NCBI GenBank assembly: GCA_050633305.1
Contig: JBOEGF010000032.1
Location: 64,001-128,000 of the forward strand
DNA: 64,000 nt
Reading direction: 5' to 3'
From: Nannocystales bacterium
Lineage (GTDB): Bacteria > Myxococcota_A > Polyangia > Nannocystales > Nannocystaceae
How positions within the stretch are numbered: position 1 is the first letter of the stretch; each line of letters begins with the position of its first letter. The notes under the pieces are model-generated. The model had not been told where the DNA came from. It did no database searches and saw nothing but the letters and a program-made list of their open reading frames with translations. Made by a program: the position numbers and the translations under genes. Below, in pieces: positions 1 through 64,000 of the stretch.

Positions 1-1053
1 ACCGTCGAACTCGGTGACGCCGCTACCGTCCGAGCGATGCGCGAAGACGATCTGCGGCTGGATCCCCGCGAACACGGGGTTGGGGTTCGTGCGGTCGTAG
101 ACGATCTGGTCGTCTGCCCACTCGACACCGAAGTCGCGCAGCAGGCCCAGGTAGTCACCTTTGGGCTCCGAGGGCGGGCCGCCGCCGAACATGTTGTTCT
201 GCTGCTGGCCCGGCGGAGGAAGCTTGTCCTCGCGGGGCGAGAGCCGAACGTCGAACAACGGCATGGGGTCGGCGGTCAGGAGCGCGGGCCGACCGGCGTC
301 CACGTAGACGCGCACCGTGTCGAGCTCTTCCTGGGAGCAGCTCGCAAGCTGCGGGACCAGCAGAACATCGACGTCTTCGGGGATCTCCGCCTTGGGGTTG
401 AGGCTACGAACCTCGTACTGCTTCTTCAGCTCGGCGATGATCTGCCACGCCGGCTGCTGGCGCTTGGCCTGCAGATCGAAGTTGCCCATGATCGTCGCGT
501 CGTTGCGCAACACGCCGACCACGCGCTTTTTCTCTTGCGTGACGACTCGAAGCGCGCGGGCCACCTCGTACTCGACGGACAGACCGCGATCGAGGAACGG
601 CACGACCTCTTCGCGCGGTCCCGAGACGAAGGCGAGGCCCATGAAGACCTCCATCGCGTCGACCCGGCCCGCCGAACGATCGGCGAGCTGGCGCGGCACG
701 ATACCGAAGTTCTCCATCGCGTCTTCGGCCTCGAGCGAGAACGGCTCGGGCTCGACGATGCGAACGATGAGTCCCTCTCCCCCCTGCGCTTCCATGGTGC
801 GCAGGATGTTGAGCAGGCGCGTGCGCGCGGTGACGTACTCGCGGGGCACCTCCTTGGAGATGAACGCATGCACGGTGACCGGACGCTCGACACCGATGCC
901 TTGGATCACCCCGAGCGAGTCGGGCGTGATCTCAGAGAGGTGTTCTTCGGTGACGTCGGCGAACGAGTTCGCGCGCGCCCCCATGTATCCGACCGACGCT
1001 GCGGCGGCGACCAAGGAGAAGAAACGGACCAGCTGATGGTTGCGGCGGGTCAT
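1..1053 (-). CDS. GldG-like ABC transporter auxiliary/periplasmic component (partial; C-terminus runs off window start)
   Basis: Manual translation from ATG at 1053: MTRRNHQLVRFFSLVAAAASVGYMG...DVTEEHLSEITPDS...PVTVHAFISKEVP...LDRGLSVEYEVARAL. Starts 2 nt after the permease stop. Missing from the ORF track because it is truncated. Confidence 0.75.
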   Translation of the reverse strand, partial: MTRRNHQLVRFFSLVAAAASVGYMGARANSFADVTEEHLSEITPDSLGVIQGIGVERPVTVHAFISKEVPREYVTARTRLLNILRTMEAQGGEGLIVRIVEPEPFSLEAEDAMENFGIVPRQLADRSAGRVDAMEVFMGLAFVSGPREEVVPFLDRGLSVEYEVARALRVVTQEKKRVVGVLRNDATIMGNFDLQAKRQQPAWQIIAELKKQYEVRSLNPKAEIPEDVDVLLVPQLASCSQEELDTVRVYVDAGRPALLTADPMPLFDVRLSPREDKLPPPGQQQNNMFGGGPPSEPKGDYLGLLRDFGVEWADDQIVYDRTNPNPVFAGIQPQIVFAHRSDGSGVTEFDG

Positions 1054-1055
1054 GA

Positions 1056-2003
1056 CTACCAGTGCCTCCGGCCAAGCAAGAACGAAGCGAGATACAGAAG
1101 GACGGCGATGCCGCCCGCGAAGTACAGGACGTCTCCGAGCCGGACGACGCCTTCGCCGAAGCTTGCGACGTGGTCGGTGACCGACAAGGCATCGAACACA
1201 TCGACAAAGCCGTTGCCGTCGCGAAGCGCCGCGGCGCCGGCCTCAGAAGCAGCCTCAGAAGCAGCCTCAGAGTCGGACGCCGGAGCGCTCTGTGAGCCGC
1301 GCCCGGCGAGCAGCCACGCGAACGTCGCCGCCAAACCGCCCACAAGACCCCCGATACCGGCAGCCGAGCCCTTGTTGGTGAGCGTGAAGGTGGTCAGCGC
1401 CGCTGCGGCACCGATGAGTGCCGCGCCGAGCAACCCGCTGGCCCACGGCTGCGTCCCTGCGAACACCAGACCTGCACAGCCCAGAGCGCCCAGGATGAAC
1501 GCAACGGTGGCGTTCTTGGTCAGCATGGACGCCACCAGCCCAATGGCGCAGAACAGCGCCCCCATGAGCAAGTAGCCCAGGTAGGTCGAGACCATCAGCC
1601 CCATGTCGGGGTCGCCCAGGTACATCAGCACCCCGACGTTGGACAGCGAGAACGCCAGCGAGATGGCGTACATGCCCAGCACTCCAAAGTACTTTCCGAG
1701 AACAACCTCGACATCGCGGACCGGCATGGTCAACAGCAGTTCGTCGGTCCCACCGCGACGCTCCTCGGCCCACGCGCCCATCGTGATGGCGGGGACGAAG
1801 AACATGAGGATCGCCGGCATCATCGCGTTGAGTTCGGCGAGGTCGGCGAGGTTGCGTGCGAAGAAGCCGTCCTGAAGGAACGCCGCTGCGGCGGTCGTCG
1901 CGATGAACAGCGTGAGGAAGACGTACCCGGTGGGATTGCCGAGGTACTGGCGCATGTCCTTTCGGAACACGGCCGAGACGACACCAAAGTCGATACCCAT
2001 CAT
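1056..2003 (-). CDS. ABC-2 type permease, GldF-like
   Basis: Multi-TM protein with FRKDMRQYLGNPTGY and ITMGAWAEERRGGTDELLLTMP motifs; overlaps the ATPase stop. Confidence 0.85.
   Translation of the reverse strand: MMGIDFGVVSAVFRKDMRQYLGNPTGYVFLTLFIATTAAAAFLQDGFFARNLADLAELNAMMPAILMFFVPAITMGAWAEERRGGTDELLLTMPVRDVEVVLGKYFGVLGMYAISLAFSLSNVGVLMYLGDPDMGLMVSTYLGYLLMGALFCAIGLVASMLTKNATVAFILGALGCAGLVFAGTQPWASGLLGAALIGAAAALTTFTLTNKGSAAGIGGLVGGLAATFAWLLAGRGSQSAPASDSEAASEAASEAGAAALRDGNGFVDVFDALSVTDHVASFGEGVVRLGDVLYFAGGIAVLLYLASFLLGRRHW
1240..1271. repeat. 12-bp coding tandem repeat GCCTCAGAAGCA (about 2.7 copies) encoding SEAA repeats
   Basis: Directly visible; lies in a loop of the permease. Confidence 0.8.
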
Positions 2004-2803
2004 GCAGCCCCTTTCTTGTTCTGTGGCTTTTTCTGTGACTTGTCCTGGTTCTTGCCCTCGGTGAGGTCATAGAACCGGTCTTCGATCGAGCCAGCCTTGA
2101 GCAACTCGTCCTTGGACCCGGTGAAGGCGATCTTGCCGTTGTAGACGAAGACCACATCGTCGGCCACGGCCTCCACCTCTTGAAGGATGTGGGTCGAAAG
2201 CAGGATGGTCTTCTCTTGACCCAGCTCTCGGATGAGCGCTCGCACCTCCCTGATCTGGAGCGGATCCAGGCCTGAGGTGGGCTCATCGAGGATCAAGACC
2301 TCCGGGTCGTGGAGCAGGGCCTGCGCCATGCCGACCCGCTGCCGAAAGCCCTTGGAGAGCTTGTCGATCGGCTTGTGAAGAACCTCCCCGATCGCACACC
2401 GCGAGACGACGTCGCGGATCCGCTTGGCCGAACCGTCCAGCTTGCGGATCGAAGAGACGAACTCCAGCGACTCCTGCGGGGTCATGTCCCGGTACAACGG
2501 GCCCGACTCGGGCAGATAGCCCAGTCGCCGCGCCAGCTCGATGCGGGTGTCCGCATCGGAGGGGTCGAACCCCAGCACCTCGGCTCGACCCGAGGTGGGC
2601 GAGGAGAAGCCGGTGAGGATCTTCATCGTGGTCGACTTGCCGGCACCGTTGGGGCCCAAGAACGCGGCCACGGTGCCCTTGCGGACCTCGAAGGAGACGT
2701 CGTGAAGCGCGGCAAACTGGCCGTAGATTTTACTCAGTCGGTCGGCCCGGATGGTGACCGGCCGATCGCTTGGCGTCCGGTAGGGGCTGTCTTTTTCGCT
2801 CAT
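2000..2803 (-). CDS. ABC transporter ATP-binding protein, GldA-like
   Basis: Walker A GPNGAGKST, signature LSKGFRQR, Walker B LILDEPT, H-loop STH; AGGAGG RBS upstream of ATG 2803. Confidence 0.92.
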   Translation of the reverse strand: MSEKDSPYRTPSDRPVTIRADRLSKIYGQFAALHDVSFEVRKGTVAAFLGPNGAGKSTTMKILTGFSSPTSGRAEVLGFDPSDADTRIELARRLGYLPESGPLYRDMTPQESLEFVSSIRKLDGSAKRIRDVVSRCAIGEVLHKPIDKLSKGFRQRVGMAQALLHDPEVLILDEPTSGLDPLQIREVRALIRELGQEKTILLSTHILQEVEAVADDVVFVYNGKIAFTGSKDELLKAGSIEDRFYDLTEGKNQDKSQKKPQNKKGAA

Positions 2804-3003
2804 GGAAAGCGGTTCCTCCTGCATCAAAGAACGGTCGAGAACGGTGTCTGGCCGAGCATGGCTTGACGTTTGGACCGCGTGCCCGGCGCGGCGCACATGG
2901 TAAAGCCCGGTGCTCCAACGTCAACCGACAACCGACAAAAAGGGCACCTCAGGCTCCTGGCCGAAATTCCGTCTGGAACGTCGCGTGGCCTACCATTCAC
3001 GCG

Positions 3004-4173
3004 ATGCCCAACGTCCGGACGCGCATTGCCATCGCCACGCTTCTTGCCGTTGGCGCCTGCGACAAGGGGGCGTCTGAAGAAACGCGTGGATCGCAGACCC
3101 CCGAGGAGCCGGCCGCACAGCCCGCTCCGGATGACGCTCTCGACGCCGCTGCGCGTGATGCAGCAACCGAACCGGAACCGGGGCCGGAGCCAACACCCCC
3201 ACCCGAGCCCGAACCGACGTTTGGCCCCGCGGCGCTCACCGCCCTGACCGACACCCAGCGCCAAACGCTGGCGATCGGGAAAGAAGATCCGCCGCTCCCG
3301 GTCGACATCCACTACGTCCAGAGCAACGAGAAGCGCCACGACCTGTTCTTCCCCTACATCGAGGACGTCGGCGGCTGCGCCATCGGAGTCGGCTCGGACC
3401 AGACGTTCACCGCAGCGGCCAAGGCCCGCTCCACCCTCCTGTTCATGATGGATATCGACCGCCGCATCGTCGACCTCCACCTCATGCACCGGGTTTTCGT
3501 GCTGGCCTCGGAAACCCCAGCGGAGAACTGGGCCTGGTGGGATGCGAAGAACGCGGATGAGGCGAAGGCGCTGCTGGAGGAGAAGCTCCCCGACGGCGGC
3601 GCCACCGAGGCTACCGTCAGACGGACGCTCCGCGGCTACCATGCCTATCGAGAGACCGTCTATCGCCACCTGCGACGCGTCATCGAGCGGGAGCGCAACG
3701 GGGCCCAAGTCACCTGGCTCTCCGACCCCGAAAGCTACGCCCACATTCGTGCGCTGTACCAGACGGGTCGAGTCCGGATCATGCAGGGCAACCTCGCGGG
3801 AGCGCACAGCATGCGGACCGCGGCCGCAGCCTGCGAGGCTCTCGGCGAGACGATGCGCGTCGTCTACATGAGCAACGCCGAGGAGTACTTCACGTACACC
3901 CCTGACTTCGTCGCCAACGTGCAGGCGCAGCCCACCGACGCCAAGAGCGTCCTGCTACGCACGATCTACTCCAAGAAGTGGGAGCACGCCGATCTGTGGG
4001 CATACCAGGTCCACAAGCTGTCGGACTTCAAGGAGCGGTTGAGCGACCGAAAGAACCGCAAGCGCACCGCGATGCTCCGCTACGCCAAGAAGGACGGCGG
4101 GCTCGAGCGGGAGTCACTGAGCATCAAGGGCTTCTCACGCATCGGCTACGTCGGGGACGACGACGCGCCCTAG
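3004..4173 (+). CDS. Conserved hypothetical lipoprotein
   Basis: Lipobox VGAC, Pro/Glu linker, globular domain with YVQSNE...IGVGSDQ and YMSNAEEY motifs. Confidence 0.7.
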   Translation: MPNVRTRIAIATLLAVGACDKGASEETRGSQTPEEPAAQPAPDDALDAAARDAATEPEPGPEPTPPPEPEPTFGPAALTALTDTQRQTLAIGKEDPPLPVDIHYVQSNEKRHDLFFPYIEDVGGCAIGVGSDQTFTAAAKARSTLLFMMDIDRRIVDLHLMHRVFVLASETPAENWAWWDAKNADEAKALLEEKLPDGGATEATVRRTLRGYHAYRETVYRHLRRVIERERNGAQVTWLSDPESYAHIRALYQTGRVRIMQGNLAGAHSMRTAAAACEALGETMRVVYMSNAEEYFTYTPDFVANVQAQPTDAKSVLLRTIYSKKWEHADLWAYQVHKLSDFKERLSDRKNRKRTAMLRYAKKDGGLERESLSIKGFSRIGYVGDDDAP

Positions 4174-4190
4174 CATACTGTCCCTGGGGG

Positions 4191-5510
4191 TCACAGATCT
4201 TGGACCGCGTGTCCGCGCAGCGGATCCTCGAGCGGACCCACCGGCGGCCCCAAGACTTCGGGCTCTCCGCTCGTCACCGCGACGATGTCTTCGATGCGGA
4301 CCCCGAATGCCCCCGGAACGTAGATGCCGGGTTCGTTGGACATGGTCATGCCCGGGCGGAGGACCAGCGCGTTCTCCGGACGGAGGTACGGCGGCTCATG
4401 GACTTGCAGTCCAATACCGTGACCCAGGCGGTGGGTGAAGTGCTCGTAGCCACCGCCGTGCCCCGCGGCATCGATGACCGCACGAGCAGCGGCATCCGCA
4501 GCACGACACGGGACGCCATCTCGGAGCTCCAGGAGCGCCGCAGCTTGAGCCCGAGCGACAGCAGTCCACGCCTCGACGAAGGCGGGCACCGCAGCCCCGA
4601 CCGCCCAGGTTCGGCTCACGTCACTGCGGTAGCCGTGCAGCCCTCCCCCCGTGTCCACGAGGACAACGTCGTCTTCTGCCAGGACGCGGTCGTCCTGCGT
4701 CCCGTGGGGAAAGGACGCGGCGGGTCCGAAGAGTGCGAGACACCACACTTGCTGCAGCCCCGCGGCTTCCTGCGCTGCCGTGACCTCCGCCGCAAACGCG
4801 CTCTGGGTCATCCCCGGTTGCAGGGTCTCCGCGGCAGCCGCGATCGCTGCCTTCGTCGCCTCGTTGGCGCGACGAAGGCGGTCGAGTTCGGCCGAGGTCT
4901 TCCGCAGCCGAACGCTCCCGATCGGCGTCGCGTCGACCACCGTCCGGGCCACGTGAGTCCGCATTCCGGCGTAGATGAACCCCCGCGCGTCCGAGTCGAC
5001 CGCGAGCTTCGACCGCTTGCCGACGAAGCCCGTCGCGACCGCGAATGGATCCTCGTGCTCTTGCCACAACAGCACCTCAGCCCCCGGCGGCAGCCGCTCG
5101 TCTGCAGAGCGCCGCTCGAACGCGGGACAAACCCAGGCCATGGCCCCGTCCGATTTCAGCAGGCACAAGAACGGACGCTCGCTCCGACCCCAGCGCACTC
5201 CGGCGAGGTACTGCATGTTCGGGCCCGGCTCGAGAAGCAGCGCGTCGAGTCCCACGGTCTGCAGCGCCGCCGCCACGTTCCGAACCCGCGCGGCGTACTC
5301 GTCAGGGCCGACCGCCTCGATGCCATCACAGAACCCGTGAAGCATCGCGTAGCGCTCTGGCGTCGTGGAGGTGTCCGTGGGCTTGGCCCGGGGCCCCGCG
5401 ACTGCCGAGGGCGTCGCGATCACACCTGCGACGCCCGCCGGTCCGCGACGGCAGCCCGACAGAACCGAAGCCATCGTCATCGAGGAGAACGCGCGCCTGG
5501 AGAGCCTCAT
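4191..5510 (-). CDS. Xaa-Pro peptidase (M24B), Tat-exported lipoprotein
   Basis: SRRAF Tat motif plus LSGC lipobox; metal ligands DTGG..SDVSRT, HRLGHGIG..HE, NEPG, RIED. Confidence 0.9.
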   Translation of the reverse strand: MRLSRRAFSSMTMASVLSGCRRGPAGVAGVIATPSAVAGPRAKPTDTSTTPERYAMLHGFCDGIEAVGPDEYAARVRNVAAALQTVGLDALLLEPGPNMQYLAGVRWGRSERPFLCLLKSDGAMAWVCPAFERRSADERLPPGAEVLLWQEHEDPFAVATGFVGKRSKLAVDSDARGFIYAGMRTHVARTVVDATPIGSVRLRKTSAELDRLRRANEATKAAIAAAAETLQPGMTQSAFAAEVTAAQEAAGLQQVWCLALFGPAASFPHGTQDDRVLAEDDVVLVDTGGGLHGYRSDVSRTWAVGAAVPAFVEAWTAVARAQAAALLELRDGVPCRAADAAARAVIDAAGHGGGYEHFTHRLGHGIGLQVHEPPYLRPENALVLRPGMTMSNEPGIYVPGAFGVRIEDIVAVTSGEPEVLGPPVGPLEDPLRGHAVQDL

Positions 5511-5542
5511 CCCGCTGACGGTCGCGCCACAGCGCGCCGGCG

Positions 5543-6562
5543 TCAACGTCCGCCGAGGATGTCTTGCGCTCGGGCGACCGCAACGACCGCGGGAGGCTGT
5601 CCCAGCCGGACCGAGGTTTCAAGCACCTCGAGCGTCGTGGCTTCGATGCGGTCGATCGCCGCCGCAACAGCGTCGCGGTCCGGCTCAGGAGCGCCCGTCA
5701 CGGTCAGCACGCCTTCGATCACCGCGCCCGCGCTGACGATCACGTCCGGGGCGTGTGCGATGCCAGCGGCGTGCAGCAGCAGGCCGACCTCCGCGGTCCG
5801 AAGCTGATTGTTGGCCGAGCCGCAGATCGCTCGACAACGCAGTCGTGGGACCAACTCCGCCGAGATGATGCCTCCGACCGCGCACGGGATGAGCACGTCG
5901 CACGGCGTCTCCAGGATCCGACTCGGCGCCACGATCTGCGCGCCCGCATCCTTCGCGGCACGAACAGCGGCGGCCGACGTGTCGGCCGCGACCACGCGAA
6001 CCCGCAATGCTCGCAACGTGCGAATGAGCGCCAGGCCAACTGCTCCACAGCCCTGAATCGCGACCGAGCTCCCTCGCCCCTCGATGTCGAGGAACGACCA
6101 CACCGCGCGAAGACCCGCCATCACACCGCGCGCCGTCGCACGCCCCGCATCGTTGTCGAGCGGATTGACGTGCTCGGTCGCGGTTCGGATCCACCCGAGT
6201 TCCCGGTCGCCAGTCCCCAGGTCGGGTCCGCAGACATACCGTCCGCCCAGGTGCTCGATCGCGCTCCCCAAGCGACGGTAGACCTCGGGAAGGTCGAGCC
6301 CTTCTCGACCGATGACCACGGTCTTCGCGCCGCCGGCCGGAAGCCCCGCGAGCGCGGTCTTGAAGGTCATCGCCGAAGCGAGTGCGAGCGCGTCCGACAA
6401 GGCTAGCCCTTCCGAGCCGTACGCGAGTCGTCGCACGCCACCGAACGCGGGTCCTCGACGGGTGCTGTCGATCGCGATGATCGCATGCAGTCCCAGCGCC
6501 CGGTCGTTGAGGACGACGAGTTCTTCGTAGTTCCAACCGGGACCGGAGCGGTCGAACAGCAT
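5543..6562 (-). CDS. Glu/Leu/Phe/Val dehydrogenase (leucine dehydrogenase-like)
   Basis: GPAFGGVR, MTFK...GGAK, QGCGAVG Rossmann motif, GSANNQL. Confidence 0.88.
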   Translation of the reverse strand: MLFDRSGPGWNYEELVVLNDRALGLHAIIAIDSTRRGPAFGGVRRLAYGSEGLALSDALALASAMTFKTALAGLPAGGAKTVVIGREGLDLPEVYRRLGSAIEHLGGRYVCGPDLGTGDRELGWIRTATEHVNPLDNDAGRATARGVMAGLRAVWSFLDIEGRGSSVAIQGCGAVGLALIRTLRALRVRVVAADTSAAAVRAAKDAGAQIVAPSRILETPCDVLIPCAVGGIISAELVPRLRCRAICGSANNQLRTAEVGLLLHAAGIAHAPDVIVSAGAVIEGVLTVTGAPEPDRDAVAAAIDRIEATTLEVLETSVRLGQPPAVVAVARAQDILGGR

Positions 6563-6623
6563 GGCGGGAACCTACCCCGAAAACCCCCGAAGGTGCGAGA
6601 GGGGCACAGGTTCTCAGGAGGCC

Positions 6624-7139
6624 TCAGACTTGGCCGAGGATCCGAGCTTTCTGCTGGTTGAATTCCTCTTCGCTCAGGAGTCCAGCAATGCGGAGTTCGT
6701 TGAGTTTTTCGAGTTTCTTGGCGAGGTCCTCAGGGGACAGGCTCGCCGCTGGCGGTGCAGCAGGGCCCAAGGCCGGCTGTGGGGGGTAACCGGGGGCGCC
6801 GTGAGGGGGCGGCGGGTAGCCACCATGCATGTTCGGCTGCGGCGGATACCCCGGCGCGCCGTAGGGCGTTGGCGGATACCCCGGCATGTACCCTGCGGGT
6901 GGCAGCATGTTGACCACTACCTGCGGCAACATGTTCGCGCCATTGAACCGACGATTGAACTCGTCGGTGTCCATCAGCGCGAGGACGAAGAAATCGATCA
7001 CGGCCAGCAACGCTGGGATCATCGTGAGCGAGAAGAGCAGGTACATCAGTCCGGCCCCGGTCCGCCCGAGGTAAAATTTGTGGACCCCGATCCCGCCGAG
7101 GAACAGCGCGAGGATTGCCGCGACGTTCTTGTCCTTCAT
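6624..7139 (-). CDS. TM2 (NINE) domain protein with Pro/Gly/Tyr-rich linker and C-terminal SHOCT
   Basis: KNVAAILALFLGGIGVHKFYLG; C-terminal LEKLNELRIAGLLSEEEFNQQKARIL. Confidence 0.88.
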   Translation of the reverse strand: MKDKNVAAILALFLGGIGVHKFYLGRTGAGLMYLLFSLTMIPALLAVIDFFVLALMDTDEFNRRFNGANMLPQVVVNMLPPAGYMPGYPPTPYGAPGYPPQPNMHGGYPPPPHGAPGYPPQPALGPAAPPAASLSPEDLAKKLEKLNELRIAGLLSEEEFNQQKARILGQV

Positions 7140-7178
7140 CCGTGGTCTTTCGCCATTTTGGTTCGTCGAGTCTCGGAG

Positions 7179-7796
7179 TCAGCCGTTGCGAGCGTCACGC
7201 TCGGACAACATCAAGGACGCCGCGGTGCCCGTCTCGGTTGCAGTCTGCATACGATAGACCCACTGACCGGTGTCGAGGTCGAGATCTTCCTCAACAACGC
7301 CGGCCTGTTTCATATGCAGCAACGTCTCGACGAGCGCCGATTCGGTCCACCGCAGCGCCTGGGCCAACTCCTCGAACGTCGCCTGACGACGCTCCTGGAG
7401 CCAGCCTTGGACCCGTCGGCCGCGTTCGGCGAGCACGGTCGGGCTCACTGTGGGCGCAGGTGGTAGCGCCTGGGTTTGAGCGGCTTCGAGCTGAGACTTC
7501 CGTTTGAGCGCACCGAGAAATGCGACGCCGCCCCCGAACGTGACCATCCCCCCGAACAGCGTCGCGGTGCCCAGGGTCAACGGCAGCGCGAGGCCAAGTC
7601 CAAGGCCCACCATTGCCAGCCCCACGCCGCCGAGCAGGAGGCCGCCAGGCGGCAACGGTGACTTTTCGACCCAGCTGCGGAGGTCTCCGGTGCCTTGGGT
7701 GCGCACCGGAGCATTCCCGGCACTTGGTTCGATGCGCTGAAGTGCACCCGCCGGTCGCATCTGCGTGCGGAGTTCTTCCACCGGGAGGTGCGCCAT
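7179..7796 (-). CDS. Hypothetical 2-TM membrane protein with possible C-terminal winged helix
   Basis: Two hydrophobic segments; TFEELAQALRWTESALVETL...GVVEEDLDLDTGQWVY. Confidence 0.6.
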   Translation of the reverse strand: MAHLPVEELRTQMRPAGALQRIEPSAGNAPVRTQGTGDLRSWVEKSPLPPGGLLLGGVGLAMVGLGLGLALPLTLGTATLFGGMVTFGGGVAFLGALKRKSQLEAAQTQALPPAPTVSPTVLAERGRRVQGWLQERRQATFEELAQALRWTESALVETLLHMKQAGVVEEDLDLDTGQWVYRMQTATETGTAASLMLSERDARNG

Positions 7797-7946
7797 CGAC
7801 GTCAGGCTAGCAGCCCCTGCGTCCCGCGACCATGACTGCACACAACGGTGTCAGGTTCGGCCCCCAAGGTGCGGTACGTCGCCCCCCGGGTCCCGCCTTG
7901 GTTTGAGCCGCGTGCGCTGCATCTGTTAGCGTGCCCCGGCCTGCCC

Positions 7947-8711
7947 ATGCGCTTGCGATTGCCCTTGATTCTCCTTCTCGCCGCTGCGCCCGGTTGTCTC
8001 GATACTGGCAAAGGTGAGCTCATCACGATCTTCGCAACGCATCACGCATCGCCCGAAGACGACAGTTTCCCGTTCCGCGGTGACGACTTGCAGCCGCGAG
8101 TGTTCGACCTGGAAGACGGTTGGGAGCTCACCCTCGCCGAGTCGTACGTCACCATCGCCTCGACGACGCTGGTCAGTTGTTCGGGGAGCGAGCACGAGTT
8201 GCAGATGTTCTGGGGTCCTTGCCCGGAGGATCTGCGGCGGGCAGACCTCGAGGCGCTGACCGTCTCCGGTCTAAAGGTTCCCCCCGGCGACTACTGCGGT
8301 CTCGAGATCCAATACGCCCCGTACGAGACCCCGGTCATCGAGGACGACGCCGAGACCCGGCACGTTGTCCCCACCCTGGAGGACGTCGAAGGCGACAGCG
8401 TGTTCCTACGGGGTATCGCCCGCCGCGGCGAGGACGAAAGCGTCCCCTTCCAGCTCGAAAACGGCGAAGACTTCACGGTCATGCTCGATCTGAGCGAGCT
8501 CGAAGGTCCGGGCAACCCGCTGACCGTGAGCCGAGGGCAAGCGTTCCCCACCGAGGTGACAGTCACCAAGACCTACGACCGATTCTTCGACGAAGTCGAC
8601 TGGGAGAACTTCGACGAGCAGCTGCTCGAAGACTCGATCGACGAGGTCCTGGCCGACCAAACCCGGGTCACACGCGGCCTGACCATTCCCCCTGATCTCT
8701 ACGACGAGTAG
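7947..8711 (+). CDS. Hypothetical acidic lipoprotein
   Basis: Signal peptide with APGC lipobox; GC3-rich coding frame. Confidence 0.7.
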   Translation: MRLRLPLILLLAAAPGCLDTGKGELITIFATHHASPEDDSFPFRGDDLQPRVFDLEDGWELTLAESYVTIASTTLVSCSGSEHELQMFWGPCPEDLRRADLEALTVSGLKVPPGDYCGLEIQYAPYETPVIEDDAETRHVVPTLEDVEGDSVFLRGIARRGEDESVPFQLENGEDFTVMLDLSELEGPGNPLTVSRGQAFPTEVTVTKTYDRFFDEVDWENFDEQLLEDSIDEVLADQTRVTRGLTIPPDLYDE

Positions 8712-8765
8712 TCCCTCCCCCGGCGCCCTGCCCGTTTGCACACATGGAGCGCGAACGGAGCGAGC

Positions 8766-11111
8766 CTACGGCGGGTCGGCGGCGGCGGACTCTTCGTCCT
8801 CGTCGGGGAGTTCGTCGTACAGACCGAGCAGCACATCCCCCTTGGGGAGCGCTGCAGGAACAGCCTCCTCGATGGGCTCGCTTCCTTCGAGGAAGTACTC
8901 GTCGAGCGTCTTCCCCTCGTAGCCCTCCGCCGCTGAGCCGGTCGGCACGAGCAGGCCGGATTCCGCATCGATGGTGCGCACGCTGACCGACGCGGGCGGC
9001 ACGAAACTCTTGGCCGGTCCAACCGAGACCGCTTTCATCGCGCCCAGCCAGATCGGAAGTGCCGCCTTGCCGCCGGTCTCCCCTTTGCCAACCCGCTTGG
9101 GCTGATCGAAGCCGACCCACGCCACGGTCACATGGTCGGGGGTGTAGCCGGCGAACCAGGCGTCGCGGCTCTCGTTGGAGGTCCCCGTCTTGCCCACTGC
9201 GTCTCGTCCCAACGCGCCCGCCTTCCGGCCGGTCCCTTCGGTCACCACACTTCGCATCATGCTGGTGAGCAGAAACGCGGGGCCTTCCTCGAGCACACGT
9301 CGCTTCGGCTGTTCCGGCACCCAGTCCTCTGCGCCAACGGCCTCGACTCGAGTCACGATCCGCGGCTCGATGCGCTCGCCGCCGCGGGCAAACGTCGTGT
9401 ACGCGTGCGCCATCTCGAACGGCGAGACTTCGCCGGTGCCCAGCGCGAGCGAGAGGTTCTCCGGCAGTGTGGAGTCGATGCCCATCTCGTGGGCGAACTC
9501 GACGACGGTCTTGGGGGTGAGTTCGTCGATCAGTTTGACCGGAATCGTATTGACCGACTTCGCCAGCGCGACACGAGCCCGGACCTTTCCAAGGTAGCGG
9601 TCCCGTTTGTAGTTGGTCGGCTTCCAGTCCTTGTAAACCTCGGGGCTGTCATCGAGCAGCGTCGCGGGGGAGATCGTGTTCTGTGCCAACGCAGCGCCGT
9701 ACACGAAGGGTTTGAAGGACGAGCCGGGCTGCCGCTTCGCATCCATCGCACGGTTGAAGTCACCGCGGTCGTGCGAGCTCCCGCCAACCATCGCGAGTAC
9801 GTCACCGGTGGCAACATCGAGGACGATCACCGCGGCCTGCGGGCCCGCATCGATGCGGGCCTGCGCGGGGGCATCCTTCGTCGCGGGTTTCGTAATGCGA
9901 ACCGGGACGACCGCGCCGACGGGGAACTCGGGGAGTTCGTCATCGGCGTCCGGCGTCCGCTCTCGATCCGTCAGCGCCACCGTGAGGGAGACCGCACCCG
10001 CCTTGGCCTGCAGCGTCTCCGCGCCCACCTCGGCGATCACCACTTCGAGATGTCGACCGGCCACCAGCGCGCCGGAGGCTTCTGATGCGACCCTCGCCAA
10101 CGCCTCCTCGTCCGCCACCTTCAGACCGCGGGCATACCCATTGCGTCCGTCGATCGCGACGAGCCCCGCGATCGCAGCGCGACGAACCTCGCCCTGAGTC
10201 CGCATCGAGACCGTGGTGTGAACGGCAGCGCCCACGGTCATGAGGTCGTCCCCGTAGTGCTCCCGGAGGATCGCAAGCGTGGCATCGACGAACTCCTCGG
10301 CGCCGCCCACGACGACGTCGCGTTCCTGCGGCGTTGCGAGGTCCAAGGGAGCGTCGATGTAGCGCTGCGCGTCGTCGGAGGTGGCAAACCCATGCTTGAC
10401 CATCTGCCGCAGGACGTAGACCTGCCGGGTCTTGGCCTTTTCGGGGTTTTGCAGCGGGGAGTCACGGCCCGGGGCCTTGGGCAACGTCGCAAGCAATGCA
10501 GCCTGCCCCATGTCGATGTCCGAGATGCTCTTGCCGAAGTAGAACCGACTGGCTTCCTCGATGCCGTAGCGGCCATGCCCGAGATAGATCTCGTTGAGGT
10601 ACAGCTGAAGAATTTCGGTCTTGGAGAACGCCTGCTCAAGCCGTCGCGCCAGCAGCAGCTCCTGCACCTTCCGCTCGAGACTTCGCTCCGGGCTGAGCAT
10701 GAAGGTCTTGACCACCTGCTGGGTGATCGTGGACGCACCCTGGGTCACCTTCCCTGCCCGAACGTTGGCGATGAGCGCCCGGACCATGCCCGCGTAGTCC
10801 ATCCCCTCGTGCCGATAGAAGTCGGCATCCTCCGCGGCCAAGAATGCGTTCTCGACGTGACTGGGGACCTGTTCGTACCGAATGATGGTTCGGCGCTGCT
10901 CGAACACCTCGCCGATCACCTCGCCGTCGCGCGCGTAGATCCGCGTGACCTGCGGGGGCGCGTAGTTCTTGAGCCCGTCCTCGTCGAGCGCTTCGAGGTC
11001 CTGCCCGTAGTACCAGAACATCCCGACCACCCCGCCCACGCCCGCGACCACGCCGAAGACGCATAGCGAAACGAACGAGATGATGATCCGGCGGACCCAG
11101 ACGTTCTTCAC
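8766..11111 (-). CDS. mrcA: Class A penicillin-binding protein (PBP1A)
   Basis: GT51 motifs EDADF..H.G, GASTITQQ, RKVQE; transpeptidase SSFK, SVN, KTG; GTG start overlaps trmH stop, with GGAG RBS. Confidence 0.93.
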   Translation of the reverse strand: MKNVWVRRIIISFVSLCVFGVVAGVGGVVGMFWYYGQDLEALDEDGLKNYAPPQVTRIYARDGEVIGEVFEQRRTIIRYEQVPSHVENAFLAAEDADFYRHEGMDYAGMVRALIANVRAGKVTQGASTITQQVVKTFMLSPERSLERKVQELLLARRLEQAFSKTEILQLYLNEIYLGHGRYGIEEASRFYFGKSISDIDMGQAALLATLPKAPGRDSPLQNPEKAKTRQVYVLRQMVKHGFATSDDAQRYIDAPLDLATPQERDVVVGGAEEFVDATLAILREHYGDDLMTVGAAVHTTVSMRTQGEVRRAAIAGLVAIDGRNGYARGLKVADEEALARVASEASGALVAGRHLEVVIAEVGAETLQAKAGAVSLTVALTDRERTPDADDELPEFPVGAVVPVRITKPATKDAPAQARIDAGPQAAVIVLDVATGDVLAMVGGSSHDRGDFNRAMDAKRQPGSSFKPFVYGAALAQNTISPATLLDDSPEVYKDWKPTNYKRDRYLGKVRARVALAKSVNTIPVKLIDELTPKTVVEFAHEMGIDSTLPENLSLALGTGEVSPFEMAHAYTTFARGGERIEPRIVTRVEAVGAEDWVPEQPKRRVLEEGPAFLLTSMMRSVVTEGTGRKAGALGRDAVGKTGTSNESRDAWFAGYTPDHVTVAWVGFDQPKRVGKGETGGKAALPIWLGAMKAVSVGPAKSFVPPASVSVRTIDAESGLLVPTGSAAEGYEGKTLDEYFLEGSEPIEEAVPAALPKGDVLLGLYDELPDEDEESAAADPP

Positions 11112-11800
11112 GAAGACTCCATCGGGATGCCGAGCAACGAGGACCACAACCGCTCGTCCACGCTGTCCATGTAGTGGCGCGCCCGCAGCTGGTCGCGTTG
11201 CTGCGCATCGAGGCCAACCGCCCCGGCCGCACGATGCCGGGAGGTCAGGTTGTACAGCGTGATCGCGGCGCTCACCGACAGGTTGAGGCTCTCACTCATG
11301 CCGAACATGGGGATGCGGAAGCCACCCGTACATGCCGCTCGCGCCTCGGCCGAGAGTCCGCGCGTCTCGTTGCCGAACACCACGCAGATCGGGCGGTCGA
11401 CGGGAAGCTCTTCCACCGTCCGCTCGGCGTCCATCCATGCGCCAAATATCGACACCCCGTTCAGCGTGTCCTGGCCCAGGAAATCCGAGAGATGGTCATG
11501 GTGGTGCGTACGCACCCAGCGGAACGCGCCCTGCGTTGTGTTCTTGGCATGAAGTGCTCTGCGCTCGCTTGCCACGAGGTGGACGTCCAACACCCCCAAC
11601 GCTTCAGCAGTCCGCACGACGGCCGCCGCGTTGTGAGGGTCGCTTGGGGCCTCGATTGCGACCTGAATCTGGGGCAGACGTCGGTCGAGGAGCCGCTCGA
11701 TCTTCTCCCGCCGGACCTCGGTCACGTAGGGGGTCAGCGTCTGAGCAATGTGCGTTGCGGTGTGGGCCTGAGTGAGGCGCGCAAAGGTGCGATCGTCCAT
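11108..11800 (-). CDS. trmH: TrmH/SpoU family RNA methyltransferase
   Basis: DPHNAAAVVRTAEALG, VFGNETRGLS, IPMFGMSESLNLSVSA; start could be 11821. Confidence 0.88.
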   Translation of the reverse strand: MDDRTFARLTQAHTATHIAQTLTPYVTEVRREKIERLLDRRLPQIQVAIEAPSDPHNAAAVVRTAEALGVLDVHLVASERRALHAKNTTQGAFRWVRTHHHDHLSDFLGQDTLNGVSIFGAWMDAERTVEELPVDRPICVVFGNETRGLSAEARAACTGGFRIPMFGMSESLNLSVSAAITLYNLTSRHRAAGAVGLDAQQRDQLRARHYMDSVDERLWSSLLGIPMESS

Positions 11801-11914
11801 CGAACGCCGAGACAATGGCATGCGTAGCGCGGGTTGCACACCCCACCAACGCGCGAGCGAGCCGTTGTCATCCCGCGCCGCCGACCCCCGCCGCGCATGC
11901 CGCAGAACCCGGCC

Positions 11915-14296
11915 CTAGCCGTCCATGGCGGGACTTCCGAGATCGTCGACGTTCGCGGGATCCTCGCTCCCAGGAAGGTCTTCGAGGCTCGGCAGCCCGT
12001 CATACCCGTCCGCCGGATCGAGGTCGAGATCGAGGTCGGAGGGGACCTCCGGTGGTGGGTCATCGAGCACGGCCGCGCTGCTCAGCAGTCCGGAGAGCGG
12101 CATCTGGGTGAACGTGCCTGCGCGCATCCGCTTGATTCGGGCCTGGCACGTCTTGACCGATCCCCGACGGCGGAGATCGAACACCACGGGCTGCTCCTTC
12201 CAGAGTTCATACTCGAGGTCGGACAACCGGCCGCGCTCGTTCATCAGTCGCAGGATCCGCTGCACCTTGATGTTAAAGCGCTCGGACAGCTCCCCGTTGC
12301 AGTAGTAGACGCTGCGCTTGACCGGGCTGGGCAGCATCAGCGCCAGGAACACCGCCTCTGGAGGATCGAGGTCACCGGGGTGTTTTCCGAAGTAGTAACT
12401 CGACGCATCGACGATCCCATAGATGCCTGGGCCGTACTCGATCCCGTTGAGGTACAGCTCCATGATCCGGTCCTTGCTGAGGACCTTTTCGACGTACCAA
12501 GTCAGGAACATCTCTTGGAACTTCCGAGACAACGTCCGCTCGTGCCCGAGCAGCACGTTCTTGACCATCTGCATGGTGATCGTCGAGGCACCGAGCCGCA
12601 CCCGTCCCGCCGCGAGGTTTCGACGCAGCGCCACCTCGAACTGTGAGGGCATGAAGCCGTTGTGCTTCCAGAATCCTCCGTCCTCCGTCGTACGGATCGC
12701 CGCGGTCACCACCGGAGAGATCTGACGGATCGAAGCGAACCCGCGAGCGCCGGGGAACATCTGCACCGAAGAGGTCCCACCGTCGTTCAGCAGCACGCGG
12801 TGCGTGAACCCGCTGGCGAGACGATCGCGGTCCGCGACGATCGGCGTGGCTCGAACCTCGCACCCCTCCATGTCGACGAGTCCGCCCAGAGCGAGCGTCT
12901 CGAGGTCGGCGTAGTCGACTTGCAAGGTGACATGCGCGCCAAACTCTCCGCCCAACCGGAACCCGTCGAGCCCAGGGGCGAAGCCGTCGGGCACCGCGTC
13001 GAGCACCGACTGGCAGGCCACGTGCGGCAGATCAGCCACAACATCGTAGCGACGCCCCCGCTTGCGTTCGGGGTGTTCCAACACCGCAGAGGCCGTCAGC
13101 TTCACGCCCCGACGCTCCACATCGACGTAGTGCAGGATCGCGCGCCGGCCGACGGGGTCGACCTCTGCGGCGAAGGACACATCCATCCCGAGGTCGCGGA
13201 CCGTCTGCCGCGCCAGAGTTGGGGACGAAACCCCAAAGCCCTGCAGCGAAAGATCTCCTTCGAGGGCGGCCACCCCATCGCCGAACACGACCGCGAGGTG
13301 GCCCCCGACGGTGGCCTCATCCGACTCCACCAGCGGCAGTTTTGCGATGACGTCTTGGGGGACGCGGGCGACCTCGAAGGCGTCCATGTCGAGCCGTAGG
13401 ACACCTTCGGAGAGATCGCGGCGAACGCGGCCCGCGACCGACCACAGCTTTTCGACAGCCGACTGGGTCTTGGCGTCGCCGAACGCCCCCGCAAGGTCGA
13501 GCGAGATCTCGGTCCCGTTCGCATCCGAGGCCTGCACCCACCCGTCGACTCCAGCCACCGCGATCCCCTCCTCGATCGGGGCGGCGACACCTCGGACCTC
13601 GACGCGTTGCGGAAAGCGGATCGCGTAGCCCTCTTCGGTCTTGTCCGCCTGAACCGTCGCGCTGAGTGACCTCGCGAGAATCTCCGCCCCCTCGCCGTTG
13701 TCGAGTTGGATCTCCGAGGCCGAGCTCACCACGCGCAGCGCAGCCACGTCGATGTTCGCGTCGAGCGTCGCTCGAACCCGGCGCGCACCCCGAGTCACAT
13801 CCAGCTTGAGGCCCTCGATGCGGAGCTGCTCTGGCCGCATTTTCACGCGGCCGGTCGAGACCTTGGCGCCCGGCTTGCGCCCGGAGCGAATGCGTCGGAC
13901 GAGATCCTGGAAGCTCTCGACCGTCCCGCTTGCGAGGCCACCGTGGACTCGCGCCGCCGTGACTTGTGCGACCCCGGACCACAGCGCGTCCTCATCGAGG
14001 CTGACCTCGACGCGGTCGAGTGTGATCGTGGGCTCTCCGTCCCCGCCCCCGACTCGAACCGACGCCAACGAGACTTGTCCCCACTCGACGGTGACCTTCT
14101 CGACCTCAAATCCGACCTTGAGTCGGCGCCGAATCCGTTCCTCGATCTGGGCTTCAGCATAGGGAACCGCGAGCAGCGGGATGGCGGCCGCGCTCAGGCC
14201 CAGAGCCACGACCAACGCGACCAACAACACCCCGACGACGACCGGCCAGCGGCGTCGTTTGGGTTTGGGGGCAGGTGATCGCGCGGGGGGCATCAT
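11915..14296 (-). CDS. Large monofunctional peptidoglycan transglycosylase (GT51) with long beta-rich N-terminal region
   Basis: N-terminal TM; C-terminal TEDGGFWKHNGF, GASTITMQMVKN, RKFQE, YLNGIEYG; no transpeptidase motifs seen. Confidence 0.85.
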   Translation of the reverse strand: MMPPARSPAPKPKRRRWPVVVGVLLVALVVALGLSAAAIPLLAVPYAEAQIEERIRRRLKVGFEVEKVTVEWGQVSLASVRVGGGDGEPTITLDRVEVSLDEDALWSGVAQVTAARVHGGLASGTVESFQDLVRRIRSGRKPGAKVSTGRVKMRPEQLRIEGLKLDVTRGARRVRATLDANIDVAALRVVSSASEIQLDNGEGAEILARSLSATVQADKTEEGYAIRFPQRVEVRGVAAPIEEGIAVAGVDGWVQASDANGTEISLDLAGAFGDAKTQSAVEKLWSVAGRVRRDLSEGVLRLDMDAFEVARVPQDVIAKLPLVESDEATVGGHLAVVFGDGVAALEGDLSLQGFGVSSPTLARQTVRDLGMDVSFAAEVDPVGRRAILHYVDVERRGVKLTASAVLEHPERKRGRRYDVVADLPHVACQSVLDAVPDGFAPGLDGFRLGGEFGAHVTLQVDYADLETLALGGLVDMEGCEVRATPIVADRDRLASGFTHRVLLNDGGTSSVQMFPGARGFASIRQISPVVTAAIRTTEDGGFWKHNGFMPSQFEVALRRNLAAGRVRLGASTITMQMVKNVLLGHERTLSRKFQEMFLTWYVEKVLSKDRIMELYLNGIEYGPGIYGIVDASSYYFGKHPGDLDPPEAVFLALMLPSPVKRSVYYCNGELSERFNIKVQRILRLMNERGRLSDLEYELWKEQPVVFDLRRRGSVKTCQARIKRMRAGTFTQMPLSGLLSSAAVLDDPPPEVPSDLDLDLDPADGYDGLPSLEDLPGSEDPANVDDLGSPAMDG

Positions 14297-14436
14297 CGGT
14301 GGGCCGTTCCTCGTACGCGGGCTGCAAGCCCGGGATTCCGCGGCCAGGCCGGATGGTAGACGAAGCCGAACCAAAAGAAACGCCGCGCTCAACGAGCACG
14401 GCGAGTCTGGCTACTTCGTGGCGAGGACTGGAGGGC

Positions 14437-15003
14437 TCAGCGACGGGCGCACTGGATGGCCCAGAAGATCCGTCCTGTCACCTCACCGGACTTGTGCTCG
14501 CCGCCCTGGACAAAGAACAAACCGTTGTCTTCGATGCTGTAGTCCATCGCGACGAGGTTCTTCTTGCCGTCGCGGTGGGTCAGATCCAGGTGCAGCTTGA
14601 GCTTCTTCTCGTCTCCACCGAGAAGGCTCAGCTTCATCTTGTGCCCGGTCTTGAACTCGGCTGCCGTGGCCTTGCTGACCTTGAGTTCGACCTTCTTGGA
14701 CCCCAGGAGGTGGAACGACTTGTAGCGGTCGTACGGCTCGTCCGTGAGCCACTCCTTCATGAACTCGAGGTTCTTGGGAATCTTACCGTCGCCCTCCTTG
14801 GAGGCGAGGACCGCGTGGACCTTGCAGACGGCTTTTTCGGCGTTGGTGCTGGCCTTCGGTTTGGCCTTCGGACTGGCCGGCTTCTTCGCCGGCGCCGCGT
14901 GGGCGCTCGTGGAAACCGAGGCGACTGCCGCGAGTGCAGCAGCAGGCACGAGGAGGGAGCTGAGGGCCAGGGAGAGCAAGCTCTTGGTGCGTCGGGGCTT
15001 CAT
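14437..15003 (-). CDS. Hypothetical secreted Lys-rich protein
   Basis: Signal peptide ending AHA; ATGA overlap with the anti-sigma gene. Confidence 0.7.
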   Translation of the reverse strand: MKPRRTKSLLSLALSSLLVPAAALAAVASVSTSAHAAPAKKPASPKAKPKASTNAEKAVCKVHAVLASKEGDGKIPKNLEFMKEWLTDEPYDRYKSFHLLGSKKVELKVSKATAAEFKTGHKMKLSLLGGDEKKLKLHLDLTHRDGKKNLVAMDYSIEDNGLFFVQGGEHKSGEVTGRIFWAIQCARR

Positions 15004-15740
15004 AGCGAACGCTCGGTGTCTTTGGGCTGGGCCTCTTCTTCGAGGTAGAGGACGGTGACGGTCCCGGTCTTGGAGATGCGGCCGGTGTGTCCCGAGAACT
15101 CGACCCCGTGAATCTCTGCCTCGACCTTCTTGGGGCTGGGCAGGTCATCCTCGGCACCCAGTGCAGGGTCCGGGTTGGGAAGATCTTGGGCGGCGGCCAT
15201 GCGTTCTCCGAGTGGGAGAGCCGAAGGAGCATCCTTCGTCTCGGCGCCCGGAGCGACAGCCGTGTCCGGCTCCTGATTCGCTGCGGGCTCCTGTGCAGAC
15301 GCGACAGCGCCGGGATTATTCTCGGCGTCCGGCCCTTTGTTGGGGTCCGGGTTCGGAGTCGACACCACCACCAGTGTCACAGCCGCGGCAGCCGCCGCCG
15401 CCGCGAGCGGGAGACGTGCCGGCCGGAGCGCAGTCCAGACTCTGGACCACAGCGAGCCCGCGGAAGACGGAGCCGCAGCAGCCGCCTCGCGGTCGAGCTG
15501 ACGGTCGATGTCATCCCAGATCTGCTCAAACCGGGCCTGCGGGATCTCTGCCGCCTTGGTTTTGAGCGTCTCTTGTACGAGACCGCGAACAATCCCCATC
15601 TGCGCGAGTTCATCGCGCAGGTCGGGATCGGCGTCGATCTGGGCGGCGAGCTCGTGGGCCTCGGCCCCGGTGCTTTCGCCGTCGAAGTGAAGCGCGAGTT
15701 CGTCACGCGACACGCCGGAGGTTCCAACTTGGTTGGTCAT
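15000..15740 (-). CDS. Putative anti-sigma factor (single TM)
   Basis: LALHFDGE...N-terminal anti-sigma-like helix, TM, periplasmic tail; coupled to the ECF sigma gene. Confidence 0.75.
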   Translation of the reverse strand: MTNQVGTSGVSRDELALHFDGESTGAEAHELAAQIDADPDLRDELAQMGIVRGLVQETLKTKAAEIPQARFEQIWDDIDRQLDREAAAAAPSSAGSLWSRVWTALRPARLPLAAAAAAAAVTLVVVSTPNPDPNKGPDAENNPGAVASAQEPAANQEPDTAVAPGAETKDAPSALPLGERMAAAQDLPNPDPALGAEDDLPSPKKVEAEIHGVEFSGHTGRISKTGTVTVLYLEEEAQPKDTERSL

Positions 15741-16456
15741 GATGCAGCCTCCTGTGAGACGGACCCGGATGCCCCGGTGTTCGATTTGGACTCAGGTTTA
15801 TTTCCGGCCTTCGCCTTTTTCGGTTTGGGACTCCCATCCGGGTCGTCCTCGGTCGTGCTCGGGACGTGCTCTAGGCGCGTCTTGAGCTGCTTTTGCATGT
15901 TCCGGCGGGCGTGGAACAGCCGGCTCATGATCGTGCCCTTGGAGCAGTTCATCGCCTTGGCCATGTCCGCATAGGAGAGGCCTTGCAGCTCGCGCATGAC
16001 GATCACCATCCGATGCTTCTCGCTGAGTTCGTCCAAGCTGTTCTCGACCGCATCGAGGATCTCCTTGTTGCGGACGGCCTTGGAGGGGTCCCCCAGCGTG
16101 GAGGCTGGAAGACGGTCGGACGATGCATCGGTCTCGCCGTCATGGCGCAGCTTGTCGTCGAACTCGACGTCCTTCTTGCGGCCGGCGCGCCGGAGGTGGT
16201 CGATGCAGAGGTTGGCGACGATTCGATACAGCCACGTGTAGAAGCTGGATTGACCCTCGAACTTCGGCAGGTAGCGGTGGACCTTGATGAAGGCCTCTTG
16301 GGTGACGTCCAGCGCATCTTCCTGGTTCCGGAGGAATCCATACGCAACGGCGTAGACCTTGCGCTCATAGCGCTTAAACAGGATCTGGAACGCACGACGA
16401 TCCCCACCCTTGCAGGCTTCGACCAGCTCGTGGTCGTCGGCTTCGTTGGAAACCAC
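15737..16456 (-). CDS. ECF RNA polymerase sigma factor (RpoE-like)
   Basis: DALDVTQEAFIK, FYTWLYRIVANLCID, region 4 GLSYADMA...KGTIMSRLFHAR. Confidence 0.93.
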   Translation of the reverse strand: MVSNEADDHELVEACKGGDRRAFQILFKRYERKVYAVAYGFLRNQEDALDVTQEAFIKVHRYLPKFEGQSSFYTWLYRIVANLCIDHLRRAGRKKDVEFDDKLRHDGETDASSDRLPASTLGDPSKAVRNKEILDAVENSLDELSEKHRMVIVMRELQGLSYADMAKAMNCSKGTIMSRLFHARRNMQKQLKTRLEHVPSTTEDDPDGSPKPKKAKAGNKPESKSNTGASGSVSQEAAS

Positions 16457-16641
16457 GTGTTGCTCGCGCTTCGACGGCCGGCGATGGGGACTATTCAGGG
16501 GCGAATGTCTGTCCCGTTAGAACCCGGCCCCGGAACGGGGCGGTGGGGTCGCGGCAGCCCGGCCAGTGACTGCGTGGCGAAGCGCGGTTATACCTTTCCT
16601 CGCCCCCCGCGCGCCAACCCCTGGCCAGCGCGAGGCGCAAT

Positions 16642-19600
16642 GTGGAGCTCCGCTTGGCTGTCCCGCCCTCGAATACCGTTGCGCCGCTGACGCGGTTTTT
16701 GGTCTCAGCGTCCCGCATCGCGGCTCTACGCACCGCTGGCGCGGGGCTGTTCGATGCCGCCCTGATCGCCTGTGCATGCGCGGGAGCCGGCGCTTGGCTC
16801 GCAGGATGGACACTTCGCGGCGACATCGTGGCCCCGGTCGCGCTCGGGGCGGCCAGCGTCAGCCTGCTCGTCTGGGTAGGGCGCCACGCACTCCATGCCT
16901 GGCGGGCCCACGGGCGCCCGATGCGAACCGCAGCTTCGATCGCCCGCCACCGTGGGCCGCTCGGCGAGGACGGTCCCGGGCACGTCGCGGCCGATCGGAG
17001 CCTCCGTCATGAAGTGATGGGGGCGATGGAGCTGGCCAGCGGCGCCGAGGTCCGCTCGCCCGATCTCGCCGCGGCCTACATCGACGACGTCGCGCGCCGC
17101 GTCCGCCAACCGAGAATCGACGCGGCCCTCGCCCTGCCCAGTCCGCGCTGGCGAGCCCGCGCCGCGGCTTCGATGCTCGTCGGGGCACTCGCGGTGTCCT
17201 GCGTGGTGGCCCCCACGGCCGTCGGTGGTCTGGCCCTGTTGCTCTCCGGTCACGACGGTCGCCCCCCTGCCCCTCCCGAGCCCGCGTGGTCATCGCTGAC
17301 CCTGGAGCTTCGGTATCCGGAGCACACGCGCCGGCCGCCTCGGGTCGTCCCCAACCCCAGCGGCGCCCTTCGAGTGGTCGCTGGAACCGAGGTCATGCTG
17401 ACTCTAGAAGCGTGGCGACCCGCAGCACAGGCCCGCGCGGTCCTCAACTACGACCCAAGCGCGGAGCTCGAGCACCCCGAGCCCGAGGTCGTTGAGCTCA
17501 CCGCCCTCCCCCCCGACCCCGACAACCCCGAGGCGAAACCTGGCCTCCGCTTCGAGGGCACCTTCGTCGCACGTGGCGCCGGCACATGGACCGTCGTCCT
17601 GCTCGACGAACCCGACGCCGAGGACGACGCCCGGCATTCGCCACCGATGCCGCTCGTGCTCGAAGACGACCGCGCTCCGGATGTCGAGCTGCTGCCGCTG
17701 CCCGCGGCACAGCGGGAAGTCAGCGAGCAACAGAGCGTCGATGTGCGCTTCGTCGCCCGGGATGATTTCGGCGTGGCCTCGGCGGAGCTCGTCTATCAGA
17801 TGCCCGACGGGACCACGCACCGACTCAGTGCGGGGACTCCAACCGCGTCCAACCGCGCCTGGCGACAACGCTACACCTGGGACCTCTCCTCGGTCCCCAT
17901 CGAGCAGCGCAGCGAGGTCCTGTACTGGGTCGAGGTCCGCGACAACGACCCGGGATTGGGCCTGATCGCCCTCGCCGACCCACCGGGAAAGATGACGCGC
18001 TCGGCCACAATGTCGCTGGTCGTCCAAGACGATGAAGCCGAGCACGCGGCCAACATCGTCAAGCTCGCGGAGCTCCGCGATCGCGCCGTGGACCTTCTGG
18101 CCGCCCGTATGACCACGCGGGCGTTCGAGGAGGCCCCAACCGACCCCGCGGGCTTCGAGATCCCGCTCCCTGTCCAAGCCGCCGGCGCTCGTGAGCTGCT
18201 GGGGGGCAGCGGACAGCTCCTGGCGATGCTCGCGCTGGCGATCGACTCACTCAGCGTCGACACGCTCACCCACGAGCGCGACGTCGCGATTCTGACCAAG
18301 GTTCATAAGCGCCTCAAGGGTCTGCACGACGAGGCGCTGAAGCTGCACGTCAAGATGCCGACCGGACTCGAACGGCGAGACCCCGATGCCACCGACGCGG
18401 CGCTCGACAAGCTCGGGAAACACAACGAAGAAGAAATCACCCAGCTCGAGGACGAGATCATCCGTATCGACGACCTCGTCGACGGTCAGGTCATCGAGCG
18501 GCTCGAAGCGCTGGTCGCCCGGCTCGAGGCAACACAGCGCAAACTCGTCGACCTGCTCGAGCAGCTCAAGGCCGGCGATTCGTCCGCACGCGCGCAGATC
18601 GAACAACTCGAGCAGCGGCGGAGGGACGACCTGCGCCGGATCGCCGAAGCGCGCGCCATGCTCCGCGAGGAGCTCGATCCCGAGTTCATGAACCTCGACG
18701 CATTCAAGGCGTTGGAGGACATGAAGAAGCAAGAGCAGCTCTCCGAGATGCTTCGCCAAGGCAAGACGGACGAGGCCCTCGAAGCCGCCAAGGGGCAGCT
18801 GGGCGAGGTTCAGCAGCTGCGCGATGCCGTCCAGGAGAAGCTCGGTCAGCCCCAGGGTGAAGCGCCTGCCCTCTCGGAGGAGGAGCGTCAGCGCATGGAG
18901 CTGCTGCGTGAACTCAGCCGACTGCAGGACGAGGAGTCGAGCGTTCGCTCCAAGACCCAGGAACTCGAAGAGGCCTACCGGTCCAAGGTCAAGTCACAGG
19001 CCGCGCAGGAGGATGACCGGAAGGATGCTGGTGCACAGGCGCAGGCGCTTCGAAAGTCGCTCGAGGAGATCAATGACGCCCGCCTGGGACGCGACGCCCG
19101 GCGCGGACTGGAAGATGCACGCGCGGCCCTCGAACGCCTCGAGGACACCGCTGAGCGCGAAGACGCGACGCAGCTGCAACTCGATGATGCGGCTCGGGCC
19201 GCCGCGGAGGGGTTGCAACGCGCGCAGGCGGGCTCCGAGACCACGGAGCGGGAGGGCAAGGCGCTGAAGAAGGCTGGGAAGAAGGCTCAGGCGCTGCGCA
19301 CCCAGACACGCAAGCCGCTCCCGGGCACGTCCGATGTCTTGGATGCGACCCAACAAGCCAAACTCGAGGAGCTCGAGGGCCGGCAAGAAGGACTGCGGAC
19401 GAGAGCCTCGACGCTGATGGAGTCGGACAACGCGAAGCTGCTCCCCAAGGAAGGCCGCGGCGCGATGCGAGACGCCGACGGCTCGATGGAGCGAAGCGCG
19501 GACGAGCTCGGCAAGGACGGAACAGAACGGGCTCTCCAAGCCCAGAACGGGGCCTGGAACGCGCTGCAGCGCGCGATTGACAGTCTCCGGGAAGGTCCCC

Positions 19601-19755
19601 CTCCGCCCCCTCCGCAGGGCGGTTCCCACGATGCCAGCACCGAGGCCGAACGCGACCGCAGCCTCCGGGACGCGCTCATGGAGGCGATGAAGGAGAAGTC
19701 GCCCGATGGATACGATGCGCCCGTGAAGCGTTACTACGAGGAGTTGCTCCGATGA
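16642..19755 (+). CDS. DUF4175-like membrane-anchored coiled-coil protein
   Basis: N-terminal TMs, Ig-like segment (ARDDFGV), long coiled coil, C-terminal VKRYYEELL. Confidence 0.75.
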   Translation: MELRLAVPPSNTVAPLTRFLVSASRIAALRTAGAGLFDAALIACACAGAGAWLAGWTLRGDIVAPVALGAASVSLLVWVGRHALHAWRAHGRPMRTAASIARHRGPLGEDGPGHVAADRSLRHEVMGAMELASGAEVRSPDLAAAYIDDVARRVRQPRIDAALALPSPRWRARAAASMLVGALAVSCVVAPTAVGGLALLLSGHDGRPPAPPEPAWSSLTLELRYPEHTRRPPRVVPNPSGALRVVAGTEVMLTLEAWRPAAQARAVLNYDPSAELEHPEPEVVELTALPPDPDNPEAKPGLRFEGTFVARGAGTWTVVLLDEPDAEDDARHSPPMPLVLEDDRAPDVELLPLPAAQREVSEQQSVDVRFVARDDFGVASAELVYQMPDGTTHRLSAGTPTASNRAWRQRYTWDLSSVPIEQRSEVLYWVEVRDNDPGLGLIALADPPGKMTRSATMSLVVQDDEAEHAANIVKLAELRDRAVDLLAARMTTRAFEEAPTDPAGFEIPLPVQAAGARELLGGSGQLLAMLALAIDSLSVDTLTHERDVAILTKVHKRLKGLHDEALKLHVKMPTGLERRDPDATDAALDKLGKHNEEEITQLEDEIIRIDDLVDGQVIERLEALVARLEATQRKLVDLLEQLKAGDSSARAQIEQLEQRRRDDLRRIAEARAMLREELDPEFMNLDAFKALEDMKKQEQLSEMLRQGKTDEALEAAKGQLGEVQQLRDAVQEKLGQPQGEAPALSEEERQRMELLRELSRLQDEESSVRSKTQELEEAYRSKVKSQAAQEDDRKDAGAQAQALRKSLEEINDARLGRDARRGLEDARAALERLEDTAEREDATQLQLDDAARAAAEGLQRAQAGSETTEREGKALKKAGKKAQALRTQTRKPLPGTSDVLDATQQAKLEELEGRQEGLRTRASTLMESDNAKLLPKEGRGAMRDADGSMERSADELGKDGTERALQAQNGAWNALQRAIDSLREGPPPPPPQGGSHDASTEAERDRSLRDALMEAMKEKSPDGYDAPVKRYYEELLR

Positions 19756-21413
19756 TCCGCGCACGAACGCTTCGCCCCCTTCGCTCGACGATCGCCGCAG
19801 GTCTCGTTGCCGCGCTCGCCGTCATGCCATCGTCGTCCGCGCACGCCACCGTCGGTCCGGCCGCAACCAGCCCAGCGCTGATCGCCGCGCAACCCCTGGC
19901 TCTGCTGGCCTCCGACGCGCTCGACGACGTCGACGCCGCCCTCCTCGCGTGGGACCTGCCTGCCGCACGTGCTGCGATGAAGCGAGCACCAGATACACCG
20001 CAGGCCAAGGTGAAGCGCGGCGTCGTCAAGCTGTATGAGGCCGAGTACACCGAGGCCGAAGCCTTGCTCGCAGAGGTCATCGCCGCGGGCACCCTGCCCG
20101 AGGGCAGCGCGGCGCTCGAGGAGGCCACACACTACCTGGGCTTGTCCCGCGGCGCCCAGACGGCGCTCGATCAGGCGATCGTCGTTCGAAGCGAAGATGG
20201 CAACTTTGAAGCGGTGTTCGCCAGCGATGAAGACGCGCTGTTGGCCCCCTACCTCTTCGACGCCATGAAGGACGCCCGAGAGCGCATCGGGGCGATCATC
20301 GGGGTCGTCCCCGCGCACACGGTCCGGTTCGAGTTCCTCGACTTGGCCACCAAGCTCGCCCTTGTCACCCCGCTCTCCGTCGAGAACATTCGGACCACCG
20401 GCACCGTCGGGGTGACCAAGTACCGCCGCGTCATGATGATCTCGCCGCGGATCATGGTGTACGGCTACGGATGGCTGGACACGGCAGTCCACGAGTACGT
20501 GCACTACGTACTAACAATGCGCACCGACAACCTCGCCCCGGTCTGGCTGCAAGAAGGCCTCGCCAAGCTGCTGGAGACACGATGGCGGCGGACCGATCCC
20601 GAGCCGTTGAGCCCCACCATCGCCTACCGGCTCCATCGGGCGATCGTTGACGATGACCTGGTGACGCTCTCCGAGATGTATCCCTCCGTCGCGATGCTTC
20701 CCAGCGCGGAACGGGCCGCCCTCGCCTACGCCGAGGTCGAAACGATGCTGGGCCTGCTTCACGAGCGTAAGGGCAACGAAGGGATTGCGCGGCTGCTCGA
20801 CAAAGTCGCTGCGGGTGAGGACGCCGAGGCAGCCTTGGCGCACGCGTGGGGAGACGACTTCGAAGCGTTCATGTCGGAGTGGAAGCGCGTCACCAAGGCG
20901 CGCACCGCCAGCGGGGAAGACGGCGAGCTGTCCACGCCCGAGTTCAAGGACGGCAAGCCTGCACCCGAGCAATTCGGAGACGTCTTCTCCGAGCTTGGCG
21001 GGGGCGTCGCCCGCCAGCACGCTCGTTTGGGCGCGCTGCTCCAGGCCCGCGACCACGACCACGCCGCCGCCGCACAGTACGAAAAGGCGCGCAAAGCCGA
21101 CAAGCGGGCCCGCAAGGACCCAACACTGGCGCGGCGACTGGGGCGTCTGTACGTCGACCTCGAGCGATTCGCGGAGGCGGTGCCGCTGTTGGACATCGCC
21201 GCCGCGCTCGACCCCGAGAACGCCAACCTCGCCGCTGCCCAGGGGCGGGCGAGACTTCGCAGCGGAGATCGGGATGGGGCGAGCGAGGCCCTGGACCGGG
21301 CCATCCGCAACAACCCATTCATCCCCACCCTGCACTGCGACCTTGCAGCGCTCGCGCCCACGGAAGCGCGGAAGCTGGCCGAGCAGAAGCTCTGCGATCC
21401 CAAGGCCCGCTGA
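19752..21413 (+). CDS. Secreted peptidase MA-family metalloprotease with TPR repeats
   Basis: Signal peptide; HEYVH...PVWLQEGLA gluzincin motif; TPR-like C-terminus; ATGA overlap. Confidence 0.85.
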   Translation: MIRARTLRPLRSTIAAGLVAALAVMPSSSAHATVGPAATSPALIAAQPLALLASDALDDVDAALLAWDLPAARAAMKRAPDTPQAKVKRGVVKLYEAEYTEAEALLAEVIAAGTLPEGSAALEEATHYLGLSRGAQTALDQAIVVRSEDGNFEAVFASDEDALLAPYLFDAMKDARERIGAIIGVVPAHTVRFEFLDLATKLALVTPLSVENIRTTGTVGVTKYRRVMMISPRIMVYGYGWLDTAVHEYVHYVLTMRTDNLAPVWLQEGLAKLLETRWRRTDPEPLSPTIAYRLHRAIVDDDLVTLSEMYPSVAMLPSAERAALAYAEVETMLGLLHERKGNEGIARLLDKVAAGEDAEAALAHAWGDDFEAFMSEWKRVTKARTASGEDGELSTPEFKDGKPAPEQFGDVFSELGGGVARQHARLGALLQARDHDHAAAAQYEKARKADKRARKDPTLARRLGRLYVDLERFAEAVPLLDIAAALDPENANLAAAQGRARLRSGDRDGASEALDRAIRNNPFIPTLHCDLAALAPTEARKLAEQKLCDPKAR

Positions 21414-21518
21414 GAGGCCCGCAGTTCGTACCCAGACCTACGGCGAGATCGTCAGACGCCCGGCGGAGCGAGGTCCGTCGGGCGTCTGTCGTGAGTCGGT
21501 GTCGAACGCGACCGGGCG

Positions 21519-22703
21519 CTAGGCGACGCCCACGGAACCGTGCGGGGAGTTCACCGCATCCAAGGTGGGGTCCGCACCTGAAACACGGCGCTTCTTCGCC
21601 GCGCGCTGGAAGGTGCCATCGATCTGGCGGAGCAGTCGCCGAAGGCTCTTGCACACGGGTGCCGCCTGCCGGACCAGCACCCCAACCTGAAAGCCGATCT
21701 CGGGGGGTCCGATCCGGTCGATGACCAGCCGGACAGTCCCGACCACGGCTTGAATCTCCCGCCCCGCATCCTCCGTCGGCTGAGCGTCGACGTCAAAGAA
21801 CACGTGCGCCAGTCGGCAAAGAGCTCGAGCCGCGAGGGCTTCGTCGACATCCGACGTGCAGCGACCGGTCACGACTTCGGCATGACGCAGTAAGAACGCG
21901 CCGAGCACGTCCGGTGTCTGGGAGAGGCGCGAGAGTTTCTCCACCACCTCGGGGTATGCGACCGCCACGACCTCCTCGACCGGCTCCGCGTTCCCCCCCG
22001 GGCGCGCCGTGAATCCACGCGCCAACAGACCCTCCCATCGACCCACGATCGTTCGGGCGCACCGGGTCTTGCCCGGCAGCCACGTGGCCTCAGCGTCCAG
22101 CCAACCGAGCATTCCGTGAACCGCCTGCGAGCCGACCAGCTCCCCTGCGGTGGCGTGGATCGGCTGTCCACCATCGAGGTAGATCGTTCCGAAGCGCTCC
22201 GGTCGGTTCGCCGTTTCCGCGCAACGCAGGTGTAGGGCGCCGTGGGCTCCCGCTGCGCAGTGCAGGGTCAACAGCATCGGCGTGGGCACACCGGTCGTCG
22301 TGCCCGAGAACCCCGCATCCGGAGCCGGCTGCCGGAGCAGCTCCTGAAGCTGCTTGGCGCCGAACGGACGTGCGAGCAGTCCGGCGGCACCAAGGTGGCA
22401 GGCGGTGGCGACCCGGTCGTCGTCCAACCGCTCGGCATAGGCGATGACCGGAAGACCAGGAAACCGCGTCTCGATCTCCGCCACGAGTTCGGTCGCAGCA
22501 TCCGACCCGAGGTCCAGGTTCACGACCACAGCGTCGAGCGCTCCTCCTGCCTCAAACACCGAGATGGCCGCCGCGACGCTTGGCACCACCTGGATTGCGA
22601 GCGGTTCGGGGAGCGCCGCGCCGTCCGCACGAAGGCCTTCTACGGACCCTGGGGAGGGGTCGACCAGCAGGATTGGGGTATGGGCGGAGCTGACGTCGTT
22701 CAT
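21519..22703 (-). CDS. Pseudo-receiver + DUF4388 (PATAN) + roadblock/LC7-like protein
   Basis: REC fold with phospho-Asp replaced (VVVNLDL); GTIYLDGGQPIHA...G..AV DUF4388 motif; C-terminal LSQTPDVLGAFLL roadblock-like segment. Confidence 0.7.
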   Translation of the reverse strand: MNDVSSAHTPILLVDPSPGSVEGLRADGAALPEPLAIQVVPSVAAAISVFEAGGALDAVVVNLDLGSDAATELVAEIETRFPGLPVIAYAERLDDDRVATACHLGAAGLLARPFGAKQLQELLRQPAPDAGFSGTTTGVPTPMLLTLHCAAGAHGALHLRCAETANRPERFGTIYLDGGQPIHATAGELVGSQAVHGMLGWLDAEATWLPGKTRCARTIVGRWEGLLARGFTARPGGNAEPVEEVVAVAYPEVVEKLSRLSQTPDVLGAFLLRHAEVVTGRCTSDVDEALAARALCRLAHVFFDVDAQPTEDAGREIQAVVGTVRLVIDRIGPPEIGFQVGVLVRQAAPVCKSLRRLLRQIDGTFQRAAKKRRVSGADPTLDAVNSPHGSVGVA

Positions 22704-22876
22704 GGAGCGGCCTTCGACTCCGTGTATCGGCAGACGGCGCGATCGGTTGAGGCGCTGGGGCGTCCCGACCTCGGCCGTCCCTCAGCACCGGGTTCCGACC
22801 GCGCAGGACCACATCCACATACCCGTTCCCAACGGCCAACCCGCCAACGAACCGAAACGGGACGCAGAGACTGGGC

Positions 22877-22914
22877 GTCAGAGGATTGACCCCAGTGGTC
22901 CAGAGTCGAATGAT
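22877..22914 (+). promoter_or_regulatory. GTCA-N6-TGAC palindrome overlapping a putative sigma70 -35 (TTGACC-N17-AATGAT) of the EBP gene
   Basis: GTCAGAGGATTGAC at 22877-22890; -10-like element at 22909-22914; GTG start at 22921. Confidence 0.4.
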
Positions 22915-22920
22915 CGGTGT

Positions 22921-24513
22921 GTGATTGCGGCCGATGATTCGATCCTTCCGGGGAGCTCCGTCCTTATCGTGGACGACCACGAGCCCCATCGGACGCTTTT
23001 GCAGAACTACCTGACCGCCGTCGGGTGCCAATGCATCGGCGCCGGCGGAGGAACCGAGGCGCTCGAGCAGCTGGGTAAACACGAGTTCGACATCGTGTTG
23101 TTGGACCTGCGCATGGATGACCTCGATGGCATGGAGGTTCTCAAGCGCGCTCGGGCGAAAGGACACACCGCGCCAACGATCATGATGTCCGCTGAGGGCA
23201 CGATCTCCCACGCGGTCGACGCCATTCGGCTCGGCGCGAAGGACTTCCTGGTCAAACCGTTCGAGCTCGAGCAGCTCCACGACACCGTGACCCGTGTCCT
23301 GGGGAGCGGGCGTGGTGGTGCGGCGTCCGGGCCCGACCCGCGAGCGTTGTGGCGAGATGCCCACGCCCCCGGCCTGATCGGGGACCACCCGAACCTGTTG
23401 GAGATATTCCTCGTCCTGGAGCGGATCTCAGGCACGGACTGCACGGTCCTGATCACCGGTGAGTCCGGCACGGGCAAGGAGCTCATCGCCCGGGCGATCC
23501 ACCACGCCTCGGGACGCGCGAAGAACCCCTTTGTCCCGGTCAACTGCGGGGCCATCCCGGAGACGCTCATCGAGAGCGAGCTGTTTGGGCACGCCAAAGG
23601 GGCGTTCTCGGGCGCGACCCAGGCCCGGGAGGGACGGTTTGCGGTGGCCGATGGAGGCACCTTGTTTCTCGACGAGATCGGGGAGATGTCCCTGTCGGTC
23701 CAGGTGAAGTTCCTGCGCGTCTTGCAGGAGCAGGAGTTCGTGCCCGTGGGGGAAACGCGACCGCGGAAGTGCGATGTCCGGATTCTGGCCGCCACGAACA
23801 AGGACCTCGAACAGATGTCCGCCGAGGGGTCCTTCCGCGAGGACCTGTTCTATCGACTGAACCTCATCCCGATCCACCTGCCGCCCCTGCGCGAGCGCTC
23901 GACCGACATCCCCTTGTTGGTCCGCTACTTCCTCGACCGTGATGCGCCCAAACGCCCCCGCCGCGTCGACGAGATCAGCGAGCGCGCGCTTTCGCTGATG
24001 GAGTCCTACCCCTGGCCTGGCAACGTCCGAGAGCTGGAAAACACCATCGAACGCATGGTGTTGCTGCACCAAGGCACCGGCACCCTCGACGTGGGCGACC
24101 TGCCGCCCAAGGTCCGCCAAGGGGCTGCGACCCCTCAGGCTCCGACCAGCCCTCCGGTGGCGGATCGCCCCACCCCGTCCGCGGCCCGCAGCGTGTTGTC
24201 CTTTCCGCTCTCCGCCCCCGCACCCGAGGCCCCGCCGCCGGCCGCCGCCCAAAGCGGCGAATACACCCTCGTACCCGACCCGTCCGAGTCCGTGGTGGCA
24301 CGCCGCGTCGCGACGACGCCGGATGGTTTCTTGCTCCCCGAGAAGGGCCTGAACCTCCGCGAAGCCGTGGAAGCGTTTGAGATGAGCCTGATCCAGCAGG
24401 CACTCGAACGCACGGGCGGCAACAAGAACCAAGCATCGATCCTCTTAGGCATGAACCGAACCACGCTGGTCGAGAAGCTCCGCAAGCGAAAACGAAAAGC
24501 TGGCGGTTCGTGA
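22921..24513 (+). CDS. Sigma54-dependent response regulator (REC-AAA-HTH), FleQ/FlrA-like
   Basis: REC with LLDLRMD Asp; GESGTGKE, GAFSGA, LFLDEIGEM, WPGNVRELEN; HTH LLGMNRTTLVEKL. Confidence 0.92.
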   Translation: MIAADDSILPGSSVLIVDDHEPHRTLLQNYLTAVGCQCIGAGGGTEALEQLGKHEFDIVLLDLRMDDLDGMEVLKRARAKGHTAPTIMMSAEGTISHAVDAIRLGAKDFLVKPFELEQLHDTVTRVLGSGRGGAASGPDPRALWRDAHAPGLIGDHPNLLEIFLVLERISGTDCTVLITGESGTGKELIARAIHHASGRAKNPFVPVNCGAIPETLIESELFGHAKGAFSGATQAREGRFAVADGGTLFLDEIGEMSLSVQVKFLRVLQEQEFVPVGETRPRKCDVRILAATNKDLEQMSAEGSFREDLFYRLNLIPIHLPPLRERSTDIPLLVRYFLDRDAPKRPRRVDEISERALSLMESYPWPGNVRELENTIERMVLLHQGTGTLDVGDLPPKVRQGAATPQAPTSPPVADRPTPSAARSVLSFPLSAPAPEAPPPAAAQSGEYTLVPDPSESVVARRVATTPDGFLLPEKGLNLREAVEAFEMSLIQQALERTGGNKNQASILLGMNRTTLVEKLRKRKRKAGGS

Positions 24514-24740
24514 CGGTCAGCGGGCTCCCGGCCGAGAACGGGACACAGGACCGCCGACCGCAACCGGCGCTTTGACGCTGCGGCAGTTCGCCGGCGTCCC
24601 TCCCCAGGGCCGCCGGTTTTCTCGTTCCGGCGCACGCGCAGGAGCACTGGTCCGGTCGGCGAGATCGGAGGCCACGGGTCGGGCCCGGAGTGCATGTGCG
24701 GCGGCCCGCGTGAGGGCCACCGTCGTTGGCTCTTGGGTCC

Positions 24741-24756
24741 TGGCCCACGGTTTGCA
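24741..24756 (+). promoter_or_regulatory. Sigma54 (-24/-12) promoter of flhG-fliA
   Basis: TGGCCCACGGTTTGCA, with exact GG-N10-GC spacing and TTGCA, 37 nt upstream of the flhG ATG. Confidence 0.75.
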
Positions 24757-24792
24757 CAAGCTGTGGGGTGCGGAACAACCCGCCCCCTCGCG

Positions 24793-25689
24793 ATGAGCCA
24801 AGAAGTCCCCCAGTCCGTCTCCGCGACACAAGACGCCCCCGTCATCCCACTGCATGGTCGGCCTCAGCCCGCCCAAGCACGGGTCGTGGCAATCGCTTCG
24901 GGTAAGGGCGGCGTCGGCAAAACCAACCTCGCCGCCAACTTTGCCCTCGCGCTCGGCCGCCTCGGCGCTCGGGTGCTGGCCGTCGATGCCGACCTTGGGC
25001 TCGCCAACCTCGACATCGTGTTGGGCCTCGCGCCCTCGCATACCTCGCTCGACATCCTCACTGGAGATGTCGACATCGAAGATGTCTTGGTCCCGGCCAA
25101 GAACGACGTCTGGCTGCTGCCCGGATCCCCGGGCAACTACGACGCGAGCAACATCGAGGAACTTCGGCGATACGAACTCATGACCGCGATCGACACCCTG
25201 GACTCCCGGTTCGACACGGTCGTCATCGACACGGGATCCGGGCTGGGTCCGGGGACTCTGGGCTTCTGTGCCGCCGCCGAAGAGGTGTTGCTGGTGATCA
25301 CCCCCGAACCGACTGGGCTTTCCGACGGGCTTGGCATGCTTCGAGCGCTGCAAGCGAAACACGGCGTGCAGCACGTGAAGGTCGTCGCGAACATGGTCGG
25401 CAGTCCCGCCGAAGGTGAAGTGGCGTTTGAGCAACTCCAGACCATGTGCAACAGGTCCCTGGACGTACGCCTCGAGTATCTCGGCGCCGTCCCCTACGAC
25501 CCCAACGTTGGACGCGCCATCATGCGGGGCCAGCCGACGAACGAGGCGTACCCCGACAGTCCTTTTTGCCAGGGCATCGCCCACGTTGCGGACACGTTCC
25601 TGGCATCGACCCAACGCGGAGCGCGACCGGGCGCCTCGCAGATCTTCTGGCGCAGACTGTTGCGCCAGCGAAACCACGGAGGCGAATGA
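24793..25689 (+). CDS. flhG: MinD/ParA-family ATPase FlhG/FleN
   Basis: ASGKGGVGKTN, DADLGLAN, TPEPT, C-terminal amphipathic FWRRLL; coupled to fliA. Confidence 0.88.
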   Translation: MSQEVPQSVSATQDAPVIPLHGRPQPAQARVVAIASGKGGVGKTNLAANFALALGRLGARVLAVDADLGLANLDIVLGLAPSHTSLDILTGDVDIEDVLVPAKNDVWLLPGSPGNYDASNIEELRRYELMTAIDTLDSRFDTVVIDTGSGLGPGTLGFCAAAEEVLLVITPEPTGLSDGLGMLRALQAKHGVQHVKVVANMVGSPAEGEVAFEQLQTMCNRSLDVRLEYLGAVPYDPNVGRAIMRGQPTNEAYPDSPFCQGIAHVADTFLASTQRGARPGASQIFWRRLLRQRNHGGE

Positions 25690-26519
25690 TGAGTGCAGCA
25701 GTCGAGAAACTGATCCCCCGTTCGAGCCAGCCTGCGAGCAATCCTGCCGCACAGGCGGCCAACACGGCACCTGCAGGCTTGCACCGGGTCGACGACGGCG
25801 CTGCGCCAGCCAACGAACGTCCGCCCGCGGTCGACCCCGCGCAGTACATGGAGTTCGTCCGTCGGCTCGCCCGCCGCCTCGCCCGCAATCTCCCCAGTCA
25901 CGTCTCGTTCGACGACCTGGTCGGCGCGGGCATGCTTGGGCTGATCGATGCCAGTCGCCGCTTCGATCCGTCCAAGTCCGACCGCTTCGAGACCTTCGCC
26001 GAGTTCCGGGTCAAAGGCGCGATCCTCGACGAGTTGCGTCGCTACGATCTGATGGCCCGCAACGCGCGACTCGCGACGAAGCGGATCGCCCGGAAAACCC
26101 AAGAACTGACCGCCAAGCTCGGCCGGCCTCCCGTCGAGGAAGAGCTCGCGGCAGGCCTTGGCATGACCGTCGGGGACTACCGAGAACTCGTCGCGCGCGT
26201 AGGCAGCGTACGGATGCTCAGCCTCGACGAGATGAGTCGCAACGACGACGACGGGGGCCGCGGCATGGAGCTTCCGTCTCCGAGCCCCCGACCCGACGAG
26301 CTGAGCATGAAGCGGGAGATGGTCCGGCGGCTCGGTCGTGCCATCGGGAACCTTCCGCCGCGGAAACAGCGCGTGCTCGAGATGTACTATCAGCGGGAGA
26401 TGACGCTGCGCGAGATCGGGCTGGAGCTTGGGGTCACGGAATCCCGAATCTGTCAGATCATGGGCGAGGCCACGGCGAAGCTGCGCACCATGCTCCGCTC
26501 CGACAGTTCACCGCGCTGA
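25686..26519 (+). CDS. fliA: FliA/WhiG family sigma factor (sigma28)
   Basis: LPSHVSFDDLVGAGMLGLIDA, FETFAEFRVKGAILDELR, TLREIGLELGVTESRICQI. Confidence 0.9.
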   Translation: MMSAAVEKLIPRSSQPASNPAAQAANTAPAGLHRVDDGAAPANERPPAVDPAQYMEFVRRLARRLARNLPSHVSFDDLVGAGMLGLIDASRRFDPSKSDRFETFAEFRVKGAILDELRRYDLMARNARLATKRIARKTQELTAKLGRPPVEEELAAGLGMTVGDYRELVARVGSVRMLSLDEMSRNDDDGGRGMELPSPSPRPDELSMKREMVRRLGRAIGNLPPRKQRVLEMYYQREMTLREIGLELGVTESRICQIMGEATAKLRTMLRSDSSPR

Positions 26520-26553
26520 GACCTGCGCGACGGAGCGATGTCACAGTCAAACG

Positions 26554-26573
26554 CGGCCTTCGGGCCGTTTTTT
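26554..26573 (+). terminator. Intrinsic terminator after fliA
   Basis: CGGCC-TTCG-GGCCG (cUUCGg tetraloop) followed by TTTTTT. Confidence 0.8.
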
Positions 26574-26794
26574 CAATGCGCATTTCCCGACTACCGCATC
26601 GAGCCTGTGTCATACTTGTGGAACCACTCCCTCCCACGACCCGTCCGGCCCCGTTCAACTGCGGGACTTCATCCGGCGACGATGGGATACGGCGATGGCG
26701 CCGGCCTGAAAAGGTCGCGAGAACCGACGGACCTGAACCAAGATGAGCAAACGGGAGAAGCCGAATCCTTCGACCGACCCCTCGGGAGACGCAA

Positions 26795-27040
26795 ATGCTG
26801 ACACTCACGCGGAAGATCGGACAGAAGATACTCATCGGCAACGGAATCGAGATCGTCGTCCGGGAGGTCCGGGGACGGCAGGTCCGGCTGGGAATCTCGG
26901 CGCCGGCGGGACTGCCGGTGTACCGGGAGGAGCTGTACCAGGGCATCGCGGACGAGAACATCAAGGCGTCGAAGACGCCGACTCCGGACGAGCTGTCGCG
27001 CCTCTTCGCGCAGTGGAAAGTACTCGCTTCGGGCGAATAG
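26795..27040 (+). CDS. csrA: Carbon storage regulator CsrA (long C-terminal, FliW-type)
   Basis: MLTLTRKIGQKILIG...QVRLGISAP...VYREELY; R44 and N55 present; GGGAG RBS. Confidence 0.95.
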   Translation: MLTLTRKIGQKILIGNGIEIVVREVRGRQVRLGISAPAGLPVYREELYQGIADENIKASKTPTPDELSRLFAQWKVLASGE

Positions 27041-27450
27041 AAGTTCCGCAGGCGCAGCTCATCACACTCCCGATGGGCTTGCCCGGCTTCCCGGAAGCCA
27101 AGACGTTCGTCCTCATCGACGGACACAGCGACAACCCGTTCCGATGGCTTCAGGCCTTCGAACGGCCCGACCTCGCGCTGATCGTCATCGATCCGCTCGA
27201 AGTCGCGCCCGACTTCCCGCTCGACCTCGTCCGGCGCTCGGCGTCTTTCGCTGGGATCGATCCTGACGAGGACCTGGTCGTGCTCGTCGTCTGCACGGTC
27301 GCGCAAACCGAAGAGCCCACCGCAAACTTCCTCTCGCCGATCGGCATTGGGAAACGATCGCGGCTCGGAGCGCAGGTCGTCGTCCACGAATCCGGCTTTG
27401 GCTCGCAGGAGAGATTTCTTCACCTGCTCGCAGCCCCAGACCGCGCGTAG
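27013..27450 (+). CDS. fliW: Flagellar assembly factor / CsrA antagonist FliW
   Basis: STRFGRIEV, GLPGFPE, PFRWLQA, TANFLSPI; GTG start overlapping the csrA end (start approximate). Confidence 0.88.
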   Translation: MESTRFGRIEVPQAQLITLPMGLPGFPEAKTFVLIDGHSDNPFRWLQAFERPDLALIVIDPLEVAPDFPLDLVRRSASFAGIDPDEDLVVLVVCTVAQTEEPTANFLSPIGIGKRSRLGAQVVVHESGFGSQERFLHLLAAPDRA

Positions 27451-27491
27451 TCGCGGTCCAAACCCGGACGTGCCCACCCGCGGCCGCCGAG

Positions 27492-27534
27492 CCCACGACA
27501 GTCGCAGCACCAATGTGCTGGCGGTTGTCGCGGG
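27492..27534 (+). terminator. Long hairpin downstream of fliW (terminator/stabiliser-like)
   Basis: CCCACGACAGTCGCAGCAC-CAAT-GTGCTGGCGGTTGTCGCGGG, about 18 bp with G-U pairs; no clear U-tract. Confidence 0.45.
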
Positions 27535-27845
27535 ATCTTGCCGTCCGGCCGACCGTCAAATGCACCGGTCAACCGGATCGCCATGAATTCGGCGATCGTC
27601 AGCGTCCCGGGGGCCCGATCGCCATCGTCTCGTCGATCGTCGAGCTGATGGCGTCCGACGTCCAACCACCGCAACGCCGAGGACTCGACACGTGTGTACC
27701 TGTCGGTGTCGCAAGCGCCAGTGGCCCAGGATCGGCGCGTAGCCCAGTCAAGGACGCCTTCACAGGCAGTTCGTCCCCTCCCAGCGAGCAAAAGACGAAA
27801 CGGAGCCCACGTCAAATAATCGGCTCGTTCGCGCGAGCGCAGGGT

Positions 27846-27861
27846 TGGCACGCTTCGAGCA
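27846..27861 (+). promoter_or_regulatory. Putative sigma54 promoter of the HATPase-like/DGC operon
   Basis: TGGCACGCTTCGAGCA: perfect -24 TGGCACG and correctly spaced GC; -12 is GAGC rather than TTGC. Confidence 0.6.
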
Positions 27862-27898
27862 ACTAGTGTTCTCGCCTACCGATTCTTCGAGGACCGCC

Positions 27899-28498
27899 AT
27901 GCATCTCGTAACTACTCCCTCCGTCACCACTCCCGTCCGCGTCCTTCCCTTCAACGGTGCTTGTCGAGGTGAATCCGCGAACGACTCTGGATTGATGACA
28001 CCGCAGACCCGTACCCATCAGGTGAACATGCTCGTCGCCGGGTTGGTCGGTCGGGTCGCGGCTCGTGTGCAGTCCAAGAGCGTCAACATCGCCCTACGGC
28101 TTGCGCCCGGCGACCCGGCGGTGACGACCGACCCCGGCGAGCTCTCCTTCGTCATCGGAGCCGTCCTGGGTGCTGCCCTGCGGATCGTCGAAGAGGAGCG
28201 CGGTGAATACGTGGGAGTGCATGTCTCCGCGGCCCGCTCGAAGGTTCGTATCTCGATCACGACCGACGGCGTCCCACCGCTGCGCTTCGTTCGAGCACTC
28301 GACCCCCGTGGCACCAGCGGCGATGTCGACCCCACCCTCGCCCACTGCCGCCGGCTCGTCGAAGCACGCGGCGGTGCGTTGGTGCTGACCGAAGAAGATG
28401 GACGCCTCGGCTTCGCACTCGAGCTTCCCCGCGCCGTCCTCTCCCCCGGAATCCGACTCGTCCCCGGGCTCGCCGAATCTGTCCGCGAAGCTGCGTGA
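27899..28498 (+). CDS. Degenerate histidine-kinase-like ATPase (HATPase_c fold) without DHp
   Basis: GAGGA RBS; TDPGELSFVIGAVLGAA (N box without Asn), TDGVP, CRRLVEARGG...FALELP. Confidence 0.65.
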   Translation: MHLVTTPSVTTPVRVLPFNGACRGESANDSGLMTPQTRTHQVNMLVAGLVGRVAARVQSKSVNIALRLAPGDPAVTTDPGELSFVIGAVLGAALRIVEEERGEYVGVHVSAARSKVRISITTDGVPPLRFVRALDPRGTSGDVDPTLAHCRRLVEARGGALVLTEEDGRLGFALELPRAVLSPGIRLVPGLAESVREAA

Positions 28499-28505
28499 AC
28501 GAACC

Positions 28506-29459
28506 GTGATCCCTCCAAGCGCCAACGGACCGCCGGCGCACGTCCTACTCGTCGATGACGAGCCGGTCGTCGCGCGAGAGCTGCGTGACCTCGTCCAGTC
28601 CTACGGCCATCGAGTGACGGCCTGCAACAGTTGGACCGAGGCCTTACGCGCCTTCGGAAAAGGAGACGTCGACCTCATCTTGATGGACGCCGTCATGCCC
28701 ACCGTTGACGGCTTCAAGCTCACCCGGATCATCCGGTCCCGAGCGAAGACCTACGTCCCCATCGTTTTTCTCACCGGCCTCGCCGACGACAAGGCGCGCG
28801 CCAACGGTATCGAAGCGGGCGGCGATGATTTCCTGACCAAGCCGATCGATCCGCTCGAGCTGCAGGTCCGCATCAAAGCGATGCTTCGGATCCGCTCGCT
28901 GACAAAGGCCCTCGAAGAGAAGTCGCGCACCCTGAGCCGACTTGTCGCGATGGATGCGTTGACGGGGATCGGAAACCGTCGGTCGTTTGACGAGCGAATG
29001 CAGACCGAACTGGGCGAGACGAGTGCTTCGAACGAATCGGTGTCGGTTCTGCTTCTCGACCTCGACCACTTCAAGTCGGTCAACGACACCTTTGGTCACA
29101 CGGTCGGTGACGACCTCCTTCGTGTGTTCGGTCGACTCCTCGCAGACAACACCCGCGCTCGTGACCTTCCGTATCGATACGGAGGAGAAGAGTTCGCGGT
29201 CGTCTGTCCCAGCTCGACGACCGATGACGCGTGCACCCTCGCGGAGCGCATTCGAGCCGCGTTCATGCGGATCAGTCCGCACGCGACTGCCGCAGGGGCC
29301 CGCACGTGTTCGATTGGCGTCGCGGGAACCGACATCTTGCCCGGAGCGACCAAGGAGGTCCTGCTGCAAGCCGCCGATGCGGCGCTGTACCGGGCCAAGG
29401 ACTCAGGGCGCAACTGCGTCTGTAAGTTCGACCCGATGTTCGACCAGAAGGTCGCCTAG
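28506..29459 (+). CDS. Response-regulator diguanylate cyclase (REC-GGDEF)
   Basis: REC ILMDAVMP; DALTGIGNRR, DLDHFKSVNDTFGH, RARD I-site, YGGEEF. Confidence 0.93.
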   Translation: MIPPSANGPPAHVLLVDDEPVVARELRDLVQSYGHRVTACNSWTEALRAFGKGDVDLILMDAVMPTVDGFKLTRIIRSRAKTYVPIVFLTGLADDKARANGIEAGGDDFLTKPIDPLELQVRIKAMLRIRSLTKALEEKSRTLSRLVAMDALTGIGNRRSFDERMQTELGETSASNESVSVLLLDLDHFKSVNDTFGHTVGDDLLRVFGRLLADNTRARDLPYRYGGEEFAVVCPSSTTDDACTLAERIRAAFMRISPHATAAGARTCSIGVAGTDILPGATKEVLLQAADAALYRAKDSGRNCVCKFDPMFDQKVA

Positions 29460-29467
29460 CACGGTGG

Positions 29468-29483
29468 CAGGACGCCCGTCCTG
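29468..29483. terminator. Short hairpin after the DGC stop
   Basis: CAGGACG-CC-CGTCCTG inverted repeat between convergent genes. Confidence 0.45.
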
Positions 29484-29494
29484 TTCCGCCCCAA

Positions 29495-29546
29495 CGTCAA
29501 CGTCGGGCGTCAACGTCGGGCGTCAACGTCGGTCGTCAACGTCGGG
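29495..29546. repeat. Intergenic tandem repeat, 4 x 13 bp CGTCAACGTCGG(G/T)
   Basis: Units start at 29495, 29508, 29521 and 29534. Confidence 0.92.
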
Positions 29547-29552
29547 CGCCGC

Positions 29553-30749
29553 CTAAAAGTCGTGTCGTGACCAGCCGTCGGCCTCTTGCGCGAACCAAAT
29601 TCCAGCGTGGACGGCGAGCCACTGCTCGGCGCGACGAGTCCCGGAGGTTCCGAGCAGGACGCGTTGGGCACCAGGCGCGGTGCGAGCCCGAGTCTGCACC
29701 ACCACCGTCGACCCTTCTTCGAGCCGACGAAGAATCCATCCGAGCACCAGGCTTGGATCTTCAAGTCTCACCGCGAACCGGCTGCCGGGTTCCAACTCGG
29801 CCGCCGCAAGCAGCACGCCATCGGGTGCGGGGTCGTCGATCAGCGCATAGTCCCCCTGGGGCAGCGCTGTCGCGAGGGCCTCCGCCCCGCCCTCTCCCTG
29901 AACGATGCACAGCGTCCCCATCGCGACATCCTCGGCAAACGCTTCCAGTGAGTCCCGAACCTCGAGCGGGCGAGGCTCATCGGAGTCATGGGATTCGTCC
30001 GAACGCGGCGGGACCACGAGCTCGGCGAGATCGATGCTGTCCTCGTCGTCCTGGACATCGACACCCAGATCGTTCGGGGCACGTGGGCCGGCCGGTTGCC
30101 CGCCACGTTGCCTGTCTTCGAGGTCATTTCCGCGCGACGAGATGTCGTGCGCGTCGACCAGGTTGGCCGGCTGCTCTCCGGTCGGAGTCCGAAGTTCGAA
30201 GTCCGATCCTTCTTCCCCATCCATCTGCTTTGACCAGCTTGGCTTCGATGGCGGAGGCGTTGGGGCTCGAGGTGGCGGTACCGGAGCTTCCGGGACACCG
30301 ATGTCCCACGCGGTGCGGCGCTTGGTCGGCCGGAGGATCGACTTCCCGGTGGACGGGACGGACGGCTGGCGGTCGGGCTCAGCCGTGTCGAGCTTGGGCA
30401 GGTCGAGTCCGCGAGTCGAGGGCACCGGACTCTCGGTCTCACCCGAGCCCGCAGCACCCACCCGTCCGCGAACGACGATGCCTTCGGGCGCAGGCTCGGC
30501 GAGGAGCGTCCAATGCTCGCTCCCAACGTCCACGCCAAATGAAACGACGTTGCCCAACGCGAGTTCGGCTTGCTGGTCAGGACCGAGCACCATCGACAGC
30601 GCATCGAACAGCTCTGACTCGGAGAGTGGGTCGCCCACCGTCACGGAACCGGCGTCCGTCTTCACCATCGGATGCTGGTCCGATTCAAGCGTGACCTCGG
30701 TTGCGCCGCGAAGGCTCGCCTCGTGCAGCACCTGGGGGAGGGAGGGCAT
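29553..30749 (-). CDS. Degenerate PilT/PilU-like protein with long disordered insert
   Basis: N-terminus LHEASLRGATEVTL...PMVK...LSESEL..L..VLGPDQQAEL resembles the PilT N-domain; C-terminus GTLCIVQGEGG / LIDDP / LEEGSTVVVQTRA resembles an ATPase core with catalytic motifs lost. Confidence 0.55.
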   Translation of the reverse strand: MPSLPQVLHEASLRGATEVTLESDQHPMVKTDAGSVTVGDPLSESELFDALSMVLGPDQQAELALGNVVSFGVDVGSEHWTLLAEPAPEGIVVRGRVGAAGSGETESPVPSTRGLDLPKLDTAEPDRQPSVPSTGKSILRPTKRRTAWDIGVPEAPVPPPRAPTPPPSKPSWSKQMDGEEGSDFELRTPTGEQPANLVDAHDISSRGNDLEDRQRGGQPAGPRAPNDLGVDVQDDEDSIDLAELVVPPRSDESHDSDEPRPLEVRDSLEAFAEDVAMGTLCIVQGEGGAEALATALPQGDYALIDDPAPDGVLLAAAELEPGSRFAVRLEDPSLVLGWILRRLEEGSTVVVQTRARTAPGAQRVLLGTSGTRRAEQWLAVHAGIWFAQEADGWSRHDF

Positions 30750-30918
30750 CCAAGCAGAATCTAACAGGCTCCTCGCCGTCGGGTTCGGCTTCCCGCTTTC
30801 GCGCGCAGAGCGCTCATCCGGCTGATCCTGACACAAGCGTTTCGTGTGACGTCCTAAACTCTGGGTGGCCGGCGTCCGATGGTCCCTGTGAAGCCCCCCT
30901 CGAGGAGTTCGACCACCC

Positions 30919-31500
30919 ATGATGCGCGCACTGACCCTGTGTTCCCTGCTCCTGTTACCCATGAGCGCCTGCGACGACGCAGCGTTCGATCTGGTCGAGT
31001 CGGCCGAGCGACCCTCGCCGATCCCGGATCCGCCAGATGCGTCGGTGCTCGACACCTGCGAGCTCTACTGCTCCGAGTACCGAGTCGCCTGTGGGAGCGA
31101 GCACTTTGGTTACGCCTCGCTCTCCGAGTGCGAGAGCTTGTGCGGGTACTGGGAGGCTGAGGAGGACTCGGACTGCCGTCTCGAGGCGCTCCACGAGATC
31201 GCAGGAGGCACCGTGAAATCCCTCGCAGAGACCTGCGCCGATGCCGGGCCCGACTCGGACACCTGTGGCTCGGCCTACGTGGTGACCTGCCCCCGCTACT
31301 GCGACGAGTTCCGCGCCACCTGCGGCGGCGAAGGCAGCTTCGACGACGCCTTCGAGTCCCGGGAGAAGTGCCTGGCGTGGTGTGACGGCGAGCCACTGCA
31401 CCGAGATGACGACTCGATCTCGTGCCGCCTGGGCGCGTTGGAGTCGGTCGCGGCACCACCCGACTGCGTGGCCGCCTCGCCGGACACCTCCTGTAAGTAG
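30919..31500 (+). CDS. Cys-rich lipoprotein with two internal repeats
   Basis: Lipobox MSAC; C..YC.E[YF]R..CG...C...C...CRL.AL occurs twice. Confidence 0.7.
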   Translation: MMRALTLCSLLLLPMSACDDAAFDLVESAERPSPIPDPPDASVLDTCELYCSEYRVACGSEHFGYASLSECESLCGYWEAEEDSDCRLEALHEIAGGTVKSLAETCADAGPDSDTCGSAYVVTCPRYCDEFRATCGGEGSFDDAFESREKCLAWCDGEPLHRDDDSISCRLGALESVAAPPDCVAASPDTSCK

Positions 31501-31551
31501 GCCGCAGCAAGCTCGGCCGCCCCCACGGAGCCGGTATAGTCCACCGACTCC

Positions 31552-33096
31552 GTGGAGTTTATCGAGCAGATCCCACGCTGGGTCCTCGAACTAGGATTCG
31601 TCGTCTACGCGGTGGCGGTCTCGGTCGTTGTCCTGCTGGAGCGTCGGCGTCCGACAGCCACGCTCGCGTTGGTCCTGTCGATGTTGTTCGTGCCGGTCCT
31701 CGGACTGCTGACCTATGCGTTCTTCTCGCAACGGAAGGTCCGACGAAAACGGAAGAACCGGCGGCGCCGCGTGATCGACCCGGTCGCCGGAACGGAGTCG
31801 CTGGCGACCCTGGACGCGCTCCCGCAGGGGCTGTCGGTCCACAAGCGCGGCTTGGTCCGCCTGGCCCTACACGCCACCGCTGCCCCGCTGCGGCGCGCCA
31901 GTGACGTCCGCCTCCTCATCACCGCGGACGACGCACGAGAGGCCGTGCTCGCAGCCATCGCCAGTGCGACCCGCTGCGTGCACGCGGAGTTCTACATCTG
32001 GCGCGACGACGATTCGGGCCGGGCGATCACCGCTGCGCTGGCCGACCGCGCACGAGCCGGAGTTCAAGTTCGCGTGTTGGTGGACCAGCTGGGCAGCTGG
32101 GGGCTCGACCGAGACCACTTCGGCGCATTGCTCGACGCTGGCGGCGAGGTCTCGGTGTTCGGGCCTGTGCGAGTCCCGATTCGCTTTGGCCGCTCTCGCG
32201 TCAACTTCCGCAACCACCGGAAGATCCTGACCGTCGACGGGTCCACCGGTTTCGTCGGTGGGCTCAACGTGGGAGACAAGTACTTCGGAAGCGGGTCCGA
32301 GGCGGACGGATGGCGTGATCTATTCGTTCAGCTTCACGGCGACGCCGTGCTCGGGCTCGAGGCCACGTTCCTCGACGACTGGCTGGTCACCACCGGGCAG
32401 GTCGTCGACCTTCAAGGGAAGCGACCCGAAGGAACGCAAGCCTTGGACGCTCGGGAACAGCTGGGCCAGTCCCCGCCGCGCAAGATCCTTGAAGAGGCCA
32501 ACCCGTTTCGGAAGACCGAAGCCCGCCCGATCCGCTCCGAGGGGCCCCTGACCCAGGTGATCCCCAGTGGCCCCGACCTCCCGGTCACCGGAGCGATCGC
32601 GGCCCAGTTTTCCGCAGCCATCGCGGCGGCCCACCAACGGGCCTTCATCGCGACACCGTACTTCGTCCCCGACGAGCCTCTGATGCTGATCCTTCGCACC
32701 GCGGCACTGCGCGGCGTCGACGTTCGCATCCTCGTGCCCAGCCCGGACAAGAACGACAGCCGGTTGGTGGCCTACGCGTCGCGGAGCTATTACGACGAGT
32801 TGTTGCAGGTCGGTTGCCGCATCTTCGAGTACGACGCCGGCATGTTGCACGCCAAGTACCTCATCGCAGACGATGTCTGCGCGATCGGGTCGGCGAACAT
32901 GGATGTGCGTAGCTTCCACATCAACTACGAGATCACGGCGATGTTCTACGACGCCAAGGTGACCGCGGACCTCGTCTCCGTCTACGAAGCGGATCTCACA
33001 GAGTCCACCGAGGTCCATCGTCGGGACCGGACCGAACCGAGCATCTGGGTCCAACTCCGCGAGAACTCCGCCCGGGTGCTTTCCCCGCTCCTGTAG
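31552..33096 (+). CDS. cls: Cardiolipin synthase
   Basis: Two N-terminal TMs; HKD motifs NHRKILTVD and LHAKYLIAD; TPYFVPD; GSANMD. Confidence 0.93.
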   Translation: MEFIEQIPRWVLELGFVVYAVAVSVVVLLERRRPTATLALVLSMLFVPVLGLLTYAFFSQRKVRRKRKNRRRRVIDPVAGTESLATLDALPQGLSVHKRGLVRLALHATAAPLRRASDVRLLITADDAREAVLAAIASATRCVHAEFYIWRDDDSGRAITAALADRARAGVQVRVLVDQLGSWGLDRDHFGALLDAGGEVSVFGPVRVPIRFGRSRVNFRNHRKILTVDGSTGFVGGLNVGDKYFGSGSEADGWRDLFVQLHGDAVLGLEATFLDDWLVTTGQVVDLQGKRPEGTQALDAREQLGQSPPRKILEEANPFRKTEARPIRSEGPLTQVIPSGPDLPVTGAIAAQFSAAIAAAHQRAFIATPYFVPDEPLMLILRTAALRGVDVRILVPSPDKNDSRLVAYASRSYYDELLQVGCRIFEYDAGMLHAKYLIADDVCAIGSANMDVRSFHINYEITAMFYDAKVTADLVSVYEADLTESTEVHRRDRTEPSIWVQLRENSARVLSPLL

Positions 33097-33098
33097 CC

Positions 33099-33653
33099 GT
33101 GCCCCGTTTTCCTTACTACGCGCGGCTGCGGCCCAAGCGGCAAGCGATCTACCGGAGGTCGGACGCGATCACCGAGGTCCCGCTGGGACCGCTCGCCGAC
33201 GAGCCCAAGACGGAAGCGATGCTGCGCGGCATCGAGGAGGGACTTACCCAAGATGACCGTCGCGGCGTGCAGCGAGAGACGGCCGCTCTCGTCCGGCACC
33301 TGTGCGATGAGCTCGAGGTCCCGCGCGTCGTGTTGCGGGTGTTGGCTCGCCGTCCGAGCGACGCCACGGCGGAGCTTCACGGACTGTACGAACGCGAGGA
33401 GGGCAAGCGCCCGATCATTCGAGTCTGGATGCGAACCGCGGCCCACGAGCGACCCGTCGCGTACCGGACCTTCGTCCGAGTGGCCATGCACGAGTTGTGT
33501 CACCACCTCGACTACGACAAGTACGCGCTCGACGACTCGATGCACACGCACGGGTTCTTCGCACGAGAGTCCTCGCTGGTCCGGCAGTTGCTCGGCGCCC
33601 CAGTCCCCGTGGAGGCTGAGGACGACCCTCAGCTCGGCTTGTTCGACGTCTGA
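33099..33653 (+). CDS. Wss1/SprT-like zinc metalloprotease
   Basis: LHGLY...IRVWMR...MHELCH...HTHGFF; C-terminal QLGLF. Confidence 0.65.
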   Translation: MPRFPYYARLRPKRQAIYRRSDAITEVPLGPLADEPKTEAMLRGIEEGLTQDDRRGVQRETAALVRHLCDELEVPRVVLRVLARRPSDATAELHGLYEREEGKRPIIRVWMRTAAHERPVAYRTFVRVAMHELCHHLDYDKYALDDSMHTHGFFARESSLVRQLLGAPVPVEAEDDPQLGLFDV

Positions 33654-34057
33654 CCGGGGGCCGGTCGAAGGACTGCCGCGGCGAGCAACGAGCTGAGCAT
33701 CAGCAAAGCGCCCGCAGGGACCAGCAGCACGACGGGACCGGGGTCGGTCGGCCCATGCCATACGGCCCCGCCCACGAAGCCGAACCCGACGAGCAGAGTT
33801 CCCAACCATGCCGCCAGCCGGATGCGTTTTGCCCACCCGGGGGGGGTCGCCAGGTGCTGCAACGCCCAGGCCAGAGCCACGTTGACCAACGCGAGCAGGC
33901 CTCCGTGCGCGTGCCCAAGGCGGAGGAACTCGCGCCGCAGCGCATCGTCGACGAGCGCGGGGACCCTCAGCCCCAGCATCACTTCCAGCCCCATCCCCAT
34001 CCCCAAGAACAGGGCGAGGCTCCACAGCGACGCCCGCAGGTGGGTCGAGGGGGACAT
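33629..34057 (-). CDS. Small 4-TM membrane protein with HAH motif (possible heme b binding)
   Basis: RREFLRLGHAHGGLLALVN; four hydrophobic segments. Confidence 0.65.
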   Translation of the reverse strand: MSPSTHLRASLWSLALFLGMGMGLEVMLGLRVPALVDDALRREFLRLGHAHGGLLALVNVALAWALQHLATPPGWAKRIRLAAWLGTLLVGFGFVGGAVWHGPTDPGPVVLLVPAGALLMLSSLLAAAVLRPAPGQTSNKPS

Positions 34058-34074
34058 CCGCGGAGTCTACCGTG

Positions 34075-35877
34075 TCATTCACCGATGGCGATCGCGACGT
34101 CGTCACGTTGACCAAGCAGCTGCAGCCACAGCTCAGACTGTGAAGCCACAACACTGGGGCCGAGCGTACGACGAAGCTCGTCCACCACCTCGATGCGCTC
34201 GGCCGCGTCCGCCATGAAGTCGTAGCGCCGCAGCGCCGCCTGCATCTCGCTCGTCCTGGCCATCGCGAGCAGACCTTGGTGCCCAAACCACCGCACTGCG
34301 GGGTAGTCGTCCTCGAGAGCATCCACCAGCGCCTGCATCCGTCGGGCACGAGACCCCACCGCCTCGGGGCGCGCGAGGGCATGAGCCGCCAGAGCGCGTT
34401 GGACCGGGTCGCCGCCGACGAGGTCCCGCTCCACCCGAGAGACATCAGACTCGGCAGACTCCGCAGACTCCGCAGACTCCGCGGCCAGCGTCCCCTGCAA
34501 CCCCAGCGAGGAAACCGAAGCCGCAGCCCAGCTCCGAGTCTGATCCACGTGGCACTGCGTACACGCATCGGGCATGTCATCGCGCCCCACCAGCGCCCCG
34601 GGGTCGGGCGAGGTGACCCGGTGGCTGATCATTCCTCGCAACAAGCCGTAGGTGACGCGGGGCATGTGGCAGTCCTGACATCCGACCGTCTCGTGCCCGC
34701 CGTGCCCGGCCAACGACGCGGGGTCGTGGCACGAACCCAGGCACGCCGCGTCGGTGTCCGCGCCCGCGCGAAGCTGCATCGACGGTTCTTCGCCGTGCAT
34801 CGTGTGACAGGTCCCGCACGACATCCCCTGCCCCTCGTCGTAACAAGGCGAGAGCAGCAGGCCTTGGTACTCGTACGCCGAGAGTCGGGGCGTTCCGTCA
34901 CGCCAAAACCGAGGTGCAAACGGGCGAGCGCCTGGTGGGTCGGAGGCGAGTCGACCCTCGGCCAGGATCGGGCGCGAAACCTCGCGCAACGGCATCCCGG
35001 GGATGAATCCGTCTCCGTGCGCCAACACCTCCGAGAGGTCCTTGCCGATGCGTTGCCCGTGACACCGTCCGCAGACTTCGCTGTGCCGATCGGGCGCGAG
35101 CCGCCCCGGATGGGTCACCGCTTGATCCCCCGGCTCACCAACCCCCGCCAGCACCCGGCGTAGCGGGTTGGATTGCCGAGCGAGGTGGGCCTGGGCCGGT
35201 CCGTGGCACGCCTCGCAGCCGATCCCCACCTCGCCCATCGTGGTGTCGAACGTACCGTCGTCACCCAACCCGGGCACCGGCTCGGTGTTGTGGCAGAACA
35301 CGCAGTTGTCGTTCCATCGGCTGAAATGCCGCAAGTAGGCCTGCGTATCCCCTTCGGCCAGATCGGGAAAGAGAAATGCCCCGCCGAGATGAATCCATCG
35401 TTGCGCTTGTGGGTGCCACGCAAACGGAAGCCGCCAACGTTCCAAGGCACCACCGCCACGGTCGAGTCGTGCGACGTATTGTTGGTAGCGATGCGTGCCG
35501 ACGGTCAGCTCGACATCGGTATCGAGGACCTCACGCCCATCCGATTCTCGGACAACCGACACATGCGGTCGCCCGGATGCGGCCGTGCTGAAGGTCGCAA
35601 CGAACCCTGCGACACGAAGCGTTTCCCCACCGAACGGTGCGAGGACGATCGCCTCATCCGCCGACACCGACTGCGTCATGGTGCGGTGATAGCTCGCGTG
35701 CCACGACGCATGCTGCTCGGGATGACACCGGCGGCATTGTTCGCTGCCCACCACCTCGCCGCGGGACTCGACGACGGACCATGCATCGTCATCGGCGAGC
35801 GTGGCTGCGACACCGATCGTGGCCGCCACGGTCCAAGCCAACGCGGGGCCGAACAGCAGCGCGGAGTCTGCTCTCAT
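34075..35877 (-). CDS. Multiheme c-type cytochrome (7 CxxCH + 1 CxxxCH) with HEAT-like C-terminus
   Basis: CRRCH, CVFCH, CEACH, CGRCH, CGTCH, CLGSCH, CQDCH, CTQCH; N-terminal hydrophobic segment. Confidence 0.88.
   Translation of the reverse strand: MRADSALLFGPALAWTVAATIGVAATLADDDAWSVVESRGEVVGSEQCRRCHPEQHASWHASYHRTMTQSVSADEAIVLAPFGGETLRVAGFVATFSTAASGRPHVSVVRESDGREVLDTDVELTVGTHRYQQYVARLDRGGGALERWRLPFAWHPQAQRWIHLGGAFLFPDLAEGDTQAYLRHFSRWNDNCVFCHNTEPVPGLGDDGTFDTTMGEVGIGCEACHGPAQAHLARQSNPLRRVLAGVGEPGDQAVTHPGRLAPDRHSEVCGRCHGQRIGKDLSEVLAHGDGFIPGMPLREVSRPILAEGRLASDPPGARPFAPRFWRDGTPRLSAYEYQGLLLSPCYDEGQGMSCGTCHTMHGEEPSMQLRAGADTDAACLGSCHDPASLAGHGGHETVGCQDCHMPRVTYGLLRGMISHRVTSPDPGALVGRDDMPDACTQCHVDQTRSWAAASVSSLGLQGTLAAESAESAESAESDVSRVERDLVGGDPVQRALAAHALARPEAVGSRARRMQALVDALEDDYPAVRWFGHQGLLAMARTSEMQAALRRYDFMADAAERIEVVDELRRTLGPSVVASQSELWLQLLGQRDDVAIAIGE
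34446..34482. repeat. 9-bp coding tandem repeat CAGACTC(C/G)G x4 (AES repeats)
   Basis: Directly visible. Confidence 0.8.
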
Positions 35878-37106
35878 CCCGGCAGCGTCCGAAGTGCGAT
35901 CTCTTGGTCGTAGAGCTTGAGCGTCGCAGCCCCCGCATCATTGCGCAGCGGCACCGGCACGCCCGGCGTCAGCTGGCGGCCCATGTACTGGCTTCCGTTC
36001 TGACTCTTCAGGTCGGCGACCCAGATCCGGCCCCGGTGCATGAAGATGCACGAGTGCAGTCGACTCATTCGCGGTGAGGGCACGATGAACTGACAGGCCT
36101 CGTGGCGCCCGAGCACCACGGGTCCACGCCGAATGTCGAACGTTTGCGGCGGGTGCCCGGCCAAGCACAACTCGACACGAGGGTGCATCAGCGGATCGAA
36201 GAGCATCTTGGCCTGCACCGGGGGCTCCCAGATTCCGTCGCGTCCGGCCGCCGTGTGGAACGCTTCGGCCATCTCCACCCCCGAGCTGAAGCGGTCCGAG
36301 GGGTTCTTGGCCATGGCGCGCCGCATGAACGCGTCAAGCGATGCAGCCCCATGAAAGCCTCGATCACCGCCGCCGCCGGAGCTCTCGATCGTCGAGCCGC
36401 GCCGAGGCGCGCGCACGGGGATCTGAAGTGGAGGGATTTCGGCCTCCATGTGTTGCTGCAACAACTCGGGCAAGCTTCGCCCGTCGTACGGCAGCCGGCC
36501 GGTGAGCAACTCGAAAGCGATCACGGCCAACGCGTACCGATCGGTCGCCGGGCCGACGTGTTTCGTATCTCGAAACTGCTCGGGGCTCATGTAATGAGGC
36601 GTCCCGAACACAGAGCCGGTCGCCGTCGCCGCTTCGTGGGCGAGCCACTTCGCGATCCCCAAGTCGATGATGACGGGCTCCCAACTTCCGCCCCCTGGGC
36701 GGAGCAAGACGTTGTCGGGCTTGAGGTCTCGATGCACCACGCCCAGTCCGTGCAGCTCGTCCAGCGCCTTTCCGACGCCGTCGATGAGCCGATGCACGCC
36801 CCATCCATCACCCTCCGAAATCGCGGTGGCGGGATTGACCCCGTCGACGAACTCCATCGTCATCCACGTCCGCCCGAAGTCGTCGCTGCCGAAGTCCTCG
36901 ACCTTGATCACGCCGTCGAACTCGGCGCCCGCCATCCGCTTCGCCTCGAGCTGAAATCGGGCACTAGCCTCGCTTCCCGTGTGAACCTCAGCCCGAAGCC
37001 ATTTGACGACGACGAGCCGTCTCGCGAAGACGTCGACACACAGGTGCACGTCCCCGACCGCCCCCTCGCCGAGCGGTCGGACCTTTCGGTGGGGGCATCC
37101 CGGCAC
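35874..37106 (-). CDS. Ser/Thr protein kinase with C-terminal FHA domain
   Basis: LGEGAVGDV, VVVK, HRDLKPDN, DLG, GTPHYMSPE; FHA LGRH...SRLH...DLKSQNGS. Confidence 0.92.
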   Translation of the reverse strand: MPGCPHRKVRPLGEGAVGDVHLCVDVFARRLVVVKWLRAEVHTGSEASARFQLEAKRMAGAEFDGVIKVEDFGSDDFGRTWMTMEFVDGVNPATAISEGDGWGVHRLIDGVGKALDELHGLGVVHRDLKPDNVLLRPGGGSWEPVIIDLGIAKWLAHEAATATGSVFGTPHYMSPEQFRDTKHVGPATDRYALAVIAFELLTGRLPYDGRSLPELLQQHMEAEIPPLQIPVRAPRRGSTIESSGGGGDRGFHGAASLDAFMRRAMAKNPSDRFSSGVEMAEAFHTAAGRDGIWEPPVQAKMLFDPLMHPRVELCLAGHPPQTFDIRRGPVVLGRHEACQFIVPSPRMSRLHSCIFMHRGRIWVADLKSQNGSQYMGRQLTPGVPVPLRNDAGAATLKLYDQEIALRTLPG

Positions 37107-37207
37107 GGTGTCAGACTACCAAGACCTCCGCCGAAACGGAGGTCTGCATTGGGCTCCTTCGACGCAGCGGGGCTCGCGCGCCCCTCGTGCGTCTTGGGAG
37201 CCGCGAC

Positions 37208-38950
37208 CTACAGGCCGAGGGTCACTTCGGTGTAGGGCTCGGCCACGAAGGTGGCCGTCTTGTCGCCGTAGGTCATCTCGAAGAAGCCAGGGTTCTTCAG
37301 GGTGACCTTCTTGGTGTCGCCTGGAGCCACCTTCGCCCGCTTCTTCCAGGACCGCCCGACCATCTCGACAGCGAGCTCCGCACCGCCCTGGTTGGTGATC
37401 ACGATGATCGCCTTGGGCTCTCCGAAGAACTTGACCGGGAAGGTGTAGAAGCCCTTGATCTTCTTCTCCAGGGACTCGAGCTCATCCTCGATCCCGGGTG
37501 CCCGGTAGGGGTATCCCGCACCCAAGCCTTCAAGCTGCTGGCGAGACCAATCGAGCTCGGACAGCGCCTCCGCAGCCCGGACCACGGTGCCGCCGGGGTA
37601 CTTGACCAACCCCGCCTTGCGCAGCGCCGACTTCTCTTTCTTGTACAGCGATGGCTCCTTCGCAGCGAGATACGCCGCAATGGCCACGTGAACCTCCGGG
37701 AGGTCCTTTCCGTTGCGCTTCGCCAGATCGAGCTCGGTCTTCGCCGCATCGAGCTTGCCACCGTTGACGTAGTCGATGGCCCGCAGCGCAGCGAGGATCG
37801 CGGTGACCTCTTTGTGCCCTTTTGCCGAGGTCTCGACCTTCGCAAGCTTTGCCCGTGCGTCTGTAAGCTTGCGCTTCCCGGCGAGCAACAGCACCTCTTG
37901 GAGCTGCAGGGACGACTTGCCCGGCCGCATTCCGAGGGCCTCCTTGATGTCCGCATCAGCACCCGCGGTGTCGCCTTTGCCCAGCCGGATCTTTGCCCGC
38001 GTGGCGTAGATCGTGGCGACTTGGTCACGGATCTGGTCGAGCCGCTCGGGGGTCAGCTTGAGCTTGCCGCCCGCGGCCGCATCGACGATCGCCATCAAGC
38101 GCGCGAGGGCCTGGTCGGGCTTGCCCTGCCGGTTGAACTCCATCGCCACCTCCATGGCCAGTCCAACCTGCTCTTCGGGCTCAACGCCGACCGGTGCGAG
38201 GTCGAGCAGCTCGTCCGCCAGCGGCACGTCCCCTTGCTCGAGTGCGAGCAGGACAACGGCACGCCGCATCTCGAGATACTGGCGGCGGTTCTCGAGGTCG
38301 TTCTGCATGACGAGCTCGGTCGCGGACTTGAGACCTTTTGCGGAACCCGCGAGGTCCTTCTGTGCGTACCGAGCTCGGACCACCGCGAGCCAGATCGCCG
38401 CGTCAGGAATGATCTCCAGCGCCTTGCCGTAGTCGACTTCGGCCTCTGCCCAGCGGCTCTCCTGCATGAACGCGTCACCCCGCCCGATCAGGAGCACGGC
38501 GGTTTGGCGGTGACAGTTGCGACAGTCGGCCTCTTTGTAGCCGCGCTCCGCGACCTCGAGTGCCTCGGCGAACTTGTAGAGGTCCTGCAGCGCACCGACG
38601 AGACCGGAGTATGCGTCCGCGCTCTTCGGGTCGAGCTCGACGGCCTTGCGAAAGTACTTCTCCGCATTGATCGCCTTGCCCGATTTGTCGGCGGTCTTGC
38701 CGAGCTCGAGGTAGATGTCGCGAAGCTCTTCGGTCGCGAGGTCCCCGAGATCGGCGTCGTTCATCGCCTCGCGATACTTCGCGTCGGCGTTGTCGAGGTC
38801 CCCCTCGCCATCAGCCCACGCAAGTCGGGCGTCATCCAGCGGCGTCGAGCAACCGGCGGTGCCTCCCAAGGCGGTGATCAGAGCAGCGCCCGCGACCCAC
38901 CGAAGCAGGGGGGTCAGGCGTCCAACAGTGCGTAGCGGTGTCCGTTCCAT
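37208..38950 (-). CDS. TPR-repeat lipoprotein
   Basis: TAGC lipobox; repeats such as AEKYFRKAVELDP and YGKALEIIP. Confidence 0.8.
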   Translation of the reverse strand: MERTPLRTVGRLTPLLRWVAGAALITALGGTAGCSTPLDDARLAWADGEGDLDNADAKYREAMNDADLGDLATEELRDIYLELGKTADKSGKAINAEKYFRKAVELDPKSADAYSGLVGALQDLYKFAEALEVAERGYKEADCRNCHRQTAVLLIGRGDAFMQESRWAEAEVDYGKALEIIPDAAIWLAVVRARYAQKDLAGSAKGLKSATELVMQNDLENRRQYLEMRRAVVLLALEQGDVPLADELLDLAPVGVEPEEQVGLAMEVAMEFNRQGKPDQALARLMAIVDAAAGGKLKLTPERLDQIRDQVATIYATRAKIRLGKGDTAGADADIKEALGMRPGKSSLQLQEVLLLAGKRKLTDARAKLAKVETSAKGHKEVTAILAALRAIDYVNGGKLDAAKTELDLAKRNGKDLPEVHVAIAAYLAAKEPSLYKKEKSALRKAGLVKYPGGTVVRAAEALSELDWSRQQLEGLGAGYPYRAPGIEDELESLEKKIKGFYTFPVKFFGEPKAIIVITNQGGAELAVEMVGRSWKKRAKVAPGDTKKVTLKNPGFFEMTYGDKTATFVAEPYTEVTLGL

Positions 38951-39789
38951 TCGTACAGTTCGCGGGTGAAGCCGGAAGAAGAGACGTCGTATACCGAGAA
39001 AGCGGCCGCACGTCCCGGTTTTTGGAGCTTGGACGTACCCGAAGCGATCCCGTGTACGGGTACCGCGCCGGCCGGCCCGGCGAGCTCGGTGTCGGTGCGC
39101 ACATGCTCATGGCCATGCAGGATCAGCTCGGCCCCGGCAGCCGCGATCACCTCCGCGAACGCGGAGCGGTCCGTGAGTGCGTGCTTGGGCTTCGACAGCC
39201 CATCGACCGGCGGATGGTGCACCAAGACAACCCGCGCGAGCCCTTCCTCACCCAGGCTTTGGAGGATCCGGCGCAGACGGGCCAGCTGCTTCGCCCCACA
39301 CTGCCCTGTGGCATCGAACGGCGGGGTTGCGACGGCACTCGAGACCCCGATCAACGCCACATCGTCAAAGCGCTGAACGAAGGGATAATCGCCGGACTCA
39401 CGCTCCCCCTCCATGTAGGGCTGCATGTAGCGCTCAAACCGCTTCTCCCGCTCGCTACCCCGCGTGTAGGTGTCGTGGTTGCCGGGGATGACCGTCACCG
39501 GGACCGGGATCCTCTCGAACTTCTCGACGCACAGCTCGAACTCCGCCTCCAGGGCGAGGTTGGTCAGGTCGCCTGTCACGACAAACCGGTCGAGCCCCAG
39601 CTCCCCGGACTGCTCGACGATGTGGTCGAAGAGCGCCTGGTCGTGCTTCTTTCCGCGGTGCAGCGCGAGGTTGAGCCGCCCCGTGAGTCGCTTGCCCACG
39701 TAGCGCCACGGCATCACGCCGTCGAGACGAAGGAGGTGAATGTCGGAGGTGTGGAGGAACCGCAGCATGAACCGGCCGGGGTCGTTCAT
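38914..39789 (-). CDS. Calcineurin-like metallophosphoesterase (CpdA/Icc-like)
   Basis: SDIH, TGDLT, PGNHD, HHPP, HGHEH; start could be 39768. Confidence 0.9.
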   Translation of the reverse strand: MNDPGRFMLRFLHTSDIHLLRLDGVMPWRYVGKRLTGRLNLALHRGKKHDQALFDHIVEQSGELGLDRFVVTGDLTNLALEAEFELCVEKFERIPVPVTVIPGNHDTYTRGSEREKRFERYMQPYMEGERESGDYPFVQRFDDVALIGVSSAVATPPFDATGQCGAKQLARLRRILQSLGEEGLARVVLVHHPPVDGLSKPKHALTDRSAFAEVIAAAGAELILHGHEHVRTDTELAGPAGAVPVHGIASGTSKLQKPGRAAAFSVYDVSSSGFTRELYEWNGHRYALLDA

Positions 39790-39911
39790 ATCAGACCCGG
39801 CGGGTCCGCTTCTCCTTGAGTTGCATCACACGCGCATCTGCAGGTCGGAAACGACGAAACCGAGCCCGCGGGGTGCTGCGTCCCGCGAGCGGGTGGCATA
39901 CGCTCCGCGTC

Positions 39912-41717
39912 ATGTCCTTGCTCGAAGTCGGCCGCACACACACGTGTGGTGAGCTGCGCCGCGACCACGCTGGTGCTTCCGTCGTTCTCTTCGGATGGGT
40001 GCATCGCCGTCGCGATCTCGGCGCCCGCATCTTCATCCAGCTTCGCGACCGCGATGGCGTCACCCAGCTCGACTTTGCGGCCGAGCTTGGCGAAGAGGCC
40101 TACAAGCTTGGCGAGTCGCTCCGTAGCGAAGACTGCATCGCGATTCGCGGCAAGGTGACCGACCGGGGCGAAAACGCCAACACCGAGATGGCCACCGGGG
40201 AGATCGAAGTCAAGGTCAGCGAGGTCGAGGTCTTCTCCAAGTCCAAGACCCCGCCCTTCGTGGTCGCCGATGACGACCGCCTCGACGCCACCGAGAACCT
40301 GCGCCTGCAGTACCGCTACCTGGACCTGCGTCGTCCGGTGATGCAGCGCAACTTCCGGGTTCGCTCGCAGATCGGCTACTACACCCGCAAGCTGCTGACC
40401 GAGGCTGGCTTCTACGAGCTGGAGACCCCGGCAATGGTGAAATACACGCCCGGTGGAGCCCGCAACTTCCTGGTTCCCAGCCGGATCCACCCCGGGCAGT
40501 TCTACGCACTCGCCGAGTCGCCGCAGATCTACAAACAGCTCTTCATGGTCTCGGGGTTCGACAAGTACTTCCAGATCACCCGCTGCTTCCGGGACGAAGA
40601 CCTCCGCAACGATCGCCAGCCGGAGTTCACCCAGATCGACGTGGAGATGAGTTTTGCGACGCCTGAGCGGATCTTCGAGCCCATGACCGCGCTGATGCGG
40701 ACACTATGGAAAGAGGTCTTGGACGTCGAGTTGCCCGAGACGTTTCCCCGCATGAGCTGGGACGAAGCGATGGCGCGCTACGGATCGGACAAGCCGGACG
40801 TCCGCTTCGGCCTCGAACTCCAAGGCGTGACCGAGCTGGTGCGCGACAGCGGGTTCAAGGTGTTCGACGGCGCCGAGTGTGTCAGCGGCCTGTGCGTCCC
40901 CGCCGACAAAGCGGGAAGCCTGTCCCGCGGGGCCATCGACAAACTCACCGACTTCGTCAAGCAGCGAGAGAGCGGCGGCGCAAAGGGACTCGCCTGGACC
41001 CGCATCGGCGAGGACGGGAGCTGGAGCGGAGCGGTCGGCAAGAACGTCAAGCCCGAGGTCCAGAAGGCCGTTGCCGAGGCGATGGGCGCGAGCCCCGGCT
41101 GCGTCCTGCTCTTCATCGCCGACGAGTGGCACACCACCCACACGGTGCTCTGCAACCTTCGCCTCAGGCTGCGCGACCAACTCGACCTGCTCGCGGGCAA
41201 CGACAAGCCCTGGCAGTTCCTTTGGATCACCGACTTCCCCATGTTCGAAAAGAACGAAGCGGGACAGTTCGTCGCGGCGCACCACCCGTTCACGTCGCCA
41301 CATGATGAGCATGTCGACATCCTCGTGAGCGACCCGGGTGCGGTGCGAGCCAAGGCGTATGACCTCGTGCTCAACGGCAACGAGATCGGCGGAGGCTCGA
41401 TCCGGATCCACCGCAGCGACGTACAAGCCAAGGTCTTCACCGCGCTGGGGCTCACGGACGAAGAGGCTCAGTTCAAGTTCGGGTTCCTGCTCGAAGCATT
41501 CAAGTACGGTCCTCCACCCCACGGAGGCATCGCGCTCGGCCTGGACCGTGTCGCCATGTTGATGACGGGCGCAGAGAGTCTTCGTGACGTGATCGCGTTC
41601 CCAAAAACGCAACGGGGCCAGGACCTCATGACCGGCGCCCCCACGATCGCCGACGAACCCCAACTCGCCGACCTGTACCTCACGCACCGCGACATCCCGG
41701 TCAAAGACAACAGCTAG
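39912..41717 (+). CDS. aspS: Aspartate--tRNA ligase
   Basis: RTHTCGEL, RRDLG, RLQYRYLDLRR, GARNFLVPSR, CFRDEDLRNDRQPEFTQID, PPHGGIALGLDR. Confidence 0.97.
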   Translation: MSLLEVGRTHTCGELRRDHAGASVVLFGWVHRRRDLGARIFIQLRDRDGVTQLDFAAELGEEAYKLGESLRSEDCIAIRGKVTDRGENANTEMATGEIEVKVSEVEVFSKSKTPPFVVADDDRLDATENLRLQYRYLDLRRPVMQRNFRVRSQIGYYTRKLLTEAGFYELETPAMVKYTPGGARNFLVPSRIHPGQFYALAESPQIYKQLFMVSGFDKYFQITRCFRDEDLRNDRQPEFTQIDVEMSFATPERIFEPMTALMRTLWKEVLDVELPETFPRMSWDEAMARYGSDKPDVRFGLELQGVTELVRDSGFKVFDGAECVSGLCVPADKAGSLSRGAIDKLTDFVKQRESGGAKGLAWTRIGEDGSWSGAVGKNVKPEVQKAVAEAMGASPGCVLLFIADEWHTTHTVLCNLRLRLRDQLDLLAGNDKPWQFLWITDFPMFEKNEAGQFVAAHHPFTSPHDEHVDILVSDPGAVRAKAYDLVLNGNEIGGGSIRIHRSDVQAKVFTALGLTDEEAQFKFGFLLEAFKYGPPPHGGIALGLDRVAMLMTGAESLRDVIAFPKTQRGQDLMTGAPTIADEPQLADLYLTHRDIPVKDNS

Positions 41718-43348
41718 TGAACGACCCCAAGCCCGGTCTCACCCGCGTGCACCGACTGGTGCTCGCGGCCCTGTCCATCGTGCCGATGGTGCTGTGCGTG
41801 GCGGACTGGGACATCTGGGTCTTGGGGTACGTCGCGTGGATTCCCCTGCTCGCCGCCGTGGATGGACTCCGGCCCCGCCAAGCCCTGTTCTGGGGTTGGC
41901 TGGTCGGCACCTTCACGGTGTTTTGGGGGTTCTTCTGGATCACCGAGCTCCTGGTCAAGTTCGCGGGCTTCCCGTTGGCGTTGGGGGCTCCGGTCACGCT
42001 GTTGTTCGCGAGCTACCACGGTCTGTTGTGGGGCTTCGCCATGATGCTCACCGTCTGGCTGACCGCCCGTACACGGCTGCCCCTTTGGGTCACCGCGCCG
42101 ATCTGTTGGGTCGTCGTCGAGGCGACGCTGCCGAACATCTTCCCGATCTACATGGCGCAGGGTTGGGCAGCCGAGCCGGTGATGATTCAGACGGCCGAGC
42201 TGGGCGGAGTCACCACGGTCAGCTTCCTGATGGTCGCCACCAACGCGGCGCTCTACGCCGTGGGCCTGCGCTTCTTGCAAACACGCGCCCTCGACAAACC
42301 GGCCGCGATCGCAGCCGGCGTCCTGCTGTTGGGCGTCCCGCTCTATGGCTCGGTGCGGATCTGGCAGGTGGAATCCACGATGGCCGCCGCCGAGCACCTC
42401 AAGGTCGGAGTCGTTCAGGGCAACATGAGCATCGCCGAGATGACACGCCCGCGGCTACGCGACCGTGCCTTCAACGGTGAGCTTCGCAAGAGCCGAGAGC
42501 TGGTTGCCGAGGGCGCGGAACTCATTTTGTGGGGCGAGACCGCCTACCCCAACAGCCGCATCTTCCATCGAGGCAGCAAACAAGAGCCGCCTCAAGGCCA
42601 CCCGTGGCGCCTGCACCAAGGCTTCGATGTTCCGATCATCTTCGGCACGGTGACCCGTGAGGACCCCCGCGGACAGAACTGTGGCTCGATTCACAAGTGC
42701 TGGAACACCGCCCTGCTGATCGGCAGCGACGGAAAAATCTCCGACCGCTACGACAAGGTCTATCGACTCGTGTTCGGAGAGTACGCACCCGTGGTCGACC
42801 CAGAGTGGTACCTGTCTCAGATCCCGACGGCTTCACATCTGCAACAGGGCGAAGGGCCCAAGGCACTGCAGATGGGCGAGCACCGGTTGGGCGCGTTCAT
42901 CTGTTACGAAGACATCCTCCCGCGCTACGTACGGGAGACGGCGAACCAGGGCGTCCACGCCTTCGTCAACCTCACCAACGACGCGTGGTTTGGCAAGACC
43001 CATGAGCCGGCGCAGCACTTGGGCCTGGCCGTCTTCCGGGCGGTCGAGCACCGCAAGGGCATGCTGCGCTCGGTCAACACGGGCATCAGCACCTACGTCG
43101 ACCCCACCGGACGCAAGGTGCACCGGACGGAGGTCACCGACCCCGACATCGAAGGGCCGCAGGAACCCGATGGATTCGTCGCTGACGTGCCCATGATGGA
43201 CCCCGACGCCAAGACGCCGTACATGCTCACCGGCGAGCTGTTCAACGGTCTGTGCATGTTGTCGCTCCTCGTGTTGGGCTGGCGATTCCGCCGAGAAGAC
43301 TCGCCGACCGCTCCGCGCGACGCGGCCGATGTGGCCGATGTGGCCTAA
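41717..43348 (+). CDS. lnt: Apolipoprotein N-acyltransferase
   Basis: Multi-TM N-terminus; VQGN, WGETA, YDKVYRLVFGEY, ICYED, NLTNDAWFG, RAVE, NTGIS. Confidence 0.93.
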   Translation: MNDPKPGLTRVHRLVLAALSIVPMVLCVADWDIWVLGYVAWIPLLAAVDGLRPRQALFWGWLVGTFTVFWGFFWITELLVKFAGFPLALGAPVTLLFASYHGLLWGFAMMLTVWLTARTRLPLWVTAPICWVVVEATLPNIFPIYMAQGWAAEPVMIQTAELGGVTTVSFLMVATNAALYAVGLRFLQTRALDKPAAIAAGVLLLGVPLYGSVRIWQVESTMAAAEHLKVGVVQGNMSIAEMTRPRLRDRAFNGELRKSRELVAEGAELILWGETAYPNSRIFHRGSKQEPPQGHPWRLHQGFDVPIIFGTVTREDPRGQNCGSIHKCWNTALLIGSDGKISDRYDKVYRLVFGEYAPVVDPEWYLSQIPTASHLQQGEGPKALQMGEHRLGAFICYEDILPRYVRETANQGVHAFVNLTNDAWFGKTHEPAQHLGLAVFRAVEHRKGMLRSVNTGISTYVDPTGRKVHRTEVTDPDIEGPQEPDGFVADVPMMDPDAKTPYMLTGELFNGLCMLSLLVLGWRFRREDSPTAPRDAADVADVA

Positions 43349-43537
43349 TACGGCACCCACGGGTGCTTCCTCCGAGTCCCGATGAGCGCCGAGAACACCC
43401 CAATCGGGGGGTCGTGCTCGGCTCTCGGAGAGGACATCCTGGTCTTTTCGGGAGTGTCGAGAGTCCGCCGTCTCTGCGGCAGCGGCACGCCGCCCGCAGT
43501 CGGCGGCGGTCCTACGCGGTACGCTCCGCGCCGATCC

Positions 43538-45367
43538 ATGAAGCCCACGGACGAAGACGAGCGCTCGGCCGACGCGCAGGACCATTGGCAAACACTCAAG
43601 ACGCTCTCGCGCCACCTGTGGCCCACGGATCGTCGGGGGCTTCAGCTACGGGTTGTCGTGGCGCTCACCTGCCTCTTCGGGGCCCGCGTGGTGAGTGTCT
43701 ACGTTCCCGTCATCTACAAGGATGCGGTCGACGCACTCACGCCGACGGACATCGCCCTCGTCCTGCCCCTTGCGGTCATCGTCTCGTACGGGCTCGCGCG
43801 CCTGTCCAGCACGTTGCTCGGGGAGCTCCGAGATTTCGTGTTCGTCCGCGTCTCCCAGCACGCACAACGCACAGTCGCCCTCGATACGTTCAAACACCTG
43901 CACCGCCTGTCGTTGCGATTCCACCTGGACCGGCAGACCGGCGGCCTGTCGCGCGTCATCGAGCGAGCGTTGCGCGGCATGCAGTTCGTTCTGTCCTTCA
44001 TGCTGTTCAACATCTTGCCGACGCTCGTCGAGCTGCTCCTGGTGATGGGCATCATGGCGCTGTACTTCGACTACCGGTACCCGCTCGTGACGGGTGCAAC
44101 GGTCGTCCTGTACATCGCGTTCACGCTCGTCGTGACCGAGTGGCGGCTGAAGTTCCGCAAGGAAATGAACGAGAAGGATTCGGCGGCCAACACCAAGGCG
44201 ATCGACAGCCTGCTCAACTTCGAGACCGTTAAGTACTTCAGCAACGAGAAGCACGAGTACGGCCGCTACGACGTCTCGCTCGCGGGATACGAGTCCGCAG
44301 CGGTCAAGAGCCAGAGTTCACTCTCGCTGCTCAACGTGGGCCAGGCCAGCATTATCAGCGCAGGCGTCGTTTCGCTGATGTACATGGCCGCCTCCGGGGT
44401 CGTCGATCGACAGCTCTCGCTCGGCGATTTCGTGCTCGCCAACACCTACATGATGCAGCTGTTCCTTCCGCTGAACTTCTTGGGCTTCGTCTATCGCGAG
44501 ATGAAGCAAGGCTTCATCGACATGGACAAGATGTTCGAGCTGCTGAGCGTTCAGGCCGAGGTGGAGGACCGCGACGACGCCAAATCGCTCGTCGTTGAGG
44601 GTGGCACGATCGTCTTCGACCACGTCACGTTCGCCTACAACGAAGACCGGGTGATCCTCGATGACATCTCGTTCACCGCGAACGCCGGCGAGACTGTGGC
44701 GATCGTCGGTCCTTCGGGCAGCGGCAAGTCGACCGTGGCACGACTGCTGTTCCGGTTCTACGACCCCCAATCGGGCACCATCTCCATCGACGGCCAAGAC
44801 GTACGCTCGGTCACCCAAGCCTCACTGCGAGAGAGCATCGGTGTCGTTCCCCAGGACACCGTCTTGTTCAACGACTCTGTCGGGTACAACATCGAGTACG
44901 GTCGCCCCGGCGCGTCGCAGGCCGACATCGAAAAGGCAGCCCGGCTGGCCCAGGTCTACGACTTCGTGACCAACCTCGAAAAAGGGTTCGACACCCCGGT
45001 CGGTGAGCGCGGGCTCAAGCTCTCCGGCGGCGAGAAGCAACGGGTGGCGATCGCGCGAACGATCCTCAAGGACCCGCCGATTCTGATCCTTGACGAAGCG
45101 ACGTCGGCCCTCGACACCCACACAGAGCAAGACATTCAGACGTCCCTCGAACATGTTTCCAAGGGTCGGACCACGGTCACGGTGGCGCACCGACTCTCCA
45201 CGATCAAGGACGCCCACCTCATTGTCGTGCTCGACCACGGGAAGATCGTCGAGCAAGGAACCCACGACGCCCTGCTCGCCGCGGACGGCGAGTACGCCTC
45301 GATGTGGAACCTGCAACAGCAAGCCCGAGAGTACGAGGACAAGCTCCGCGAGGTCGTCAAACGGTAG
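43538..45367 (+). CDS. Atm1/ABCB7-like ABC exporter (fused permease-ATPase)
   Basis: LSLRFHLDRQTGG, DSLLNFETVKYF, PLNFLGFVYRE, GPSGSGKST, LSGGEKQR. Confidence 0.93.
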   Translation: MKPTDEDERSADAQDHWQTLKTLSRHLWPTDRRGLQLRVVVALTCLFGARVVSVYVPVIYKDAVDALTPTDIALVLPLAVIVSYGLARLSSTLLGELRDFVFVRVSQHAQRTVALDTFKHLHRLSLRFHLDRQTGGLSRVIERALRGMQFVLSFMLFNILPTLVELLLVMGIMALYFDYRYPLVTGATVVLYIAFTLVVTEWRLKFRKEMNEKDSAANTKAIDSLLNFETVKYFSNEKHEYGRYDVSLAGYESAAVKSQSSLSLLNVGQASIISAGVVSLMYMAASGVVDRQLSLGDFVLANTYMMQLFLPLNFLGFVYREMKQGFIDMDKMFELLSVQAEVEDRDDAKSLVVEGGTIVFDHVTFAYNEDRVILDDISFTANAGETVAIVGPSGSGKSTVARLLFRFYDPQSGTISIDGQDVRSVTQASLRESIGVVPQDTVLFNDSVGYNIEYGRPGASQADIEKAARLAQVYDFVTNLEKGFDTPVGERGLKLSGGEKQRVAIARTILKDPPILILDEATSALDTHTEQDIQTSLEHVSKGRTTVTVAHRLSTIKDAHLIVVLDHGKIVEQGTHDALLAADGEYASMWNLQQQAREYEDKLREVVKR

Positions 45368-45387
45368 GCTGCGGGGTCATCCGACGC

Positions 45388-46245
45388 TCAAGACCCCAGC
45401 CAACGGAGCAGGTCGCTTCGCATCCGAGCGAAGCTCGGCGCGACGTACAGGTGCTCCTGATAGTTCGTCGGGTCGAATGCATCGGCCGCCATGTCATCGA
45501 GGTTCCACGCTCGGTGGTCCACCGCCTCAAACCGGCGCATCTCCCCGAACGAGGACAGCATGCCAGCGCCGTAGACCTTCAGGCGCTCGTCCTCGACGAG
45601 GACCCCGAACTCGATCGTGTACCAGTACACCCGGATCAAGGCGTCCAGGCGTCTGGTGTCCGTGGCCCGTAGCGCTGCCATCCCAAAGGCGTGGTTGAGT
45701 TCGGCCAACTCGGCGTCGGCGAGCCACGGAACGTGCCCGATGTACTCATGCACGACATCCGGTTCCGGGGTGTACAGCGGCTCGCTCTGATGCCGCATGT
45801 ACTGCGTCGCAAAAAAACGTCGGCTTGCGAGCGCCTCGAGGAACACCCGAGGCTGCACCAAGCCTGCGACAGGGAGCAGCGTGAATCCCTGCAACGGTTC
45901 GAGCCTCGCGTTGACCGAGGCGAAGCTGGGGATGACCTCGTGGTCGAACCCGTACGCCTCGCAGGCTTGGCGGTATTGGTGGCACCCAACCCGTGCATGC
46001 TCGGCCTCCAGCTCGGCCCACACGCTTCGCCACACGCCCTGTTCGACGGCGTTGTACTGCACGTCGGGGAACGGGTCCCCTTCGGAGAACTGCCTCGCGT
46101 GCGTGGCGATGGCGTTGCGTCGTCGCCGATACACCGCGTCGTTGAAGCCGGGATGGTCACGCTCAAGTTCGACCAGTTCGATCTGCTCGCCTGAAAAACC
46201 GCCTGGCCGGAGCGTTGGGGCAGCGGTGTCGTCCAGCGGCTCCAC
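45388..46245 (-). CDS. phhA: Phenylalanine 4-monooxygenase
   Basis: DHPGFND..YR.RR, ATQYMRH..PLYTPEPDVVHEYIGH, WYTIEFG, YGAGMLSSFGE; start approximate. Confidence 0.9.
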   Translation of the reverse strand: MEPLDDTAAPTLRPGGFSGEQIELVELERDHPGFNDAVYRRRRNAIATHARQFSEGDPFPDVQYNAVEQGVWRSVWAELEAEHARVGCHQYRQACEAYGFDHEVIPSFASVNARLEPLQGFTLLPVAGLVQPRVFLEALASRRFFATQYMRHQSEPLYTPEPDVVHEYIGHVPWLADAELAELNHAFGMAALRATDTRRLDALIRVYWYTIEFGVLVEDERLKVYGAGMLSSFGEMRRFEAVDHRAWNLDDMAADAFDPTNYQEHLYVAPSFARMRSDLLRWLGS

Positions 46246-46321
46246 GTCTCCAAGCGTAAGCTCGTTGTTCGTCCGTCGCCACGTTGCGCTTCGCGCCAAC
46301 GGGCTTGTTACCCTCTGCGCC

Positions 46322-47038
46322 ATGCGACGCGCATCGCTCCTGTCCCTCGCCGTCCTCCTGCTCGCGTGCGACAAGTCCGGCGACACTCCCGCCGCAGACC
46401 CGAAAGCTCCCGACGAGGCCAAGGCCGAGGAGACGGCCGCGGCCGTACCGGCTCGCAAGACCGCCACCCCACCTCCAGTCACCCCGGCAAACGCCCCACC
46501 AGCCGAGGTTGGAAAACCCGCGCCCGACTTCACCCTGCCGGGCTTGGACGGAGTGGAGGTCAAGCTCTCCAGCTTCCGAGGCAAGACCGTTGTCTTGGAG
46601 TGGTTCAACCCGAACTGCCCGTTTGTGAACAACGCGCACGCAGAAGGATCGCTCAAGACGATGGCCAAGGATGAGGTCGCGAAGGGCGTCGTCTGGTTGG
46701 CGGTCAACTCCGGGGCCCCTGGCAAGCAGGGACATGGGGTGGAAGCAAATACCGTGGGGGTCAAGACGTTCGGACTCGAGCACCCGGTGTTGCTCGACGA
46801 GTCCGGTGCGGTCGGCCGAGCCTACGGAGCCGAGAAGACGCCGCACGTGTTCCTGATCGACGGCGACGGCACGCTCGTGTACCGCGGGGCGATCGACAAC
46901 GCCCCCTTCGGCGAGGTGGATGGCGGCGGGGACGTGATCAACTACCTCGCCAATGCACTCACGGAGCTGAGTGCGGACAAACCCATCACAACACCACAGA
47001 CCGCACCGTATGGCTGCACGGTGAAGTACGGGTCCTAG
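46322..47038 (+). CDS. Thioredoxin/AhpC-TSA (redoxin) family lipoprotein
   Basis: LLAC lipobox; APDFTL, EWFNPNCPFV, YRGAID, YGCTVKY. Confidence 0.88.
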   Translation: MRRASLLSLAVLLLACDKSGDTPAADPKAPDEAKAEETAAAVPARKTATPPPVTPANAPPAEVGKPAPDFTLPGLDGVEVKLSSFRGKTVVLEWFNPNCPFVNNAHAEGSLKTMAKDEVAKGVVWLAVNSGAPGKQGHGVEANTVGVKTFGLEHPVLLDESGAVGRAYGAEKTPHVFLIDGDGTLVYRGAIDNAPFGEVDGGGDVINYLANALTELSADKPITTPQTAPYGCTVKYGS

Positions 47039-47111
47039 AACCGGGTGGATTCAGACCGGGTCCTCGCCCCGTGCGTTGACGTTTCGACCACCTGATACGC
47101 TGAGGACTCCA

Positions 47112-47477
47112 ATGCCCAAACTGCTCGCCTGCCCCCATTGCCAGTTTCACGCACTCTCCAGCGAGTCGCGCTGCCCCCACTGCCGGGCGCAGCTTCGCCC
47201 CGCGAACGGCCGCCTTGCGCTGACCGCGGCTGCCGCCCTGCTGGGCCTGTCTCCGGTGGCGTGTGAGAAGGCGGGACCCGAGCCCGCGCCTCCCTCCGAC
47301 AGCGGAGGCGTCGCGGAGCCCGAGTACGGCGTCCCGGACACAGGTGAGGCGCCGAGCGATCCCGACGCCCAGAACCCCGACGCTCCCGCAGACCCCGACG
47401 GCGACCCCGCCTTCGAGGCGGAGTACGGAGTCCCGGAGCCCGACTACGGTGTCCCCGAGATAGCGACCCAGGACTGA
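47112..47477 (+). CDS. Small lipoprotein-like protein with N-terminal CxxC...CxxC and three YGVP repeats
   Basis: GAGGA RBS; CPHC...CPHC, hydrophobic segment ending PVAC, EPEYGVP / EAEYGVP / EPDYGVP. Confidence 0.75.
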   Translation: MPKLLACPHCQFHALSSESRCPHCRAQLRPANGRLALTAAAALLGLSPVACEKAGPEPAPPSDSGGVAEPEYGVPDTGEAPSDPDAQNPDAPADPDGDPAFEAEYGVPEPDYGVPEIATQD

Positions 47478-47496
47478 GTCAAGCGGGCAGGGGCCT

Positions 47497-48489
47497 TCAA
47501 CTCGCCGCGGCCTGCTCATCGAGGGCGGCGGCAAAGCGGCGTACGATTTCACCGGCGGACTCGACCTCGTGTACACCCGACACGCTTCGCCCAGCCTGGA
47601 AGTAGTTCTTGTATCCGCTGCCGTGAAGGTTGGCCTTCTTGAGCTGCCACACCGAGCGTAGCGAGTAGTACGTGCGGATGTAGTGCTTGAGCTTGGGATG
47701 CCGAAGCATTCGCTTGGCGATGAAACCCGCCTCCGTCCCCACGGCTTCGACGTACGGAGTCTTGATCACCGCGACCGGAACGCCGGAGATGCGCTCGCTG
47801 AGCACGATGTCCTCCTCCTTGGCCTCGACGATCGCGGCCTTGTAGTCGGCGTGGGCCGTGCACTCGGACGTCGCGATGAATCGGGTTCCCATCTGAACGG
47901 CCCCGTAGCCTATGGACAGGGCATCGACGAACCCTGCCGCCTCCCCCACCCCGCCCGCGCACACCAGTGGCAGACCGAGGTCTTGCATGGAATCGAACAG
48001 TTGCTGCGGCGTCTGACTCCCCGCGTGCCCACCGGCTCGACCGTTGACGCAGATGAGGCCGTCGACCCCGGCGTCCTTCGCCTTGAGCGCAAACTTCCGC
48101 TCGGTGACGTCGTGATAGACGAATCCACCTGCCGCGTGAACCTTGCGAACGACCTCCCCCGGGTCCCCCAGGGCTGTGATGAAGAAACGAACCCCTTCCT
48201 CCAGCGCGATGTCGATCCACCGCATCATGCGGTCGAGGTAGACCTTCGAGCTCTTCTCCACGATCGCGTTGAAGCCGATGGGCTTGTCGGTGAGCGATTG
48301 AATCTTCCGCAGCCCTTCCCGGAAGTCGTTGCCGTGCACATACGTCAGGGAGATCGGCTGAACGATGCCGATACCACCGGCCTCCGACACCGCCGCGACC
48401 AACTCGGGGTTGGAGCACGGATACATCGCCCCACAGATCAATGGGACGGAAGCTCCCGTGTGCTCCTCGAAGGCACTGCGCGCGTTCAT
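47497..48489 (-). CDS. Nitronate monooxygenase / FabK-like flavoprotein
   Basis: LVAAVSEAGGIG, AGGHAG, AGGVG, VQMGTRFIATSEC. Confidence 0.88.
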   Translation of the reverse strand: MNARSAFEEHTGASVPLICGAMYPCSNPELVAAVSEAGGIGIVQPISLTYVHGNDFREGLRKIQSLTDKPIGFNAIVEKSSKVYLDRMMRWIDIALEEGVRFFITALGDPGEVVRKVHAAGGFVYHDVTERKFALKAKDAGVDGLICVNGRAGGHAGSQTPQQLFDSMQDLGLPLVCAGGVGEAAGFVDALSIGYGAVQMGTRFIATSECTAHADYKAAIVEAKEEDIVLSERISGVPVAVIKTPYVEAVGTEAGFIAKRMLRHPKLKHYIRTYYSLRSVWQLKKANLHGSGYKNYFQAGRSVSGVHEVESAGEIVRRFAAALDEQAAAS

Positions 48490-48582
48490 ACGGTCGACGC
48501 TAACGGGGAGCACCTCGTGCGACCACCCTCAATCCGGCGGGCCCGTCCTGCAAAGCCGCCGGAGCGCTGGTAGCGTGCCATC

Positions 48583-50070
48583 GTGTTGGCGCGACAGGGT
48601 TGGGGCGGATGGGTGCTGGCAGCGGCCGGGTTGTGGACCACGGCGGCTTGCGGGCCTGCGGTGGGCAGCGGGGAGACCGACGGGGAAACCGGCTCGGGCA
48701 GCGTTGGCACCACCACCACCGCGCCTGATCCCAGCACCACGGCTCCAGTGACCTCCACGTCCACCTCGACTCCAAGCACGGTCACAACCGCGCCACCGAC
48801 CGAGGACGAAAGCGGTGACGCTGGGTCGAGCGAGACCGGCAGTACCACCGGGGACGTCCCGCCCTGCGAAGAGGGCAACTGTCGGATCGACATCGTCATC
48901 GTCGTCGACAACTCCGCCCGAACGGCGGGGGCCCAAGAGGCACTCGCACTGGGGATGATCGAGCTCGAAGCTCAGCTCCGAGGAATGGGCGCCGACTTCC
49001 AGGTGATGTTCACAACCACCGACTTCGGCAACCCGTCGTGTACTCCGTTCGAGCCGGCGGGATACGACCCGGCGCGTGGTGAACCCGTCGCAAGCCCCTG
49101 CACGGCCCGGCTGGACGATTTCGTCGGCCTCGGTGGCGCTGCGGTCAACGCCCAAAGCGCCTGCACCAACGTTTGCCCGGATGGCATCGGCCCCATCAAC
49201 GACCCCTTCGTCGCGTTCGACGGGCTCAACCACAATCTCCCGGAGCTGACCGATCCCGTCGATATCGATGGCGATGGCGTCCCGGAGAACGAGGTCGCGC
49301 GCGCCATGGCTTGCCTCGCCCCGATGGGCATCAATGGTTGCGCCTACGAGTCGCCGCTGGAGAACATGCTCCAGGCGCTCAACCCTGCGGCGGCTTGGAA
49401 CACCGCGGTGCGCCCCTTCCTGCGCCCCGACGCCGCGGTCGGACTCGTCCTGCTCACCGACGAGTTCGACTGCTCGGTCTCGGACTACACGATGATGTCC
49501 GACACCTCGCTCATGGAACTCTTCCCCGCGACCGGTCAGCCCAGCGCGAGCAGTGCGCTGTGTTGGAACGCCGGCACCGATTGTGACGGGCCGTTGCCCG
49601 ACGGAACCTACGATTGCACCGCGGTCGCCGACGACAACCTCCAGCCGCTGACGCGGTACACGAACTACCTCGAAGACACACTCGCCCAGGACATGCTCAA
49701 ACCCGTGTACATGCTCGGGTTGTTGGGCGTGCCTGCGGTCACCCAAAGGATGAACCGCGCCCCCTTCACACCGCTCGCGGGCGGGATTGCCGACCTTCAG
49801 GTCCGAGACTGGACCGAAGCGGACGTACTCCCCGAAGACGCAGCGATGGGGGTCACGGCCGCAGATCAGCAGTTCTCGTACGGCGTTGGCCCGTCGTGCT
49901 CACGACCCGAGAGCACGACGGGCCGACAAGGGATTCCCCCGCTGCGCATCTCAGAGGTCTGCGAGGGCCTCTCGGGAGCCGACAGCCAGCGGTGCTGCAT
50001 CGAGTCGATCTGCGACGACGACTATGCTGCTGGGATGCGGTGCCTCGCCGGTATGTTCCAGGCCGGCTGA
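48583..50070 (+). CDS. Myxobacterial Cys-rich vWA-like lipoprotein
   Basis: TAAC lipobox, Thr-rich linker, IDIVIVVDNS, GINGCAYESPLE, FLRPDA...LTDEFDCS. Confidence 0.75.
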   Translation: MLARQGWGGWVLAAAGLWTTAACGPAVGSGETDGETGSGSVGTTTTAPDPSTTAPVTSTSTSTPSTVTTAPPTEDESGDAGSSETGSTTGDVPPCEEGNCRIDIVIVVDNSARTAGAQEALALGMIELEAQLRGMGADFQVMFTTTDFGNPSCTPFEPAGYDPARGEPVASPCTARLDDFVGLGGAAVNAQSACTNVCPDGIGPINDPFVAFDGLNHNLPELTDPVDIDGDGVPENEVARAMACLAPMGINGCAYESPLENMLQALNPAAAWNTAVRPFLRPDAAVGLVLLTDEFDCSVSDYTMMSDTSLMELFPATGQPSASSALCWNAGTDCDGPLPDGTYDCTAVADDNLQPLTRYTNYLEDTLAQDMLKPVYMLGLLGVPAVTQRMNRAPFTPLAGGIADLQVRDWTEADVLPEDAAMGVTAADQQFSYGVGPSCSRPESTTGRQGIPPLRISEVCEGLSGADSQRCCIESICDDDYAAGMRCLAGMFQAG

Positions 50071-50077
50071 GCCCGAG

Positions 50078-51796
50078 TCACGCAGGGCGGGCTCGGGGCC
50101 CGCGCAGCAGCGTCCCTCCGAGCACCCCCGTGTGCTCGCCATCGATGTAGACAACCTCACCGCCGATGATCGTGAACCGGTAGCCGGTCGCATCCTGCAG
50201 AAGGCGGCGCCCGCCTGCGGGCAGGTCCCAGGCCATTCGCGCGGGCCCCAGCTTGAGATTGTCGAAGTCGATCACGTTGACGTCGGCCCGCATCCCCGGT
50301 GCCAAGACCCCCCGGTCATGCAAACCGTAGATGTCTGCGGTGTCCTTCGTCTGCCGCTTCACCACATGCTCGAGACCCAGCTTCGGGCCGCGGCGACGGT
50401 CTCGTGCCCAGTGCGTCAGCATGAACGTGGGCATGCCCGCATCACAGATCGCCCCACAGTGAGCGCCCCCATCTGCCAGGCCGAACCTCGTGTTCGGATG
50501 GGCGTGCAGCGTATGGAGCGGATCGAGACTTCCCGAGGCGTAGTTGAACAGCGGAAAGTAGATCATGCCTTCGCCATCGCGTTCCATCAGGGCGTCGTAG
50601 ACGAGCTCCAATACGTCGACACCGGACCGAGCTGCGATCGCGGCCAGACTCTCCTCCGGCTCGGGTTCATAGTCGAAACCGGCGACCATCGGAAACATGC
50701 GGCCGAACGTTTGCGTGATGAACGACTCGAAGGGGCCTACGGTGACCGCCGTCTCTGCAAGGAGCTTGGCTCGAAAGCTCGCATCCCGCAGCGTCGCGAG
50801 CTGTTCCTCCCACGGGCGCGTCGCCAGCGCTTGCCACGACGGATACAGGGCGAACGGATGTGCTGTCCCGCGCCAACACATGCACAACCCAATGCTTCGC
50901 CCGGCGACCTGTCCCGTCAGCGGGATGCCGTCCGCGGACGCCTGCTCCAAGACCGCGAGCGCCTGCATCCAGCCTTCGGGGTTGGGGTCGGTCTGGGTGA
51001 GGTTGAACAGCACCGACGTCCCCTGCTCGCGTGCCATCGCATCGAGCCACTTCACCTCTTCGTGAATCCGGTCGTTGTCGCAGGAGATTTCGAACAGTGC
51101 CCCCTTGCTGGCCAACACCGCAGCGATGGCCGTGAGCTCATCCATGCTCGCGCTCGTTCCCGCCACGAGTACGCCCTGTGCCGTCTTGTGCAGCGGGGTT
51201 CGAGACGTCGAGAAGCCCAACGCGCCCGCCTCGATGGCGTCCCCTACCAACGACGCCATCTGAGCGATCTCCTCGGGCGTTGCGTCGTCCTGCTCTGAGC
51301 GCTCGGGTCCCATCACGTAGCCCCGGATTGCGCTATGCGGAACCTGGGTCGCGTAGTCGAGGGCGTGCGGCCGCCGCTGGAGCGCGTCGAGATACTCCGG
51401 GAACGACTCCCAGTCCCATTGAATGCCCTCGTGCAACGCGGCGCCAGGAATGTCCTCCACGCCCTCCATCACGTTGATCAGCCAATCTCGATGCTCTGCG
51501 CGACACGGTGCGAACCCAACACCGCAGTTCCCCATCACGACCGTGGTCACCCCGTGCCCACTGCTGGGAGAGAAGTGGGGGTCCCACGTCGCCTGGCCGT
51601 CGTAGTGGGTGTGCATGTCGACGAACCCCGGCGTGACCAGCATGCCCTTGGCGTCGAGCTCGCGACGGCCAGCGCCCGAGACCTCCCCCACCGCAGTCAC
51701 GACCGAGCCTTGCAGCGCAACGTCGGCGACCCGCGCGGGTGCTCCTGTCCCATCCACCACCAGGCCACCTCGAATGACGACGTCGTGCTCGCTCAT
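50078..51796 (-). CDS. N-acyl-D-amino-acid deacylase family amidohydrolase
   Basis: [44 protein letters not shown]. Confidence 0.9.
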
Positions 51797-51799
51797 CAG

Positions 51800-51834
51800 A
51801 AGTGAACCATATTCACTTTTTGAATCACATTCAA
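51800..51834. promoter_or_regulatory. Two palindromic operators (TGAA-N5-TTCA) between the divergent deacylase and TetR genes
   Basis: AAGTGAA-CCATA-TTCACTT (51800-51818) and TTGAA-TCACA-TTCAA (51820-51834) in an AT-rich spacer. Confidence 0.8.
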
Positions 51835-51848
51835 CCTGGATGTAGACT

Positions 51849-52547
51849 GTGGCCGTGAGTTCGCCCGCCGCGCAACGTTCTCCTCGTCGAGCGCGAAAGT
51901 TCGCTGCCAAACACGAGGCGATCCTCGACGCCGCCATGACGATCGTGATCGGAGACGGTCTCGCAGGACTCACGCTCGGCAAGGTCGCAAAGGGCCTGGA
52001 TGTGGCCGTTGGAGGCCTCTACCGCTACTTTCCGAGCAAGGAAGACCTCGTGGTGGGTCTGCAACGACGGGCCGCCGAACGGTTCGGGATGCGGCTGAAC
52101 AGCCACCTTCCGGCCAAGCCCCCCACCCGCGGGGCCCTCGCCCTGCTTCGCCACGCCTTGGCGCCGTTCGAGTTCTACGCATGCAATGCGAAGGCCGACC
52201 CCCTCGAGCACCGCCTCATGGACATCATGCTCTCGAACCTCGCCCCGGCCCTCGACGAGCACCAGGCGCGGCTCGTCGAAGGCGCGCTCGGGCCGATCCT
52301 CGAGCAGGCGCAGCAGGGGCTCGAACTCGCGTGCGAGAAGGGTGCCCTCACTCCGGGAGACGGTCGGCAGCGAACGCTCCTGCTGTGGAGCGCAACCCAT
52401 GGCCTCGGACACCTCCGGAGTCGCGACCGGCTCGAGAGCGGACCTCACCAGGTCGACGCCCTGCGTCCTGCGATGTTCGAGGCGCTGTTGATCGGGTTCG
52501 GCGCCGAACCGAAACACGCCCGAGCCGCGTCACGGCCCGCCCCGTGA
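51849..52547 (+). CDS. TetR/AcrR family transcriptional regulator
   Basis: ILDAA...GLTLGKVAKGLDVAVGGLYRYFPSKEDL HTH. Confidence 0.92.
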   Translation: MAVSSPAAQRSPRRARKFAAKHEAILDAAMTIVIGDGLAGLTLGKVAKGLDVAVGGLYRYFPSKEDLVVGLQRRAAERFGMRLNSHLPAKPPTRGALALLRHALAPFEFYACNAKADPLEHRLMDIMLSNLAPALDEHQARLVEGALGPILEQAQQGLELACEKGALTPGDGRQRTLLLWSATHGLGHLRSRDRLESGPHQVDALRPAMFEALLIGFGAEPKHARAASRPAP

Positions 52548-52708
52548 ATCCGACTCGAAGAAGCGGGCCGACGCGAGCATAGCGGCCTCCACGCCCCCTA
52601 CGCCCACGTCGGCCCAGCGCAGCCGGAAGCTGCACAACAACCAACGCAAACGAGGCGCCGAGGTTACGGAGAACCTGGCGCCTCAGGAGCGACTGCAATG
52701 CGCGGAGG

Positions 52709-53017
52709 CTACAGCGGCTCGCCGCCCTCAGACGTACAGTCGGCAGCGGTGAGCAGGATCCAGCCCTTGCCCTTGCATTCGTTCAACCCTCCACAGGCGT
52801 GTCCTTTGGAGCCCGCTTCGACGCGGCCGTCGGGGACGTCGCACCCGGATTGACCCGAGCAGTCGTTGGCGCCGAAGCACTTGATCTTGGCAGCGGCCTT
52901 CGCATCGCCTCCGGGCGCTGCTTCGTCGGGGACCGCTGAGGTCTTCTCTTTGTCACAGCCGCCGAGGAAGAGTGCGGCGGCAGCGAGGGCCAGCGTGGTG
53001 GGAATGCTCTTGGACAT
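52709..53017 (-). CDS. Bufferin-type (BufA2-like) Cys-rich RiPP precursor, lipoprotein
   Basis: LGGC lipobox; KCFGANDCSGQSGC...HACGGLNECKGKGW...C; neighbouring DUF692/DUF2063 genes. Confidence 0.8.
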   Translation of the reverse strand: MSKSIPTTLALAAAALFLGGCDKEKTSAVPDEAAPGGDAKAAAKIKCFGANDCSGQSGCDVPDGRVEAGSKGHACGGLNECKGKGWILLTAADCTSEGGEPL

Positions 53018-53038
53018 GGGTCTGGTGTTCCTTTGAGG

Positions 53039-53584
53039 TTACTCGGTGGGGTGGCAGCCGAAGCAGCCGAAGCCCTTGCCCGTCTCGGGGTTGTAGGGCT
53101 CCATGTCGAGCAGCGCCGCCGACTCCGGCACGACCTTCTCGACCATGAACTTGGTGATCGCTTCGTCGTACTCCATCGCGGCGCCGACGGGGTCCTTCGC
53201 ATCGAGGGGGAACAGCGAGTCGGTTGGCATCGCGAAGTTGGTCTCCTTCATGTCGTCGCCATGGCAGGTCTGACACTTGAACCCGGAGAACTGCGCTTCG
53301 TCGTGCGCCTTGAAGGTTTTCTTTTGAGCTTTGAGGAACGTGATCCCCATGTACTCCTGCCGCTGCTTGAAGGACTTGTCTGCCCACTTGACGCCGGGAG
53401 CACCGGGCTCGGTGTCGTCTTCGGCAGGGGTCGCGGCGCCGGCGTCTGCGGCGTCGGGGGTGGCGGGCGTCGCCGGGGTGGCATCGGCGGGCGCAGCTGG
53501 TTGGGCCCCCTTGTCGCAGGCGGACAGGCCCAAGCCGAGGAACGAGGTCAGAAGGATTTTCGCGAGCGGAAGCTTGGCGTGCAT
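53039..53584 (-). CDS. Diheme c-type cytochrome lipoprotein
   Basis: LSAC lipobox; CQTCH and CFGCH. Confidence 0.8.
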
Positions 53585-53629
53585 CAAGAACTCTCAGAGG
53601 GTGCGTAGGGTTCGGTCTCGCCAGCCGTC

Positions 53630-53654
53630 AACGTCTGGCAATAGTGGTTGTTAC
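53630..53654 (-). promoter_or_regulatory. Putative ECF sigma promoter of the cytochrome-precursor operon
   Basis: Minus strand GTAAC-N16-CGTT, about 45 nt upstream of the cytochrome ATG. Confidence 0.4.
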
Positions 53655-53723
53655 GCGGGCCGAAGCCGACTTTCAACCCACCCGGCGACGCCTGGCCTGC
53701 AACAGCCTGTTACGCTGTCTGCA

Positions 53724-54554
53724 ATGAAGCAGGACCGGCCCAGTCTCGGTCATGGCGTGGGTCTGAGGGTCCCCCACTACGAGAGGGCCCTCGACGGCCG
53801 CCTCGACGTGGATTGGGTCGAGGTGATCACCGAGAACTTTCTCGGCGAGGGCGGCCGGCCCCGTGCAGTCCTGGACGCGACCCGGGCCCAGGTCCCCGTG
53901 GTGCTGCACGGTGTTTCACTGGGTATCGGATCCGTGGAGCCGCTGGATACGGCCTATCTCGCCCAAGTTCGGGCGCTCATCGACCGAACCGAACCGGCGT
54001 GGGTCTCGGATCATCTGTGCTGGGGACGCATCGACGGGCACCACGCCCACGACCTCCTGCCCCTCCCCTACTCCGAGGAAGCCCTGGAGTTGGTGGTCGG
54101 TCGTGTCGGGCAGGTGCAAGACGCCCTAGGCCGGCCGCTCGTCCTCGAGAACGTCTCGAGCTACGTCGGCTACGCGCAGAGCGTGATGCCGGAGTGGGAG
54201 TTTCTCGCCCAAGTCGCCTTGCGCAGCGGCGCTCGGGTGCTGCTCGACGTCAACAACATCGTGGTCAGCGCGAAGAACTTCGGATTCGATCCCGAGGACT
54301 ATCTGGCCGGTGTCCCGACCGATGTTGTGTGGCAGTTCCACCTCGCCAACCACACCGATCGCGGACACTACAAGTTCGACAGCCACAAAGGTGCGGTCTC
54401 GGATGAGGTCTGGAGCCTCTACCGCCTCGCAGTCCGGCGTTTTGGCGAGGTCTCGAGCCTCATCGAGTGGGACGAAGACGTGCCTGCTTGGGACATCCTC
54501 CGGGACGAGTCGCGCAAGGCGAGAACGATCGCAGACGTGGAGCTTGGCCGATGA
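53724..54554 (+). CDS. MNIO / DUF692 multinuclear non-heme iron oxidase (BufB-like)
   Basis: [58 protein letters not shown]. Confidence 0.92.
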
Positions 54555-55369
54555 CACTCGCGCAGCTTCAGGCGCTGTTTTGGGAGGCGATCCGGTGGCC
54601 CACCGGCGTCGAGGATTTCCTCGCCCAGGCCAGCGTAGAGACCCGCCGAGCGTTCTCGGAGACATTTTCGGAGACTCCCGTGTTTGCCCGCGCGGCGCGG
54701 GTACAGGTCTACGCCGAGGCCTACTTCTGGCGCCTGTACGAGGTCGCCGTCGACCAGCACCCCGTCACGGCATGGCTGCTGGGGGGTCCGCGGTTCCACG
54801 ATTTCGTGACCGACTTCGTGCTCGCATCGCCCTCGAACACCCCCGACATCCGCCGGTTCGCGGCGGGACTGGCCGCCGCGATACGCAGCCACCCCCTGGC
54901 ACAGGCTCACCCGGGGATCGCCGATGTCGCGGCCGTGGATTGGGCGATCAACGACGCCGTCGACATGCCCAACGAAGCCCGCCTCACCGCGCATGCTCTT
55001 CAGGCGGTGCCTCCCCAGGCTTGGCCGACTGCGCGCTTCGGACTGACGACCACCGCGTCCCTTCACGCGTGCGCGCTGCCCTACTCGACACTTCGGCGTG
55101 CGTGGGCCCAGGAGCAGCCGGTGCCTGAGTTCGACGCTACGCCGCGCACGGTCTTGGTTTGGCGTCAGGCCGACCACGACGTCTACCAGCGCACGCTCGG
55201 CGACCCCGAGGCCCGAGCCCTGGCGAGCATCCGCAACGGCGGGACGTTCGCCGAGGCGTGTGATGCCGCGGCCGGGCCCCACGCAAACGAAGCGTCACCG
55301 GCCGACGTCGCAGGATGGCTCCAACGATGGCTCGGCGACGAGCTCCTCGTCTCGCTCGACTATTCGTAG
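54551..55369 (+). CDS. DUF2063 partner protein (BufC/HvfC-like)
   Basis: LAQLQALF...[17 protein letters not shown]-coupled to the DUF692 gene. Confidence 0.82.
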
Positions 55370-56205
55370 GCGCAACTCGAACGAACCTGCCCCGCCAACG
55401 CGGAAGCCTTGTGCCGCGCCAAGAACCGGTCCGCGGCTTTGCGAGCCGCATCGGTGCGACCCAGCTCGCACAGCACACGAACCTCGAGTGCCCGGCGGAC
55501 CTCCACGAGTTCCCCCTTGGGGTGCCGCTTGGCATGAAGACGCAAGGCCGCCAAGGCCTCAGTGTTGCGGCCGCCCGAGCTCGCAACACGTGCCTTGCCG
55601 AGCAGCGCGGACTCGGCCGCGAGCGCCGATGCGGTGGGGGGTTCGGACTCCGGACGGTGCCTACGAGGACGAGCCTTCGCCTTGGGGGCCCGCGGCGCAG
55701 CGGTGTCGACCTCGGACGTCTCGGTCACCTCCGGTGTTTCGATGACCGAGAGGATCTCGACGTCGTCCTCGACCACCGGCTCCGGCGTCTTCGTGCGCAG
55801 CTTTGCCCCTCGTTCAGGCTCTGCCTTCGGGCCGGCTTCGACTGCGACCGCTTGGGTCGTGACCTGTGGTTCGGGAGGCGAAGCAACCGTAACAACACCG
55901 ACGCCCACTCCCGCCGTCACCGCCAGGACGGTCGCGACCTTCGCCACCGTCAGCGCAATCGAGGTCGTCGCAGCGCTCGATGCTGCCGCTGTGGACACCG
56001 CGGCGGTCGAAGCAGCGGCCGTCGACACCGCTGCCGTCGAGGCCGACGCGGTCTTGGCCCCAACCGTAGCCGCCGCCATCCCCAACACCGCGGCCCCGCC
56101 AGCCTGTGCCGCGATCTTCCCCCACATGCGCGTCTCCGCTTCGGGCGGGGGTGCTTGGTCGTCCAGCGACTTCGCCGCCGACACGAGTTCATCGAGTTGA
56201 GTCAT
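55360..56205 (-). CDS. Putative anti-sigma factor (TM, C-terminal TPR-like)
   Basis: STAA repeats, TM, LAAESALL..AR...HPKGELVEVRRALEVRVLC; coupled to the ECF sigma gene. Confidence 0.7.
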   Translation of the reverse strand: MTQLDELVSAAKSLDDQAPPPEAETRMWGKIAAQAGGAAVLGMAAATVGAKTASASTAAVSTAAASTAAVSTAAASSAATTSIALTVAKVATVLAVTAGVGVGVVTVASPPEPQVTTQAVAVEAGPKAEPERGAKLRTKTPEPVVEDDVEILSVIETPEVTETSEVDTAAPRAPKAKARPRRHRPESEPPTASALAAESALLGKARVASSGGRNTEALAALRLHAKRHPKGELVEVRRALEVRVLCELGRTDAARKAADRFLARHKASALAGQVRSSCAYE

Positions 56206-56735
56206 CCCGCAGCCATCCTTTTTCGTCCCTCTCGTTGCGACCGGACCCGCAGTCGCTCGGTGGCCCGCTCCAGATGCTCACGCGCTCGGCGAAGTCTGGA
56301 GTAGACGGTGTTGATTCCGGCCCCTGTGGCCTCGGCGACCTCGGCGGGGGACAGTCCCTCGAGTTCGGCCATCACAAAAACGACACGTTGCTCTTCGGGC
56401 AGCTCGGCGAGGAGTTCCCCCAGCAAGCGCGCAGCTTGGACCCGCTCGGCGTACGCGTCCGGCCCCGCAGGACTCTCCGCGGGTGTTTGCGCGGTGCGGG
56501 CTTCCTTCACCCGGCGCCGGTGGTCCTCTTGCGCCACTCGAAACGCGATGCCGTACAACCACGTGCGAATCGAGGAACGCCCCTCAAACGCGGCGAGCTG
56601 CCGGCCGACGACGATGAAGACGTCCTGCACGACGTCTTCGATCCGAGGGTCGGGGATCCCCATCTTGCGGACCGACCGCCAAACGAAGCGCCAGTGCGCC
56701 TCATAGACGCTACGCAGCGTCGGCGCGTCACCCAC
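56202..56735 (-). CDS. ECF RNA polymerase sigma factor
   Basis: GGAGG RBS; FVWRSVR, EDVVQDVF, FEGRSSIRTWLYGIA, NTVYSRLRRAR. Confidence 0.92.
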   Translation of the reverse strand: MGDAPTLRSVYEAHWRFVWRSVRKMGIPDPRIEDVVQDVFIVVGRQLAAFEGRSSIRTWLYGIAFRVAQEDHRRRVKEARTAQTPAESPAGPDAYAERVQAARLLGELLAELPEEQRVVFVMAELEGLSPAEVAEATGAGINTVYSRLRRAREHLERATERLRVRSQREGRKRMAAG

Positions 56736-57672
56736 CGCTCGCCTCCCAGAGCCGAACTTGAATCCCGACGGTGACCCGAGCGGCCACGGGGCCCTGTGTG
56801 ACCGCCCCGTCGGCGCCCTCCACCACAAATCGAGGACGATACAGCCCCACGAGCATCGCCGGCTCGAGCCACAACCCGAACCGCTCCGTTGCCCACCACC
56901 CCAGGCCCGTCGACACGACGGCATCCACAGCCAGGCGACGCGCAGCCTGGGTTCGGTCGACGGCCACGCCCTGCGCTCGTACAACCCCGACCCCCACACC
57001 ACCGCAGCCAAAGAGGTCGACCGACGCGCGTCGGAACGAGGGGCATGCTCTGGCCTCCGCACCGACCGAAAGCAGAGATGCGGCGACATCACCATCTCCC
57101 AGTGAGATCGGCGCCCACCCGGAGAACGTCCCGCCCAGCTCCAGCCGCACGCTCCCGACCGAGAAGGAACCCGCGAGGCCGGCGGCACCTCCAGGTTGCG
57201 GATACGTGGCCACCACAGCCCCGCCACTCGCCCGTAAATCGAACGCGCGTCGAGGCTGGCTACGTTCCACCGTCCTCTCGACCGCGGGCGCCGGCTCAGC
57301 TTCGACCGCGGCTTCAGCCTCGAACTCAGGTTCGGGTTGCGGTTCGGGCGCGCCGCCGACCATCGCCGCGGGGTCGACCGCCATCGCGACGTAAAGCGCA
57401 GCGGAGTCGACAAGCGGATCACAACTGGGGGCCGACAGACGTCGCTGCGTTGAACCGTCGGCCGTCTCGACCACCAAGGTCAGTCCGTAGCCCTCGGCGG
57501 TTTTCTCAATGCGGCCCTCGACACGGACCACCGACCAGTCAGGATCGGCGCCGCCGAGCAGACGGCGGACCTCGCCTTGAAGGGCCGCCTCCGAAGGGCA
57601 CGCGGTGGGCACGTCCCACCGCACCGCGTCGGCGTCTCCCGCCACGGCCTGCATCAACATCCAACCAGCCAT
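56728..57672 (-). CDS. Hypothetical exported protein with C-terminal beta-barrel-like region (myxobacterial ECF cassette)
   Basis: WDVPTACPS, RRLSAPSC..L..SAAL..AMA, alternating beta strands. Confidence 0.65.
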   Translation of the reverse strand: MAGWMLMQAVAGDADAVRWDVPTACPSEAALQGEVRRLLGGADPDWSVVRVEGRIEKTAEGYGLTLVVETADGSTQRRLSAPSCDPLVDSAALYVAMAVDPAAMVGGAPEPQPEPEFEAEAAVEAEPAPAVERTVERSQPRRAFDLRASGGAVVATYPQPGGAAGLAGSFSVGSVRLELGGTFSGWAPISLGDGDVAASLLSVGAEARACPSFRRASVDLFGCGGVGVGVVRAQGVAVDRTQAARRLAVDAVVSTGLGWWATERFGLWLEPAMLVGLYRPRFVVEGADGAVTQGPVAARVTVGIQVRLWEASGG

Positions 57673-57733
57673 CCAAGCTCCGTGCGCCGCTGCACCCTCC
57701 CCACGCCAAGGGTATCGCGTATGAGCAGTGCGC

Positions 57734-59155
57734 TCACGTCGTCAACAACTCGGGGATAGCGCCTGGGGCGAAGCCCCCCAGTCCAAATTCGTCGACCGGT
57801 GCACCGCCAGCGTCGGTGACGCAGGCCATCTGCAGCAGCGAGTTGAGCACGCGGTTGACGTTCTCTCCCGAACCATCGAAGTGGTACTGACGCCGCCCAG
57901 GCCCGCTTCCGCCAGCGATCAAGAAACACAGGTCCGATGCTCCGTGGCCGTCCCCTTCCCCGAGGTCGGAGCCGAGCACACACAGGCTGTTGTCGAGCGC
58001 GGTCTGTCCATCGGGTCCCTCCACGATCGCGTCGAGCTCGGCGCACAGCTGAGCGAACTTCTCGACGAAGAACCGCAGACCTGTGACGCGGACCTCACCG
58101 TCCTTCTCCCAACCGTCCGAGGCGTGCACCACGGGGTGGTGCCAGTCCTGCACGGTGGCCACGGCGTCGTCGACCAACGGGATCCCGAAGAACGGGTTCT
58201 GCTGCTGGAAGAATTCCAAACGACCCACCGGAGCCACGCGACAAGCCATCGCGTGGGCCATCAGCCGAATCTGGATGTCAGCGTAGTCCCCCATCGACCA
58301 GTCCGCGTACGCCTCGGGGTCTTCGGAAGGGGCGTCCGGGATCGTGCACGCCAGCGGCGGCGGCATGTCGAGCTCGATGTCGCGGATCTTGTCCGCGTGG
58401 TCATCGAGGACGGCGCGGTCCGCTGACGAGAGCCCCTGCCGCAAGTCGACGAAGCTGTCCCGGACCGCGTCCAACACGCTCTTTCGGCGCCGCTGCAACG
58501 TCAGCAGAGACTCGTCGACCTCCCCATCGGGCATGACGCCTGAGAAGAGGCTTGCGAACGCCAAACCGGGGTTCGCTTGCAGGGTGACTGGGTTCTCCGG
58601 CGCCTCGTAGAAGAACTCGCTGTCGACATTGTCGGCCAGCTGGCGACCCGCAACGCCGAGATCCACCGAGGGGCGCAGGTGCGAGCCATCGCTGAGGAAC
58701 TCGCCGATCACATGGTCCACGGACGGACCGTTGGCGGTGCGCTGGTTGCCATCGGGCGACTGCTCCACGACGTTGTCGATGTGGTTCTCGCCGCTGGCCC
58801 CGAACGCGTGCCGCATCAGCGTTCCGGTGAAGACCGACTCTTTCTTTCCCGGGTGGCCGTAGACGTATCCCGACCCGCCGACGTTCAGCACCGCGTTGGG
58901 ACAACTGCTCACCACAAGCGTGCGGTCCTTGAACGGCTCCATCGACGCCGTGATCGGGCCAAAGTCAAAACTCGACCCGGTCGCTGTGGGCCGGAAGAAC
59001 GGGACGTGGGTCCCCATCGGGTAGGCCATCGAGATGACTCGGCGAGGCCCGTTGGGGTCGCCGGCCGCCCGCGCCTCATCAGCGGCGAACCTGGACAACA
59101 TCGGCAGGCCCACCGTCAGGCCACACGCACCTTGCAGGAATCTTCGTCGTCTCAT
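57734..59155 (-). CDS. DUF1552 domain protein (Tat-exported)
   Basis: RRRFLQG...GLPMLS; PSVDHVI; RRKSVLDAV; LDDHADKIRDIE. Confidence 0.88.
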   Translation of the reverse strand: MRRRRFLQGACGLTVGLPMLSRFAADEARAAGDPNGPRRVISMAYPMGTHVPFFRPTATGSSFDFGPITASMEPFKDRTLVVSSCPNAVLNVGGSGYVYGHPGKKESVFTGTLMRHAFGASGENHIDNVVEQSPDGNQRTANGPSVDHVIGEFLSDGSHLRPSVDLGVAGRQLADNVDSEFFYEAPENPVTLQANPGLAFASLFSGVMPDGEVDESLLTLQRRRKSVLDAVRDSFVDLRQGLSSADRAVLDDHADKIRDIELDMPPPLACTIPDAPSEDPEAYADWSMGDYADIQIRLMAHAMACRVAPVGRLEFFQQQNPFFGIPLVDDAVATVQDWHHPVVHASDGWEKDGEVRVTGLRFFVEKFAQLCAELDAIVEGPDGQTALDNSLCVLGSDLGEGDGHGASDLCFLIAGGSGPGRRQYHFDGSGENVNRVLNSLLQMACVTDAGGAPVDEFGLGGFAPGAIPELLTT

Positions 59156-60867
59156 TCCCCACCTCCATCACCGGTGTTACGGAACCGGAACCCGTCCGAC
59201 ACTGCGATCGCGATGAGGAGTTCACGAACGTCGCCCTCACTCGCTGAAAACGCGGTCCGAATCTCGTCCAACGAACAGGAATCGAGCTCGGTCTCCCGCC
59301 GCCCCATCGCGTAGCGGTACCAGTGCGTCGCGTAGCAGTCCTGCGCCAGCTCGGACTCTGCGAGCGCCACTACGAGCTCGGACGCGTTGGTGAACGACCC
59401 GGCAAACACGGCGATGTCGATGTCGACCGCCGTGTCGATGTCCGCGCCGTTCTCTTGGGTCCGATGAGCGCCGACCCAGTCGTACGCCTCGAACGGAAAC
59501 CCGAACGGGTTGAGACCAATGTGGCACCCAGCGCAGGAAGGCTCGATCATCAGCGGCTCGAGTCGCTGGCGTGCGGTCGGCAGGTCGCCGTACTCGCCCA
59601 GCGTCCCTTCGATGTCGACATCCCCTGGAAATGCGGGGACCTCGAGACACAGCACGTGCTGGCGGACGAACGCGCCCCGCTCGACCAGCGACGTGGAGTC
59701 GCTGTGTGCAGCCGATGCCATGGCCGCCGCTGTGGTCAGCAACCCACGTCGCGGAGAGGTCCCCGGGTCCCCCGCGTTGTAGATCGCGTTGAGACGGCCA
59801 TCGCTGGGGAACGCCTCGGTCGTCAGCAGCGTTCGAAACGAACCGTCGGTCTCATCGATGAACCATTGGCCGAACGCACGCAGTTCCTCGGACATCGCCG
59901 CGCGAGCCTCCTCGTCCCACAACGCGTGGTTGCGCTCCGCTCCATCGAGCGAGAAGCCGCGAAGCCACTCGTGGTGGAACGTCGTCATCGCGTTCGAGAC
60001 CTCGGAGGATGCGGAGAGCCTTCGCGCCTGCTCTTCCACCCCCTCGCGGGTCAACAACCGACCGTCGGCAGCCGCGGCAACCAACTCGTCGTCGGGGAGT
60101 CCACCGGTGAACAGCAGCGAGAGACGTGTCGCGACCTCGTGCCCGGACAGGGCGACCACCATGGGGTCGTCGGTGGGAAGGCCCGGCTCGGTCACGTACA
60201 GCAGCGCCGGAGCCTGGAGAAAATACTGCAAGACCGCGGCGAGCGCCTCTTCCACTCCATCCTCGTCCCGGACCCCCGCGTAGAGGTCCAACACCAGGGC
60301 TCGCTCGGCGTCGGTCGGCGGCCGCCGGAACGCCCGCGTCGCAAAGTCTTCGACGAACGACGGCATGCATCCGTCGACCACCTCAGCCGAGAGGCCCTCG
60401 GAGACACACGGGATGAGCATCGGAGCGAGCGTGCTCAGGTCCTCTCGGAAGAGGGTCGCGATCGCCTCCGCGTTGTCCTCGATCTGAATCGACTCCGCGG
60501 TCGAGACCGTGTTCGCGCTGGCGAACGTCGTGAAGTTGTCGTCGATGCGCGTCTCGGGGAAGGCATCGATCTCCCGCGCCGCGGCCGCCAACGGCCCGGG
60601 TAGAAGACCCTCGACGACCTCCCAGTACTGAGCCCCGGACAGTCGCCGCAGGGGCTGCGCCCCCACGCTTTCGCAGGTGAGCGAGGGCGGTTGGTCCGGG
60701 TTTCCTGTTCCTTCACCGGAACCGCTCTCGGTGGGTCCCATGGGCCCGTCCGTTTCGGCGCCACCCTCAGTCCCCGATTCCAGCGCCACGCCCTCGTAGC
60801 AGCCACCGACCCAAAGTGCGAGACCGCTCACTACCCAAGTCGCGGCCGCGCTCCGTACCCCTCGCAT
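59152..60867 (-). CDS. DUF1592/DUF1588/DUF1585-family (PSD) lipoprotein
   Basis: PLRRLS..QY, AFRRPPT, EVATRLS....PDDEL, RRGLLT, CAGCH; coupled to the DUF1552 gene. Confidence 0.88.
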   Translation of the reverse strand: MRGVRSAAATWVVSGLALWVGGCYEGVALESGTEGGAETDGPMGPTESGSGEGTGNPDQPPSLTCESVGAQPLRRLSGAQYWEVVEGLLPGPLAAAAREIDAFPETRIDDNFTTFASANTVSTAESIQIEDNAEAIATLFREDLSTLAPMLIPCVSEGLSAEVVDGCMPSFVEDFATRAFRRPPTDAERALVLDLYAGVRDEDGVEEALAAVLQYFLQAPALLYVTEPGLPTDDPMVVALSGHEVATRLSLLFTGGLPDDELVAAAADGRLLTREGVEEQARRLSASSEVSNAMTTFHHEWLRGFSLDGAERNHALWDEEARAAMSEELRAFGQWFIDETDGSFRTLLTTEAFPSDGRLNAIYNAGDPGTSPRRGLLTTAAAMASAAHSDSTSLVERGAFVRQHVLCLEVPAFPGDVDIEGTLGEYGDLPTARQRLEPLMIEPSCAGCHIGLNPFGFPFEAYDWVGAHRTQENGADIDTAVDIDIAVFAGSFTNASELVVALAESELAQDCYATHWYRYAMGRRETELDSCSLDEIRTAFSASEGDVRELLIAIAVSDGFRFRNTGDGGGE

Positions 60868-61010
60868 GGTGGTGGGTGGTGGCCGGCGGTCCGTTTCATC
60901 CCCCGAATCACACCAGTGCCGACCCGGTAACCGGCATCACCGGACACTCTTTCGAGGCCGTGGCAGCACACATCTCCGCACCTCGGTCCTGAGCTCCGGC
61001 CGTGTGGGGT

Positions 61011-61976
61011 TCAGGGGTCGATATCGCAGCCGATCGGAGCCGTCGCGACGACGATGTCGTCGATCCCGTAGGCCGTGACCCCGGAATGCGACGGGGATCC
61101 GATGCCGCCGATCTCGATGTTGGCGACGCCCTCGACGGGCACAGTGTCGATCCCGGGACCATTCCCAAGCACCGGGACATCATCGACACGCACCTCCACC
61201 TCGCCCTGCCCCTGCGAGATCTGAACTCGAAGTTCTACACAAGACCATGCGCCCGGGGTCAGCAGGTCGTTGCCGATCACGTTCGCCTCGGGGCTCAGGA
61301 GATTGACGAACATCAAGCCGGCCTGCGGCCGGAGGTCGAGCGAGAACCGCTCTGTCCCCGCATCGGTCGACCCGAAGATTTCGAACAGAATCGCCCACGT
61401 CTCGACGGTGTCGGCGGCAGGCAACCAGACGAATGCACGGATCGCCAGCAGCCCCTCGTCCATCGGGGGATCCAAGTTGAGCTGGAGTTGCTCGCGCTCA
61501 TCGGGGCCGACCGTGACCCACCCCGCACCGAGTCCAGAGTTGAGCGGATCTTTCGACCGCATGATGGACCCACCGCTCCACGAGGCAGAGAACCCCTCCT
61601 CTTCGAAGCCCTCACAAACGAGGATCGAAGGATCATCGCATGCAAGGGGGGAGGCCTCGCACCCCAACGGCCCGCACACTTTTCCCGGCTCGCACAGCGC
61701 GTCGAGAAACGAAACGACACACTCGCCGTCACGACAGCGCGCCTGCTGGCAGTCATGGAAGGCGACACACGCGGGTTCGCACCCGGCCGGGCTCGTGGTG
61801 CTCGTCGAATCTCCGGAGGCTTCCGCGCTTCCGGTGCTTCCGGTGCTTCCGGTGCTCACGCCCGCCGAGCCCCCCCCGGAGCCGTCCTGGTCTACCGCGC
61901 CGATCGTCGCGGCCGGAGCGATGCAACCCGACAGCGACACGAGCATGAACGCCCGTACGAGCCCTCCCCTTGCCAT
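61011..61976 (-). CDS. Hypothetical Cys-rich lipoprotein with beta-sandwich C-terminal domain
   Basis: LSGC lipobox, Ser/Thr linker, Cys-rich segment, CEGFE...WSCVEL...IDDIVVATAPIGC. Confidence 0.68.
   Translation of the reverse strand: MARGGLVRAFMLVSLSGCIAPAATIGAVDQDGSGGGSAGVSTGSTGSTGSAEASGDSTSTTSPAGCEPACVAFHDCQQARCRDGECVVSFLDALCEPGKVCGPLGCEASPLACDDPSILVCEGFEEEGFSASWSGGSIMRSKDPLNSGLGAGWVTVGPDEREQLQLNLDPPMDEGLLAIRAFVWLPAADTVETWAILFEIFGSTDAGTERFSLDLRPQAGLMFVNLLSPEANVIGNDLLTPGAWSCVELRVQISQGQGEVEVRVDDVPVLGNGPGIDTVPVEGVANIEIGGIGSPSHSGVTAYGIDDIVVATAPIGCDIDP
61827..61856. repeat. 9-bp coding tandem repeat GCTTCCGGT x3 (STG linker)
   Basis: Directly visible. Confidence 0.75.
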
Positions 61977-62098
61977 TCGCTCAACCCTATCACCACGGCC
62001 GCCGACCGCTCGCGGCGACCGAGGCGCGCTTGAAACCCGGTGGACCCCCGAGCGTCGGGCAGGGGTCCGCATGGATCCGCGCTGTCGCTCAGTGTCGG

Positions 62099-63043
62099 TC
62101 AGTGTCGCTCGACGATCGCTCCGGCCCCCTGCGCGAGGAGGTCTTCGGCGATCGCGGTTCCCAGAGCCTCGGCCTCGGCGCGTGGACCTGTCCGCGAGGC
62201 CTCGTAGCAGGGCTCTCCGGTGGGGTCGACGACCATGCCACGGACGCTCACCGTGTCTGCGGAGAGCGTCGCGTAGCACGCCAGCGGGACCGTGCAGCTC
62301 GCCTCGAGCCGCACGAGGAACCCGCGTTCTGCAGCCGCTCTCACGGTCGTGTCGGGGTCGACGAGCGCAGTGAGCAATTCGCGGACGCGCGCGTCTTCGG
62401 ACCGGCACTGCAGCGCAAGGATCCCCTGCGCGGGCGCGGGCAAGAACGCCTCTTCGCTCAGCACCTCGCTGATGCGGTCGCCCATCCCGAGTCGTCGAAG
62501 ACCGGCCGCCGCGAGGATGACCACATCGACCTCCCCGTTGTCGACCAGCCCAACCCGGGTCGGGACGTTTCCACGGATTGGGACGACTTCAACGTTCGGG
62601 TTGATGCGGCGGACGATAGCGCCACGGCGCAACGACCCGGTGCCCACGCGAGCCCCGGCAGGCAGGTCCGCCAACGAAACGGATTCGCCCACACGACCGA
62701 CGAGCGCATCGCGGGGGTCCTCCCGCTTGGGGGTGCAGGCGATCTCGAGGCCAGCGGGTCCCAGCGCGGGCATGTCTTTCATGCTGTGCACCGCCAGGTC
62801 GACGCTGCCGTCGAGGAGCTTGGCCTCGATGCTCTTCACGAACAAACCCTTCCCGCCGATCTCGTGAAGCGGACGGTCTTGAACCTGGTCCCCCTTGGTG
62901 CTGATGACATTCAGATCGATCTGAAGTCCTTCGCCCCAGTGCGCGCGCAGCTGGTCGCGAACGTGGTTGCTCTGCCACAGGGCGAGTGCGGATCCACGGG
63001 TGCCAATTTGAACGGGTGAAGCGAGAAGTTCGTCGCGGTTCAT
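62099..63043 (-). CDS. hemC: Hydroxymethylbilane synthase (porphobilinogen deaminase)
   Basis: IGTRGSALALWQS, GGKGLFVK, AVHSMKD, REDPRDAL, IRGNVPTR, PAPAQG, LEASCTVP. Confidence 0.97.
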   Translation of the reverse strand: MNRDELLASPVQIGTRGSALALWQSNHVRDQLRAHWGEGLQIDLNVISTKGDQVQDRPLHEIGGKGLFVKSIEAKLLDGSVDLAVHSMKDMPALGPAGLEIACTPKREDPRDALVGRVGESVSLADLPAGARVGTGSLRRGAIVRRINPNVEVVPIRGNVPTRVGLVDNGEVDVVILAAAGLRRLGMGDRISEVLSEEAFLPAPAQGILALQCRSEDARVRELLTALVDPDTTVRAAAERGFLVRLEASCTVPLACYATLSADTVSVRGMVVDPTGEPCYEASRTGPRAEAEALGTAIAEDLLAQGAGAIVERH

Positions 63044-64000
63044 GACGGTTCGGGTCGGGGCTTGGCGGCCGGAGCATCGCCTTCAGCCTTCGAAGATTGG
63101 CCGCGGGCCCGCGGATCGGGCTCGTCGAGCGCAAACAGCACAGAGAGCGACTCGGCCAGCTGAGCGCCGTCCAGCCCCTTCACGGGGCCGTTCGCACCTT
63201 GCCGGACCGCCGACATCGGCGAGTGCAGCAACTTCTGAGCGACGGACTGGGCCAGCTTTTGGAGGACCTTCCGCTGTGCGGGATCGAGATCGGGAAGCTT
63301 GGTCAGCGCACGCGCGACCTCTGCATCCACAATGCCGCGGGCGCGTCCTTGCAGAGCGCCGATCAGCGGGCCGACCGCGCGAGAGCGCATCCACTGGACG
63401 AACCCATCGACCTCCTCGTCGACGAGCGCCTCGGCCCGGCGCGCCTCTCCCTGTCGGGACCGCAGGTTGTCGTGAACGATGCTCTGCAAGTCGTCGACGT
63501 TGTAAAGGAAGACGTGGTTTGCACGGGAGACGTCGGACGCGACATCACGGGGAACCGCAATGTCGACCAGGAACAGCGGACGTTGACGCCGCTTCTTCAT
63601 CACCGGCTTGAGCGTGGACTTGTCGATGATCGGGAGCTTGGATCCGGTGCTGCTGATCACGACGTCGGCCCGTACCAGCTCCGCCTCCAGTCGATCCCAG
63701 GGCTCGAATCGGCCCTCGACGGCGCGCGCGAGGGCCTCGCCCCGTTCGACCGAGCGGTTCACCACGACGATCTCCGGCACCCCGGCAGCACGTAGGTGGA
63801 CGGCCGCGGCCTGAGCCATCTCGCCTGCGCCGACCACCAGAACGGCCGAGTCGGTCAGGTCACCGAAGATGCTGGTCGCCAGGTCCACCGCAACCGAAGG
63901 CACGCTTGCGCCACCGCGGGCGATCTCGGTCTCGGTGCGGACCCGCTTGGCGCCCTTGAATGCGAGCGAAAGACAGCGGTCGAGCACCGGCCCCACGCGC
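63040..64000 (-). CDS. hemA: Glutamyl-tRNA reductase (partial; 5' end beyond window)
   Basis: AKRVRTETEI..G..SV.SVAV, VVGAGEMA, NRS, LVDIAVPRDV, YNVDDL. Confidence 0.95.
   Translation of the reverse strand, partial: RVGPVLDRCLSLAFKGAKRVRTETEIARGGASVPSVAVDLATSIFGDLTDSAVLVVGAGEMAQAAAVHLRAAGVPEIVVVNRSVERGEALARAVEGRFEPWDRLEAELVRADVVISSTGSKLPIIDKSTLKPVMKKRRQRPLFLVDIAVPRDVASDVSRANHVFLYNVDDLQSIVHDNLRSRQGEARRAEALVDEEVDGFVQWMRSRAVGPLIGALQGRARGIVDAEVARALTKLPDLDPAQRKVLQKLAQSVAQKLLHSPMSAVRQGANGPVKGLDGAQLAESLSVLFALDEPDPRARGQSSKAEGDAPAAKPRPEPS

Follow-up and report, generated by a model that had tools for sequence, protein, structure and literature searches.

The window, that is the whole stretch of 64,000 nucleotides analysed here from the Nannocystaceae genome G000, corresponds to the ancestral flagellar locus of the family (Fla-A) after three deletions, as shown at sequence level by synteny and trees. 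The explanation that we favour, and consider fairly probable, is that the remnant of Fla-A coexists with an unrelated second flagellum (Fla-B), that its genes form parallel units independent of any flagellum, and that csrA lies inside a long fliW frame, with feedback linking target and inhibitor. A fuller scenario for the genus is offered tentatively, as possible although we lean slightly against it in its entirety: the ancestral flagellum was deleted, its regulators were kept as a flagellum-independent sigma54/sigma28/CsrA circuit in which a flagellin promoter came to serve a diguanylate cyclase, some members of the genus carry a foreign replacement flagellum, and throughout the family a csrA nested in fliW would silence itself and not its inhibitor.

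Annotation of the regulatory island

The following features were assigned to the island and its flanks.

21519..22703 (-): divergent receiver-domain protein at the edge of the ancestral locus (domain search and synteny)
22921 (22912)..24513 (+): sigma54 enhancer-binding protein (EBP) with receiver, AAA+ domain with GAFSGA loop and Fis HTH
24572..24585 (+): TTGAC-containing element conserved in 6/6 genus genomes, candidate activator binding site
24741..24756 (+): sigma54 -24/-12 site P1 before flhG (pattern match, conserved in 6/6 aligned genus genomes)
24793..25689 (+): FlhG, MinD/FlhG-type ATPase, Fla-A ortholog
25686..26519 (+): FliA, Fla-A ortholog, above the TIGR02479 and PRK06986 cut-offs
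26553..26576 (+): terminator-like hairpin (26553-26568) and T run, weakly conserved
26606..26616 (+): TGTGTCATACT, resembles an extended -10 element and may be a sigma70 promoter of fliW/csrA
26743..27450 (+): long fliW ORF of 235 aa; the FliW domain is preceded by about 85 predicted disordered residues that overlie csrA in the -1 frame
26795..27040 (+): csrA, apparently nested within the long fliW ORF (above the Pfam cut-off)
27013..27450 (+): FliW domain (domain search)
27846..27861 (+): P2, a second sigma54-like site, located 5' of the genes for the ATPase-like and GGDEF proteins, conserved in 7/7 genus genomes and also in G012
27899..28498 (+): histidine-kinase-ATPase-like protein (weak ZraS match, E=5e-4), located after fliS in Fla-A loci
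28398..29459 (+): receiver-GGDEF diguanylate cyclase with intact GGEEF and RxxD

A preliminary description had listed a sigma54 activator followed consecutively by flhG, fliA, csrA and fliW; domain and profile searches confirmed all five genes as real, and all reading frames of the island are intact. The EBP is orthologous to the activator preceding the Fla-A flagellar operon of the family (60-67% identity to the flgB-adjacent EBP in G013, G015 and G081). Its designation as FleQ/FlrA-like applies to its position only, as the protein begins with a canonical phospho-receiver domain (Pfam Response_reg, with the DD, D and K positions present) and the Pfam domain search found no FleQ domain. FlhG passed no NCBIfam cut-off and has no adjoining flhF; it retains the deviant Walker A (P-loop), the DxD motif (DAD), the C-terminal amphipathic FWRRLL helix and the position before fliA. 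FliA contains regions 2, 3 and 4 and scored 227.8 against the TIGR02479 cut-off of 189.6. CsrA, with an NCBIfam score of 71.2, was slightly below the cut-off of 73 and passed that of Pfam; it is the sole full copy in the genome, as is fliW. No recognised Pfam domain was present in the ATPase-like protein. The diguanylate cyclase, whose GGEEF motif is found in 9/10 listed orthologs, is a candidate output of the remnant circuit. The reported absence of structural flagellar genes from the window was borne out, as neither the Fla-B set nor the Fla-A set of G015 had tblastn matches outside the island and its flanks.

Origin of the island from Fla-A

The flanks and gene order of the window match the intact flagellar clusters of the Nannocystaceae G015, G081, G013, G011 and G010, relative to which flgB-flhF, flgF-flgL and maf-fliC-fliS are deleted. 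Island FliA shares 64% identity with Fla-A and 32-34% with the copy on contig C15 of the same genome; for flhG-fliA together the values are 46-64% and 32-37%. In the trees, island FliA and FlhG grouped with Fla-A (SH-aLRT 99 and 98), and AU tests rejected a clade of island and Fla-B proteins (p-AU 0.0023 for FliA; 0.0092 for FlhG, in a tree that omitted the long-branched FlhG-like row of G030). A separate mixture-model tree did not resolve the placement of FlhG. Synteny with flagellated Nannocystaceae and the orthology of FliA and FlhG thus agree with the earlier view of an ancestral operon pruned to its regulators. This does not extend to flgM, which was not found in 4/4 Fla-A genomes tested and in G000 occurs only in Fla-B, so that its absence from the island is probably ancestral and not a product of pruning.

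Within the family this one locus ranges from a full cluster through five or three regulators to a lone csrA, a lone activator or complete absence, and in five other genera (g15, g17, g2, g4 and g14) csrA remains there without fliA. No consistent sigma28 motif for Fla-A emerged from a Gibbs search of 33 regions upstream of flagellin genes, and the motif search found no target promoter for island FliA.

The second flagellum and retention of the island in sisters without detectable flagella

The preliminary description had taken structural flagellar genes to be absent from the organism, which proved incorrect: a complete cluster lies at G000:C15:198525-237482 (a third flagellin is on C16). This Fla-B cluster comprises FlhA, FlhF, FliF, rods, hook, motors, flagellins with sigma28-type promoters and its own EBP, flhG-fliA and FlgM, and contains no csrA or fliW, including between flgL and fliC. 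Fla-B is the working flagellum of the genome, unrelated to Fla-A and self-sufficient. In the FlgG/H/I/K tree it grouped with G030 and G333 (100) and G033 (99), separate from Fla-A, and FliW was not found in G030, in G033 or in six f19 genomes. Such a foreign second flagellum occurs in four of the seven genus genomes. A pattern scan for its donor returned only Nannocystaceae or unnamed relatives and Armatimonadia matches of 41-43%. Contamination was rejected as an origin of the C15 cluster, which is mid-contig on 265 kb, has a GC content of 65.5% vs 66.7% and has orthologs in G001, G002 and G006. A second FHIPEP gene (C5) failed the cut-off for flagellar FlhA.

The island was also kept in G003, G004 and G005, all with rpoN. 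In these genomes, 72, 84 and 90% complete, no flagellar FlhA, FlgI or Flg_bbr_C (rod/hook) match was found; within assembly completeness, the statement that structural flagellar genes are absent holds for G003 and G005, and for G004 except for a single flagellin of Fla-B type, preceded by a sigma28-like promoter. Selection was not relaxed: dN/dS of EBP, flhG, fliA and the fliW domain was 0.016-0.237 over six pairs, indicating purifying selection, and 0.016-0.072 in G003-G005. Values for EBP, fliA and fliW were at or below those of flanking genes (dS about 0.4-1.4), whereas FlhG had the highest island value in all six pairs, and its G003 and G004 versions have lost a conserved Asn. Because purifying selection persists in sisters without detectable flagella, the remnant likely has a flagellum-independent function. 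The proposed redeployment to a non-flagellar output is supported to this extent, but in G000 a flagellar role of CsrA/FliW is possible.

That role would be part of a reading, with perhaps one chance in several of being right, in which the remnant serves Fla-B in trans, the sole CsrA/FliW controlling translation of Fla-B flagellin and FlhG or FliA cross-regulating. It draws on the fact that the only full csrA and only fliW of G000 lie in the island while Fla-B has neither, on GGA counts of 1, 0 and 2 within 60 nt upstream of the three flagellins, and on the orphan flagellin of G004, a situation also seen in C. difficile clade 5. However, purifying selection is equal in G003-G005, where apart from that single gene flagellin was not found, the closest outside kin of Fla-B have no FliW, Fla-B possesses its own complement of regulators and promoters, and the two FliAs of G000 differ in regions 2.4 and 4.2. 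In flagellated members, service to Fla-B is compatible with the explanation favoured here.

Arrangement of csrA and fliW

Gene callers annotate a short FliW of 141-143 aa. A conserved ATG at 26743, 52 nt 5' of the csrA start and in the -1 frame, opens a frame of 235 codons that runs across all of csrA, so csrA appears to be fully contained in the frame that encodes its inhibitor, and the start of fliW is probably 26743 rather than 27013. In the AlphaFold model of the long FliW, pLDDT was below 50 over most of residues 1-83 and the first strand was at 88-93. An in-frame upstream start was present in 24/24 assessable Fla-A-type loci (22 ATG and 2 GTG, at -52 to -73; G001 and G043 were left out at contig ends, and G083 was dropped from the start-codon and leader analysis because of a stop and compensating indels in its csrA). 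In 17/17 loci from outside the genus, no ATG, GTG or TTG was found either within csrA or at the FliW domain, and outside the family 32/33 loci have a normal fliW start. Against nesting, the -1 frame was also open over 60 codons in 13/24 csrA-only control loci, and controls also showed some depletion of T at stop-forming sites (14/203 vs 109/812, p=0.011). Synonymous/nonsynonymous counts in the leader, for the ATG frame vs the other two, were 8/12 vs 1/13 and 6/8 in g10 and 4/9 vs 2/9 and 3/7 in g1. The upstream ATG has a weak Shine-Dalgarno sequence in most genera.

FliW might instead be the product of -1 frameshifting in csrA, which would give a fusion, or of a non-standard start codon, the upstream ATG being incidental; we regard this as unlikely though worth keeping in mind. 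In G435, G460, G036, G139 and G269, CsrA and FliW are naturally fused into proteins of 190-218 aa, and G000-type loci offer a GTG at +218. A frameshift, however, requires neither an open frame over the 5' half of csrA nor an in-frame upstream start, both of which were present in 24/24 loci, and no obvious slippery heptamer was seen by eye. The residue encoded at +218 varies between genera, and the first strand of the predicted structure begins three residues earlier.

Promoter-like sites and the order of the circuit

The sigma54 promoter before flhG had been called strong. The site itself is upheld by its conservation, but it is not significant by scan alone, since the pattern scan of the window gave one match vs 1.25 expected by chance. 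A sigma54 site lies between the EBP and the first operon gene in 3/3 Fla-A loci, and P1 is probably this ancestral promoter, once downstream of the EBP and brought to flhG by the first deletion. The TTGAC element, 167-201 nt 5' of the sigma54 site, is a candidate site for binding of an activator; a pattern search found no match to it at Fla-A, Fla-B, g15 or P2 promoters. P2 is similar to the sigma54 site of the first flagellin in Fla-A, and no sigma54 site was found before the ATPase-like gene in 4/4 Fla-A loci. The genome encodes further sigma54 activators, any of which might act at P1 or P2 in place of the island EBP.

The gap of 275 bp between fliA and csrA was found as described, whereas the terminator within it is a hairpin at chance level (3 such sites vs 3.7 in shuffles), evident in 3/5 aligned genomes. 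In the same gap TGTGTCATACT is invariant in 5/5 aligned genus genomes; its resemblance to the extended -10 consensus makes it a candidate promoter. The csrA leader folded no better than shuffles (z 0.39, 0.83 and -0.15).

These sites bear on the single chain from EBP through flhG-fliA to csrA-fliW proposed earlier. The gene order and P1 are indeed conserved in the genus, and as the terminator is not clearly conserved, read-through into csrA is possible. A linear cascade in which EBP and sigma54 drive FliA, which in turn (or by read-through) drives CsrA-FliW for a non-flagellar output is nevertheless improbable: the gap contains the invariant sigma70-like element, no sigma28-type site was found by pattern at 20-30 kb of the window, and csrA is kept without fliA in the five genera named above. 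Since csrA carries a sigma70-like element of its own and P2 offers another conserved sigma54 site before the ATPase-like gene and the intact diguanylate cyclase, the circuit is probably not one chain.

Decay of a functionless flagellar remnant is very unlikely: other genera have shed more of the same locus and flhG is the fastest-evolving island gene, but the frames are intact, dN/dS is low at the dS given above, and the non-coding sites (P1, P2 and the gap element) are conserved. Duplication of the C15 genes as the source of island flhG-fliA can practically be dismissed, as the overlap and order shared by the two genes at both loci are outweighed by the higher identity to Fla-A and by the AU tests.

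Comparison with known systems

In Pseudomonas, the sigma54 activator FleQ acts with the FlhG-family antiactivator FleN and also controls non-flagellar, c-di-GMP-linked genes. The island likewise pairs a sigma54 activator with an FlhG-family partner, whose binding to the EBP is presumed, but its EBP has a canonical phospho-receiver and not the FleQ domain. The passages available on C. difficile clade 5 (PMC11898703) describe a fliC-fliW-csrA locus in which the flagellar structure was lost and FliW/CsrA were kept for non-motility outputs, as proposed here; the island differs in also keeping the sigma54 activator, FlhG and FliA, in containing no flagellin, and in the foreign flagellum of part of the genus. 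According to the sections consulted on Bacillus subtilis Hag-FliW-CsrA (PMC6529632), fliW lies 5' of csrA, stops where csrA begins and provides translational coupling. Both systems would share a FliW start 5' of csrA, overlapping frames and a stoichiometry fixed by genetic architecture, but here the FliW domain is downstream and the fliW frame would cross all of csrA. In Geobacter sulfurreducens flgJKLMN-csrA-fliW, where FliW-CsrA regulates biofilm, csrA and fliW follow flgKL in the same order but within an intact flagellar operon, and nesting is not mentioned in the passages at hand (PMC13407953). Flagellar assembly genes have been reported in uncultured Myxococcota MAGs; the passage concerned covers other orders and families and mentions neither two systems nor pruned loci (10.1101/2021.07.06.451402). 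A search largely confined to openly accessible main texts found no published description of the nested csrA, of this locus or of a two-system genome.

Proposed mechanism

Parallel units are most likely, rather than one chain. The phosphorylated EBP with sigma54 would transcribe flhG-fliA from P1, and FlhG may act as a FleN-like brake on the EBP. The same EBP might drive the ATPase-like gene and the diguanylate cyclase from P2; if P2 is a former flagellin promoter, the old motility signal would now make c-di-GMP. The sigma70-like promoter would yield the fliW/csrA mRNA, on which, to judge from the reading frames, translation of FliW would begin at the ATG 52 nt before csrA and traverse the whole of csrA. 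By binding the GGA/Shine-Dalgarno site of its own gene, CsrA would block initiation of csrA and not of fliW, and inhibitor and target would be tied on one mRNA.

Implications for the family

If true, the nesting of a full-length csrA over six genera would be a clear case of bacterial overprinting with an obvious regulatory logic, and fliW would be mis-annotated in these genomes. The variants of the locus in one family form a natural series of the dismantling of a motility regulon. They open to testing the role of flagellar regulators in gliding myxobacteria and the question whether a horizontally replaced flagellum can operate alongside the old control parts.

A regulatory remnant of the ancestral flagellar locus

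The listing of open reading frames and the family scans confirmed that a receiver-AAA+-HTH activator (sigma54 enhancer-binding protein, EBP), an FlhG-type ATPase, FliA, CsrA and FliW are encoded consecutively in the window (22921..27450, the island), as the preliminary description had stated. Likewise, the 64 kb, positions 64001-128000 of contig C32 of the source genome, proved free of structural flagellar genes. The left flank (14437-21413) is a conserved block. The flanking features are:

within 14437-21413: ECF sigma factor with a probable anti-sigma factor
within 14437-21413: 1037-aa protein without a family match
within 14437-21413: peptidase-MA/TPR protein, present in 68/72 family genomes
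27846-27861: second sigma54-like site (P2), before an ATPase-like gene and a receiver-GGDEF gene

In four genera of the Nannocystaceae (g10, g8, g6, and g5) the flanking genes are the same and surround a complete flagellar cluster, the ancestral locus Fla-A. Its order is peptidase-MA, receiver protein, EBP, TPR, flgB...flhF, flhG, fliA, flgF...flgL, followed by csrA, fliW, maf, several fliC, fliD, fliS, the ATPase-like gene and GGDEF. The left edge was observed in G015, G081, and G013, and the right edge in G015, G011, G010, and G013 (GGDEF in G015 and G011); EBP is inverted in the G015 locus. Protein identities between the island and Fla-A were 60-67% for EBP, 46-54% for FlhG, 64% for FliA, 71-81% for CsrA and 46-53% for FliW, whereas island FlhG and FliA were only 32-37% identical to the copies on contig C15 of the source genome (G000). 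Phylogenetic trees joined island FliA and FlhG to Fla-A and ruled out a grouping with the C15 copies. Flanks, gene order, identities and trees agree with the proposal of an ancestral operon pruned to its regulators, and they show that the pruning is real.

Other genomes retain different leftovers at the same position: EBP-csrA-fliW in 4/5 g15 loci fetched, EBP-ATPase-GGDEF in G012, EBP alone in G018, G064, and G008, and csrA alone in one locus each of g17, g14, g4, and g2; in G017 the position is empty of leftovers. Among 72 family genomes, FliW was found in 31, a Flagellin_N match in 25, FliA in 27 and CsrA in 62. csrA was kept mostly where the flagellar locus was emptied, and all 11 g10 genomes have a Flagellin_N match. 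G012 (71% complete) carries a relocated Fla-A-type fliA (L060:2783-3649); flagellin and fliW were not found there. FlgM was not found in 4/4 Fla-A genomes tested (G015, G013, G011, and G081), although FliA is present; in their clusters flgJ (rod-binding plus M23) adjoins flgN.

Promoters and wiring

The sigma54 site at 24741 (P1) is the sole match in the window (1.25 expected by chance) and is kept in 6/6 genomes of the source genus, about 50-90 nt upstream of flhG. A sigma54 site also follows EBP in 3/3 Fla-A loci, from which P1 probably derives. P2 is conserved in 7/7 genus genomes and G012, and looks like the sigma54 site found at the first flagellin of Fla-A; no such site precedes the same ATPase-like gene in 4/4 Fla-A loci. 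The receiver-GGDEF protein downstream of P2 has an intact GGEEF. By analogy with the Pseudomonas system, we infer that FlhG would be a FleN-like brake on EBP.

The fliA-csrA gap contains an invariant TGTGTCATACT in 5/5 aligned genus genomes, which we take, from the consensus, to be a candidate extended -10. No sigma28 motif was recovered from Fla-A flagellin upstream regions. In most of these regions (L038, L043, L044, and L046) GGGCA..GCCC forms a hairpin roughly 60 nt upstream and TCCACGAAGGAA occupies the ribosome site; this is possibly a CsrA-linked RNA element.

A second flagellar system and probable use of the remnant without a flagellum

The assumption of a genome without a flagellum did not hold. 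Flagellin_N matched G000 at four places and an FHIPEP search revealed full-length FlhA on C15. Gene calling and scans of C15:198525-237482 (Fla-B) identified motAB twice, flgB-L, fliE-R, flhB, flhA, flhF, flhG, fliA, flgM, fliD, fliS, two flagellins and an EBP that lacks a receiver; fliJ, fliK, flgJ, and flgN were assigned solely from position. No csrA or fliW lies between its flgL and fliC. TAAA-N15-RYCGAW sites precede the Fla-B flagellins, and the promoter-reading regions of island and C15 FliA differ. A third flagellin lies on C16 (L029:9930-10763); this and one in G004 (L048:9506-10336) are orphan Fla-B-type genes with differing neighbourhoods. A stand-alone FHIPEP gene (SctV/FlhA-like) adjoins a Ser/Thr kinase on C5 (L030:12670-14568), and its type is also present in G003, G004, G005, and G012.

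In the tree, Fla-B grouped with G030, G333, and G033, members of other families; among 401 phylum genomes, the best outside FlgI match was G030 (60% vs <=52% for the rest). Carriers found were G000, G001, G002, and G006 of the genus, which form a clade (SH-aLRT 92, one-gene tree), plus G014. Flagellar genes have already been reported in Myxococcota MAGs (10.1101/2021.07.06.451402).

G003 (84% complete), G004 (90%, 40 contigs), and G005 (72%) all carry the island, but searches of them for flagellar FlhA, FlgI and rod/hook domains found none. The orphan flagellin of G004 is 85% identical to Fla-B FliC and no cluster was found there; therefore, both gain and loss of Fla-B are possible. Relaxed selection was not observed: pairwise Nei-Gojobori dN/dS of EBP, flhG, fliA, and the fliW domain was 0.016-0.237 over 6 pairs (0.016-0.072 for G003-G005), csrA being left out because it is dual-coded. 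CsrA protein identity was 88-94%. These results indicate that the remnant is functional, in some lineages apparently without flagella.

csrA is nested in a putative long fliW

From an ATG at 26743, 52 nt upstream of csrA, a -1-frame ORF of 235 codons runs through the whole of csrA and is in frame with the FliW domain; long FliW is its putative product. This frame is open in 24/24 assessable Fla-A-type loci of 6 genera, with starts at -52 to -73 (ATG 22, GTG 2), as against a frame open over 60 codons in 13/24 csrA-only controls (Fisher p=2e-4, rows not independent). Within the start range, picked post hoc, the controls have ATG in 0/24 and GTG/TTG in 4 (upstream sequence masked in one). Under synonymous shuffling, the mean open-frame chance per genus was 0.08-0.55 (product over six genera about 5.5e-4). 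T occurred at 0/177 stop-forming third positions vs 81/869 elsewhere in Fla-A-type loci; controls were likewise depleted (14/203 vs 109/812).

Nesting is supported most strongly, at the sequence level, by the 17/17 non-genus loci in which no fliW-frame ATG, GTG or TTG occurs inside csrA or at the FliW domain. Genus loci have a sole internal start, a GTG, and its codon falls on a hydrophobic strand position that is conserved. Outside the family, 32/33 loci have an ordinary fliW start; fliW of G038 (L014), with ATG at -22 and no start at the domain, may also be nested. FliW of g15 has its own ATG and lacks the N-terminal hairpin. The N-terminal extension is predicted to be disordered, and database entries give the short form. 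In 16/18 non-genus loci the csrA ribosome site folded into a short hairpin whose loop contains GGA, a feature that is weaker in the genus. Extra csrA-fliW paralogs in g10 (L155 and L156; G078, G082) are not nested. Within the class, single-frame CsrA-FliW fusions of 190-218 aa occur in four families besides the Nannocystaceae: L121 (G435), L112 (G460), L023 (G036), L113 (G139), and L122 (G269).

Overlap and coupling set FliW:CsrA stoichiometry in B. subtilis (PMC6529632), FliW-CsrA controls biofilm in Geobacter (PMC13407953), and FliW-CsrA was kept after flagellar loss in C. difficile clade 5 (PMC11898703), so that its outlasting of the flagellum is already known there. By analogy, nesting may do a job similar to the B. 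subtilis overlap in setting FliW:CsrA stoichiometry. Our literature search found no description of this locus, the flagellar swap or csrA nesting. The corrected picture is that of a known type of regulator retention plus one unexpected feature.
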